A DNA stretch of 64,000 nt from positions 815,159 through 879,158 of the forward strand of contig NW_003314320.1 in the NCBI RefSeq assembly GCF_000143415.4, written 5' to 3'. The DNA comes from Selaginella moellendorffii (taxonomy: Eukaryota > Plantae > Lycopodiophyta). Below, piece by piece: positions 1 to 64,000 of this stretch. A program made the translations under genes and the position numbers. Every line of letters starts with the position of its first letter. Position 1 is the stretch's first letter. The notes under the pieces are model-generated. The model had not been told where the DNA came from. It searched no databases and saw only the letters and a program-made list of their open reading frames with translations.

Positions 1-1358
1 CTCAAAGGTACTACCTGTTATGCTAAGGCCATGCCCAATCACCTTTGCCACACTGGTAGTCCAATACCACTTGCATCACAGTCTTGGCTCTCCAAGACTA
101 GGCAATCCATCCGTGAGTGGTCATCTCAGATCCACTCCTTAGCATCCTTAGGATGCCCACCGACAAAGGGAATAGCCTTCCCCAATATCCCTCTATCAGT
201 CCCCACTAAGTCCCTTTCTGCCCCTGGCCGTGTTTGCCAACACTGCCACTAGATCGAGACCCACAGGCCTGACCACTAAGTCCCACGGTCCTTTGGGACT
301 TCCTCACCACACGACTGTGTCCTTGGTCACTACCCCAGAGGACTGCTCCTCTTCCTTTCCACAGTCTGGGCCTTTGGGACAACATTTCGGAACACCATGG
401 CCTTACGCAAGCCACCTGGGTACTCTCCTCGCCTTCTGCCCTTGGGTGCTCTAGCCATGGGCTTAGAGCGAGGTTCTATTGAGCCACGCCTGGTATCCAA
501 GTAGGTAGTGCCACCCACACTTGGACTAGGAGCATCGGCCAGTCGATCTCCCGGGGGAACTAGAGCCGACTCTTGAACACTTCACCAAGCTACCCCGCTT
601 GTCGGTCCGTGTTCACTCTAGTCTTGGACTTCTCAGTGGTCAGTTCATCACCCAACACTGGGTCTGGCCTTCCTGGGCCAAACTGGCCTTTCCTGGCCAA
701 ACTGGCTCCACTAGGCTCCAACCCCCACACTCTCCCTACTATACTTTTGGAACCCCCCGCAGCCCCCCCCCCCCCTTGGGGGACGATCGCTTTGGGCTTT
801 CACCCAACTGCCTGTATTAGTATTCGGACTCGGACTCGGGCTCGAACTCGGACTCGGACTCGGTCTCGGTCTCGGTCTCGGCCTCGGTCTCGGTCTCGGT
901 CTCGGTTCCATCTCGGACTCCATCTCAGACTCCATCTCGGGTCCATCTCGGACTCCATCTCGGGTCCATCTCGGACTCCATCTCGGGTCCCTCTCAGACT
1001 CCATCTCGGACTCCATCTCGGGTCCATCTCGGACTCCATCTCAGGTCCATCTCGGACTCCATCTCGGGTCCCTCTCGGACTCCATCTCGGACTCCATCTC
1101 GGGTCCATCTCGGACTCCATCTCGGACTCTTCCACGTGTCATGTGTTGGTCCTTTTGGGTCCCTTTTTGGAGCCTCGCTTATTGCTCACTTCATGCTCAT
1201 TCCTCGAGCACTTCGTTAGGAGTTCCACTCCCGCTCTCGACCTTTCAAGTTGGAGCTTTTGGCCCAAACGTGTTACACTCGTTTGGCTTTCGCTTCAGCC
1301 ACTATCACGTGGCACCCTTCCGGCCCCACTTTGGGGCCTAGGGATTTTGTGTCTCACA
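1..1358 (-). mobile_element. LTR of retrotransposon family A (partial, runs off the window start)
   Basis: Reverse-complement homologue of the LTRs at 49697-51362 and 55506-57200; ends ...GTGTCTCACA at 1358; inserted into a Cassandra-type LTR. Confidence 0.9.
825..1127. repeat. Hexamer-based compound tandem array inside LTR A (GGACTC/GGTCTC/CATCTC units)
   Basis: Directly visible; it generates the spurious RS/SD-rich ORFs in all frames. Confidence 0.9.
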
Positions 1359-1811
1359 GAATAGTACTGGGTTGGGTGACCTCCCGGGAAGTCCAAACTT
1401 AGGAGCTTACATTTGGTATCAAAGCGGTCTCGGGTCCGACTTTGTTGGTTGGCTAAAGGAATCACACCATATGTTGATTGACATCTGGCTGGTCTAGTTT
1501 TCTCCCACTGGGCTCGACCCGAGGGGTAGGGTGTCAAGAGAGCGAGGCTCTCGGGAGAGCTACGGCTCTCAACTTCCGTTCATGAGGGCATGAATTTGCA
1601 GGGAAGTGTGGTGGATTGTAAGCAACCAAAGGGAATGATTCGAGAGACGATCCATAAGGGTTCAAATATAGAGGGAAAGGGTCCATGAACAAGAGTGCAC
1701 CCCCTTTTCCAAACGGTTAAGGGTCTTGGGATATTTGGGGTTAAGTGTCCTTGAGTGTGAATAGTACTCGGCTGGGTGACTTCCCGGGAAGTCCAAACTT
1801 AGGAGCTTACA
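1359..1811 (+). mobile_element. Cassandra-type TRIM with 5S rRNA-derived LTR segment (5' LTR interrupted by LTR A)
   Basis: 5' LTR remnant 1359-1411; PBS TGGTATCAAAGC 1414-1425 (tRNA-iMet); purine tract before the 3' LTR 1617-1811 (TG...CA); LTR contains GTTAAGTGTCCTTGAGTGTGAATAGTACTCGGCTGGGTGACTTCCCGGGAAGTCC, resembling plant 5S rRNA box A/IE/C. Confidence 0.85.
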
Positions 1812-4140
1812 AGACGAGGTTCTATATTGATGCTATTTGGTTTGAACAATGCTTTAGTGATTTTTTAGCGGATGATGGACGAGGTTCTTTGCAATATGCC
1901 AAAGGTGATTACTGACTTCATTGATGATGTTTTGATCCATTTGGAGGGGACATAAGAGGAACACGTCCATGATGTTTGTATAGTGTTGGATTGGTTACGG
2001 GAAGTTGGTTTAAAGCTGAAGCAGTTGAAGTGCATGTTTAAATCTAAAGATATAACTTATCTTGGGTACCATATTTTTCATGAGGGTTTGCAAGTTGATC
2101 CTGATAAACTTGTGGTTGTTCTAAAGTTCCTTATTCTGAAGTGTATGAATGATGTACAACACTTCCTAGGCAAGGTGTAGTATCTTGATTGTTTTGTTGA
2201 TCATCTTTTTTATCACACTACACTATTGTGAGCATTGTTGAAGTCATCAATGTCATCTTTCATTTGGTCTGTAGACTGTGAGCAGGTGTTCATGGATCTT
2301 AAAGAGCTATTGACGACTTCTCAGGTTTTAGCATATTCTGACTACACTCAATTTTTCATTTTGCATGTGGATGCTTTTCATATTGGTTTTGGAAGTGTAT
2401 TGATGCAAGAGAGCCTGAGTGTGCCTAATTAGTGCCATCCCATTACATATATAAGCCATATATTACAACTAGCAGAGGCAAACTACTCCACAACAGAGAA
2501 GGAGTGTTTAGCACCAGTCTAGGATTTTGAGAAACTTCATGTATAACTATATGGTTTTTGGATGTTATTGGAAGGTGATCATGTTGCCATTACTTCATTA
2601 TTGAAGCGGAAGAACTTAGTTGGTTATATTGTTTGATAGGCTTTGAAGCTTTAGATATATAATTTTGATATTGTTCATTGCCCAAGGAGTTTTATGTCTA
2701 ATGTTGATGCCTTTTCTCGAGCTCCTCTTCCTTCTTCACTCTTTTCTCATATTTCTAATAAACCTATTGTTCAAGCATTTGTGGATTTTTTATACAAAGA
2801 TTCCATATTATTAATGGTTGTTGTATTTGATGTTCAGTATTCACAAGGTGTAGAGCAAGATCTACCTAGACCAAGAGCAAGGTGTTTAGTAACAGTTTGG
2901 GGTTTCAGAAAACCTCATGCATATCTACATAATTTTTAGACATTGTTAAAAAGTGATCATACTACAGTTACTTCATTATTGAAGTGGAAGAATTTGGTTA
3001 GTCGTTCTGCTTAGTGGGATTTGAAACTTCAGATATATAATTTTGATGTTGTTCATCACCCGGGGAGTTTTATAGCTAATGCTGATGCTCTTCTCGAGCT
3101 CCTCTTCCTTCTTCACTCTTTTCTTATATTTCTGATAAGCATGTTGTTCTAGCATTTGTGGATTTTTTATATAAGGATTCCATACTATCAGTGATTGTTG
3201 TACTTGATGTTCAGTGTCCATAAGGTGTAGAATAAGATTTACCTTCTCTTAATGAGGTTTATGAAGTTTAAAATATTGAGCTATAAATTCAAAGGCTTTG
3301 TAATGGTTTGTGATGACTTGCTATTTTGGCATTTACATTCACAATATTGCCTTGAAAATGGTCTTCTTTATTTTGTGGGGATGGATCTTAATGATTATTT
3401 ATGGTTGATAGTGCCTTTGATTTTTATTCCACGCTTTCTCCACACTTACTATGATTATTCTATTTTAGGCATACATATGGTTATGTGACCAAAAAGCTGC
3501 ATAGGTCTTTTTATTGATTGGAGATATGACATGATGTTATTCAGTATATGTGTAATTGGATTTGGTGCCAAATTTATAATACTCCCCTTTATGCAGTGGA
3601 AGGATGGTTAGAGTCAATTGTTGTTTCTAATCCATTTGAGTTGGTGGCATTTGATCTTATGGGACTTTTTCCACTATTGCCTACTAGCAATGAGTATGTC
3701 ATTATTGCTTATGACTACTTGACTTGCTAGGTGGAAGTCAGTGCTCTTGCCAGTGTGTCTACAATTCTATTGAATACTTCCTCCTTAATCGAGTGATGTT
3801 CCAGCATTCATGTCTAGAGTGGATTCTTTCAGATAATGGTCCCACATTTATGGTTGAAGCATTTCACATTTGGACTTCTCGATTGGGGATATGTCACACT
3901 TTCATGAGTGCTTATTATCCACAGTTAAACAGTTTAGTGGAATGGCTCGTTTGGACCTTCAAAGGGATTATTGTAAAGTATATGAACTTTTAGTATTTCG
4001 ATTAGGATGGTTATTTGCCGTTTCTTTGGTATGCATCTGTCACAAGGGTGTAGAGTTTTGTTAGTGCTTCACTATATAAACTCCTATATGGTCATGATCC
4101 AATACTACCAATAGAGTTGGGTGTACCTTCACAATTGCTT
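1812..4140 (+). pseudogene. Highly degenerate Ty3/gypsy pol (RT-RNaseH-integrase)
   Basis: Fragments with FIDDV, YLGYHI..GLQVDPDK, FILHVDA, LSDNGPTF, SAYYPQ; many stops. Confidence 0.85.
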
Positions 4141-6756
4141 GCAAGCTGCTGATGCTAAGTTATGGGATTAGTATTTGACGAACATTCTTCCACTTATTTG
4201 ACTAAAGCTTGCCAAACACCTAGGCCACATATAAATGGGACAACAACAACACTACAACTCCCTATAAGACACAAATCCTTATGCCTCAAAATGGAGCCGA
4301 AAAGGTGCCACATGGCTGTGGTCAAAGTGGAAATCAAAATGAGCGTAACATGTTTGGATTAAATATTCCGACGTGAAAAGTCAAGTGGGAGTAGAACTCC
4401 TAAAGAAGTGCTTGAGGAATGAGTACAAAACAATTAGTGAACAAGTCTCTAGAAAAGGACACAAGAGGGACCAACACATGGCAAGTTTTATGACACACAG
4501 GGAAGTGTTGGGATGGAGTTTAAGATGGAGTCTGAGAAGGGATCAAAGATAGAGTCTAAGATGGAATCCAAGAAGGAGTCCAAGAAGGAGTCTGAGATGG
4601 GGACTGAGATTGAGATCGAGACTGAGATCGAGACCGAGATTGTGTCCGAGTCCGGGTCTAAATTCGAGTTTGAGTCCAAATCCAAATCCGAGTCCGAGTC
4701 CAAGTCTGTCGCGAATGTGACTTTGGGTATCAAAACTTACCTGTCGGCCAGTCCTTACAGACACTCTTTCGTTACTGCCATGACGGCAGGAGGTCGGTAT
4801 TACTGGACCCTTTATTAATCCCTCTTGTGCTAGTGGAGTTAACTAGGCATTTCAAGTATACTTAGACCGGACGATCATAAGGACGAAATTCTTACATGCT
4901 ATTAGCTAAGCATACTTAGCCTGATATGGAGTTCCTATCTCGTTGTGTCTTGCATTGGCTAGTGACAAGAACCCTCATGTATTGAGATTAGTCCCTTAAT
5001 ATTGTTACATGATAGTTTACTATGTCTGCCAAAACACCCTCACTATCATGCCCCTTGTGTTAGTATCATTCCGGTCCCAAATGCTATTTATAGAAAGTGT
5101 CCAGATTTGCTCATTTGGCATATCTATAGAATGTAGAGATTGTCTTGAACACAATGGTGTTCATCCCATGTCCAAATTCGCAATCTAAAAACATTCTATA
5201 TTTAATAAGTTTCAAGCTTGATCCAAAGACTGACTCTTGATACTAAGGGAGGCTTAAGGTGAAAGCCCAAAGCGTGTGTTCTTCAAGGGGGGGGGGGCAA
5301 GGGGGTTCCAAATATATAGTAAGGATAGTGGGTAGGTTGGGTATGGCCAACCAACATGAGGTATAATTTAGCTCCCGCTTGTGTGCTTGTTCTTGTTTTG
5401 CATCTGGCTTAGGTCTAAACCTAAGTTCCATTCCATGTTAGCTACCTACACTTGGATTGGGAACATTAACCATTCAATCTCCTAGGGGAGATAAAGCCAC
5501 CTTTTGAATAATTCACCAAATTACCCCATTTGTCCATTTATGTTCGCTCTAGCTTTGTAGTGGTTATATCATCACCCACTATATGGGTATAGCCTTTTTT
5601 GATCATATTAGCCTTTCTTAGCCAAATTAGTTCCATTATAGTTGTCCTTTTACTATCCTTTTAGAGTTCACCAGACACCCTAGAATCTAGGAAATGATTG
5701 CTTTAGGCTTTCACCCTCAAACTGAGACTCAAACTTAGACTTTGTAGTGCCACGTGGTTTTTACCCTTTATCCTATGGTGATTTACTATAGGATAACACC
5801 ACGAAGTAGAACCTAAACCCTCCATATGCCATGTGTTAGATGCCATGTGTCACATGCCACGTGTTCATTGGACAGTGGACATTGGATAGGTTCAAGGCGT
5901 TGGGCCGTTGAATAAAGGAATGGTGCTAAACTCCCAAGCATGGAGCCAAGGAGTGACGGAACCGGATCACGGAGCAACTCCCTAACATACAGCCCAAGGA
6001 GCAAAGGGACAAAAGCACGAAATGACTTAGAACAGTCCTAAAGTATCCAGTGTCCTAATGCCATAATCAACATGCAAAAATGGAGCCAAACGGAGTTTAG
6101 CCCTATTTTGGCATACCAGTGGCCTAACACAAGGATGTGAGTACTCTAGTGTGGCTTATTGGAACAGCCACATGGCTAAGGCACTTAGAAGCAGAAGGTG
6201 GGGAGAGTACCCACAATGCTCGTGTTAGGCCGTGGTGTTTCGAAATGTTATCCCAAAATCCCGGACTGTGGAAAAAAAGAGGAGCAATTCTCTTGTGTAG
6301 TGATGAAGGATACAATTACATGGCAAGGAAGGCATAAAGGTCAATAAGACTTAGTGGTCAGGTCTTTGGGCCCTAACTCAGTGGTGGTGTTGGCAAGCAT
6401 AGCCTTGGATGGAAAGGGAATTAATGAAGACTAAAAAAGGGATATTGGGAAAGAGTGTTTTTTATGTCTCCTGGCATCCTAAGGATGCTAAAGTGTGGTT
6501 ATGGGATAACCACTTATGGACGGATGACCCAATCTTTGGGAGACGAGACTATAGTATAAGTGGTTTTAGGGTATGCACAAGACAAAGGTGAATAATTATA
6601 ATTTTAGTGTAACGGGCTAATATATCAATGGTACCTTTGGGTGTTTATTGTGGGATCAAATATATGGAGCATTTAGACTAAGTGCAAAAGTTGAGTGGTA
6701 TAGATGCCATTTACAGGGCTAATATATCCCTAAGTCAAAAAAACTTATAAAGGTTG

Positions 6757-7569
6757 TGTAGTGTATGTGATTATGGGATGAGATTTGAATATACTGTCAC
6801 CATGGATCCTTGGAACTTTAGGGGATAAATGGGGATAAAATAGCCACTAAGGGCTCTCTCATCAAACAATTGCTCCTTTTCCAATTGGCTTAAAGGGAAA
6901 GAGATAGAGTGCGTTACAGTTGGTATCGGAGCAAATGGCACGGGTTCGATTCCCATTGATTAGTGGCTACTTAAAAATATAATACACCCTTGAGCAAGGT
7001 ATATTCCTACCCCTAAATTTGAAATCGTACATATTAGACATCCATGCGTACGTCTTTCCTCTTGTGTGGAGTATTCATGGACGAAGGTATCCACCGTGGG
7101 ACTACGGTACGGGTGGATGACTAGTTGCTTCACATGGAATAACTGGTCTACACAATGGAAGGATTGGTAGATTGAGTGTAGGTATCCACCGTGAGACTAC
7201 GGTACGGGTGGATGACTAGTTGCCTCACATGGAATAATTGGTCTACACAATGGAAGGATTGGTAGATTGAGTGTAGGTATCCACCGTGGGACTACGGTAC
7301 GGGTGGATGACTAGTTGCCTCACATGGAATAATTGGTCTACACAATGGAAGGATTGGTAGATTGAGTGTGAAAATGGAGGTGTTGGTTCCCCTTGGCTTA
7401 GTAGGGGTTGTTAGTCAATAGTCAATGAGGATATTGACATCTCTAAAGGGATCATGGGATAAAATTTGGATATACTGTTACTATGGATGGGCTCTCTTAT
7501 CAAACAATTGCCCCTTTTCCAGTTGGTGCGCTACAAAACAATTGCCCCTTTTCCAGTTGGTGCGCTACA
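6757..7569 (+). mobile_element. TRIM-like non-autonomous LTR element with 5-bp TSD GGTTG
   Basis: TG...CA ends; GGTTG at 6752-6756 and 7570-7574; 5' LTR 6757-6918; PBS TGGTATCGGAGC 6921-6932; degenerate 3' LTR about 7450-7569. Confidence 0.75.
7086..7370. repeat. Three tandem 95-bp units inside the TRIM
   Basis: Units start at 7086, 7181 and 7276 and are near identical; each begins with a hairpin ATCCACCGT...ACGGGTGGAT. Confidence 0.95.
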
Positions 7570-8211
7570 GGTTGTGAGTGAGACTTCTTTAAATGGTTAA
7601 ATGGAAAATTTAGTTGTTTATAGTACTATTATCATCCATTTACCGAGTATAAAGTAAATGACTTAGTATTAGTCCATTTTCCCAATTTTATGGTACATAA
7701 TTTGTCTAAAGGGCTTCTTGCTCAGTAGAAAAGATTGTATTAGGTGTTGTGGCAACTTAGACTGCAAATTTATGAAACTTAGCATGACATCTAGTAGGCA
7801 AATCCTCTAGAAATTATACATGTGCAACAACTAAAACACTTAGAATCATGAACACCTAACACCACTTATAGATCCATCAATACCTCCTCGTGATTTTCCT
7901 ACAGATCTTAACCCATCCACAAAAGAACCTTAACAGTCTTCCATCATTCCAAGAGAAGGGGATGATATAAAGTCTAAGTTTACAGTTGTGATGTTGTATA
8001 TTAATATTAGCATAATGGGATTTTGATAGCTGGTGGATTGGTTTTAATCTGAACAATTTGCTTTTGTATATAAACTAGGGTTTTTGGGCTAATTAATATG
8101 CACCTTTTTGTATTCTATTTCCATATTTCATATATTTATATAACTAAATTTTAGTATTATTTTAATGTTATATTTTAACTCAAAAGATAAAATAACTAGT
8201 TACCGTTATCA

Positions 8212-8214
<3 letters not shown>

Positions 8215-8264
<50 letters not shown>
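8215..8264. repeat. (TA)n microsatellite
   Basis: About 25 TA units. Confidence 0.98.
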
Positions 8265-8269
<5 letters not shown>

Positions 8270-8797
8270 ATGTATTACTGCTCCCTATAAAAATATATGA
8301 ATAAGTTATTTCTGTATATATTTGATAATTGAGCTATCATGCTTGTTGAGGGTTTTCATGATATGGGTTGTTAAAGTTCTTTGATGTAATATTATTAGTG
8401 TAAATATGTAAAACAATATTATGAAACTTAAAATTATTTACACATAATATTGCAAAATATAATATACTTCGAATAAGCTAGGATTGAGATGGATAGTTAT
8501 ATTGTGTTTTATAGTTAAAAAATTTATTTTTGCAAATATTACATAACGAATGCATTTTAAGTAAGCTGTCAATTGTCCATGTACGTGTCAGAAATATTTA
8601 AACTTGCGTCTTAGGTACAGTGAGGGCGAGGCTACAATGGCGCCGACGCATCAGGAGCTCCGATCGATGCCCTGATCCGCGAGGTACTGTAGATGGAGCG
8701 ATTGCTTGAAACGTCCTAGCAGGAATTTGGGAACAGGAAATAGGGTTTACCAGTCGCTATGCTGCGCCGCATTTGATCCTTCTTGCTCAAAAAGATA

Positions 8798-10652
8798 ATG
8801 CCAGCAGGAGAAAGCAGCGTCGCCAAGCCTACCAAGCGCGTTCCCGAGTGGCTCAATAGTCCCGCTTGGTACACCAAGCCCAGCCATGGATTCACTCCTC
8901 CTCCGGTCGAGGATGTTGTGCAAGAGAAAGAAGCCGTCGCTACTACTCCTCCGGCAGCACAGGAGGAGATTGAAGAAGATGAGATAGTCGAAGAAAGCGC
9001 TACAAAGGACGAGCCTGGGTTTCAGGAAAATAACGATGTGAGTTCTTCGCGTTTCCAGGAGCGAGCATTTCGAAGGACGCTGTCTTTGGATGCTCGGGTG
9101 GGACTTTTCGTGGTGGAGGTAAGATTTTCTTTTGCTGTGCACGAATGTTTTCCTGACAATCCCGTGATCTTTTCTTTCCAGCTATCACGTACTAGAATTC
9201 ATCTGGCAGAACTTCAACGTCTTGCTTCTCAAGGTATTCCCGACGTTGGAGGAATTCGTGCGACTTCGTGGAAGGTATGACACACACAAGTTGGATGTAC
9301 ATTCTTTTTCTTATGGATTTTGACTTGCAGCTTCTTCTTGGATATCTGCCTAGGAGCCGCGATGGATGGGATGAAGAGGTCTCCAAAAAGCGTGCACAGT
9401 ATGAAGCTTTCAAGCACGAGTTTCTGATAAATCCGGTGAGTTCTGAAACGCTTTTTTTTTTTTTTTTTCTTTCCTGACGATGGGAATTGTTTGGACGCGT
9501 TTAGTCAGAGGTGACGAGAAGAACTGCGGGTGATCAAAGTGGTAGTTTGAGCAGCAATAAAGGATTTTTGCCGAGACACGATGTTTCTCATGGTGATCAT
9601 CCACTTAGCGTTGGAAGTACTAGCGTTTGGAACCAGTTTTTTAAGGTTTGTTTACTTCCTTTGCAATTCCAATCCAAATGGAATTTCCACTTCGCAGGAC
9701 ACGGAACTTTTCGAGCAGATTGATCGTGATGTTAAGCGAACTCATCCTGATATGCAGTTTTTCTGTGGTGATAACGAGCGCGCGCACGAAAACCAGGTTT
9801 GAGTGATTTTTTGTCTGTGGAAGTTTAGTGATGAGTGCAAGCAGGAAGCGTTAAAACGAGCGTTATTCATATTTGCGAAACTAAATCCTGGGATAAGATA
9901 TGTCCAAGGAATGAACGAAGTGATGGCTCCACTCTACTACGTTTTCAGGACGGATCCAGACGAATCAAATGCGGTAAGTCGTTTATTTCTGGAATTTTGT
10001 TGTTTTGTTCATACTTAAAAGCTGTTGATTTGTGGTAGTAAAGGTTCACGCGGAGCCAGATGCGTTTTTCTGCTTTGTAGACCTCCTTAGCGATTTCAGA
10101 GATCATTTCTGTCAGCAATTGGATAACAGTGCTGTGGGAATTCGATCAACCATTAGCCAGCTTACAAACCTCTTGAAGATGCACGACGAAGAGCTCTGGA
10201 GACATCTAGAGCAAGTTTCTAAGGTTCGAAAGCTGTCCTTCAAATGTTTCCTCTTTCTCTCTGTGTGTCTCAAGCTATTAGTGCGTGGTTTTCTCACAGG
10301 TGAATCCACAGTTCTACGCGTTCCGGTGGATAACTTTGTTACTCACTCAAGAGTTTGATTTTGCCGATACTCTCCGGCTTTGGGATTCTCTTCTCAGCAA
10401 TCCCGACGGGCCACTGGTAAGTGGTGCTCTCGATTTTTTTTTTCTTCCTCGCTTTCACCTTGTTTTAACGCCTCGCTCGTAAATCCTTTCCAGGAAATCT
10501 TGCTGAGAGTTTGCTGTGCGATGCTACTGTCCGTGAGGAATCGACTCCTCGCGGGCGATTTCACTTCCAACTTGAAGCTCTTGCAACACTTTCCTCGCGT
10601 GGACATCCACTTGTTACTTAAAGCTGCCGAGGAGCTCAAGTCCTCCCAATAA
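8798..10652 (+). CDS. TBC-domain Rab GTPase-activating protein (TBC1D13-like), multi-exon
   Basis: Exon ORFs with WKLLLGYLP, IDRDVKRTHPD (Arg finger), YVQGMNE (Gln finger), FYAFRWITLLLTQEF; GT-AG introns; stop TAA 10650-10652. Confidence 0.9.
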
Positions 10653-10939
10653 CTTCACTTCTATCCACCTATTCTTCTCGCTTGGATTATCTTCCATTCC
10701 ATTCCCTTGGGTATAATTTGTAGATACAATCTTCGATTTCGTGAACTATAATATTTGTATCTCATCAATGTTTCGATTACTGCGGAAGAATGGGAAATTT
10801 TCTTGTAGCTCCCAAAAGACGTGGCTAGCAACATCTCTATCCGTACCGCACGGCAAGGCCACTACTACGTGCCGTACAGTGATTTCATACGGATTTAGGG
10901 CGCCTTTGCCAATCTTCGTGTTCTTGGCGGCAACAGAAA

Positions 10940-13301
10940 ATGGCGGGCGATTCTTCGCTGGAGGTCGAAGAAATGCCTGTCGCTGCCACTGCCGCCGCCG
11001 CTCCTCCTCCTCCTCCTCCTCCTCCAAATCAAAATCCTCCATCCAGCGGCGCCGGTGGCAGCCCCTGCTTCGACATCTCTGAGTTCTTGGGGACGCCGGG
11101 CCGCAAGGATGGATCCTCCTCGGGCGGCGGCAGCAATGCCGGCGGCAACACCGACGAAGTCTTCTCCAATCTCTCAGGCTTGAATCTTTCCCCCTACATG
11201 CTGGCCCCGGCGATCCCGATCGCGTGTTGCAAGTCGGAGAGCGTGGATTCTCACCTCCACGACGCGGATTTCAGTGCCCTGCTGCTCTATCGGGCCCATA
11301 ATCCGCACCATCGGGCCGGATCCGTGGCTGGATCGGGAGGAGGAGGAGGAGGATTATCGACGGCTGGAGCACAGGGCAATGGCGGCAATTGCCGGAGTCA
11401 CAGCGGCAGCGGCGGTGGGGGCGGCGGCAGGGATTTTGGATTCGACGACATGGAGGCGCCATTCGGTCTCTTTGGATCTTGCTCGTCGATGGATCCATCC
11501 GACACCGCGGGAGCACTGGTAAATCATTCTATCGTTTCATCACCCTTCCCACCCGGAGAGGCTAGGTCGTGTTCTTCCTTCCCCATGTTTGGGCAGCATG
11601 GCTCTTTCTTGGCAGGCGATCACTGCTGTGGTGTTGGTGAGGACCTTCACGGGTCTTCCCTGGCCGCCGCCATGGGCGACGTTGTTGTGGGTGGTGGAGG
11701 ACACCACAACTCTTTCGCGGGCAGCAATGCTTGCGACCACTGGGGTGTGCTGTGCGATGGAGGCGCAGCACATCACCACAGTGTCCACCACCACCACTCC
11801 ACCACCTCTTCTAACACACCACCATCTTTGCAGCAGCACAGCACTTCTTTGCAGTGTGACTCCTGCCAAATTCTACGCTGCATCATCCATTCCAATGGTG
11901 CTTAGCTTCACACCTCTTTTGTCCATTGCTTCTCTGTCTGGTTTTACTTTTTGATCATCTTTCCTGTGCTTTGCAGTGCAGTGTTATTGCGTACTTGTTC
12001 TGTGTGTTCGTGTGTGTGTGTGTGTGTCATCAGGTGGCTGGCTGGCCTAGAGAGTTGAGGGTGGTCTCTTCAATTTTTTTCTCTCTGTGGTGGATGGAGT
12101 GAGTGCATATTTTGTGTGCTCAGCTCATATGGATCCATGTCCTTCCTCCGTTTTCTTTGTTGCCTCCCTCTTTCATACGAGACGCGCAGGTATTTAGCCG
12201 CGCAGAGCTCACAAAAGTGTTGCAGTGGCAGTAATTTTTTCTAACAAGGATTTTGGGCCCCAGGGGTTCAAGACACAAAGCTTGAGATTCATGGTTGTGA
12301 TAATATAAGCTACCATGCAGTGTTGCACACGAGGTTTTGTATCGACGATGGATTCCCAACGGCTTTGGAGCAACAGATGGTCGAGTAAGCCTCGGTGAAA
12401 CTGTCTAGTTGTCCTTCGCTTCTTTCTTTTCTAATTCTATTGCTTTCTCCATTTTTCCGAGCTTCTAAAGAATGGTGGCTTTTGATTGTTCCAGGTTTCC
12501 AGTGGGAAACGCCGAGTACGTGAGACAGTTTCTGCTTCAATATAGTCTTCTTCGTAGAAAGGAAGGGTTTGTTCTCCGGCACGACTCTTTGTCTGCTGGA
12601 GTTGATCAAGGATCAGGATTTAGTTTTGTCCCAGAACGTGGCTACAACGTATCTGGTGCATTTCTCTCCAAACAAATCGGTACGCTTTTCGCGAAACTTT
12701 ACGTTTCCAGTAGTAGTTAATGAAGTGCTTTAAACCAGGAGCCGACTTCTCGAGCAACGGCGCGTATTCCAAGCCTGGACAGGCTAAACTACTCCAGAGC
12801 GGCTCTACTGATGGCACCGACCAGGGAGAACCATCAGCGGCGCCTGCCAAGCCACCAAAGAGCAACGCTGCAGCCCAGGTTCTTTCCCTTGTAGTTTAGT
12901 TTAACTTCTCACACTCAGCGGTGGACTTTCGCTGGCACCAGAGAGAGCGAACAGGGAAGCTCAAAATGTCCGACTTGGCACAACACTTCCACCTGCCTAT
13001 CAATGCCGCGGCCAAAGAGCTGGGGATTTGCCCCACAGTCTTGAAAAAGATTTGCAGAAGGAATGGAATGAGGAGATGGCCACACCGCAAGGTGAGTGAC
13101 GTGATTACTTCCTCGCGGTGGCAGCATTGGTTTTAAAGGTCTCTTGTTGCGCAGATAAAGAGCATAGAGCGTATAATCGCGACTTTGGAGCAAACGATTG
13201 CGGAAGGCGCGGGGCAAGGCGACGAAGGCATCCGGATGGAGATTGCGATGTTGAGAAACGAGAGAGCGCAGCTGTGTGCGGGGCTCTTGGGGCAGAATTG
13301 A
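10940..13301 (+). CDS. RWP-RK domain transcription factor (RKD-type), multi-exon
   Basis: LAQHFHLPINAAAKELGICPTVLKKICRRNGMRRWPHRK|IKS across intron 13092-13154; CDSCQILRCIIHSNG...LEIHG motif; low-complexity first exon; internal exon boundaries approximate. Confidence 0.85.
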
Positions 13302-13616
13302 AAAGAGGTGGAGAGCGGGGGGAGAATTGCTGAGCACCTCCTCCTTCGCGTCAAGTGTATATATACTTTGGCTGCTGCGGCGATCGATGCTTGTTTGTTA
13401 CCATTCTTTGATTCATTCGTCATTGTACATTCGTGTTTTGTAAAAAGAAAGAGAGAATTTCTAGTGCTTTTAAAGCAAACCCAAATCACAGATTTTTATT
13501 TTTATTTTCATGGCAAAAAGAAGGGTTAAAAGGATGTCAAGGCACCTTTCTAATTTATGTATAAATATGGAGTTAATGCGCTAGGAAATTTCAAGCCCTA
13601 AAAAGCATGCAACAGG

Positions 13617-13977
13617 TACGGCTTTCTGTCCAACTTCTACAGATCTCCCATCGCGCTCGACGGCAAGGTGTGGCCGACAAGAGAGCACTACTTCCAGGCG
13701 ATGAAGTCGTTTCCGGACGAGGTGAACATGGAGAAGGTGCGATGCGCAAGGTCGCTCACGGGGTGGCAGGACGCTGCCGCTGAGGAAGGATTGCGTGATG
13801 CGGACTGCCCTGCGTGCCAAGTTTGAGCAGCACGCCGATCTGCGGGCTCGCATGGTGGCTACAAAGGGCAAGGCGCTTGTGGAACACACCAAGAATGACA
13901 AGTACTGGGCTGACAGCGGGAAGAATATGCTGGGCAAGCTCCTCGTGGAGCTCCGGGACTCGGACATTGTTGTTTAG
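13617..13977 (+). pseudogene. NADAR/YbiA-family (N-glycosidase) fragment, intronless, frameshifted
   Basis: YGFLSNFY..PIALDGKVWPTREHYFQAMK in one frame, then PLRKD..VMRTALRAKFEQH...LVEHTKNDKYW...GKNMLGKLLVELR in another; shift near 13755; internal deletions. Confidence 0.8.
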
Positions 13978-14406
13978 TTAAACTCCTCTGTAAAGCTGGG
14001 CCGTGCCTCGGCTCCTTCCAGAACAGAGCATTTGATCCCTGTACGACTACATCTCTGAGAAAATCGCAAACTGGAGCGGTCATGGACTCCAATCTGTATA
14101 GAGGAAACCCTTGAACATTGCAGTGTTGTGTTGATTCCACATGCGTTGGAATATACATGATACAATGATGTGGTTGATTTGATTTAATCTGCTTATCACG
14201 GTAATAGTCAACCTTTTGCCTTGAATATTTAAACGTTATGGACATGGCCATCAACGTTTGTGATTTGTGGCACCTATCTCAAATCAAGCGCGATGAAAAG
14301 GCAGCCCCTTCCATGCTTATGCGAAAGAACCGAATGAAGAAATTACATGATTGTTCGCCTTTGAAAACAAAAGGACGATAAGATTGTAGTTGCTGAGAAT
14401 TAGAAG

Positions 14407-17400
14407 TCAAGGATTGCTCCTAGAGTGCCTCTGGAATTTTGGGAGACCTTTTAGCCTTTTTAGGAGGCTTTGGATGCTTTGGCCTCTTGATAGCCTTGCA
14501 GTGCTTGGGTTTCTTCTCATGTTTGTTTGCCTCTTCAAATCGATGACAGCTCCACTCCGGCGCATGCTTGTCTGCTTCAAAATCACTAGTGAGCATGGAT
14601 TGGAATTCAAAAGTGAAAGAGCATACCGGCAGAGACTGGCTGCGTTGTCCAATGGTTCGCGCAATTTGTAAATGTGGAGGAGAGTAGAACCATCACCAAC
14701 AACAAAACAGCATATCCCATGTCGAGAAGAAGCCCCGATTGAGAAACTTGAAAAGTTTCTAATATACAGTAGAGCCTACCATCATAAACCAGTCAGAAAT
14801 CCAATAAACAAAAAACTTTCGATGCGTACCGATTGATTGGCCATAAGCACGGAATTGAGCTTCTCTGTTTGCTCTAGCAACCTGTCGTGGGCTTTCATTT
14901 GATGAGGTAGAGGTTGTCAATCTGGCTTTCGTAAATCCAGCCTGAGCCTGGAGCCATAGTTTATTCACAAAAAAGAATTATAAAAAAAACGAAAGTAAAA
15001 GAGAAAGCTTACCAGGCGTTCCTGCCACCTTCTGCGAAGTGATAATTGCATCTGGGTTTCATCGTTGACTGCTAGTGCGCCTGTCTCTTTGTCGCTTGCA
15101 AGTGACACTGTTACCGAATTCAGGTCCGAGTTTCCAAGAGCCGCAGAAAAAGTTTGATCCTCAACAGCCGAATTGATGGAGAAAAGAGGTAATGCTGCCG
15201 AAGTATACAATGTTTAGTAATCAACACAAAAGAAGCTTACCTTTGGCTTGAAAAGCGTTCTGTAAGACGTCAACAACGGCTAGCTTCCTCCGCTTATGCA
15301 CTGGAGCAGCATTGTCTGCACTGATCCTGCAAGCTTTCTCCAAAGCCGCCATCGCTTGTATGGCCTTATTCCTTTCGAGGTTTGCACTCGTTTTGATGTC
15401 TGGTTTGAACAAGTCCAGCTGTGATATAGAGGACGAGAGGTTCTCAGTTTGCGCAGCCAGCACTAAAGGATGCCTTTCGCTTAGCAAATCCATACGAAGA
15501 GTCGGGCCATGTGCTCGCGAGCCTGTCATAAAGCTTAAAAAGCGAAGCAAGCCAGAGAAACAGATAGACGTACCATCTGCTCTGAGTCGAACCCAAACCG
15601 TGTCCATGAGTTTATATTCTCTGTCACACCGTCCATCTGTAACATCCTGAAAGTTCTAAAAAAGTCAGAAGAGGAACACATCGGATACAAATAATTTACA
15701 GTAATTTTTATGCTTGTCTTCTGTTTGATTAGGCGATATTGTTTCTCTGACGTCTCAGAATGCATTTCAGGTAATATAACTCGCCCATTTTTATCCTGTT
15801 GAAGAAATAAGCAGTAATTTGAGAGAGAAAAAAAACGACTTACCTCCAGAAGCACGAGACCACGGAGATCGTATTTGGGTACGAACACCATAATACCCTT
15901 CGTTGTGACACCGATGACCTGATAGTTCCAAAAGTTAAGCTTATGCATTCGGTTTTTGTTTCTGCGTACCACAGCAAGCTCTGCTTTGGCTTGTTTCTGG
16001 AGAAACATCAGTAAATAGAGCTCATTGCATTCCTTCTGAGCCCGCTTACTGGTTCTGTGCTTTTCATTCACGTGTTCCGCGACCTTCAACAAAAACTTAA
16101 TTCAACCATCACAGAAATTCCAGTTTTTACCTCCTGAAGCTCAATAGAACTCATTATATGTGGAACTTTGACAATGCCAGACTCTAGGTTTTGCTCCTGG
16201 CACGCTGCTATAAGCATCCGGTGCGCAAGGATGTCAGCATAGCGCCGTATTGGTGACGTGAAGTGTGTATAAAACCTGAGGTTGTGTTAAACATGTCCAA
16301 GGTAGCTTGATACTTACTCTAGCGCTAATCCATAATGATAGAAATGAGAAGGCTCTAGATCCTCGCCAGTAGAGAAATATTCTGCCTACACGAGGAAACT
16401 ATAACATAAAATGTGATCAATGTTTTCGTTACATTTTTTACCTCTGACATTGCACGCGTAACAAGAGCTCTGAAGGCACGCTATTTGTGTGTAAAACCCA
16501 CAGTTAGATAAGTTCACCCCCTAAACTGCCAATGTACCTCAACAACAAAATCGCCACTATCGCGCATACGGTCCAAAGAAGCTGCAAGTTGCTGTAGCAT
16601 GGGAGTAAGTGCTAGTAAAATATCGTGAATATTCTTGCCTTGTTGCTTGAAACGTCCAAAACAAATCCTCGCGCTTCACAGCACTGCAATGAACAAAGAT
16701 CCGATATAGGAAGAAAAAAAAAAGCACTCTGGCTAACCTCTAGCAACGTTGTGAAGCTATCAATCTTTGGTGGAGAATGTTTCCGAAGAAGTGCGCAACT
16801 GGGAAATGCTCTGCATGAAGTACACTTTAAAAACAGATCTAGAATTTCACTAAGCTTACCGGTAGATCTTCTCACCAACACAAGCATTGGCATAAATCAT
16901 CATCTCCGCAACTATCCAATTCATCTGATAATAAACTGATCAAATGACGATAATGGCGGAAAAACCAAAAACTCACAGGTAGCTCAACTTTCGTTTCCAC
17001 TTGCACAGGCTCTCTTCTCTCATCAATTTCGAACTTTAGTTCCGTACTGGCTAATTCCAAAGCACCATTGAGCCGCCTAAATAAGCGTCTGCTCTGAAAT
17101 GTAATGTCAACTAGGAAGTTGGAGGCAATTACCATGTTAGCTTACCTGAGCAAAAGTACCAAGCAGAAGGAGGTCACTTTGTAACTGGGACAGATCATTG
17201 GAGCCGCTCTTAATTTCCCAGCCGGGAAGTAAACGTTTTCCCTCCATAATAGTTTCAGCTTGAGCATAGAAGAGCTGAAAGCGAGGAACAGTGTCAACAC
17301 ATAAAGAATACCTGAAATTTCACACCTGGTATCGAGAACGTATTATCGTTCTTCCAAACCATGTTTTGACAACTTCAAAATTGTTTTGGCGGTCCAATGT

Positions 17401-19888
17401 CCATATTACACTTACAGCCAGCCTATCTTTTCCTCCAACTAACGAGCAGAGATTTTCACTGTAACAGATCAAACTTTCAGGGAGATAAGAAAAATTATCA
17501 AAGCTACCTTAAAACTGAAGGAAGCATATGCCAGCTTTTTCCAACCATATAGACAGTGGTTCCGCGAGATCTAGCCTCGAGGTCTAGAAGACTTCCTTGC
17601 TTCACAAAGTATGAAACGTCAGCTATATGGACTCCTATCTGGAATAAACGAAAGGATTATGCACGTATTCCAAGTAGTGACGGATGGATACCTCGACCAT
17701 GCCATTCTCCAGATCACTCACTGACAGGACATCATCCACATCCTTGCTTCCAGGAGGATCAATGCTGAGAAGAAAAGAAGAAGTGACACAAGTCAGCCTG
17801 AATGCCTGGTACCTGCAGCTACGATGAGAAAACCGGATATCTCTCCGAACGGCAAATTCTTCTTCTGGTATACTCCACGGGTTATCCAACGAATCCTCAG
17901 GAAGTTCCTGCAGCGATCTGATGCTGCGATGAGTAGGAAATAAGAAAAGAGGAGACCTTACAAATTGCTAAATGGAGCTACCGAGATTCCATTTTCCACC
18001 AGTATAGCGTTCAGTTCGGCATTCAAATCGCCGATAGGACCCAGAGATCGCACAACATGGCCCCTTGGAAATCTCGAGTCAAGTTCCCAGTTATCTATAC
18101 GCAATATAAATCTTTGATTGGATAGACGTAGTCCTTGGCGAGTGCTAACCTCGACCAGAGGAATGCGCTTGTCCATTGGTACGCACAATAAGCGTTCCTG
18201 CCTGCACTTTTGTAACATATACACACTTAGTTTCCATAAAAAAGGCTTACCTCGAAGCGGTTAGAAAAGCTTCATCTTCTTCCAAGAGACAAGCGACGTA
18301 GTCTCGTTGGTTCCTTTGTAATATGCCAACGACCTCTCCAGAAATAAGAGCATCATCAGATAAATGTCTGCTACCTTCCTCGTCGTCCAGCACATCTTCA
18401 TTGAGTATGTCTTCGTTTTCATTTTCCGTGAGTCTTAGCTTGCAAGTTTTTACCTGTGGCATAAGAAGATTAAGACACACTAATGGAGGATAAACATACA
18501 CTTACTACGACTGTATCCCCATGTATCGCCCTGTTTTGGAGTACTCGACCAGCAACAACAATTTCCAGCCGCGATGCCTCCCCTTTATTACTGCACATGA
18601 TACTCCATGAGACTGGTCATCAAGTTAGTCTAGAGAATCTACCTAGGACGAACCAATGCTTCTGATGGTGCGTGACGATTAACAAAGAAGACACCCACCC
18701 TCAAGTCCCCTCTCGAGATTCCAGCCTCCAACGAAATTGCTGTTCAGCAAGAGACATACTTGTAAAGCCATCAGATAAAAGAACATGACTTACTTGATAG
18801 ATGCTCTTTGTACAATCCCTTGCCTCCTCCGGACGGTGGCATTCTGCCATCACTAAGTTTGGCTTTCACTTCAACTGCTTCTATTATTGTGGCAGACTGT
18901 AATTGAAAAAAAACAGAGAAAGAAAATGATCGAGAACGGCCAAACAAAGAGAACTCACCAGCGATGTGAAGAGGTCAGCCACAGAAGAATCGTGATTCCA
19001 ATACTTTGAAAAATATGTACCGGCTTCGAGAACCTGTAAATCAGAAAATTACTCGCCAGCTTTCGCGTAACTATCAGCTCACTTCAACAGTTGTGCGAGA
19101 GTCGGTTAAATTTCTACCGGAATCCGTGGACGTCAAACCAGTTAGCAGCACCACCGGAACACCTCCGTTGATGTGATTGGCAAACCATACTGTGACTTCT
19201 TTCAGATAATTCGAAGAAGCCGTTTCGCAGCGTGATAGACAAGTATATATGCAATGCTGATCGTCAAACACAATGTTGCATCGCCTGTGGTCAGTAAAGA
19301 TCGATCTGAACAGATTATGTAGCTTTAAGAACATCCTCGAGAAACCAAAAACGATAAATTTACCGCAGCCTTCGCCAGCTTCGTTGGCCTAAGTTTTCTT
19401 GCACCTTCAATGCATGACACATAAATGGTCTCATGAACAAAGCCATTCCCGAAAAGGAAGCAGAAAAAACGCACCTCTTTCAGAACGGACGTAAGAAATA
19501 TCACAGCAGAGAATTGCGGAAGCTCCAATATCTCCCAGAATTGGAGAACAGCATCAGCATTTGGAAGCTAGAGCAGAAATCCAAGGAATTAATCAAACAA
19601 TGTAGAAAGAAGAAGGAGGAGGAGCTCGCTTCAGTATTACCAGGTAATGCGATGCGTCGGGAGGTAAACGAGGCAAATGCGAAGCACACGAGGAACATAG
19701 AGGACTGCCGCAGGGAATATCATCCCGCAAATAAATCTCCTCCGCCACGATCGAGATCGCTTTGGATCGCCTCTTGAACTTGCAGCGGCGATCCGCCTGA
19801 GCAGCGCCAAGGCATTTAGGATGAGGATCGATCGATCAGCGGCAGTGGACTCACCTTGCGCGCTACCCACACCGCCATGGCGACTCAT
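14407..19888 (-). CDS. DIS3/RRP44-family RNB 3'-5' exoribonuclease (DIS3-like), many exons
   Basis: [15 protein letters not shown] catalytic motif (~17720-17765), [18 protein letters not shown] (~16212-16265), CSD motifs ([26 protein letters not shown]); start ATG 19888; exact exon chain not fully resolved. Confidence 0.85.
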
Positions 19889-19917
19889 AAACCCTAGAGA
19901 AATTTAAATTTTATTTA

Positions 19918-20779
19918 TCATTGTTGGAAGGGAGAGTTATCAAAATCGCTGGCCGAGAAAGGCTTGGCACTGGGCTTTAGAAACTCGGGTCCATTGTCAT
20001 GGATGTTCTTGCAAAGCGAGTTATACTCGTGGAGCGTGGTTTCCAGGATTTGCTTCATATCTTTGACATCGCTACGAAGCTTTCCAACTGATGAAAATGA
20101 AAATAAAGAGACCAAAGATTGAAAGGAGGTAAGCAAACCTTGATCGAGATGCGAAGCAGTAGTTCTCATCACCGAGGCCGAATGTCCCAAGCGCTGGAAC
20201 AATTTGAGAGCTAATTCCTCCACTGCCTCGATCCTGTATCCCAGATCTTCCTGTTGATCGCATCCATCACGAAAACTTAGCAGCCTTCTTTCCTTCACGA
20301 GAATTGAAAGGCTCGGACCTGGCGCTTGCAAAGCTTTGTGGCATTTTCCTTTTGCCACTCGTGGTACAACGAAAAGAGCTCGGCAGTCGCGGTGGCGTCC
20401 AGAGACACTACAAGAAACGTAAACAGTAACTTAAACCAGGATAGAGGATAGACCAAGTCTCTATGGTGTTTGCTCACGATTCTCAACCGAGGTTTGGCTG
20501 GGACTAGACTGGCCGAGGAGAATCTCCTTGAGTCCGCTCTCTGGCGAGGAATGGCCCGGGAGCAACGCTCCAGCCTGACTTCATCGGAAGCAAATTCCAA
20601 TTTGAAATGGACAAAGCTTACAACTTTGAGCGAGTGAAGCGCCTTCAAATTTGGATCCACGCCACCGCCCTTGCTCTCGGAGATTGTTGTGATCTCATCC
20701 TGGGCGGTAGAAAATAGAAAAGAAAACTCAAAGCGACAAACCGAAGCACCTTAAGCGACCTGGACTCCGTCGCCCCCAT
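19918..20779 (-). CDS. Small coiled-coil protein with N-myristoylation motif MGATES, BORCS5 (BLOC-1-related complex subunit 5)-like
   Basis: ATG GGG GCG ACG GAG TCC at 20779; spliced exons give DPNLKALHSLK, ELFSLYHEWQ, QEDLGYRIEAVEELALKLFQR; family call from recall. Confidence 0.6.
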
Positions 20780-21050
20780 TGCAAACCCTAGAGAATTTTC
20801 GCATTCAAAAACACAAACAAGTTGTTGGATTCATTATATTGGCTTTGATTATACTACTTGCTAATTGTTTGAAGGCCAAATTCCTGACTTTCAACACGTT
20901 TGCAGGCTTCAACCAGATATAAAAATCAACCAAAAAAAAAAAAAGAGCAAGTGGACAGCCTTCACTTTGCTTTGTCCTAGTATATAACTGAGAGGATGCA
21001 TTGGTGGTATCAACAGAACATTTTTCCCCTTTCCTTTTCGAGCTTCGCCA

Positions 21051-22567
21051 ATGTCTTTGATTACACTCATTTCCATCATAGTTTTGATAGTTACTTGGTT
21101 CATTAAATGGAAAAGTGTTCGAAAAGATCTTCCACCGGGGCCATGGGGGCTCCCCTTGATCGGCCACCTCCATCACTTGATCCATCTTCCTCATCAATCT
21201 CTCCACCATTTGTCTCGCAAATACGGTCCCGTGATGAGCATCAAGCTGGGAAACAAGACCGCCATCGTCGTCTCCTCCAAGCAAGCCGCCAAGGAAGTCC
21301 TCACCTCGTTCGATAAGGTGTTCGCTTCAAGGCCGTGCTTGATCTCTCCCGAGTCCTTGTGCTATGGATCGCGCGACATCGCGTGCTGCGAGTATGGCCC
21401 CTACTGGAGGCAAATGAAGAAGCTTTGCATGACACACCTCTTCACTGCCAAGCGGCTGGAGGATTTCCGGAGCATCCGGCTGGAAGAGACGCTCGAACTC
21501 TTGCGTGACATCGCCGCGAATCAAGAAAGGCCTGTGGACATGAAGTCAAAGCTCTCCATGCTCACGTTTAACGTCATCACGCGCATGACGTTTACCAAGA
21601 GGTTCTACGATCGGTGGTCCGCGGCGAGCGATCCCAGGTTCGTGGAGGTGATCCTCGAGGCTGTGAGCTTGATGGGGGCCGTGAACATCGGCGACTACAT
21701 CCCCTGGCTGTCATGGCTAGACCTCGGGGGCTATCACAAGCGGCTCGAGAAAACGAGCAAGGAGATTGACGAAGTTCTACAAAGGTTGATTGATCAACAT
21801 CGCGAGGCAGCGCTGCCACTCCGCGACGATCCTGGCGATTTGATCCACACTTTCTTGTCGCTGGGAGTGGACGACAAGTCCATGAAAGGCGTGATCCTTG
21901 TAAGTTGCTAAGAACTCTCCATAGTGTACTAACGTTTTTGCTTTCACAGGATATCCTAGCGGGAGGAACGGACACCACGGCAGTGACTACGGAGTGGGCG
22001 CTCTCGGAGCTTATAAGAAATCCGGGAACTCTTCAAGAGCTGCGACAAGAGATCCAAAACATTGTGGGCGATGAGCGACTGGTGGAAGAATCCGACCTTC
22101 AAAAGCTCCACTATCTTAGGGCAGTCATCAAGGAGACATTTCGCTTGCATCCCGCGGCTCCTTTGATGGCACCCCACGAATCAATCGACGACTGCGAGCT
22201 TCAGGGATACAAGATCCCCAGGAAGACCTGGCTCATGGTGAATCTCTGGTCTCTCGGGCGGGATCCACGCTCGTGGGAATCTCCAGAGGCTTTCAAGCCG
22301 GAGAGGTTTCTTGGAAGTTCGATCGATGTCAAAGGCAATGACTTCGAGCTGATTCCTTTCGGATCCGGGAGGCGAATTTGCGCGGGAATGTCACTGGCCT
22401 TGATCATGGTCGGGCTCACTCTTGCTCGCCTCGTCCAAGCTTTTGATTGGAGCCTTCCAGGGAATGAAGAGATGAACATGGAAGAAAGCCAAGGCGTGAT
22501 CATGCGCAGGAAGAAACCTCTAGTAGTAAGTGCAAAATGGAGGCTTAATATGCAATCTGAAAAATGA
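21051..22567 (+). CDS. Cytochrome P450, CYP71-clan (A-type), two exons (21051-21899, 21950-22567)
   Basis: N-terminal TM helix, LPPGPWGLPLIGHL, AGGTDT, ETFRLHP, PERF, heme motif FGSGRRICAG; 50-nt phase-0 intron just before the I-helix. Confidence 0.95.
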
Positions 22568-23079
22568 CAATAATAATTTGTTGCATTTAAAAGTATAATA
22601 TAGCACCCTTTAACAAATTAGTCACATCAGTCACATGGCTGTTTAAATCCACTTGAGAGGCTGGAGCTCTTACTTAGGCCAAGACAAACATCTCAACAGG
22701 AACAATATCAATTAGTGTTGCTGCTCTAGAATTGAAGCATTTTGGCTCCAAAGTTAGGAGCTTGTATAAACTTTAGGGGTTTTGCATCCACTATTAAATT
22801 AGTAAATTTAATAGTAATTCACCACACTATTAGGTTTTGTAACCAAGATTAAAATATCAGTAAATAGCTTTTCACTTGGGTTTGTCTGGATGTGTGCAGG
22901 CATACAGTGTTGTTGGCTACAAGCAACAGTAATGCCCATGAAGCAACAAGGCATGGTGCTAGCAAGTGTACCATGGTACAAGGTAAGAGATCAATTGCTA
23001 AGTATTTCTAGGCATTTTTAGAGAGTAAAGCAATTTTACTTCTAACCACGTGCTATGGATGACTAAAGTAGGTATTCAT

Positions 23080-23340
23080 GGTGTTGGTGTTGGAAGTTTT
23101 GGCCCAAATGTTAATGGAACTCTTGGCCTAAATTCTCATGCTTGGCCCAAGTGTTGATAAAACTCTTGGCCTAGATTCTCATAGTATTGTTGTTAAAAGT
23201 AACCAAGTGCTAGTGGAACTTTTGGCATAGGTTCTCATAGTGTTGGTGTTAGAGGTCTTGAATTAAGTGATGGTGGAACTCTTGTCACAAATTCTTATAG
23301 TATTGCCACTAAGGGTCTTGGATTATTCCTAGAGCTGGCA
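23080..23340. repeat. Degenerate ~60-bp tandem repeat
   Basis: Recurring GGAACTCTTGGCCTA(A/G)ATTCTCATAGT(A/G)TTG units. Confidence 0.55.
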
Positions 23341-23685
23341 CAAGTTCTCATTGCTATTAAGTCTTGCTAGTGGAGTTATCATGAGTTTTAGTGGTCCAAG
23401 TGTTTGTGATTGACAATTCAATTAAACTCACAATGAAGTGATAGTGTTTATCCAAGAGAAGAGGATTGAGCTTGAGCAATATAAAGGCACATTAAATAAA
23501 GAGTATATAATCTATTCAAAAGAGAAGTCGGTGAGAATTTTAATAGAGTGAGAATTACTTTACCTTGATGACTAAGAGATGGAATGCTACAAAACTTGGG
23601 ATTATTGAGAAAAAAAGCTTTTGAAGAGATTAATGAATTCCTCTTTGCAAAACCAAATATTCACTTTAGTAAAGCTTCATAATAG

Positions 23686-26512
23686 TGTAAGGAACCAACT
23701 CCCTGAGGTGTCATAGGCTAAAGAATCCCTAAAAACACGACCGAAATGATAAAGAGTTCATCAGATGGAACCGAGTCTAAAATCGAGTCCAAGATCGACT
23801 CTGAGACCAAGTTTGAGATAGAGTCCAGGATCGAGTCCGAAGCCGACTCCGAGACCGAGTTCGAGACTGAGTTCGAGACTAAGTCCGAGATCCAAGATTG
23901 GGTCCAAGACCAAGTCCGAGGTCAAGTCCGAGATCAGGTCCAAGGTTGAGTCAAAGATCGAGTCCGAGATCGAGTCCAAAGTCGGGTTCGAGATCAAGTC
24001 CAAGACCAAGTCCGAGACCAAGTCCGAGTACTAATACATATTGAGGGGTTAAAGCCCAAAGTGTGTGTCTCCCGAGGGAGGGGGGGGGGGAGGGAGGGGA
24101 TGCAGGGGGTTCCAAAAGTATAGTAGGGATAGTGAGGTCTAGGAACCAGTCTTGAAGGAACTTTTCAGTGGTGCTTCCAAATTGACTTAAGGTTGAGATT
24201 GGGGTCGAAGGGCCTTGGGTGGGAGTGAGCATAGACTCAGGTGGTGCCAGAGGGGCCACCCAAGGAAGTGCTCAAGAGCAACTCCCACTCCCAGAATGGA
24301 AACTAACTGCAGTGCTCCCGACTTATGTGGAATGATGCCTCATTTGAGTACCTTGCGAAGATGTTGAGAAGACAACCTATCGAACAAGGTATGGGAGCTT
24401 TGAGTTTCTAGTGATGCCCTTCGGGCTATGCAATGCACTGGCAACGTTTTTGGCGTTAATGAACCACATTTTTGTACCCTATCTAGATCACTTTGTGGTC
24501 GTCTATATTGACAATATCCTGATTTATAGCAAAATGCTAGAGAAGCATGCCGAACACTTGATGAAGGTGTTTGAGAAATTAAGGGAACACCAGCTGTATG
24601 CTAAAAAGAGCAAATGTGACTTTGCTCAATAAGAGGTAAAATTTCTTGGGCATGTGGTGGGCAAGGACGGGCTTAAGGTGGACCCTGAGAAGGTCCAAGT
24701 GATCCAAGATTGGGATCCTATCAAACAAGGTATGGAAGCTTTGAGTTTCTGGTGATGCCCTTTGGGCTATGCAATGCGCCGGCAACATTTTCGGCATTGA
24801 TAAACTATATCTTTGTACCCTATCTGAATCACTTCGTGGTTATCTATATTGACGACATCCTGATTTATAGTGAGATGTTAAAGGAGCATGTCGAACACTT
24901 GACGAAGGTGTTTGAGAAACTAAAGGAACACCAATTGTATGCTAAAGAGAGCAAATATAACTTTGCTCAACAATAGGTAAAGTTTCTTGAGCATGTGGTG
25001 GGCAAGGATGGGCTCAAGGTGGACCTTGAGAAGGTCCAAGCGATCTAGGAATGGGAATGACTATCGAATGTATATGAGTTAAGGGCATTCTTAGGGCTTT
25101 GCAACTACTACCAAAAGTTTATCAAACACTATTTGAGAGTAACTTTACTTTTAACTGACCAAATGGGAAAAGGGAAGATGGTATGGATAAGAGAATGTGA
25201 GGTGGCATTTGTCCACCTCAAGGGGAAGTTGAGGAAGGCTCTTGTGTTGTTGTTACCAGATTTTGGTAAGGACTTCGAGGTAGAAACAGATGCTTTAAAC
25301 TTTGTGTTGGGCACAGTGTTAAAGCAAGACAACCATCCAGTAGCGTTCTTCTCGAAGAAGTTAGCAGAAGTGGGCTGCCCATAAGAAGGAATTGTTTGCG
25401 GTGGTCAAGGTGCTCGAGTGGAGACACTACCTTGGGAGACACTTCAAGGTTTACATGCAAGCTTAAAGTTGGCAATATCCAGCGCGACAACAACCTTTTG
25501 GGATGATGTGCAGATAGCATATGAGAACGATGGTCTAACACAAGAAGTGTTGCTAAGGAATCTAGAGGCACAAGAAGCTCACTAGAGAGGTGAGCTGCCA
25601 ACAGAAGAGAAAACAGGCTATACAGAATGCAATGAACTCATCTATTATAAATAAACAAAGGTGTATGTTCCAGAAGGGGAACTAAGGAAGGTAGCCTTAG
25701 AAGAGTGTCATGACGGACCTCTTGTGGAACACGGCAGAGTGCCCAAGATGATGGGCTTACTCAAGAGGAAGTATTATTGGCCAGATATGCCTAAGGACAT
25801 CCAAGACTATGTAAAGACATGTCCAACATGTCAGCAGGTCAAAGCCGTGGCTAAGGCTAGTGGGGGCTTGTTACAAAGCATCCCAATTCCAGATTATCCA
25901 TGGAAATATCTTACAATGGACTGCATCACGGGACTCCCCCCAAGTGAGGGGTTTGATGCAATATTCATGGTGGTGGACTGATTTTCGAAGATGGCACATT
26001 TCATACCCACCACAACGGAGGTGGATGCAGAAGGTGTGGCAAAGCTATTTTTCGAATAAGTGGTTTGAGTGCGGGGAAGGCCAGAGGAGATCATCTCAGA
26101 TCGAGATAAAATCTTCATCAATAAGTTCTAAGAACTCTTCTGGAACAATATCGCACCAAGTTGAAATTCAGCACAACCTATCACCTAGAGACAGGTATTT
26201 GGTATTAAGTCAAGTTTGATGGCACTAACACTTCTTGACAGATGGACAAACGGAAAGGGTGAATAGGCAGTTGGAGGATTATTTATGATGCTATGTCTCT
26301 GGAGACCAGACTGATTGGGTAAGTCATTTGGGACTTGCGGAAATGTGCTATAACAACTCACCACACTTGAGTATCAGAGTGAGTTTATGGGAAGTCATCA
26401 ATGGGCGAGCTATTGAAGGTCCTATGGAACTCGGTGTGGCCGAATATCATGGAGAGTTACCCGCAGTGGAGGCATTCATGGCGGAAAGTCTCAATATTTG
26501 GAATTTCGTGAG
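23686..26512 (+). mobile_element. Ty3/gypsy chromovirus family B, copy 1 (truncated LTR plus degenerate RT-RH-INT)
   Basis: LTR start TGTAAGGAACCAACTC as at 57827; [22 protein letters not shown] zinc finger, MDCITGLP; tandem duplication within RT. Confidence 0.9.
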
Positions 26513-26640
26513 GGGGGGGGGGGGGGGGGGTGGGGGGCTAAAAGTACCCCTACCGGGGCGTTAGGCCACGGGGTTTCCCCTCCGTGGCCCAAAAAAAGTG
26601 TTACACTCCAGGCTTGGGATTTAAAGGGTTTTAAAATTAA

Positions 26641-26740
26641 NNNNNNNNNNNNNNNNNNNNNNNNNNNNNNNNNNNNNNNNNNNNNNNNNNNNNNNNNNNN
26701 NNNNNNNNNNNNNNNNNNNNNNNNNNNNNNNNNNNNNNNN
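26641..26740. other. Assembly gap (100 N); preceding poly-G stretch looks low quality
   Basis: N run. Confidence 1.
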
Positions 26741-28324
26741 TATTTGAAAATGACGTGAAATTATACGTTTTTTGTCTAGAGGGCTAGACATATCTGGGGC
26801 ATGGTGACTAGCGCGGTGACTTTATGTCCAGACTGAGTCCATCTGGTTGTATAATAAATCTCATTGTCAAGGTGAACAAGCCGAATCTGAAGTTAAAGAA
26901 GAGCGATGGCATGCACGCACACACTATTTGTTTGTTCATTGAGCGTGTGGTGAGCTTTCCAAGATGAACGTCATTCCTATTAGCCAGACATATAACTTAA
27001 TGGTGAGAACATTTAGATATTATTCAATGTTATCTTTTTCTAACGAATCTAATTGTGAAGGTGTAGCAAAAGGCATTGCTAGTCTGGAGAAGTCATTTAA
27101 CTCATTTGACCCTTAGTGTATTTTCATGAAACTAAATAACATTCATATTATTAAGGAATTTCTCTAGTACCTTTTTTTTACGACATAGAGGCTTGCATTT
27201 CTTTCAAAGGTGATTTAGTAAAAGGCCTGAGGGCACATGCCATTCTATTTCTCAGACCGGTATTAAAATATACTAGTGCAAAGGGAAAAAGGTATTTGGT
27301 GATCAAGTAAATGGCACGAGGGCACACGCCATTATAAGCCTAAGCGCTAGTGGACACCTCCTTTTTGGTACTCTCAGCGGTACTATCATCCTTCTCCGGG
27401 TCAGTTGTTTTGCTTTGGATTGTTGTCTCTGACGTTACTGGGGCGTTCTCGATAGTTGTTAATGTTGCCGTTTGTTCAAAAAAATGATCACCTAGAGTAT
27501 AGTACGGGGAGTTTGGAAGACTTATATATTCTACATCTTCACCTATCTCCTTCTCCATCTCCTTTTCTGCCTCACTTACAGATTTTGTGCTTGCCATGAG
27601 AACGCTCTTCACCCTAAAATATGGAGTTCGTTGTGTTATAAAAGGAAACCAACACACACGTTGCAAGGGAATGATGGTACATAAAACACGTAAGCCCACA
27701 ATATGGGTTTATGTGCCATTAATATGGGCCACACGCCATATTATTAGATTTATGCACGTGTGATTGGTAAATGCATATGTCATATCATCTTTGTTTTACC
27801 TCACACACTATATCAGGCCTAATGAACCATATCACATGTGCGCACATGCTATATATATGGAGAAGTATTATGCAAGGATAGAAAAATTCAATGCATGATT
27901 GTGGAGAGCAATGGCATGAAGCCACATGCTAAATAACATTTTAGAGAAAGAATTAAAATAAAAACATGCAAACAGTACTGAGTGGACCAAGACTTAGAAG
28001 TGCACAATTGAATGAGGTATTTCTAATAAATATTTCACTCACCTCATATAGAAATGGCTACCACTCTCAAATGGCGTATCGCCTCATACCATCACCTCGC
28101 AATTTGTTATAACAATCCGATGAATTCATATTCGGCTTGTTCACCTTAAACTTTAAGTAAGATTTGCTAGAACAACTAAGAATTTATACTTGTTATTTGT
28201 ATCATCTCACCTAGGAATGGCGTAAGGCCACATGCCATCACGCCTCCTCTGATTCAGATTTGGATTGTTCACCTTGAAATAAAATACATTAGAAACTTAG
28301 TAAAGGAATATTAATGAATCTCAC

Positions 28325-31300
28325 CTTGAACCCGGGTTATGAATGCTCTTGCTACATCTCTTGCATGGTCTGGCAAGGTGATGGTGGCACTCTACTTCCG
28401 CATCCAACCATGCACAACATTATCCACCGATATGCTCATGCTGGGATCCCTTGGATTCAGCACCCATCTCTTTTCTAGGCAATCCTTCGTATATCCGGAA
28501 CTTGGCTTGAACCACTCCACAGTTACATTGAAGGAGTTAGTTTCCGCGTCCTCCTCTGCATCAGTGATGCAGCGCCCCACCCATATCATTTGTTTTTTAT
28601 TACTGGGTCTGACAAGCACGACCATTCCTTTGCAGACCTGTACTGGATTGAATGCTGAATCCGGCTTCTTGTTCCTCGGCCCACAATAGTGATCCTCAAC
28701 ATCGTTATCTGTCACTGTATTTCCAGAGGACATTGTTCCGCTACTATTTGGTGCTCTGGGTTCTGGCCAAAAGGACTCTTCCAATTCTTCATATACAACC
28801 GGCCCATTTTGGATAGCAGATATAATCTTCTCCCAGTATTCAAGCAAAGGCTTGCACCTCTGAAAATAGGATTCTCCACCAAACACCAACCCCCTCTTCC
28901 AGAAGGCAATATGCTGTCTAATCCCGGCCACTATACTTTCCTGGTCTTTGAGTCCATCCGGGTGCATCGGCCGTGGGGAACCCTGAGGAATCATAGGTTC
29001 CCCAGTTATGGGATCTCTCTTGAAGAGTTCAATGTCGTCCACTGGCAGCCACACTATGTCCCATTCTCTCATCTTGTACCTCATCACTGGAGCACCGTCA
29101 CACATGCTAAAATGAAATTGAAGAGGCTTCGAGTGGCCAATCAACGTTTCGGATCTGTCCCTGATGGAGCCTCTTACAAACCTCTTAAAGTCTGGAACCT
29201 CTGTCAGAAGTGTAGCTTCAACAGTGCCTTTGATGCAATTTTGGAATTCATCGTAGAGTTGTGGGAGGGTGAGGACATTGGATCGCCGGAGGGACTCTGC
29301 CAGGTGACTGAACATGGCATCGACGTCTTCATGAGTGTGCCCAACCATGAGAAAGCCAAGTGTAACCGTTTCAAATATGCCTTTGGCAACAAGCATCACC
29401 AAGTACGCGAAGACATACATGTTTTTGTTCTCACTGCCAGCATTGTCTGTTTGGAGCAGAAGATGGGGTGGAAGGCCACATCGGCCGCAAGAACTACCTT
29501 GAGATTCTGCTTCGTTTGGATGAGGCTGTGCATTCACCAGGCGACCAGCCTCGTCGGAATGGCATGAGGCCTTACGTGATAACCCTACAATTTGACGGCC
29601 AACATATTCACTGGGATGGCATGGGGCCCTACGCGATACTGCAAGCCTTTGCTCCTCCTCCAGCTGAACCCTGTATGGGGTTCGATTGACAAGGGCCTTA
29701 TGCAAGGGTTGGCCGTTCAGCTCAGTCTGCGCATTTTGCAGAGACCTTAAGTGTTTTGCTAGGGACGCAATCATCATGTTTGCACCCCCGCCACCCCATA
29801 GAGGTACAAAGAAGTTCCCATAGTTCTGGGCACCATGCCCATGAGCAATTATGCCAAACAGAGACACAGGCAGCTGTATGGATGAAGAGATTGCCTTAGG
29901 GGCAGGATTGAGTCGAGGTAAGCACGTCTTTTTCTAGTCCATTTTGTCGTGGATGATGCAGAGGTAAGAGTCAGGTCTCTCCATGGAGAGAATCCTGTTA
30001 TGATAATATGCAGTTCTGCAGCTTCTCTACTCGATGTTGTGGTCGAGCCGCCTTCTAACTAACGTCTCTCGCTCTTGAGCGCTGCAAGAATTCTTTGACA
30101 AAGCCATTTTGATAGCAGTGCACTCGTCACACTTTGAAAAGCTGGAGTACTTTCCTATACTCACATCCCTGAACCTGTTGCTCCACAATCTACTAAATCT
30201 AGATTGGCTCAGCTTCCTGTAGCCATTACTCTGGAGTTCCCGATTCACATCTTCCAATATGGCCCCCTTGGTATACATGGAAGGGAGAACTCGTTGGGTG
30301 TCTCGTGTTCCATCTTCCAAGAGGCGGGTTTTATGTGGTTGTTGCACGCTACATGTCTCAACAAACCTCTTGAAGATTGCCTCTCCATATACAACATGAC
30401 CCCTGGTTTTGTGCGTACCGTCGTTCCCATGGACTGCCTGTTGAACCCTTTGTTCCTCGAACTCAGTTTTGATTCTGTAGAATGTGGTTCGAGGGACTCC
30501 ATAAATGATTCTCCATGCCTTCATGCAGACCAAACCCCTCTGGAAGACCATGCCCCCCACCTGATGTTCTGAAGCATCAACAGATGACCGTAATGCCTCA
30601 TACACAAAATTGCGAGCTGCCTTCCAGGACAATGTCTTGTATCTTGCTCTCTCCTCTTCAATAGCATCCCAATCAGCATGTTGACAGCACCTCCTTTTGC
30701 AACAAGCAACTGTTGAGACCATTCGAACCTCCATCGCCATTTTCTGCCTTTTCAGTTCGTTGCTCAGATCCCTTTGGCTGCGCTTTAGGAAGGTGTACTT
30801 TCTTTTCCCATGAAGAGATGTTCTGTCATCAGTTGTAGTGGTGTTTGATTGTGAATCCTTCACATTCTCAAACACTAAGTGCCTCAATTTCCACCGCACA
30901 ATGCTTCCAATAGTCAGACTGTTTTCTTCTGTGTCAACAACCTCTAAAATCGCAACTCCAATATCATCCCAGCCCAATTCTTGATTAGCAACCGCATCTC
31001 TTGGATCGACAACTGTGGCTAAGCCCTCAGCTACCACCTCCCCCTCGGGGTTGTTTAGAAACACCTTTGCCTGAATCCATGTAGCACGGTTCTTAAGATC
31101 CACGGAGGGAACATGCGTCGCACTTGCGCTGTCCCTAACATCTACTTTCTTCTGAAGATTTTTCAAGGCAACAACAACATTTACCCCGACGACCATCTCT
31201 CCTCGTTCAATAGCGACCACATTCCCATCGAAGACAGTCTCTACTGATACAGCAGCATTGCCTTCCCCAAACCTTTGACAGTGTATAACAAAGTTCCGAT

Positions 31301-31379
31301 CCATAGACACAAGGGTCCCTTTTGCAACTCTCTTCCCACCATTCAAAATGTAAACCTTTTCCCCAACCCTGAAGGCCAT
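28325..31379 (-). pseudogene. Sola-like (DUF7869-type) DDD/E transposase, ~1000 codons in one frame, with three premature TAG stops
   Basis: Motifs CCKRRCC, VCMKAWRIIYG, HGN, FSKCDEC, CIIHDKMD(*)KKT.LP, LLLQTDNAGSENKN, FLMVGHTHEDVDAMFS; stops at 30027, 29934 and 28392; splice acceptor just before ATG 31379; donor at 28324. Confidence 0.8.
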
Positions 31380-31567
31380 TCTGAAAGTGCAGAAAAGAAG
31401 TTAAGACCATACAAAAAATGATTGGAGAATGGCCTAAATCATAACATACCAAACAACCTCAATAGCATGAGGCCACATGCCATTATTCAAACATGCTATT
31501 GACACCCACGTGAAATTTCGCATTCACAAAATTGGCATGAGCCCTCATGCCATTAGTGGTACCACTA

Positions 31568-31759
31568 ATGGCATGAGGCCTCACGCTATCTTTGGCCCCT
31601 GCTAGCCTGTTGCTATATTCCTTTTGCCTTGCTACAACTGTATATATTTTTGTGTGCGTGACTAGTCACCCATACAAAAATATATACAGTTGCAGCAAGG
31701 CAAAAGGAATATGGCAATAGGCTAGCAGGGGCCAAAGATGGTATGAGGCCTCATGCCAT
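31568..31759. repeat. 192-bp near-perfect inverted repeat capped at each end by a 22-bp palindrome
   Basis: Arms TTTGGCCCCTGCTAGCCT...TATATATTTTTG and CAAAAATATATA...AGGCTAGCAGGGGCCAAA; centre GTGACTAGTCAC at 31663/31664. Confidence 0.95.
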
Positions 31760-32447
31760 CTTGATAAACACACAGCTGCAGGCAAGTAAAAACATACATG
31801 ACAATACACTAGCCATGAAATTGCAAGGGCCCAAGATGGCATGTGGCCTCATGCCATTTCTAAATGTGGTCCTAAGCCATTCCATGGTGAACATACTAGG
31901 AAGCACAAGTGCCGAATATCAAGAGGAAGCGGTAGCCACACCAAAGACAGTGCCGCTCGCAACACCGCAACTACTCGTAGCGCCGCTCGCAACACCGCAA
32001 CTGCTCGTGGTGCCGCTCGCACAAACTGCCACTCGCATAAACTGCCGCTCGCAATGGCGCTCGCAATACCGCAACCGCTCGTAGACGCATAAACCACAGC
32101 TCACAATGCCGCTTACACAAGCACCGCTCACTGCGCTCAGCGAAACCAAGAACACGGCACACAAAAATGATAGACCTAGGAATGAGTTCGAGAATTCAAA
32201 AATAACACACGCTTGAACGTCACATCAAATCCTCTGACAAACCAGATCTTATGACTCCTCTGACAAATTTTAAATTGAGTAGATTCTAGACTTTGCTGTC
32301 GGAGGTTGAACTTTGTCCCATCATGTCCTTGCCTCGATCTAGCTGTGCCATGTCAGTGATTCGAACTTTGCCATGCCATGTCAGCGATCCGCGCCAAGAT
32401 TATTCGCTGTGTAAAGGAATAATTATGCTGTGTGTGTACGTCCATTT

Positions 32448-33800
32448 ATGGCAATATAAGGCCACACGCCATTCAAAGAATAATGCTAGTCGAGCATTTT
32501 TTGGTGCATTTTTGGGTTCAAAATTGCATGAGCCCACACGCTATAAAGTTTACCTATACCAAAAATAGAAACAGCTTTATTTACTTGGGAATTTAAGTGG
32601 TTGAGGCATTTTTAAACTTACAAACACATGCCCTACTTACATTCCTTTGGTTGCTTAAAATTCAAAAATATTATAAACCTTTCTTTTTGCATTTTCAATG
32701 TTTTCAATTATGGTTTTTGATTTTCACAGGACCAGCCTAGTAATCTATTTGCATCCCGTTATGTTTATAGCTAGCTTTCGTTTGTCCCCTTCGCTAGCCT
32801 GAGATACATTTGCTCGGCATTTGCCTCTTACAGCATTTGCCCAGAAAGGGCATCTTTCTTCACGCAGCATTTGCCACATGTTTAGGGTTTAGGGTTTAGG
32901 GTTTAGCAATTCAGTAGCTTGATAAACATGCAAATACAAAACTTGATGCAAAATCCTTTGATATGTCACAATGCCCCTAGGACCATAAACACATTTCAAT
33001 AGAGAGGGTCCTTTCATTTCATAACTCCTTACGTAGATCTTGGTGAAACTAGAGTTAGTGAAGTTAATTTCTTGTGATCCCGCATCTGATTGTGATGTCC
33101 CTTTGCAGTGTCGATGGAAAGGTCAATGCACACCAAACTGTAAAATCTTGGAGCAAAATAACGGTCGGATCTATGGCAAATGCCCCTGAAACATTGTAAG
33201 GCTCGTGTGGTCTCATGTGGTGTCCGATCGAGATGCTTCTTTGCAGGGTCATCAAGAAAGACATTGTATACCATTTTGTAAAATCTAGTTGCGATCTAAC
33301 GGTTGGATCTCCAGAAAACTCAAAAAAATCTCACGCTTGTCAGAATATCCTAGGAATATACTCCTATGTGCCCCTGAAAATGGCATGCGGCCTCACGCCA
33401 TTCAAGAGATAACGCCAGATGACACCGAGAATTTTTTGGTGCATTTTTTGGGTTCAAAATTGCATGAGCCCACACGCTATAAAGTTTATCTTTGCCAAAT
33501 AGAGAAAAGTTTATCTGTGTCATGTAAGGTAGTTACAGTCCTTTGTGCTCGGCATCTGCCTCTTGCAGCATTTGCACTGAAAGGGAATTTTTCTCCATTC
33601 AGCATTTGGCCCTGAAAATGGCATGCGCCCACACGCCATTCAAGGAATAACGCTACAGGACGCCTGGATTTTTGGGTTTAAAATGTTTAGGGTTTTTTGG
33701 GTTTTTTCAAAATATTTTGGGTCCAACGTTTTTTGGGTTTCTTTGGTTCAAAATTGCATGAGCCCACACGCTATAATATTGATTTGAGAGAAAAATAGAA
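32448..33800 (+). repeat. Three dispersed direct-repeat modules, each holding two palindrome copies, in the divergent intergenic region
   Basis: CACGCCATTCAA...GGTTCAAAATTGCATGAGCCCACACGCTATAA at ~32460-32570, 33380-33505 and 33618-33800. Confidence 0.85.
32881..32906 (+). repeat. Interstitial plant telomeric repeat (TTTAGGG)3 + TTTAG
   Basis: Direct read. Confidence 0.9.
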
Positions 33801-34496
33801 ACAGATAGAATTTCTTTATTTAGCTGAACATCTGCCATTTTTGGAAATACAAGATGCTTTGGAATATCCAATCATACATGGTATAAATATAGCGAGGGTA
33901 TTAAATGATATCCCAATCATGATCTTTCTTTTGGATTTCGCGTGCATGCAGTCCAAGGAATGATGACGTTGCGGATTTCTTTTGGATTTTGCGTGCTTGC
34001 ATGCGTGCGGCAATCCAGAAATTAATGGTGGCGCCCAAGTCTGAGGAATGATGACGTGGCGGGATTACCAACCGTTGTGACATTTCGCGCGTGTGAGGTT
34101 AGGTTTTGCATTTTGCTTCATCCTCGCGCTCGCACACTCGCGCTCACGCTCGCATTGCGCTCCCACTCGCGATCACGCTCACATTTGCGCTCATCTACCT
34201 TCTCTACAGGTTTCTCGTGTGCATCGGCGTCCACTCGCGCTTGCATCACACTCGCGCTCGCATCGCGCTCGTGTGCATTGGCGTCCACTTCAAGACACAC
34301 CCAGTTTGTAACTTCGCCGCCAACTCCGCCGCCACTCCGCCACCCACACGCAGCCCACTTGGCGTCCCCGGAGATTTCAGCGCCACTCTCCAATTGTTAA
34401 GTGGCAGAGTAGCCTTGCTACTACGATCCGCTGCACACACAGTGCACATTCGCCAGCGAGTCCGGCCTCGATTGTCACACCTCCATTTGGCTTCAA

Positions 34497-37400
34497 ATGG
34501 TAAGTCGTTTAGGCCAAGTAGAAAATGGCATGAGGCCACATGCCATTCAGTAGCAACATTGGCATGCACCGATTGAGCTCTCGAGTGCAGTCCGGTTACA
34601 GATGGCGTGTAGCCTCACGCCATCTTAGGATGTAGCCTCAAGACATCTGATGCAGTGGTGAATGGCGTGTGGCTTCACGTTATTTCCAGCTGCTAGCTTT
34701 TCATCTGTCAACTCTAATTGTTGTGCATTTCTGAACAGGCGAGGAATTGCGTTCTTCTTCCAGCCACTGTCAATGTGGATGTAGAGAAGGGGGAGGAGCT
34801 CACCAGTTGGACTTTCGGGATGGAAGGCGAGGATCTGAGGCTGTACAACACAGATGGTGGGAGAAAAGAATGCATGGGGATCCTCATCCAAGTGACAGAC
34901 ACTCCATGCAGTTCCATGCAAGAATATGGACTGGCACTTGTGGTAGAGACAGCGTCCGCCTTCAAGATCCACCTTGCACATCCTAGCGGCTTCCTCGAGG
35001 GGGGCAGCAGCTATGAGGAATTCCTAGAGGGAGCTAGGGAGAGGTCGTCCAGGAGGCCCACAATTTCAAAGACGCTGCGGGTCTATAAAGATCACATGGA
35101 ATCCACGGACCTCACCTATGGCGATGTTCAAAAACTATATTCCAACATTGAGCCATTGAGAGTGCCTCCAGTTCGCGAAGCAAAGGGGAAGGGGGTCGAT
35201 CTGGAAACTACCCCGAAGCAGAAAAGGGTGGTCAAGCTCAAGCCGACGTCCGACTCTGCTGCTCCAAAAAAGAAGCTACTCGGTGATGCCATTGCCTCGG
35301 GTTCGAACACTACACCCACCAAAAAGAAGAGCCGCAAAGAGCAGAAAGAGTAAGAAGAGGCAGCAAAAATCATCGCAGATAATAGTACTTGTTACTATTC
35401 CAACAAAGTATATACAATCGACATGAGCCATATCGACATCCAAAGCAAATACAACCACAGGCTAGTATCTGATGAGTGGGTGGAGAAACTAAAGCAGAAG
35501 ATGTTGGCAAGTCCAGTAACACCCGACATCGCAGACGTGATCCCCTACTACCGAACAATGAAGGGCGAGACGAGGTTTCCAGACTTGATCAATAGGAAGG
35601 TGTTGGACGATCAGAACATTCGGTTCTATGCCGTCTCCGGGCAGCATTCTAGCTTGGCGATGCAAGAGATAGTTGTGGATATTATGGTGGGCGAGGAGGT
35701 GAAGAAAGTCTTCAAGACAAAAGTTGTCTGCCTGATAAAAAGCAACTCGCCCCTCCGATCTATCATATCCATCTCCCATGCGCAGAATGTCAAGCAAGAA
35801 ACGTGCTACAAATCGGGTCTGCACGAGACATTGGCACGAACACGGAAGCTCTGGGTTCAACTGAAGAAGCCACAAAAACCAGGACAAGGACGTGCACTAG
35901 CAACTAGCGCCTGGCAGGTAAGCCTCGTTGCATGTGGTATAGCATGTGGCCTCACGCCATTTCCATTGCAGGAATTCTCGAGTCTTCTCTCGAAAACACT
36001 GGGGGTCAATGACACACTCAGCATTCATAACATTCTACTCGCGACAAAAGTTGTTTTTGACAAATGGGTAGATGTGCTGAGGAGGTACCATGACGAGGAG
36101 TTTCTAAACTCAATGGGTGTGGAGGACGGCCGGAAGCCCAATGATTTGAAGCTCAACGCCTTGCGTTTCTCGGGGTCTTTAGACGACGACGACCTTCTGA
36201 CAGTGGCTAATGCTCTTCTACGTGGTGAGGTAGTCTTCAACAAGACCAAAATGACTCCCGGCCATATTGTGACATACGAGGACTTGTGCACGACTCTGAG
36301 AGCTCGTGCGCTATTGAAGGATTGGATCTTCAATAAGTGGCCGTGGAGAGGGTGAGCATCGACACCACGCAAGAGATGATGGAAGAGCTGGACTTGTCAA
36401 ATGAAGACATCGACGACTACGTGAAGGGGGCCCCCAAGTTCATCGATCTGCTGCGGGATGCCACGAAAAGTAAAGCTGAGAAGTTGGATCAGTATCCAAA
36501 TTTCATTAAGAGGGATGTCAACCGCCGGCTTCAGAAACAGCTCGACCCCGCAGCAGAGGCCTATCGAGAACCTTACCAGGTATACGTGAATTCGGATGAG
36601 GATCAAAGGTGGAGGAGCATTGTTTCCCGCGGAGATGAGCAGGTCAAGAACATCTTTTGTGTGATGGACTTCACAAACGAGGAGATCACTCATGCAGACG
36701 AAGTCAGCTCCATCATTGACTTAATGGTGGGACTTGCGGAGGTGGAATCTTCAGTCCACTATATGATCTACGACTCCGAATCCTATCACAAGTTCTGGAA
36801 GGCCTTGAATGAGGTGAAGGCTCGGTTGAAAGGCAAGGAGATGCAGGAGATCCATGGGATAATGGCTAAGAAGAAGATACCGACGAATGTCCGCATCTTC
36901 ACACTCGCCCTTGTTATTGGTCCTGCAGCAGAGTGGGACTGGAGTGACTTCCCAGCTTCGTTCGACAAGGCTGATCGAATTGATATGAGGGAGGTCAATT
37001 TACCCGTGCTTGAGGAACTGAAGACGGCTATGGAGCTTTCGAATCCAAAGAAAGCTCCAGGTGCAGCATGGGAAATGCTCAGCTGGGTCGTCAACGCAAT
37101 AGCACCTGCTTCCGACTCCAAGGGCAAATGCGTTGTCGAGTACAATTGCGGCGGACTATTCTTTCGAGCCGCACTACTCAAGGGTGTCCCGTGTGTTGCG
37201 GTGACAAACTCCATTGAAGAGGTGACTTCAATGAAGCATATAATTACAGTTGCTAAAGAAAAACAGTATCTTCTCTGCGAACCTGGTGAGTACGCACTTT
37301 AAGTTTAAATGTTATCTCACAAGCTCTGTATGCAGGAGCGTGGCCACCCCCAGATGCTGAAACGGCGTTAACAGCTACTGTTGGGCCGAGCTCACAACCT

Positions 37401-40042
37401 GCACAAGGTAAGGTCACGTGAGGCCTCATGCCATTTTGATTATAGATCGTTGTGAATATTCAGACACGAGGACTGAAAAGCGTACTGGTGGCGCGTCGAA
37501 GAAGGACAAACAGACAAGCAATAGGAAAAAAGGAGGTACAAATTATATTTGCAATGGTGTGTGGTCTCATGCCATTCCTTGCAGGAGACACTTCTTCAAA
37601 GGCAAAACAGGCAAGCACCAGCCAAGCTCAAACTGACAGTGGTCATAAAAAGCGAAAACACGTTGGACAGTCATCGGGATCAGAGGTGTTTGATTCGAAA
37701 AGGAAGAAGGGCAATGAAAAGATGATAGGTAATGCCTCGCGGTCACCACCTCCTGACTCAGATTCCTATGGCGGACTCCCCTTCCCCAATCTCAATGGAG
37801 AGGTACAATGGATGAGGGATGCTTTTCAAGTCAGGGCCACGTTTTTCTCATCTCGTCGTCTTCAAAGGGTGCAAGAACGTGTAGAAACCATGTTAAGACA
37901 GTCGGGTGAGGATACGGTCCTAGATCATGCACTAAAACAGGCTATGGATGTCTTGTATTTTGAGATGGAGACTCGGCCAGATGATTTTCCCAAGATGGTC
38001 CTGGAAGAACAAGCCATCCAGCCTGAGCAGCCTATGGAAGAAATGCAGGAGGGGGATGAGGAGCCAGAGAAAGATAATGAGCAGGAAGAGCAGAAGGAGG
38101 AAGAGGAGGACAAAGAAGAGGAGGACGAAGAAGAGGAGGACGAAGAGGACTTGGATGGTCCTCACAATGGTGACGATCACAATAACGACGACGACAATGA
38201 TGACGATGATGGCCAGCCTGAGGTGGCCAAAGAGCAGCGGAGGAAGGTCATACAAGACAAACCATCAGGTAAATAATAGTACATCCATTCCTAACCTTTT
38301 ACCATTTCTAACATTGTCCATGTAGGTTGCAAAGCAAATGGTAAGTAGAGATTATTCAGTTGAATTAAGATACAAACTCTAGCCTTTAGTGTCGAGGAAG
38401 GATAGTGCCAAGCAAGGGTCGAAACGTATGTCCAATCCTTCAGAATCAGCAGTGCGCCCAAGTGATATCGGTCCTAGTTCCTCAATAGCAGTTGATGGTA
38501 AATACAGTATAGTCGATTCAATGTGCTAATGAGTTTGTTTTTAGTAGCCAGTAGGGAGGATACCATCTCAATCGAAGGGAGATATTTGGACATGCATATG
38601 GATCCACCAATGGACTCTACTTGCCTGCAAGAGTCATCAGAGCTGGTGGAGGCTACTATCCATATCAACGCCAAGCAAGCTGACCACGCTCCACTTGATG
38701 CTGCCCATACCACTGAGTCAATCTTGTCCACGTATCCAACTGACGGTGACCAGGCGCCATTGGACCCGCATGAGGCCGCCCCAGCCGCCAAGCCGGTCGT
38801 ATCCTCATTTCCAATGGACTCAACGTGTGCCCAATCGTCTGACTACGCGCCATTGGAACCTCCCTACACCACCCCTGCTGCCTGTTCGGTCATGTCCACT
38901 TTGCCAACGGAGGCACCAGCTGAAATGGCGTGTGATCACACGCCATCGGAACCACCCCATGCCACTGTTGAGCCAGTTGTACCAGAGTCTACAGCTGAAA
39001 TGGCATGTGCCCACACGCCATCAGATGCGATTGACCCCACATTGCAGAGGAGAGTATTTCCGCCCTTCACGTTTCCTTGACCAAAACCCTCTCAACGACC
39101 ATCGGGAGCACCATTCGCTAATATTGTAGATGGTAAAATTGACTTGTACCATTTTTTATGCTGACGCATTTCATTTCAGAGTCACGGCGAAGGTACTGTA
39201 TCATTTTTGATCTGAACGGTGTCCTTTTCTCCCATGAGCGTGGCTCGTCCTTGAATGTCACTGCACCCTCCAAAGCCTGCGGTCGCAAGTTGGTCAAAAG
39301 AGACAGATTCACATTAATCACACGGGAGAAACTGCGGGATCTAATAATGACCATGCGACACTTAAAACAGAGGGTTGGGTTCAATTTGCAATTGGGAGTT
39401 TGGACATCCATGATGCGCCACAATGCATTAATGTTGCTACAGATGATGCACGATCAGACGCTAGTAATATTACCATTTGACTTTCTCCTAACGCAGGAGG
39501 ATTGCTTGACTATGGTCCATGTGAGGGGTAGCAAGCCCATCTTCGTCAAACCAGAGGCTGTAGTGATGAACCGGACTGCTAGGTCAAGTGAAATCCTCAT
39601 CATCGATGACTCGCCGATTAAAACTGCAGCGAACACGCACACATATGCAGTGCACCCCATCTCTTGCAGTATGGAAACTAGGGAGAAGAAACCGTATGTT
39701 CTGGGTGACCTTGCAAAACGGCTTGGAGCGATGGTGATAGAGAACCGGCCAGTCCAGGAGGTGGCTGCAGAAATCAACCAAATGGCATATGGAACGGTAT
39801 ATCAGAAGCCATTTGATCGGACAGACACCAGTCATCATTTATGGCATGTATATTGTCTAGCCAAGCACTATCCGCATCTCCATAATCTGCTCAACCGGAT
39901 GGGTTCTTCGACCACTAAACATGAGCGTGGACGTATTAGAGAAGAGATGGCATTACTATTGGGTTTAAATCCTGATAGTGTGGAGAGTGATGAAATTCCA
40001 AGATTATTGTATAAGCGTTGGAGGCAAAAAATAACAGTCTGA
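34497..40042 (+). pseudogene. 10-exon ~1640-codon fusion gene: ParB/Srx-like + degenerate N4/N6 DNA methyltransferase-like + acidic linker + FCP1/NIF HAD phosphatase-like; two premature stops and one frameshift
   Basis: Exons 34497-34499, 34739-35917, 35972-37285, 37336-37407, 37446-37535, 37585-38268, 38326-38340, 38390-38497, 38545-39132, 39180-40042. All introns are GT-AG and frame-consistent (the last seven are phase 1). Stops TAA 35351 and TGA 39078; 1-nt shift near 36336. Confidence 0.75.
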
Positions 40043-40484
40043 GATGGCATGTATTTATTTAAAAATGTAACTTATTATGGCATGGGGTTCCATGCCATTG
40101 TATTAATATTAAAAGACAATTCTTTGAGAGGATTTGCATTATACTAGAAGTGTTACAGCATGTTATTGGAAGTCTACGAAGTTGTTTTATTAATAAGGGG
40201 AAAGTAAAGATTGAATGGGGACTTGGGCTCCACCTAGACTCGGAGCAACTGAGCCAATATTAAAAGGATGGAAAGAAATTAGACGACGATGACAAAGAGA
40301 AGAGAGAGGTGAAGCAGTGGCAGGGGGAGGAGAAGTGATTGAGTAGACATTTCCTTGTTTAAAATAAAATGGCATGTGCCTCAATGCAGTTGAATTTTGT
40401 TATATTTATATACTATATAAAGGTTTGGAAACCTTATTTTACAAGTGGGATAATGACAATTCCCACTTTAACGAAATAGAGCTT

Positions 40485-42149
40485 ATGGTGATAAGGTTCA
40501 GTTGTCCAAAGCTCGATTGGACGTTCTAGAAGGACAATTGGCATAGACCAATGCCCTGCTAGAGACTCTCGTACGTAAGTTAAAGCATGACGAGAAGCGG
40601 AAGAAAAGGCGAAAGACTGCGGATGCTGGCAGCGCAGAAGGTGCGGACCCTTCGGCAGGGATTGAGGTAAAACTAAACAAGGTCGAACAAACCGAAATGG
40701 AATCAGTCCCTCAGGCAATTCCTAAGTACAAACCAAAGCCTCCACTGATCTTCAAGGGAGTGAATGACTATAAGGTGGTGGAGGATTGGTTTTACAATAT
40801 GGAAGACTACTTCTGAGCATTGTAGTTACCGAGCTTGAAAAAAGTTCCATATGCAAAACCATACTTGGGAGATAATGCCAAGTCTTGGTGGAGAATGACA
40901 GAGGCCAACGAAGGACCGGTGGCTACTTGGGAAATGATGAAGGCGAGGATCCACGCGACTTACGTTCCTCCAAATGCTACTCTACACCTAAGGGATGAGT
41001 TGAGTAGGCTAAAGCAAATTAGAACCATTCAAAAGTATGTGAATGGGTTTATGGCAAAGAGGATACTTGTCACAAATATTGCCTTTATATCAAGGTTGCA
41101 AACTTGGGCTCGTGGTGAGGTGATGCATTGAAACTTGACCAACTACAAGGAAGCATTGGATGCGGTTATTAAGGTGCATTTCAATGATAACCTGCGAAAG
41201 GAGAATATGACAAGATCGAGGTTGACGTTTAGCAAAGGGGCCAAACCAAAGGGAATATATAACAAAGGGAAATTCAAGAAGAGTTTCTATAAGAATGAAT
41301 CCTCGGGGTTCCAGAAAGGTAGATCCGGTGGCCAGCAAGCAAGTACGTGGGGGAGTAAAAAAAAAAGAGATAAACCCACAAATAAGAAGGTCAAGTTTGC
41401 TAATAGTGTGGGAAACAACGTATGCTATAACTGTAATGAAGTGAGACACTTTTCGAGGTAACATCCCTACCTAAAGAAGGCCAGAGCTAATATAGCCATT
41501 AAGTTGGGTGAAATCTAAATTGAAGTACGTGATCCAGTCCCTAGCTCAAAGTTATTCATTACATGAGCAACTTTGGTAGAGAGTCGTTCGCGACATCTAC
41601 TAGCTCTCCGAGGGAAGCTCAGAGGTAGCTTTGTTAAGATCCTTATTAACATGGGTGCTTCGAATAATTTTGTGGCTAAACATAGTCTGGCAAGCTGGAC
41701 TAATGGTGTAGTGGCTGGGTGAACTAAGGACGATAGAGTTTGTTTAAGGTAGCTAAAGTACCAATGAGATACTTTAACAAGCAAGAGTTGAAGTAGGGAC
41801 ATGGAAAGTAGATATGGATTTCACCGTGTTGGACATGGTGGGATTTGACGTGATCTTTGGGATGGATTGGTTCAATCGGTTCATAGTAGCCCTGCATGGA
41901 CAAGGTAGAAACCTTGTGGTACTAGCGAATGCCCAAGGAAGAAGATCCAAGGTGGAGGCCTAGGATCTAAAGGTAGGGCAATGCAAGGCCAAAGATTCCT
42001 ACCTAAACCTGGTGTCCACGAGAGGACAACTCACTAAAGGAACCAAGGCAGCATTCTTGTGCTTACTCTTGGTGAAGAGTCACTAAAAGACGGGAACGGA
42101 AGAAGTACCTTTAGTGATCTAACGGGTGTTGGACAATTCCAGAATACCA
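40485..42149 (+). mobile_element. Family B gag-protease fragment (degenerate)
   Basis: VEDWFYNMEDYF, LGDNAKSWW, CYNC zinc knuckle, LINMGASNNFV, DVIFGMDW; 41330-42149 parallels 47445-48272. Confidence 0.85.
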
Positions 42150-45100
42150 GGTTTGTCGAGCTCCTTCTTGACTTGCTCCATGAGGTTTGGGTTCATCCGG
42201 TAAGGTGCTTGTCGCTTCGGCCGGGCATCCGGGAGGAGGGTGATGGTGTGCAGACATAAGTCCGGTGAGACTCCTTTCAAGTCTTTGTAGCTCCAAGCAA
42301 ACAAGTGCTTTTTCTTCTGGAGGAGTCTCAGGCCTTTGTTCCAGAAACTCTCAAAGATGTCTTTGGCGAGGATGATGTGATGCTGATTCTGGTCGGTGGC
42401 AAGGTTGATCTTCTCGAGAGGTTGGTTGGTCGGTATTGTCGGGACATAGGCGACTTTCTGGTCGAAGTCGACAATGAATGCTGGCTGAGTGGCGATGGTG
42501 GTGTCTCTGGTTGTCGGGTTCTTCAATGCTTCGGTAAGCTGGGGTCGCTCTCAGCTGAAGTCGGCTGCTACTCTAAAGATGTCGATTTCAGCGAGCGGTT
42601 CGAGGTCGGGGTAGGCTTGGAGTATTTGCTGTTCTTCATAGTCGTCGAGGCCGGTTTCGAGGTCATAGTCTTCGAGGTCAACCGGTCGGATGTTCGTCGG
42701 AAGGTGTTTCGACGAGTTTGTTGAGACTGTTACTGGACCTTGCGGGCCTTGGAGGAAGATCTGGTTGGTCGACTAGTTGTGCATTGCTTGAGCGTGTTTG
42801 AGCCACGGGCGTCCGAGGAGGACTGCATAGCCGTCGGAGTCCTTCGGAAGCTTGAGGATGACATAGTTGACTGGAACTCTGATGCCTCTGATATTGGTGA
42901 TGACATTCCGGATAATTCCTCGGGGTCGGACTGATTGGTGGTCGGCCATTCGGACATTAAACAACGCTGGCTCAACTGGACCAAGGTTGATTTGTCGGAC
43001 AAGACTCTCTTCGATGATGTTGATGCCAGAGCCGCCGTCAAGCATGGCTCCTCGGACTTGGTGTCGACCGATTCGGAGGTCGATGGTTGGAACTTCATTG
43101 TCACAGTCTCCGAGTTGTATCTCAGCTTGAAAGGCGTCGACAGTGTCCTTGCTGGTATTCAGTGCTGGGGCGTCCGTTGGAGGTGTGTTCGGAGGGTTAG
43201 TCAGACTTACCAGTTGGTTGACGAGATATGGAGCGATCTTCAAAAGCTGGCCGACAGTGATCTGGATGTTTTGGGTGAGGATGGATTCGGCGACAGTTGT
43301 ATCTCCAATTGAGTTGGCCAAGAGTTGTGCCGGTGGAGCTGTCGGCTGGTTTCTCATTTGCTGTGTGCTTGACTCGGGCTGTTCTTCATCTTCGGAGTCG
43401 AGGATGACTAATTCGGGTGGCTGTTGAGTAAGGTGCTTTTGTACTTTGGCAGCTAGCTGTCGGCGTTTCTTCCACTCCAGGGTTTGTTTCGGGCGCTCTG
43501 AGCCCGTGTTATCTTTGGTGTTTGAGTCTTTATCCGGTCGTTGTCGGTGCTGTGCTCGAAGTTGTGCTCGAGTCTGGACTGCCAGAACTTGTGGCTCTGG
43601 GTCTTCTTCGGGAAATGGGAGTTCGTCAGCTTCAATGAGTCTGGTTGCCGGTGGTTGCTGTTGCTGTTGGTCTGGCTGTCTGGGCGGCGGCAGTCCGAGT
43701 CTTGGAGGGCCTGGCTGGTCTGGGATTCGGGGTTGCCATGGGCGGCTGTTGTAGTTGCCTTGATATCTCTGGTCTTGATAGCCTTGATATCGGTTGTAGC
43801 CTTGATACCCTTGATTCTGGTAGCGTGGATAGGCTTGGCTGTTGTTGTAGTCCATCTGGTTTTGTCGGTATTGTTGGTATGGCCGGTTGTCGGGTTGTTG
43901 GTATCGGTCATTGTAGTAGGGTCGGTTGTTGTAGTTGTTGTTGAATCTCGGTGGTGCGTTCCATTGTCGCGGCATGTAGTTGTTCCGGGGCGGTCGCCAG
44001 TTGTTTGGAGGTGCGGCCGGATATTGGGTCGAATACTCAGGCTGTCAGGGAGGTCTCCGGGGGAAGTTGGAGATTTGTCAGACTTCAGGTTGGCTGCGGA
44101 ATCTGCATGTCTTGGCGTCATGGTTGTCTTTCCCACAGATTTGGCACTTAACGAGCTGGAGTTTGCAGTCGATGGTTGAGTGTCCTTCATTCTTGCATTT
44201 TGTGCACTAGACGCCGGTTCGGACATCGGATTTGTTGCCGGATGCAGTGAATTTGGTGAGGAGCTTCTGGATCTTTCGGATGCCGACTTTGTCCTTGGAC
44301 TTGCCGGTGAGGCTGTTGAGGAGGTCATCCTCATCTTCCTCGGAGTCGAAGTCTTCCGGTTCATCAACTCGGGCAGTTTATCGGCGGATTTGAACTTCTT
44401 TCAAGTCTTTGGAAAGAGTCTTGTAATCGCTGGTGTTGATTTTGGTGGCAGCTTTCTTCAAGTGTGAAGCTAGTCCCTGCATGTACCACTGGTATAAAAG
44501 TATGTCAGTAGAAGAGCTCTTGCAGCGGTTGGCGTGTTTGGTGAAGCGTTCGGTGTATTCTTTGAGAGTTTCGCCAGTACGCATCTTGATGTTCTGTATC
44601 TTCTGAAGCTTCTCTGACTGGCTGAGTGCTGACTTGAAGTGGTCGGTGAAGGCTTTGGTAAGGTCGTCGAAGGTGAGTTTCGGGTCAATCGTCTGGAGCC
44701 ATTCTCCGGCGCGTCCTTTGAGGGTGCATCCGAAGAGGAATGCGAGGTTGTCTTGCTGGCCATTGACTCGGGCGGCCTCCTTGAAGCGAATGACGTGCTT
44801 TTCTGGGTCTTCGGTCTTCTTCCCTCTGAATTGTGGGTAGGTGACAAGCTTGCCGATAACCGTGTTGGGGAGTACCATTGTCATGGTGATGATGTCTGGG
44901 GGAATGTCTGGTAGACTGTGTGGCAGATTGTTCGGTGGAGCGTTTGGCGGGACGTTTGACGGAGCAGTTAGTGGAGTGTTCTGTGGTGGCAGTGTTGATG
45001 TTAATGGTAGCAGATGTTCTCCGGCAGGCTTCAGCAAGGTCTCCGGAAAGGATTGTCGGAGTATTACCTGTAAATCCGGTTGCTGAAGATCGATGTCTGG

Positions 45101-47440
45101 TTCTGGTTGTTGGTGGGGTCTGCTGAACGCCTGGTCGAAAAGTTGGTCAAGTGTGTATTCGGAGGATTGGCCGAACTTGTATTGCTGGTGATGTGCTGGT
45201 CGATCGTCTGGGTCGACAATGTATATCGGTTGGAGGCCGTATTCGACTGAGTTGAGCTTCGGGGAGTCTGGTTGTTGCTGGAAGTTGTAGAAGTCTGGTG
45301 CGGAGGCGAACGGTGTGGTCGAGGTAGAAGCTGATACTGGCGTCGAAAACAGTGTGCCGAGGACTACTGGTGAAGCTGTCGGTACAGTCCAGGAGAAATA
45401 AGTTCTTGGGTCGGTTTGTCCTCGGAAGAGTGGGTTGTGGAAGCTGTGTTGGGGAGTGTGCTGAACTTCTGGCTGGGTTTCTAGCGGGTTCTCCGGTGCT
45501 GCAGTTGGAGAAGCAGGCGGTGTCCTAAAATTCTGGTAGCCTTCTAAAATCCTTCCGGCGTCTTCGCCGGCTGCAATTTTGGGAAACAATTCATCAGTAA
45601 TGTACCTTTCTCTTTCAGAAACTTGTACAAAGTGGGACCACTGGGTGGCTTTTTCTTTTCTCTCTTTCTCTAGTCTCTTCAACTCTCGTTGGAGGTATCG
45701 TTGAAGTCTTTCAGTGTCTTCTTGTTGTTTACTGGCTGCTTTCCTCGGCTTGTTCATGCGGCTCTTTTCGGCCGTGGGTTCTTGTACACTAAAACTATCT
45801 TGAATGTTGGTATCTCGGGGATGAAGGTCTTCATCAAACTCTTGATTTGGTTGTCGGTGATGTTGTCGGGTATCGGGTTGTATGTCGAATCGGTGTCGAT
45901 GATAATCTTAAGGCTCCGGAAATATCTTCGGGCCTACAGCTTCGAAGCTAGTCTTCGGCAGTAGGTATTGTATAATCTTCTAAGGGTTACTATGCTGTAG
46001 AACTTCTCATAGTCGGTCCACTCTTGTTGGGCAGGATCATAGTTCAACTGGGTGGCGATGAGTCGTCCGGGCTGGTGTTCGGGCGCTCAGAGGAATACTC
46101 GTCCGGAAGTGGGTAGCTGTCGTACTCCAAGAGTTTCTTCTTCGTTTCTTTCTTTGGCTTGGGCTTGTCGGTGGAGTCTCCAATCGATTTGTCGAGATGA
46201 GGTGCTGAGTGCAAGCTGGTCTTCCAGGTGCTGGTGCCGAGATGAAGCTCGACGAAGAGTTTCGGATAGTCGGACTGGTTGGGGTGATCAGACCCAATTT
46301 CGTCGTCAATGGTCTCTAGGCCGGCGTACTCGATGGCATGGTCAAACAGAGTCTTGGCAGCGTGGAGATTAGCGTCGTGCCGTCGTCGGATGATGTCCTC
46401 GGTGCTGGTTTGGGCGCTTAGTCGGAGAGTCTGTCAGAAGATTGTTGGTGCATTCGGGAGCTTTCCTTCGGTGACTTGGCCAATGCCAGGATAGAGTGTC
46501 GGAGGCTCGTTGTAGGAGAACGTGCGGCTTATGTGTGGAAGAAGCGTTGGTCGGGAAGATCTGTTGCCGGAATTCTTGCTGTTCCTTTGTCTGGTCGGTA
46601 AAGCAGACCTGTTGTCAGAGAAGAGTTCGGAGGCTCTGCCGGCGAGTTCTCTAGCTTGCAGCCGGTGTTCTTCTGCTCGAATTCGGAGTTGGGCTCTCAG
46701 ATTGCTGGTCGGAGAAGATCTCGAAGGAGATGCTCGGGCTTGCTGTCGGTTCCTCGGTGCTGGCTGGTGAAGAGTTCGGTGCTGATGTTGGGGTTGATTG
46801 CAAAGGTCTTCTTCTCCTCGTTCGGATAGAGCGCTAGGAGGTCTCGTTGAAAGATCTTTAATTTCTTCAAAAATTTGCTGGTGTAGTTTTCTTCCTCTAG
46901 TAGTCGATGCAGCGAGGTGTGTTCCGGGTACCCATGTTGGTGGTGGCATACTCGATGTGGAGAGAAAGAGTGGTTCTTGAAATTCTTGAATCTCTGCACA
47001 CAAGAAAATTTCAAAAAATGCAAATGGTTACCAGATTCTCGTTCCTTGATCTCTCTCAGCGATCCATCCCACCGTGGTCGCCAAATGTTTACTGGGAAAA
47101 TGTGAGATGGATGAGAATGCTGCTATCGCTAGAACTCGATCTGAGAACTGGCGCTTGATCTCCGGAGGTCGCCAGCTATGGAGGGGTGAAAGAAGTGGTG
47201 GATCGGCGGGGAGAGAGACTCAAGTCAAAGATAATGCAAATAGGGGGGTGCGATTCAAGAGTCTTGAAGTACAATGGAATGGGAAAGGAGATGGGGAACC
47301 CTAGCTGCGCTGGGGTCTCTCAAAACCAGGCGGTTCTAACCGCCAGCATATGCCTAAAATAGAAATAAACTAGTAGTCGTTTGAACCTAGCTTTCAGTCG
47401 TGAGTGGAGCTACTCCTGGGCGTGCATGTGTTAGGGGAGG
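42150..47440 (-). mobile_element. Non-chromoviral Ty3/gypsy element (family C), 5' part: LTR remnant, PBS, gag, zinc knuckles, protease, start of RT
   Basis: LTR end at 47086; PBS TGGCGACCACGGTGGGA (47067-47083, tRNA-Arg-like); gag ORF 44378-45757 (FRGKKTEDPEKHV); two CCHC knuckles ~44105-44200; LDGGSGINII; FAWSYKDLKGV. Confidence 0.85.
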
Positions 47441-49696
47441 TTTCCAGGTGGCTAGCGAGCGAGTACGTGGGGGAGTCAAGCGAAAAGAGACAAACCCACG
47501 GATAAGAAAGTCAAGTCATATAGCAGCGTGGGAAACAACGTATGCTACAACTGCGGTGAAGCAGGACACTTTTCGAGGGAATGTCCCTACCCGAAGAAGG
47601 CCAGAGCCAATATGGCCATCAAGTCGGGTGAAGTCCAAATTGAGGTATGTGATCCAGTCCCTAACTCAAAGTTACTCATTACACGAGCAACTTTGGTAGA
47701 GAGTTGTTCGTGACATCTACTAGCCCTCCGAGGGAAGCTTGGAGGTCGCTTTGTTAAGATCCTTATTGACACGGGTGCTTCGGATAATTTTGTGGCTGCA
47801 GACATAGTCCGGCAAGCCGGACTAACGGTGTAGCGGCTAGGTGAACCAAGGACTATAGAGTTTGTTCAAGGTAGCCAAAGCATCGATGAGGTACTTCGAC
47901 AAGCGAGAGTCGAAGTAGGGACTTGGAAAGTAGACATGGACTTCATCGTGTTGGACATGGCGGGATTTGACGTGATCTTTGGGATGGACTGATTCAATCA
48001 GTTCGTGGTAGCCCTACATGGACAAGGTAGGAACCTTGTGGTATTGGCGAATGCCCAAGGAAGAAGATCCAGGGTGGAGGCCCAGGATCTGAAGGTAGGG
48101 CAATGCAAAGCCAAAGATTCGTGCCTGAACTTGGTGTCCAGAAGAGGACAACTCACTAAAGGGACCAAGGCTGCATTTTTGTGCTTACTCTCGGTGAGAA
48201 GTGACAAAAAGACTGGAACGGAAGAAGTACCTTTAGTGATCCAGCGGGTGTTGGACCAATTCCAGGATACCATGCCGGAGGAGCTACTAGCGGGGTTGCC
48301 CCCCGCACGACCGATAGAACATAAGATTGAGTTGGTCGAGAGTGCTAAGGCGGTGGTTCGTCCACCCTATTGATTGAACGAAAAAAAACTCGCGGAGCTC
48401 AAGCGCCAACTAGAGGAGTTGGTGGACAAAGGGTATGTTAGGTTGAGCAAGTCGCCGTATGGGGCGCCGGTGCTATTTGTAAAAAAGAAAGATGGATTTA
48501 TGCGCATGTGCATAGACTACCGGTTGTTTAACAAATATACCAAGAAGAACAAATACCCTTTGCCAAGGATTGAGGACTTGTTCGATAGGTTGGGAAAGGC
48601 AAAATACTTCTCGAGGATTGACCTAAGGTCAGGATACTACCAGATCAGGGTAGCTGAGGAAGATGTCGAGAAGACAATTTGTCGAACGAGGTATGGGAGC
48701 TTTGAGTTTCTGGTGATGCCCTTTGGGCTGTGCAATGCGCCGGAAACGTTTTTGGCATTGATGAACCACATCTTTGTACCCTATCTGGATCACTTCGTGG
48801 TTGTCTATATCGATGACATCCTGATTTATAGCGAGATGCTAGAGGAGCATGCCGAACACTTGGGGAAGGTGTTTGAGAAACTAAGGGGACACAAACTGTA
48901 TGCTAAAGAGAGGAGATCATTTCAGATCGAGATAAGATCTTCACTAGTAGGTTCTGGAGGACTCTCCTGGAACAGTATCGCACCAAGTTGAAATTCAGCA
49001 TAGCCTATCACCCACAGATAGGTATGGGGTATTAAGTCAAGTTTGGTGGCACTAACACTTCTTGACAGACAGACAAACGGAAAGGGTGAATAGGCAGCTG
49101 GAGGATTATTTGCGATGCTATGTCACGGGAGACCAGACCAATTGGGTAAGTCATTTGGGACTTGCAGAAATGTGTTATAACAACTCACCACATTCGAGTA
49201 TTGGGGTGAGTCCATGGGAAGTCATCAATGGGCGAGCTATTGAAGGTCCTATGGAACTCGGCGTGGCCGAGTATCATGGAGAGTTACCCGCAGTGGAGGC
49301 ATTCATGGCGGAAATACTCAACATTTGGAATCTAGTGAGGGATTCCTTGGAACGAGCTCAACAAAGGCAAACTAAGTACGCGAACCAGAAGTGCCGGGAT
49401 GTAGAGTTCCAAGCTAGGGAGAAGGTGTGGTTGAACACCAAGAACCTCAGGCTACCAAATGGGATTAGCCGGAAGTTGACCCAAAGGTAAAAATGCATGT
49501 ATTCCTGTAAATGAATTGATCTTGAGTTCCTTAAGTAGGTTTGCGGGACGAGATTGAGGCTCGAATCGGTAAAGTGGGTTACCGACTTCGACTTCCTCGA
49601 GAGATGGGGAAGATGCATCCCATGTTCCACGTGAACTTACTCAAGCCGTATTTTGAGGATCCGCTTTGCAAGGACCAAGTAAGACCTTTACTTGAG

Positions 49697-52600
49697 TGTG
49701 AGACACAAAATCCCTAGGCCCCAAAGTGGAGCCGGAAAGGGTGCCACGTGGTAGTGGCTGAAGCGAGAGCCAAACGAGCGTAACACGTTTGGACCAAAAG
49801 CTCCGACTTGAAAAGTCAAGAGCGGGAGTGGAACTCCCAACGAAGTGCTCGAGGAACGAGCACGAAGCGAGCAAAAAGCGAGGCTCCAAAAAGGGACCCA
49901 AAAGGACCAATACATGACACGTGGAAGTGGAGTCTGAGATGGACTCGAGTTGGAGTCCGAAGTGGAGTCCGAGATGGACTCGAGTTGGAGTCCGAAGTGG
50001 AGTCCGAGATGGACCCGAGTTGGAGTCCGAAATGGAGTCCGAGATGGACCCGAGATGGAGTCCGAGATGGAGTCCGAGATGGACCCGAGATGGAGTCCGA
50101 GATGGAGTCCGAGGTGGACCCGAGATGGACCCGAAATGGAGTCCGAGATGGAGTCCGAGATGGACCCGAGATGGAGTCCGAGATGGAGTCCGAGATGGAC
50201 CCGAGATGGAGTCCGAGATGGAGTCCGAAGTCGAGACCGAGACCGAGACCGAGACCGAGATCGGGACCGAGACCGAGACCGAGGCCGAGGCCGAGACCGA
50301 GCCCGAGCCCGAGTCCGAGTCCGAGTCCGAGTCCGAGTCCGAGTCCGAGTCCGAGTCCGGAGCCTGAGAGGGTGAAAGCCCAAAGCGTTCGTCTCCCAGA
50401 CCTTGGGGGGTTTGGTGAGCTCCAAAAGTATAGTAGGGGGAGGACTGCAGGGGAGCCAGTTTGGCCAGGAAAGGCCAGTTTGGCCCAGGAAGGCCGGACC
50501 CAGTGTTGGGTGATGAGCTGCCCACTGGGAAGTCCAAGACTAGAGTGAACACAGACCGACAAGCGGGGTAGCTTGGTGAAGTGTTCAAGAGCCGGCTCTA
50601 GTTCCCCCGGGAGATCGACTGGCCGATGCTCCCAGTCCAAGTGTGGGTGGCACTACCTACTTGGATACCTGGTGTGGCTCAACGGAACCCGCTCTAAGCC
50701 CATGGCTAGAGCACCCAAGGGCAGAAGGCGAGGAGAGTACCCAGGTGGCTCGCGTAAGGCCACGGTGTTCCGAAATGTTGTCCCAAAGGCCCAGACTGTG
50801 GAAAGGAAGAGGAGCAGTCCTCTAGGGTAGTGACCAAGGACACAGTCGTGTGGTGAGGAAGTCCCAGAGGACCGTGGGACTTAGTGGTCGGGCCTGTGGG
50901 TCTCGATCCAGTGGCAGTGTTGGCAAACACGGCCAGGGGCAGAAAGGGACTTAGTGGGGACTGACAGAGGGATATTGGGGAAGGCTATTCCCCTTGTCGG
51001 TGGGCATCCTAAGGATGCTAAGGAGTGGATCTGAGATGACCACTCACGGATGGTTTGCCTAGTCTTGGAGAGCCAAGACGGTGATGCAAGTGGTATTGGA
51101 CTACCAGTGTGGCAAAGGTTATTGGGCATGGCCTTAGCGTAACGGGCTGCTATGTCGGTGGTACCTTTGAGTGTCAGTCATGGGATCGGACACGTGGAGC
51201 ACTTGGACCAAGTGCAAATGTTGAGTGGCATGGATGCCATTCTCGGGGCTAGCAAGTCCCAAGTCCTAGATTGGATTTATGGAGGTTGTGAATGAGACTC
51301 CTCCAAGTGGTCAGAGGTGTGGTTAAGTGACTAAAGTAGAATGGAAAATTTAGTCGCTTACAATTTGGTATCGGAGCTGTTCCTTAGTCCGACTTTTATT
51401 GGTGCTCAAGTATATCACCACTGGTGTTGGCAACAGAAGGTCCGAGAAGTGGGCCTATCCTTGAGGAGTAGCAGGTCGGGAAGATATGGCTCTTCATTAC
51501 AGTTCATGTGTGAACTTGTAGACAAGGTGGTGGATAGAAAAGGGCCAATAATGGAACGACTTTGGGATCTTGGGAACAGTATATGGTTTTCCTCGAAGAG
51601 TTGAGGATGTGATCCAGAGGAGCGTTTGACTTAGCAAACTGGCTAATGTAGTTGTGGTAAACAACTACAGTTGGGATCACGGGAAAGATAAAGACTCCAA
51701 AGCAATAAAGGAGTCACAAGATTTTCCTCATATAGTTGAGGTTGGTGCTCATGAATGTGAGACCAGAAGTAATGACTATGGGAGGTCAAATACGGAAGAG
51801 GACTCAAGTCCTTGAAAAGGTAGCCGGGGCTACCTCTAATAAATGCTGGAACAACCCAAGGAGTTGGGGGTGTATTAAGTGGATGAGTTGGTATTCTCAT
51901 CACATGGACAAGTAGTCCTAAGGGGCAAAGGTTGCCCCCAAAGAACAAAATCAAGTGTCGGAGTAACACTTGTGAAAATAGTCCTTTTGAGTAGGACAGG
52001 AATGCAAGAAGTGTATTCCAGTGAGCTAGTGCCTCACAAGTAGGACCTTACGGGTCTGTGGATTAACCAAGTCCAAAACTGCTGGATGACTCAAGTAGAG
52101 TCAAGGGATGGTCCTAAAAGGACTGATGGAAGCATTTGGACTGAGGTGTGTTGTACCCCACAAAGGATGGGGGGGGGGATCATAGGATCCAAGGATGAGA
52201 ACAGAGGGTATCTCATCGATGGCAAAATGTGCCATGCTAAAGTCGTGGGAAAGGTGTTCCCAAAAAGAAAACAACTTTGACACAAAGTTGTGTGTGACCT
52301 CTATGGTGTAGTGCTAACGGATGGTTGGCATGAGAAAGAGTGGCATTGGTCTTGGCAAAGACTTAGACACAAAGAAGAAGTGTCATAGAGGTAGGCTCGT
52401 GGAGCCGATGGTGTGGAGACACCAAATGTGCCAAGGTGTGATACCTTGAGGCTATGTTGGTGGGTTCATGAGAACCCCTTGCCAAAAGAATCCCAATGGA
52501 AATGGGAATGGCATGGCCTAAGCTGCAGAGCATGCAGTTGGAGTGCGGTGACCCAGATAATGATGGAGGTGTGAAAGCACCAAGCAATGAGTTGTAGGAC

Positions 52601-55600
52601 TTGACAACTATGAGGCAACTAAGCAAGAGGTGCAAAATAACTGGTTAAACTGGTAGAAGGTAGCTACCCAAGACTTCTAGCATAGGGAGGTCGGATATAC
52701 CCTTGCGGGGGATAAGTTGCTTGTGTTGCGATATAGTAAGTCAATGTCATAAAAGGAAATACTCATTGTCAAGAAAGCCATCATTGGGACACCCAAACAC
52801 TCTAGAACACCAGAAGGTGGTGTTTTATGTCGCGAGGGCACTGGATAAAGCCCAAGGGACTAAGTCCCTAGTGAATGATGGATAGAAGGTGCTATCCAAA
52901 TGTCCAAGGTTGCGGAGACAGGAGAGGACTGTCTACCCGAGTTGGACAAAGCCAAAAATGGAATTTTGGCAAGGCTAGTGATGGGCATGTAAAGGCCCAT
53001 AAGCAACAATGTAATCCCAGTGTGTGGGATTATAAGGTGAGCATACCCGGATTGAGGAACCACTCCCTAGGCTTTTGGGTAGGTTCATCCCTAAGAATAC
53101 TTGCTAAAGCATGATAGAAAGTGCAAAGCTATCCTCCTGGTCTGGAGGAGAATGACCAAAGGAAAGGTGTGAAGCCAAAAAGCAAGAAGTAAGGGGATAG
53201 AACCGAACCGTAGGAATCAAAGGGCATAACCAAGGTTGGTTATGCCAGCTGGGAGTGGAGAATCAAGTGGGGGCTCAAGGGTGTTGCCGCTAGCAACCGT
53301 GATGCCATGGAGAGTCTAAAATATGGAATTGTCCATGTTAGACTATGTGGCATTTGGAAAGCTTGCAAAAAGGGAGGCCTTAGCAAGCTGAGGGACAGAG
53401 TTCCTTCAAGGTTCCCAAAGACGATTCTAGGTAGCTTAGTACCTAGAAAGGCCAAGTGTAAATGGTTCATGGAACGCGCGAAATCAGAGTGGCGCAGCAG
53501 AAGCGTGGTCTTGAAGCTTGCCATGAGGCAAGGCTATCAAGGTTAGGGAAGTAGTTCCCGAGTGTTCAAGGAGAGGGCTTTGAACGAAAGTCGATGGTCA
53601 AAGACTTTCACGCTTATGCAGGAACCATGTTGCAGTGGTCGGAGGACTTGCCAAGCGAGATTGGCACGTCGGGGGAACAAATACCCTAGTTGAAGGTGAT
53701 AACTTCAAAAAGGGTGGGCCATGGGGCCGAGCATGGAGGAGTCCATGCATGATCACAGACATGTCAAGTGAGAGGACTTGGCAGTGTGGAGGAACTAGGT
53801 TCCTAAGCTGTGATCTGTAGCGCGCTTTAAAAATAAGTTGGTGCACCGGCGTGGGGAGTCACGCCAGGCATCTTGTGTGATGCCGTCCGTAGATGCATAT
53901 ACGGAGGTTGGGTTCGAGTCCCGACCCTCTAGTGCTTGGGTTCGAGTCCCAAATCACTAGGGCGTGGTGATGGTTTGGAATATGAGGACACTCATATTTC
54001 GGTGGTCATGGACTCTCAGTGGGGAGACTGGTTTGGGCACACCGCCAAGCGAGGGATGCCTCGGAGTCGTGATGCACGGTTAGATTGCTTAGAGTGAAAG
54101 CTCGGCATATCTAACTTGAATGCTTTGGTGCAAGTGGCACCAAGGTCGTGGTGAGTGAGATGGGGACACCTAATCTCAGTTGCTATGAACCCTTTGCCGT
54201 AAGGGCTGGCTTGGGTGCACCGCCAAGTGTGGGGGATGCCCCCGGGGTTATAGTCAACAACTTGGAGGTCTAGAAGACCAAGTACCTCTTGGCAACTCTG
54301 TTAAGGTGCCAAGGTGAGATCACTAGGTGATCTTATGGCCAGATAAGGACAAGGTCCTTGGTTGGCTAAGGAATGAAGTTCCTGGTTCAAAATGTTGAAA
54401 TTGAACTGTTTAAGGTGGTGTGGCTTGGTCGTGATGACCAAGTGGGAAGAGCACCTAAGGGAAATAAACTATGTCCGTGCGATGGCATAGTGAGTCCGAG
54501 GAAAGTAGTTTCTATAAAAGACCCATGGGAGGGTCACGAAGTTGGGCCGTGGATAGAGCCCATAGCAGAAGATGCTAAAGAGACGTACTAGGGGTGAACA
54601 TCCTCCGGACTTGGCAAAGAAGAGTCTTTGCTATGGAATCGAAACAATACCTCAAGAAGGGAGGTAGAGATTCGATGTTGCTTGGTGCAACAATCAACGG
54701 ATAGGAGCGAAAGATGAGTGGCCAAGATAGGGCCGTGGAATCCCTTGGAAGGAATCCAAGTGACAAAGTTAGGCGAGGAACACTAATGTGTTGGATGCTA
54801 ACAAGTTGCGGGAAAGGAAGTGTGTTTCCAAGGAGGGATTCCGAAATGCTCCGATTTGGCAAAAGTGGAAGCTCCAAGGGAGGGAGCGGTAAGGTAGCCA
54901 AATGATAGGGCCATGAACAGCCCTAGCACAAAGTATGATAACTGGAACTTGGGCACGAAATAGAAGAGAGGATGATGGTGCCCTCGAGTAGAGAACTTCC
55001 TAGGATGGGAAGTGGAGTTGCACAAAAAGGTGCAAGGCAAGGTGTCGGAGACACCTAGGAAATTGACTCCAAGAAGTCAAAATTCAAAGTTCCAAAGTGC
55101 AAAGGTTATATCGATGGAAATTGAGACTACTCGAGAAGGAGTAGTGGGATTGACTTAGAGAAGGGTCTCTAAGAGGTTTAGCGAGGACTAAACCAATAAA
55201 AGGAGGGAACCACTACATGTGGTCCAATCAGTCTCTAAGTTGGAGAGACTACCCTCCTTAGAGGATAGGCAAGGCATGGTGAGCCTTTGGTGTCAAACCA
55301 TGGAGGCATATGCAAAAGGCATGGTGAGCCTTCAATGTCAAACCATTGACGAATATGGAGAAGGCATGGTGAGCCTTCAATGTCAAACCATTGACAAATA
55401 TTGGCTAGGTGCCAAGGATGGAAAAGGTAACACACGCGAGTATTACTTTACAAAATGGTTTACCGTTCAATGAGGACATCGAACTTCGTCTATGGGTGGT
55501 GGAGTTGTGAGACACAAAATCCCTAGGCCCCAAAGTGGAGCCGGAAAGGGTGCCACGTGGTAGTGGCTGAAGCGAGAGCCAAACGAGCGTAACACGTTTG

Positions 55601-57200
55601 GACCAAAAGCTCCGACTTGAAAAGTCAAGAGCGGGAGTGGAACTCCCAACGAAGTGCTCGAGGAACGAGCACGAAGCGAGCAAAAAGCGAGGCTCCAAAA
55701 AGGGACCCAAAAGGACCAATACATGACACGTGGAAGTGGAGTCTGAGATGGACTCGAGTTGGAGTCCGAAGTGGAGTCCGAGATGGACTCGAGTTGGAGT
55801 CCGAAGTGGAGTCCGAGATGGACCCGAGTTGGAGTCCGAAATGGAGTCCGAGATGGACCCGAGATGGAGTCCGAGATGGAGTCCGAGATGGACCCGAGAT
55901 GGAGTCCGAGATGGAGTCCGAGATGGAGTCCGAGGTGGACCCGAGATGGACCCGAAATGGAGTCCGAGATGGAGTCCGAGATGGACCCGAGATGGAGTCC
56001 GAGATGGAGTCCGAGATGGACCCGAAATGGAGTCCGAGATGGACCCGAGATGGAGTCCGAGATGGAGTCCGAAGTCGAGACCGAGACCGAGACCGAGACC
56101 GAGATCGGGACCGAGACCGAGACCGAGGCCGAGGCCGAGACCGAGCCCGAGCCCGAGTCCGAGTCCGAGTCCGAGTCCGAGTCCGAGTCCGAGTCCGGAG
56201 CCTGAGAGGGTGAAAGCCCAAAGCGTTCGTCTCCCAGACCCTGGGGGGTTTGGTGAGCTCCAAAAGTATAGTAGGGGGAGGACTGCAGTGGAGCCAGTTT
56301 GGCCAGGAAGGGCCAGTTTGGCCCAGGAAGGCCGGACCCAGTGTTGGGTGATGAGCTGCCCACTGGGAAGTCCAAGACTAGAGTGAACACAGACCGACAA
56401 GCGGGGTAGCTTGGTGAAGTGTTCAAGAGCCGGCTCTAGTTCCCCCGGGAGATCGACTGGCCGATGCTCCCAGTCCAAGTGTGGGTGGCACTACCTACTT
56501 GGATACCTGGTGTGGCTCAACGGAACCCGCTCTAAGCCCATGGCTAGAGCACCCAAGGGCAGAAGACGAGGAGAGTACCCAGGTGGCTCGCGTAAGGCCA
56601 CGGTGTTCCGAAATGTTGTCCCAAAGGCCCAGACTGTAGAAAGGAAGAGGAGCAGTCCTCTAGGGTAGTGACCAAGGACACAGTCGTGTGGTGAGGAAGT
56701 CCCAGAGGACCGTGGGACTTAGTGGTCGGGCCTGTGGGTCTCGATCCAGTGGCAGTGTTGGCAAACACGGCCAGGGGCAGAAAGGGACTTAGTGGGGACT
56801 GACAGAGGGATATTGGGGAAGGCTATTCCCCCTGTCGGTGGGCACCCTAAGGATGCTAAGGAGTGGATCTGAGATGACCACTCACGGATGGTTTGCCTAG
56901 TCTTGGAGAGCCAAGATGGTGATGCAAGTGGTATTGGACTACCAGTGTGGCAAAGGTGATTGGGCATAGCCTTAGCGTAACGGGCTGCTATGTCGGTGGT
57001 ACCTTTGAGTGTCAGTCATGGGATCGGACACGTGGAGCACTTGGACCAAGTGCAAATGTTGAGTGGCATGGATGCCATTCTCGGGGCTAGCAAGTCCCAA
57101 GTCCTGGATTGGATTTATGGAGGTTGTGAATGAGACTCCTCCAAGTGGTCAGAGGTGTGGTTAAGTGACTAAAGTAGAATGGAAAATTTAGTCGCTTACA
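49697..57200 (+). mobile_element. Intact young non-autonomous LTR element (LARD-like, family A) with TSD TTGAG
   Basis: LTRs 49697-51362 and 55506-57200 (TG...CA, near identical); TSD 49692-49696 and 57201-57205; PBS TGGTATCGGAGC 51366-51377; PPT 55492-55505; 4.1 kb internal region without recognisable gag/pol ORFs. Confidence 0.95.
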
Positions 57201-57224
57201 TTGAGGTTATCCAAGGGGAAAAGG

Positions 57225-57390
57225 AATACGAAGTCGAGGCCATCCTCAATGCGCGCAAGAGCAAGCGACAAGGACGCGAGGTGAGAGAGTTCCATATGAA
57301 GTGGAAAGGATTTCCACACTGCGAAGCAACATAGGAACCGGAGGAGAACCTAGTGAACGCGCGAGATCTAGTGGAGGAATTTCTGCAAGG
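57225..57390 (+). pseudogene. Integrase C-terminal chromodomain of family B
   Basis: EYEVEAILNARK...REFHMKWKGFPHCEAT*EPEENLVNARDLVEEF. Confidence 0.9.
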
Positions 57391-58399
57391 TAGAACTCTA
57401 TGTACTTATGCAAAGTTCAATTAAAGTATCAATTTGTGAAGTTGAGCAATGGCATATGTTGGGATCCAAAGGCACGCCGAAGGTAAGCTAATTAGCATGG
57501 GTTAGCCAGGTCGACCAGGCGTAAGAAGCTACGCCCGACTCCCTGCGGGGATGTCAAATCTGTAGACGTATTCTATGGAGGTTGGGTTCGAGTCCCAACC
57601 CCCTAGTAAAGCAAGGCTAGGTTCAAGTCCCAACCCTATACTAGGGCGTGGTGAGGTGAGGAGTATAGGGACACCTATATTCCGTTGTCATGGGCTCTTG
57701 GCCAGGGAGGCTAACTTAGGCACACCGCTAAGTGGGGAATGCCCCCGGAGACATGGTCAACAAGTGGTAGGATCAAAAGAGAAACGTTTGATGTGGGCAT
57801 CGAACTTCTTTTATGGGTGGTGGAGTTGTAAGGAACCAACTCGCCGAGGTGTCGTAGGCTAAAGGAACCCCGAAAGCATGACCAAAATGACAAAGAGTTC
57901 ATCGGATGGGACCAAGTCGAAGATCAAGTCCAAGACCGACTCGGAGACCGAGTTCGAGATAGAGTCCGGAATCGAGTCCAAGGCCGACTCGGGGACCGAG
58001 TTCAAGACCAAGTTCGAGATGGAGTCCGAGATCAGAAATCGGGTCCGAGATTGAGTCCGAGATCGAGTCCGAGGTCAGGTCCGAGATCGGGTCCGAGATC
58101 GAGTCCGAGATCGAGTCCGAGACCGAATTCGAAGTTGGATCCGAAATTGAGTCCGAGATTGAGCCAGAGACTAAGTCCAAATACTAATACGGGTCAAGGG
58201 GTAAAAGCCCAAAGCGTGCGTCTCCCGAGGGGGGGGGGGGGGGGGCTGCAGGGGGGGTTCCAAAAGTATAGTAGGGATAGTGAGGTCCAGGAACCAGTTT
58301 TGAAAGGACTCTTCAGTGGGGTTTCCAAACCGACTTGAGGTTTAGTCAAAGCTTGAGGTTTAGTCAAAGATGAGACCGAAAATAGAGTCGTCGGGGACG

Positions 58400-61300
58400 A
58401 AGGATCAAACACGTAAATCATCTTCTCTTCTTGGAAAGATGATTTGCAATGAGGTGTTAACTCATTGCTCGTGTTCACATTATGCAATCAAGAGTCCCTA
58501 CCTTGATGCATGTTGGAAATGATCGTCTTACAAGTGGTGAGTCATGGGATGGATAGCAGTGAAACGTTATATCATTTTGTCTAAGCTTGCTATGGAAGAC
58601 TAGGGTTGCAATGCTCAATTCTTTTTCGGGGAACCTTGCTATTGCTCTTTGAATAACTTGGTGTTGGACTAGTTTTGAGTTTGGTCAAAAAGAGAGTGGC
58701 ATGAGCTTATCCATGTTGTGAACAAAAGTTAGTGGTGTTAAGTGTTGTAAGTCTCTATCGATGGAGTGTGGCATTTGTGTTGCATTTTGTTGAATCGAGT
58801 TGGCACTTGATAATCACATAAACCTTTGAAGTAATGGCATTGGCATTGCTCGTGGTGTTGCTTAATTGATGATCAAGTCATTGCGATTTTATATCATATC
58901 CATATGATAATGAGAAATGGTTTACGAAGTTGCTTGGTTAAACGATGATCAACCCCAAAGTGGTTGATAGTGAAGCTAGTCTACTTGCACGAAGTAGCAT
59001 TATAGTAGCTTTGACTGGATTCTCGATAGTGGTCCATTATACTAAGTTTAAGTTGGTTCTTTATTTCCTTGAGGGTTTGCCCATAACGTGATGGAAAAGG
59101 GTTATAACATTCATTTGCTATAACTTGTTGAATGATTCGTTAGCACTTAGAGTAGATTATTGAATGGAGAAGGTGTGTAGTTGAGGCATTAACATTGCTA
59201 GCACTTGTGTTAGTGAAAATGGCATTGATGTTCAAGTGATGAGGAATTTTCCTTAGAGTTTGATTTTCCATGTCATTTTTTTTGTTAGTGTTTTAGTTTC
59301 ACATTGGATCTTGAAGGTAGTTAAAAAGAGTGTTAGTGCAATGTGGATATCCAAAGATGTGGTCTTCGTGATCAAGCCTTGGATGTTCACTTTGCAGTTT
59401 TGTGGATGTTGGATTTGGATGTCGGAGGTATGGGCAAAAGATATTCGAGGCTTAAGCATACTATGGGTCATGAGAATTTGTGTTGAGGTGAATCTATATG
59501 AAGTTGTTAGTAGGAGGAAGTTGGTTGAGTTTTGAAAATTTGTATTCCTGGACTGAGAGTTATTCTTTTTTTAGGATGGAAAATTTTCCACAAATTTTCT
59601 TAGACTTTTCCAATGGCTGATCTATTGATCACTTTGTTCGAAAACCATTCCGTTTTCGAAAGCCATTACAAACTAGTGAAGGGGTTGGAGTTGACTTCAG
59701 TTGGCTTAGACTTTAGTAGGTAGTTTGTATGATGTAGCCCGAAAGGGATGCTAACTTTTGGGGTTAAGGCAATTGAATGTAAGTTCTTGAATTTGGACTT
59801 CCCGGGAGGTCACCCAGCCTAGTATTATTCAAACCCAAGGACACTTAACCCCAAATATCCCAAGACCCTTAACCAATTGGAAAAAGGGGTGCACTCTTAT
59901 TCATGGGCCCTTTCCCTCTATATTTAAACCCTATGGATCGTCTCTCAAGTCGTTCCCTTTGGTTGCTTACAATCCACCACGCTTCCCTGCAAGTTCACGC
60001 CCTCGTGAACGGAAGCTGAGAGCCGCAGCTCTCCCGAGAGCCCCGCTCTCTTGACACCCTACCCCTCAGGTCGAGCCCAGCGGGAGCAAACTGGACCAGC
60101 CAGATGTCAATCAACATATGGTGTGATTCCCCTAGCCAACCAACAAAGTCCTAAATTTCCTGAATTTGGACTTCCCGGGAGGTCACCCAGCCCAGTATTA
60201 TTCAAACCCAAGGACGCTTAACCCCAAATATCCCAAGACCCTTAACCAATTGGAAAAGGGGGTGCACTCTTATTCATGGGCCCTTTCCCTCTACATTTAA
60301 ACCCCATGGATCGTCTCTCAAGTCGTTCCCTTTGGTTGCGTACATTGAATTGGATAGAGTTTGGAGTTAGTGTAGAAAAGTGGCCGTTGCATTTTCTGAG
60401 AAAGGTGACCCTTGTGCCTTTTTTCTGTAGCGTTCTGCTTGGTGGCAGGTTGCACCTTGCATTTTGTTAGACTCTATGAGAGTAGTGAGCTCTCACTCAT
60501 CTTAACTTAGTCTTGGTGTCCCTGCGCCTTGGCTGAGGGTGGTAATGTCCAACTTAGTTGTTTGAGTTTGAGATGTTAGTACCTGTACTATAGTTTTGTC
60601 TATGAGGAGGTTGTGTACTGATATGAGTCTATTTCATAGTCTTCACTTGAGTTTCGACTTAGTGTTGGTCATGTATAGCTAGCCTCTTCAAGGCATGCTC
60701 AGAGCTATTGACTAAACATGTTGGTGAGCTTATTACAGTTGAGTTGGATTCTAATGGTCATTTAGTTTGTACTTGTCCATGAACCTTTATCTCGTGCTTG
60801 GGGTTTTATGTTTATATTGGACAAGTATATAATTTGATGGCATGAGTTTAGTGTTTAGATCTTGTGAAGGCAAGTTGAAAGAGTGATTGTTAATTGTTTT
60901 GCGACTAGTGATTGTTTGTAGACTTTGTCAAAGACCATTAACATTTGCTTCACTTGATGATGATTTAGTAGTGATAGGCTTGTTTTACCGGATGGTGTTG
61001 TGGAGGATCGTGTCGTTAGACTTACATAGGTTTTCCATATTGGCATATCGACTCTACCTCTATTGATATCATTTGGTTGCGTTTAGTTCGTGGTGTTGGA
61101 TTTCATTGAGTCTGGACATGGTGAATCACTCCTTGATGATGTGTTATCCGTACCTGAGTAATGTTGAAGAATTGGTCTTGGATACTGAGTAAAGTATCTT
61201 TGACCTTGGTTAGCTTAGTTGCTAGAGAGTTTTGAGTGGTGATTCACTCTTTCTTTCTTCTAGCTTTATTGTGGTGTTGATAGCATTGAAGTGATGCCTT

Positions 61301-63015
61301 GTTGTTGACATTGTTGATGTTGAGATTCAAATGAGATGAGATGTCTCTTTATAAGATTGATATTGAGTTTCATTAGTCTTAATGGAGATAGTGTTGATGG
61401 TTTGGTTATAGCTTTATGTTGTTAGCATTCATGCATTTGCTAGTTAGCAACTATGTTAGCGTTCAAACGAGCTGAGTGGTAAGTTTGAGTTAGTTGTGTT
61501 CTAGACGAGATTATTTAGTAGAGGGTTGAGCTTCGGCTTTTCCTTGAAAAGTGATTCAGTCATGGACTATGCTAGCTTTACGAAAGGATGAGTTAATGAT
61601 CAATATTAGAATGTTTGAATCCTTGTTGGATTTAAGTTAGGATATATTGATCATTGATGATTCTTTTTGTGCTTGTTATAAAGTGAGTTATGTCTTGCTA
61701 TAGCTGGATTCATGGAGGATTGTTTAGTGGTCACTTGTTGAGCATAGTTTCATTATGTTTGGTTTTTGGATTGATGCAAATCTGCTCTTCATTAGCTTTG
61801 CATTATGAAATTTTGCTTATGGAAGTGTTGAAGAGGATATTGTGGGTTGTACCATGATTTTTCTTTAGCATTGACATCAGTTCATGCGAAACTCGTGATT
61901 ATTATTAGGCAAGACTTGGCTATAGACTTCTTCAAGCTTTTGGTTCTTTGAGTTTTCATGCTCATTGTTCCATTTGTTAGGAGTTGTTGGGGGAAGGCAT
62001 TTTGGCTCATTAGCTTCGATGTTGACGTTAGTATTTGCATCTAGCAATTATTGGTGATGCTTGACTATCATCTAAGATAATTGATTATCCTTGTCAAGGG
62101 TTTTGCTTGATTATTGTTAGTATGGAATTATTTGCTATTCTTTGGGATGGTAGATTCTTGCTTGACGATGATTTGGCACATCTTTTTGATAGGATAATTG
62201 ATGATCTTTCATGATGGTTAGTTGTTCTCTTTGATAACTTTTGGCTTTTCGCAATACCACATGTTCTTTGTGGTTTGCTTTGGATTGGTCTCTTGGGTTT
62301 GAGACATCAGTAGGATGTTGCTGACACTTGCTTAGGCAACTTGAGTTCCTTAGTACTGTTGGCTGGGATCTATTCAGATTAGCTTTTGTGATAGTTGGTA
62401 GGAATGAGTGTTTGTTGGTCTTACCGCATTCATTCTATTCTGTTGATTGTTGTTCGAGTTAGTTTTGATAGATTTGGATGTTATTTCCTTTGGGTGATAC
62501 AATCGTGAGCATTTTGTTTGTTAGTCAATGATACTTCGTGTTCTTTGAGTTATCTTTCGTAAGTTGTTTAGCATTCTATCTGCAATCTTTAATAGTTAAA
62601 CTTTATCATTGAGTTTCTTTGATGATATACTTACTATTGAATTTTGTTGGATGGTGATTCCTATGTTTACCACTTATGATGATCTTGATGGTTCCTATCC
62701 TATAATACTAGTTTATCGGATGATAACTTGCTTGGAATACTTTTGTGTTCTAATCTAAGATATATTCACTGATAATTAAGTCTCTAAAATATCATTGTCT
62801 ATGACTTTGATATTGTCCATCTATTAATCTTTGAGTTTGGGCCAGTATAGACAGACTGACTTCGGCACTTCGTGTGTATGTTGAAATCTCTAGTCATGGG
62901 GTAGATACTGTCGACTGGTCATATAACCCGCTTCTTTGTCGATGTTCCTTATTCCGTTAAAAGGGCATGACCGTGTAAACAACTCTAACTGCCTGTTTAC
63001 AGTAGTCTATCTAAA
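58400..63015 (-). mobile_element. Very old, degenerate retroelement-like sequence
   Basis: Strong strand-biased composition and faint pol-like remnants; no intact motifs. Confidence 0.4.
59778..60344 (-). mobile_element. Second Cassandra-type TRIM with TSD TTGAA; PBS deleted
   Basis: Two LTRs (59778-59971 and ~60152-60344) homologous to 1617-1811; TTGAA at 59773-59777 and 60345-60349; the PBS segment present in copy 1 is missing near 60150. Confidence 0.88.
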
Positions 63016-63594
63016 TGTAAGCGACTAAATTTTCCATTTTACTTTAGTCACTTAACCACACCTCCGACCACTTGGAGGAGTCTCAATCACAACCTCCATA
63101 AGTCCATTTCAGGACTTGGGACTTGTTAGCCCCGAGAATGGCATCCATGCCACTCAACATTTGCACTTGGTCCAAGTGCCCCACGTGTCCGATCCCATGA
63201 CTGACACTCAAAAGTACCACTGACATGGCAGCCTGTTACGCTAAGGCCATGCCCAATCACCTTTGCCACACTGGTAGTCCAATACCACTTGTATCACAGT
63301 CTTGGCTCTCCAAGACTAGGCAAACCATCCGTGAGTGGTCATCTCAGATCCACTCCTTAGCATCCTTAGGATGCCCACCGACAAGGAGAATAGCCTTCCC
63401 CAATATCCCTCTGTCAGTCCTTACTAAGTCCCTTTCTGCCCCTGGCCGTGTTTGCCAACACTGCCATTGGATCGAGGCCCACAGGCCCGACCACTAAGTC
63501 CCACAGTCCTCTGGGACTTCCTCACCACACGACTGTGTCCTTGGTCACTACCCCAGAAGATTGCTCCTCTTCCTTTCCTCAGTCTGGGCCTTTG
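63016..63594 (-). mobile_element. LTR A fragment interrupted by the DNA transposon
   Basis: Starts TGTAAGCGACTAAAT (reverse complement of the LTR A end); homology stops abruptly at ...GGGCCTTTG 63594. Confidence 0.9.
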
Positions 63595-64000
63595 AAGCTC
63601 TATTTCGTTAAAGTGGGAATTGTCATTATCCCACTTGTAAAATAAGGTTTCCAAACCTTTATATAGTATATAAATATAACAAAATTCAACTGCATTGAGG
63701 CACATGCCATTTTATTTTAAACAAGGAAATGTCTACTCAATCACTTCTCACTGCTTCACCTCTCTCTTCTCCTTGTCATCGTCGTCCAATTTCTTTCCAT
63801 CCTTTTAATATTGGCTCAGTTGCTCCGAGTCTAGGTGGAGCCCAAGTCCCCATTCAATCTTTACTTTCCCCTTATTAATAAAACAACTTCGTAGACTTCC
63901 AATAACATGCTGTAAATGCAAATCCTCTCAAAGAATTGTCTTTTAATATTAATACAATGGCATGGAACCCCATGCCATAATAAGTTACATTTTTAAATAA
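63595..64000 (-). mobile_element. Terminal 406 bp of a second copy of the Sola-like element
   Basis: Reverse complement of ~40055-40484 with two small indels; includes a palindrome copy at 63957. Confidence 0.92.

Follow-up and report, generated by a model that had tools for sequence, protein, structure and literature searches.

The element and its genes

The window analyzed here, a 64,000-nucleotide stretch of Selaginella moellendorffii DNA, holds a multicopy Sola1-like (DUF7869) DNA transposon of about 14 kb at 26742..40482. Its left end is hidden in an N gap (26641-26740) and its right end reads ...AACGAAATAGAGC at ~40482; the stretch at 26515-26640 is garbled and LTR-like, and is unlike that right end. 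In run X4, contigs pass from the element into different flanks at 40482-40485, and coverage is unbroken to 26742. The right end of a second copy (63597..64000, minus strand, 94% identical) lies in a retrotransposon LTR, matching the element to 40484 before diverging into the LTR. Contigs of run X20 cross a predicted intron and may be DNA.

The transposase gene (27340..31383, minus strand) is broken in the window copy, and its exon borders were drawn by eye. Exon 1 (31383-30027) encodes two Tudor/KOW-like barrels, a Cys-rich part and two predicted HTH-like domains, exon 2 (29933-28323) encodes the DUF7869 core with GHTHEDVD, and probable small 3′ exons on the same strand run to 27340. The DUF7869 match is strong (PF25273, E 3e-42; D...D...GHTHEDVD), and the closest named relatives come from liverworts; no relatives were found in viral contigs. 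We take the DUF7869 transposase to be of the Sola1 type, and the element is probably a Sola1-type DNA transposon. Its right flanks (TTAT, TTCA, ATCA and TTAG) are AT-rich, and no duplication is readable with the left end in the gap; the accessible text of PMC3845634 gives Sola1 a 4-bp target site duplication with an AWWT-type preference. In a model of the transposase N-terminus built on 35 sequences (pLDDT 75.4), the predicted barrels resemble Tudor/KOW/Agenet folds (E 3e-4 to 1e-3), and residues ~328-418 appear HTH/winged-helix-like at Z 5.7-7.0, below the level of trust, as values under 8 are only suggestive. The best-described likeness there is CENP-B (1hlv, Z 6.0, rmsd 2.4, 60 aligned), and a second HTH-like helix pair at residues 293-315 was recognized by eye.

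On the opposite strand lies a divergent accessory gene or genes (34497..40042, plus strand), which in the window copy has a stop at ~35351 and a frameshift at ~36335. A ParB/Srx-like part (35354-35918) is followed by a helical part, a degenerate methyltransferase-like part (36337-37270) by an acidic linker, and the last exon (39180-40042) looks HAD-like by eye only. Neither Pfam nor NCBIfam matched the accessory open reading frames. Atlas links the ParB-like part to DUF3723 at 0.96, and HMMER returned 7 matches, of which six are plausible homologues and five carry [DS]GQH; P0038 was dropped as a repetitive artefact. The strand-helix order of this part is seen in the homologues. Its structural model is poor (pLDDT 39.6), with non-significant Foldseek matches to Srx, Noc and ParB (E 0.86-2.7) and only generic helical matches from VIA, and on this unreliable model no HTH was established in the accessory protein. 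Word-indexed searches with the ParB-like part gave nothing new, and PDB sequence searches gave nothing significant. The methyltransferase-like part falls in Atlas with methyltransferase-like clusters (0.95) and N6_N4_Mtase (0.88), and a motif-I-like stretch is common to it and the homologue P0046.

Two hallmarks of activity appear to be missing from this protein. Active beta-class N4/N6 DNA methyltransferases carry DPPY-type catalytic and SAM-binding motifs, and by eye DFT and EYNCGG stand in their place, so that the DPPY motif looks degenerate. CTP binding by ParB uses a GxxR arginine patch, and here that arginine was not found, as the window reads SGQHS and all five homologues covering the motif have H followed by S or T. 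With the ParB arginine and the DPPY motif apparently lost, clamp sliding and methylation may be lost as well, which suggests that the accessory protein would act as a binder or shield more than as an enzyme.

A dispersed palindrome is confined to the element

A 22-bp palindrome recurs across the element. A pattern search of the window allowing up to 3 mismatches gave 24 matches between 27222 and 39021, against none expected from 100 shuffles (largest 0). Using a symmetrised PWM trained on the element's own sites, we counted 30 copies in 26742-40484 and two more in the end of the second element copy (63689 and 63957), and the other 49,751 bp of the window, with its host genes and retroelements, had none even at the loosest threshold; third-order Markov simulations (n=30) produced at most 1 match at score 10. 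The absence of the motif from host genes and retroelements and its presence in the second copy, both claimed in the original prediction, are thus borne out, and equal density outside the element, which would have spoken against it, is not what the scan found. The predicted reach from the gap side to within ~100 bp of the terminus also holds: 165 bp separate the N gap from the first copy (26906), ~92 bp separate the end of the last (40369-40390) from the right terminus, and both copies have 6 mismatches. The average agrees with the two copies per kb that had been proposed (2.2/kb), but the spread is uneven, at 4.2/kb in non-coding DNA of the left and intergenic parts and 0.4-0.7/kb in long coding exons. 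The exact motif had no match in prokaryotic genomes, and the palindrome had none in Rfam.

The palindromes avoid coding sequence: 26 of 30 lie outside the coding exons inferred by eye (P 1.5e-6), and among these 26, two of the four 3′ copies (28071 and 28217) may fall in small exons. Around the two divergent gene starts there are 14 palindromes. Seven (26906, 27222, 27311, 27831, 27911, 28071 and 28217; span 26906..28238) occupy the left non-coding part and, at the 3′ end of the transposase gene, its introns or small exons; a further 11 (31462, 31532, 31568, 31738, 31836, 32451, 32523, 33380, 33459, 33618 and 33753; span 31462..33774) are spread over the transposase's upstream sequence and the intergenic region. 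The predicted first intron of the accessory gene (34500-34739) holds three (34525, 34602 and 34662; span 34525..34683), and three short introns hold one each (35939, 37413 and 37554; span 35939..37575); the intron at 35919-35972 around the copy at 35939 is supported by homologues that lack these 18 codons. The right non-coding end contributes the copies at 40077 and 40369. The four coding copies lie either in a transposase loop that is hypervariable among homologues (29559 and 29616; span 29559..29637) or in a low-complexity, probably coding stretch (38925 and 39000; span with the right-end copies 38925..40390). Several palindromes sit near splice sites in short introns.

Arms vary independently and the motif outlasts its flanks

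The copies keep the 22-bp length with a mean identity to the consensus of 88%; only 2 of 30 are perfect, and 36 of the 76 mismatches are C-to-T or G-to-A. Position 5 is C in 90% of arms and position 6 toggles between A and G, and the arm words (GCATG in 30 of 60 arms, GCGTG in 15 and GTGTG in 2) depart from the even split of neutral CpG decay. The arms do not covary: positions 6 and 17 are complementary in 12 of 30 copies, the W/W positions 9 and 14 in 8 of 24, and no compensated change was found among copies at positions 1-8. Conserved length and variation at symmetric positions, as first described, were recovered, but the changes in the two arms are not coordinated, and this independence points to a site read by protein on double-stranded DNA rather than to a hairpin.

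Ten of the 30 copies share flanks with another copy through local tandem or inverted duplications, among them an inverted duplication of 96 bp at 31568-31759 that includes palindromes, and the other 20 keep the motif between flanks whose similarity does not exceed the 99th percentile of chance. Duplication thus generates copies, and the motif outlasts the flanks. The original contrast between a dimeric protein site and tandem slippage was too sharp given these 10 duplicated copies, but its protein-site half agrees with the independent arms, the 20 chance-like flanks and the conserved palindromes of relatives. Between copies of the element, 0 of 12 majority differences fell inside 11 motifs with ~1.2 expected, an underpowered comparison of motif and flank. 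Overall, the dyad array is family-specific and apparently under selection. An origin as a MITE or introner was considered and rejected, as outside the 22 bp the copies have neither ends nor target duplications in common.

Related transposons carry palindromes of their own

A single scan, with loci selected by their transposase, provided the best 80 of 144 related loci (64 clusters at 90% identity). A de novo test, asking for at least 4 copies of one palindrome and more than in all 8 shuffles, flagged 9 of these best 80 of 144; in four control segments of the window the count was 2-3. Two of the flagged loci, L026 and L037, were left out as tandem repeats rich in AT, and the repeats of L015 and L042, which are tandem or direct, were also set aside; targeted searches added L002, L003, L004, L007, L014 and L056. 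In total, 13 of the best 80 of 144 loci carry six palindrome types, with words of 16-22 bp: one in L001 (7 copies), one in L002, L003, L004 and L007 (2, 2, 4 and 1), one in L036, L058 and L014 (12, 11 and 1), one in L045, L056 and L061 (5, 3 and 3), one in L060 (5) and one in L067 (4). The window's motif is found in none of these 13. Some of the relatives' arrays, in L045 and L036, are tandem, and in L060 a divergent open reading frame is cut by the contig end.

These palindrome types follow transposase clades, and their copies occupy transposase introns or the sequence upstream of the gene. They are also conserved where their surroundings are not: L014 and L058 share an identical palindrome (20/20) in an otherwise diverged intron in which BLASTN aligns nothing else, and palindromes of 20-33 bp are the only non-coding BLASTN matches between L058 and L014, L002 and L004, and L004 and L007. 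An A-to-G swap between the palindromes of L036 and L058 was considered as a case of co-evolution with the protein and rejected, because the predicted recognition helices are identical. The remaining 67 of the best 80 of 144 loci have no array, many being too short, and the long loci L024/L025, L032/L034/L066, L053, L040 and L051 have none above shuffles.

Discussion

Judged from sequence, the best-supported reading of the palindromes is that they are double-stranded sites for a dimeric protein, and we infer that this dimer is quite probably encoded by the element itself. For its identity we favor the accessory protein, at a probability of roughly 0.45: the palindromes would be parS-like self-recognition sites for a ParB-methyltransferase-like protein used against silencing. 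By this account, the dimer would load on the palindromes as ParB does on parS and would spread from them, and the bound protein, by analogy with VANC, TnpA and AtMu1, might keep the two genes of the element from silencing and so favor its expression or protection. Local duplication would supply new copies of the palindrome, and selection on the motif would keep them. Two observations weigh against a ParB-like binder. A ParB-like gene was found in none of the best 80 of 144 loci, the 13 with arrays included, in a search that is insensitive and in which the array-bearing contigs are 3-7.6 kb; and the proposed fold comes from the poor model and non-significant Foldseek matches described above, with no HTH seen.

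The transposase itself might be the dimer that binds, through its N-terminal HTH domains, and so activate or autoregulate the element or help to assemble a transpososome. No gene other than the transposase occurs in all 13 loci with arrays, and the motif types follow its clades, but the loci were selected by transposase and this sharing was built in. The CENP-B-like region would offer a predicted DNA-binding domain, and the accessible text of bioRxiv 10.64898/2026.08.24.746577 describes an AtMu1 transposase that binds and hypomethylates its own elements; against this, Z values below 8 are only suggestive, the AtMu1 and TnpA sites in that text are terminal, and the palindromes here are not concentrated at the visible end, where the closest one, a degenerate copy, lies 92 bp in from the terminus. 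On balance the transposase is the strongest rival for the role of binder, at a probability that we put rather low. Sites of a host transcription factor borrowed for expression of the element are improbable: their location in promoters and introns would suit such a factor, as would the dyad form, which is typical of dimeric host factors, but the 49.7 kb of host genes and retroelements contain no match, and the six unrelated 16-22-bp words of the relatives fit element-specific recognition better.

If the copies had arisen neutrally, through local duplication of a palindrome formed by chance, the shared flanks of 10 of 30 copies, including the 96-bp inverted duplication, and the tandem arrays of L045 and L036 would be expected, but not the 88% identity that the motif keeps within 20 chance-like flanks or the 20/20 palindrome in the diverged intron of L014 and L058; this reading was already disfavored, and we consider it highly improbable. 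An RNA hairpin or DNA cruciform, acting for example in splicing or small-RNA production, would agree with the copies near splice sites, but copies are also intergenic, the arms show neither covariation (12/30 and 8/24) nor compensated change, and Rfam has no match, making it the least credible of the explanations weighed here.

The closest known system to the array is VANC/VANDAL, which works in a similar way without the element being a member. In the Arabidopsis MULE VANDAL21, the protein VANC21 acts with YAGTATTAY motifs, and VANC binding and hypomethylation have been demonstrated, according to the accessible text of PMC5735166 and PMC10398659. As in those accounts, a family-specific motif is dense in intronic, intergenic and terminal non-coding DNA, has spread by local duplication, and is accompanied by accessory genes aboard and by related families with other motifs; enrichment of a family-specific motif in the non-coding DNA of the element is what was found here. 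In contrast, the VANC motif as given there is 9 bp, in a single orientation and non-palindromic, unlike the 22-bp dyad, and the superfamily is another, as the transposase here is DUF7869 and not Mutator-like. Pfam found no match to the VANC domains DUF1985 and DUF287 in the accessory open reading frames. The Spm TnpA and AtMu1 proteins are a further parallel in the accessible text of bioRxiv 10.64898/2026.08.24.746577, where element-encoded tandem-HTH proteins recognize family-specific motifs that occur in clusters, and activate the cognate copies. In that text, however, the sites lie at the element ends and TnpA has a 10-mer motif, whereas here long dyads occur throughout the element, and neither 'palindrom' nor DUF7869 occurs in it.

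The gene pair has its own precedent in Sola1-1_Ec32, a large element of Ectocarpus with an opposite-strand gene for a protein combining ParB-like and N4/N6 methyltransferase parts, and in the accessible text of PMC12477816 the authors propose that proteins of this kind bind the transposon encoding them and modify it. The two elements share this pair, likened here by its description, and the 4-bp TSD reported there, biased to end in A, resembles the AT-rich flanks in our copies. They differ in that the accessible text gives 282-bp TIRs and AACCG-CGGTT termini for the alga, whereas the visible end here is ...ATAGAGC; in addition, the present element has methyltransferase motifs that appear degenerate, followed by a HAD-like exon. 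The main text of PMC12477816, as accessible, does not contain 'palindrom' and names no target site; the array supplies an explicit candidate, together with a panel of six clade-specific sites, which makes the idea of self-binding testable by a simple binding assay.

The parS sites that ParB dimers bind are palindromes of 16 bp. The element recalls bacterial ParB-parS and Noc-NBS in its long dyad sites, dispersed copies and nearby ParB/Srx-like gene, and differs from them in being a eukaryotic transposon with no ParA partner seen, an apparently absent CTP-binding arginine and a methyltransferase-like fusion. We tentatively extend the comparison to a reading that we hold to be less likely than not: Sola-type elements from algae or protists to land plants might carry a eukaryotic analogue of ParB-parS, with long family-specific palindromes recognized by their own ParB-methyltransferase-like protein, which would mark or shield the element as a third independent sequence-specific anti-silencing system beside VANC and TnpA. 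If true, sequence-specific anti-silencing would be known from one more superfamily and from non-flowering plants, and such elements would be a source of protein-site pairs with long, rare recognition sequences. In the literature we consulted there is no account of long dispersed palindromes in DUF7869/Sola elements; Bao 2009, Iyer 2011, Petroll 2025 and Repbase may describe them.

The decay of the window copy may bear on methylation. Compared with other copies, it differs mostly by T for C and A for G (172 of ~222 places, run X1). In the motif-dense stretch 31420-33820 12 places set it apart from the majority, and 9 of these are of the deamination type, against 23-26 such C-to-T-type decays expected from the whole element (P ~1e-4 to 6e-4, a rough value). 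Because different thresholds (10% and 40%) and different runs enter this comparison, the deficit is no more than a hint that the motif-dense region is locally under-methylated, and promoters may simply be less methylated.

Palindrome copies and splice-like sequences

Six contigs of X1, a sequencing run whose contigs match copies of the element family, run on at window position 37743 into an extra copy of the 22-bp palindrome that is absent from the window copy of the element. The start of this extra copy resembles a splice donor, and the junction is possibly a motif-bearing intron that varies within the family, or a rearrangement. At L036, a related DUF7869 transposase locus with a palindrome type other than that of the window, the palindromes (positions 247-731) sit in a repeating unit of ~160 bp upstream of the transposase, and every second one is terminated by the splice-donor-like sequence GTAAGT. 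Inside the window copy, a spacerless inverted duplication of 96 bp (31568-31759, 92% complementary) carries one palindrome at either outer end.

Within the window, the motif is absent from the host cytochrome P450 gene (20988-22567), from a gene with many introns that weakly matches Rrp44 S1 (15221-20750), and from the several Gypsy-type retroelement pieces that occupy most of the remaining sequence.

Coding regions

Two Tudor/KOW/Agenet-like barrels are predicted to open the transposase (30860-31383, minus strand), and their best structural matches include the H3K9me readers ADCP1/AGDP1 and Spt5 KOW domains. In Pfam, the same N-terminal region weakly matches Transposase_23, which is associated with TnpA (E 0.015). 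Among the divergent accessory ORFs, the last (39143-40042) has, judged by eye, the look of a HAD/NIF-type phosphatase (DLNGV...DD), and searches of Pfam and the PDB returned no match for it. Divergent ORFs upstream of the DUF7869 transposases at two related loci, L044 (118-1596) and L060 (1-552, minus strand), are truncated by contig ends and are candidate accessory genes.

Element ends and internal repeats

The stretch at 26515-26640, which follows a G run, looks like a corrupted LTR and is probably a poor read end adjoining the gap. The sequence to the left of the element may therefore differ from that at the true insertion site. At the right terminus, a hairpin (40443-40468; 8-bp stem, 10-nt loop) lies 14 bp inside the end and is retained in the second copy. 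The intergenic region of the element contains three TTTAGGG units of the plant telomere type (32882-32905).
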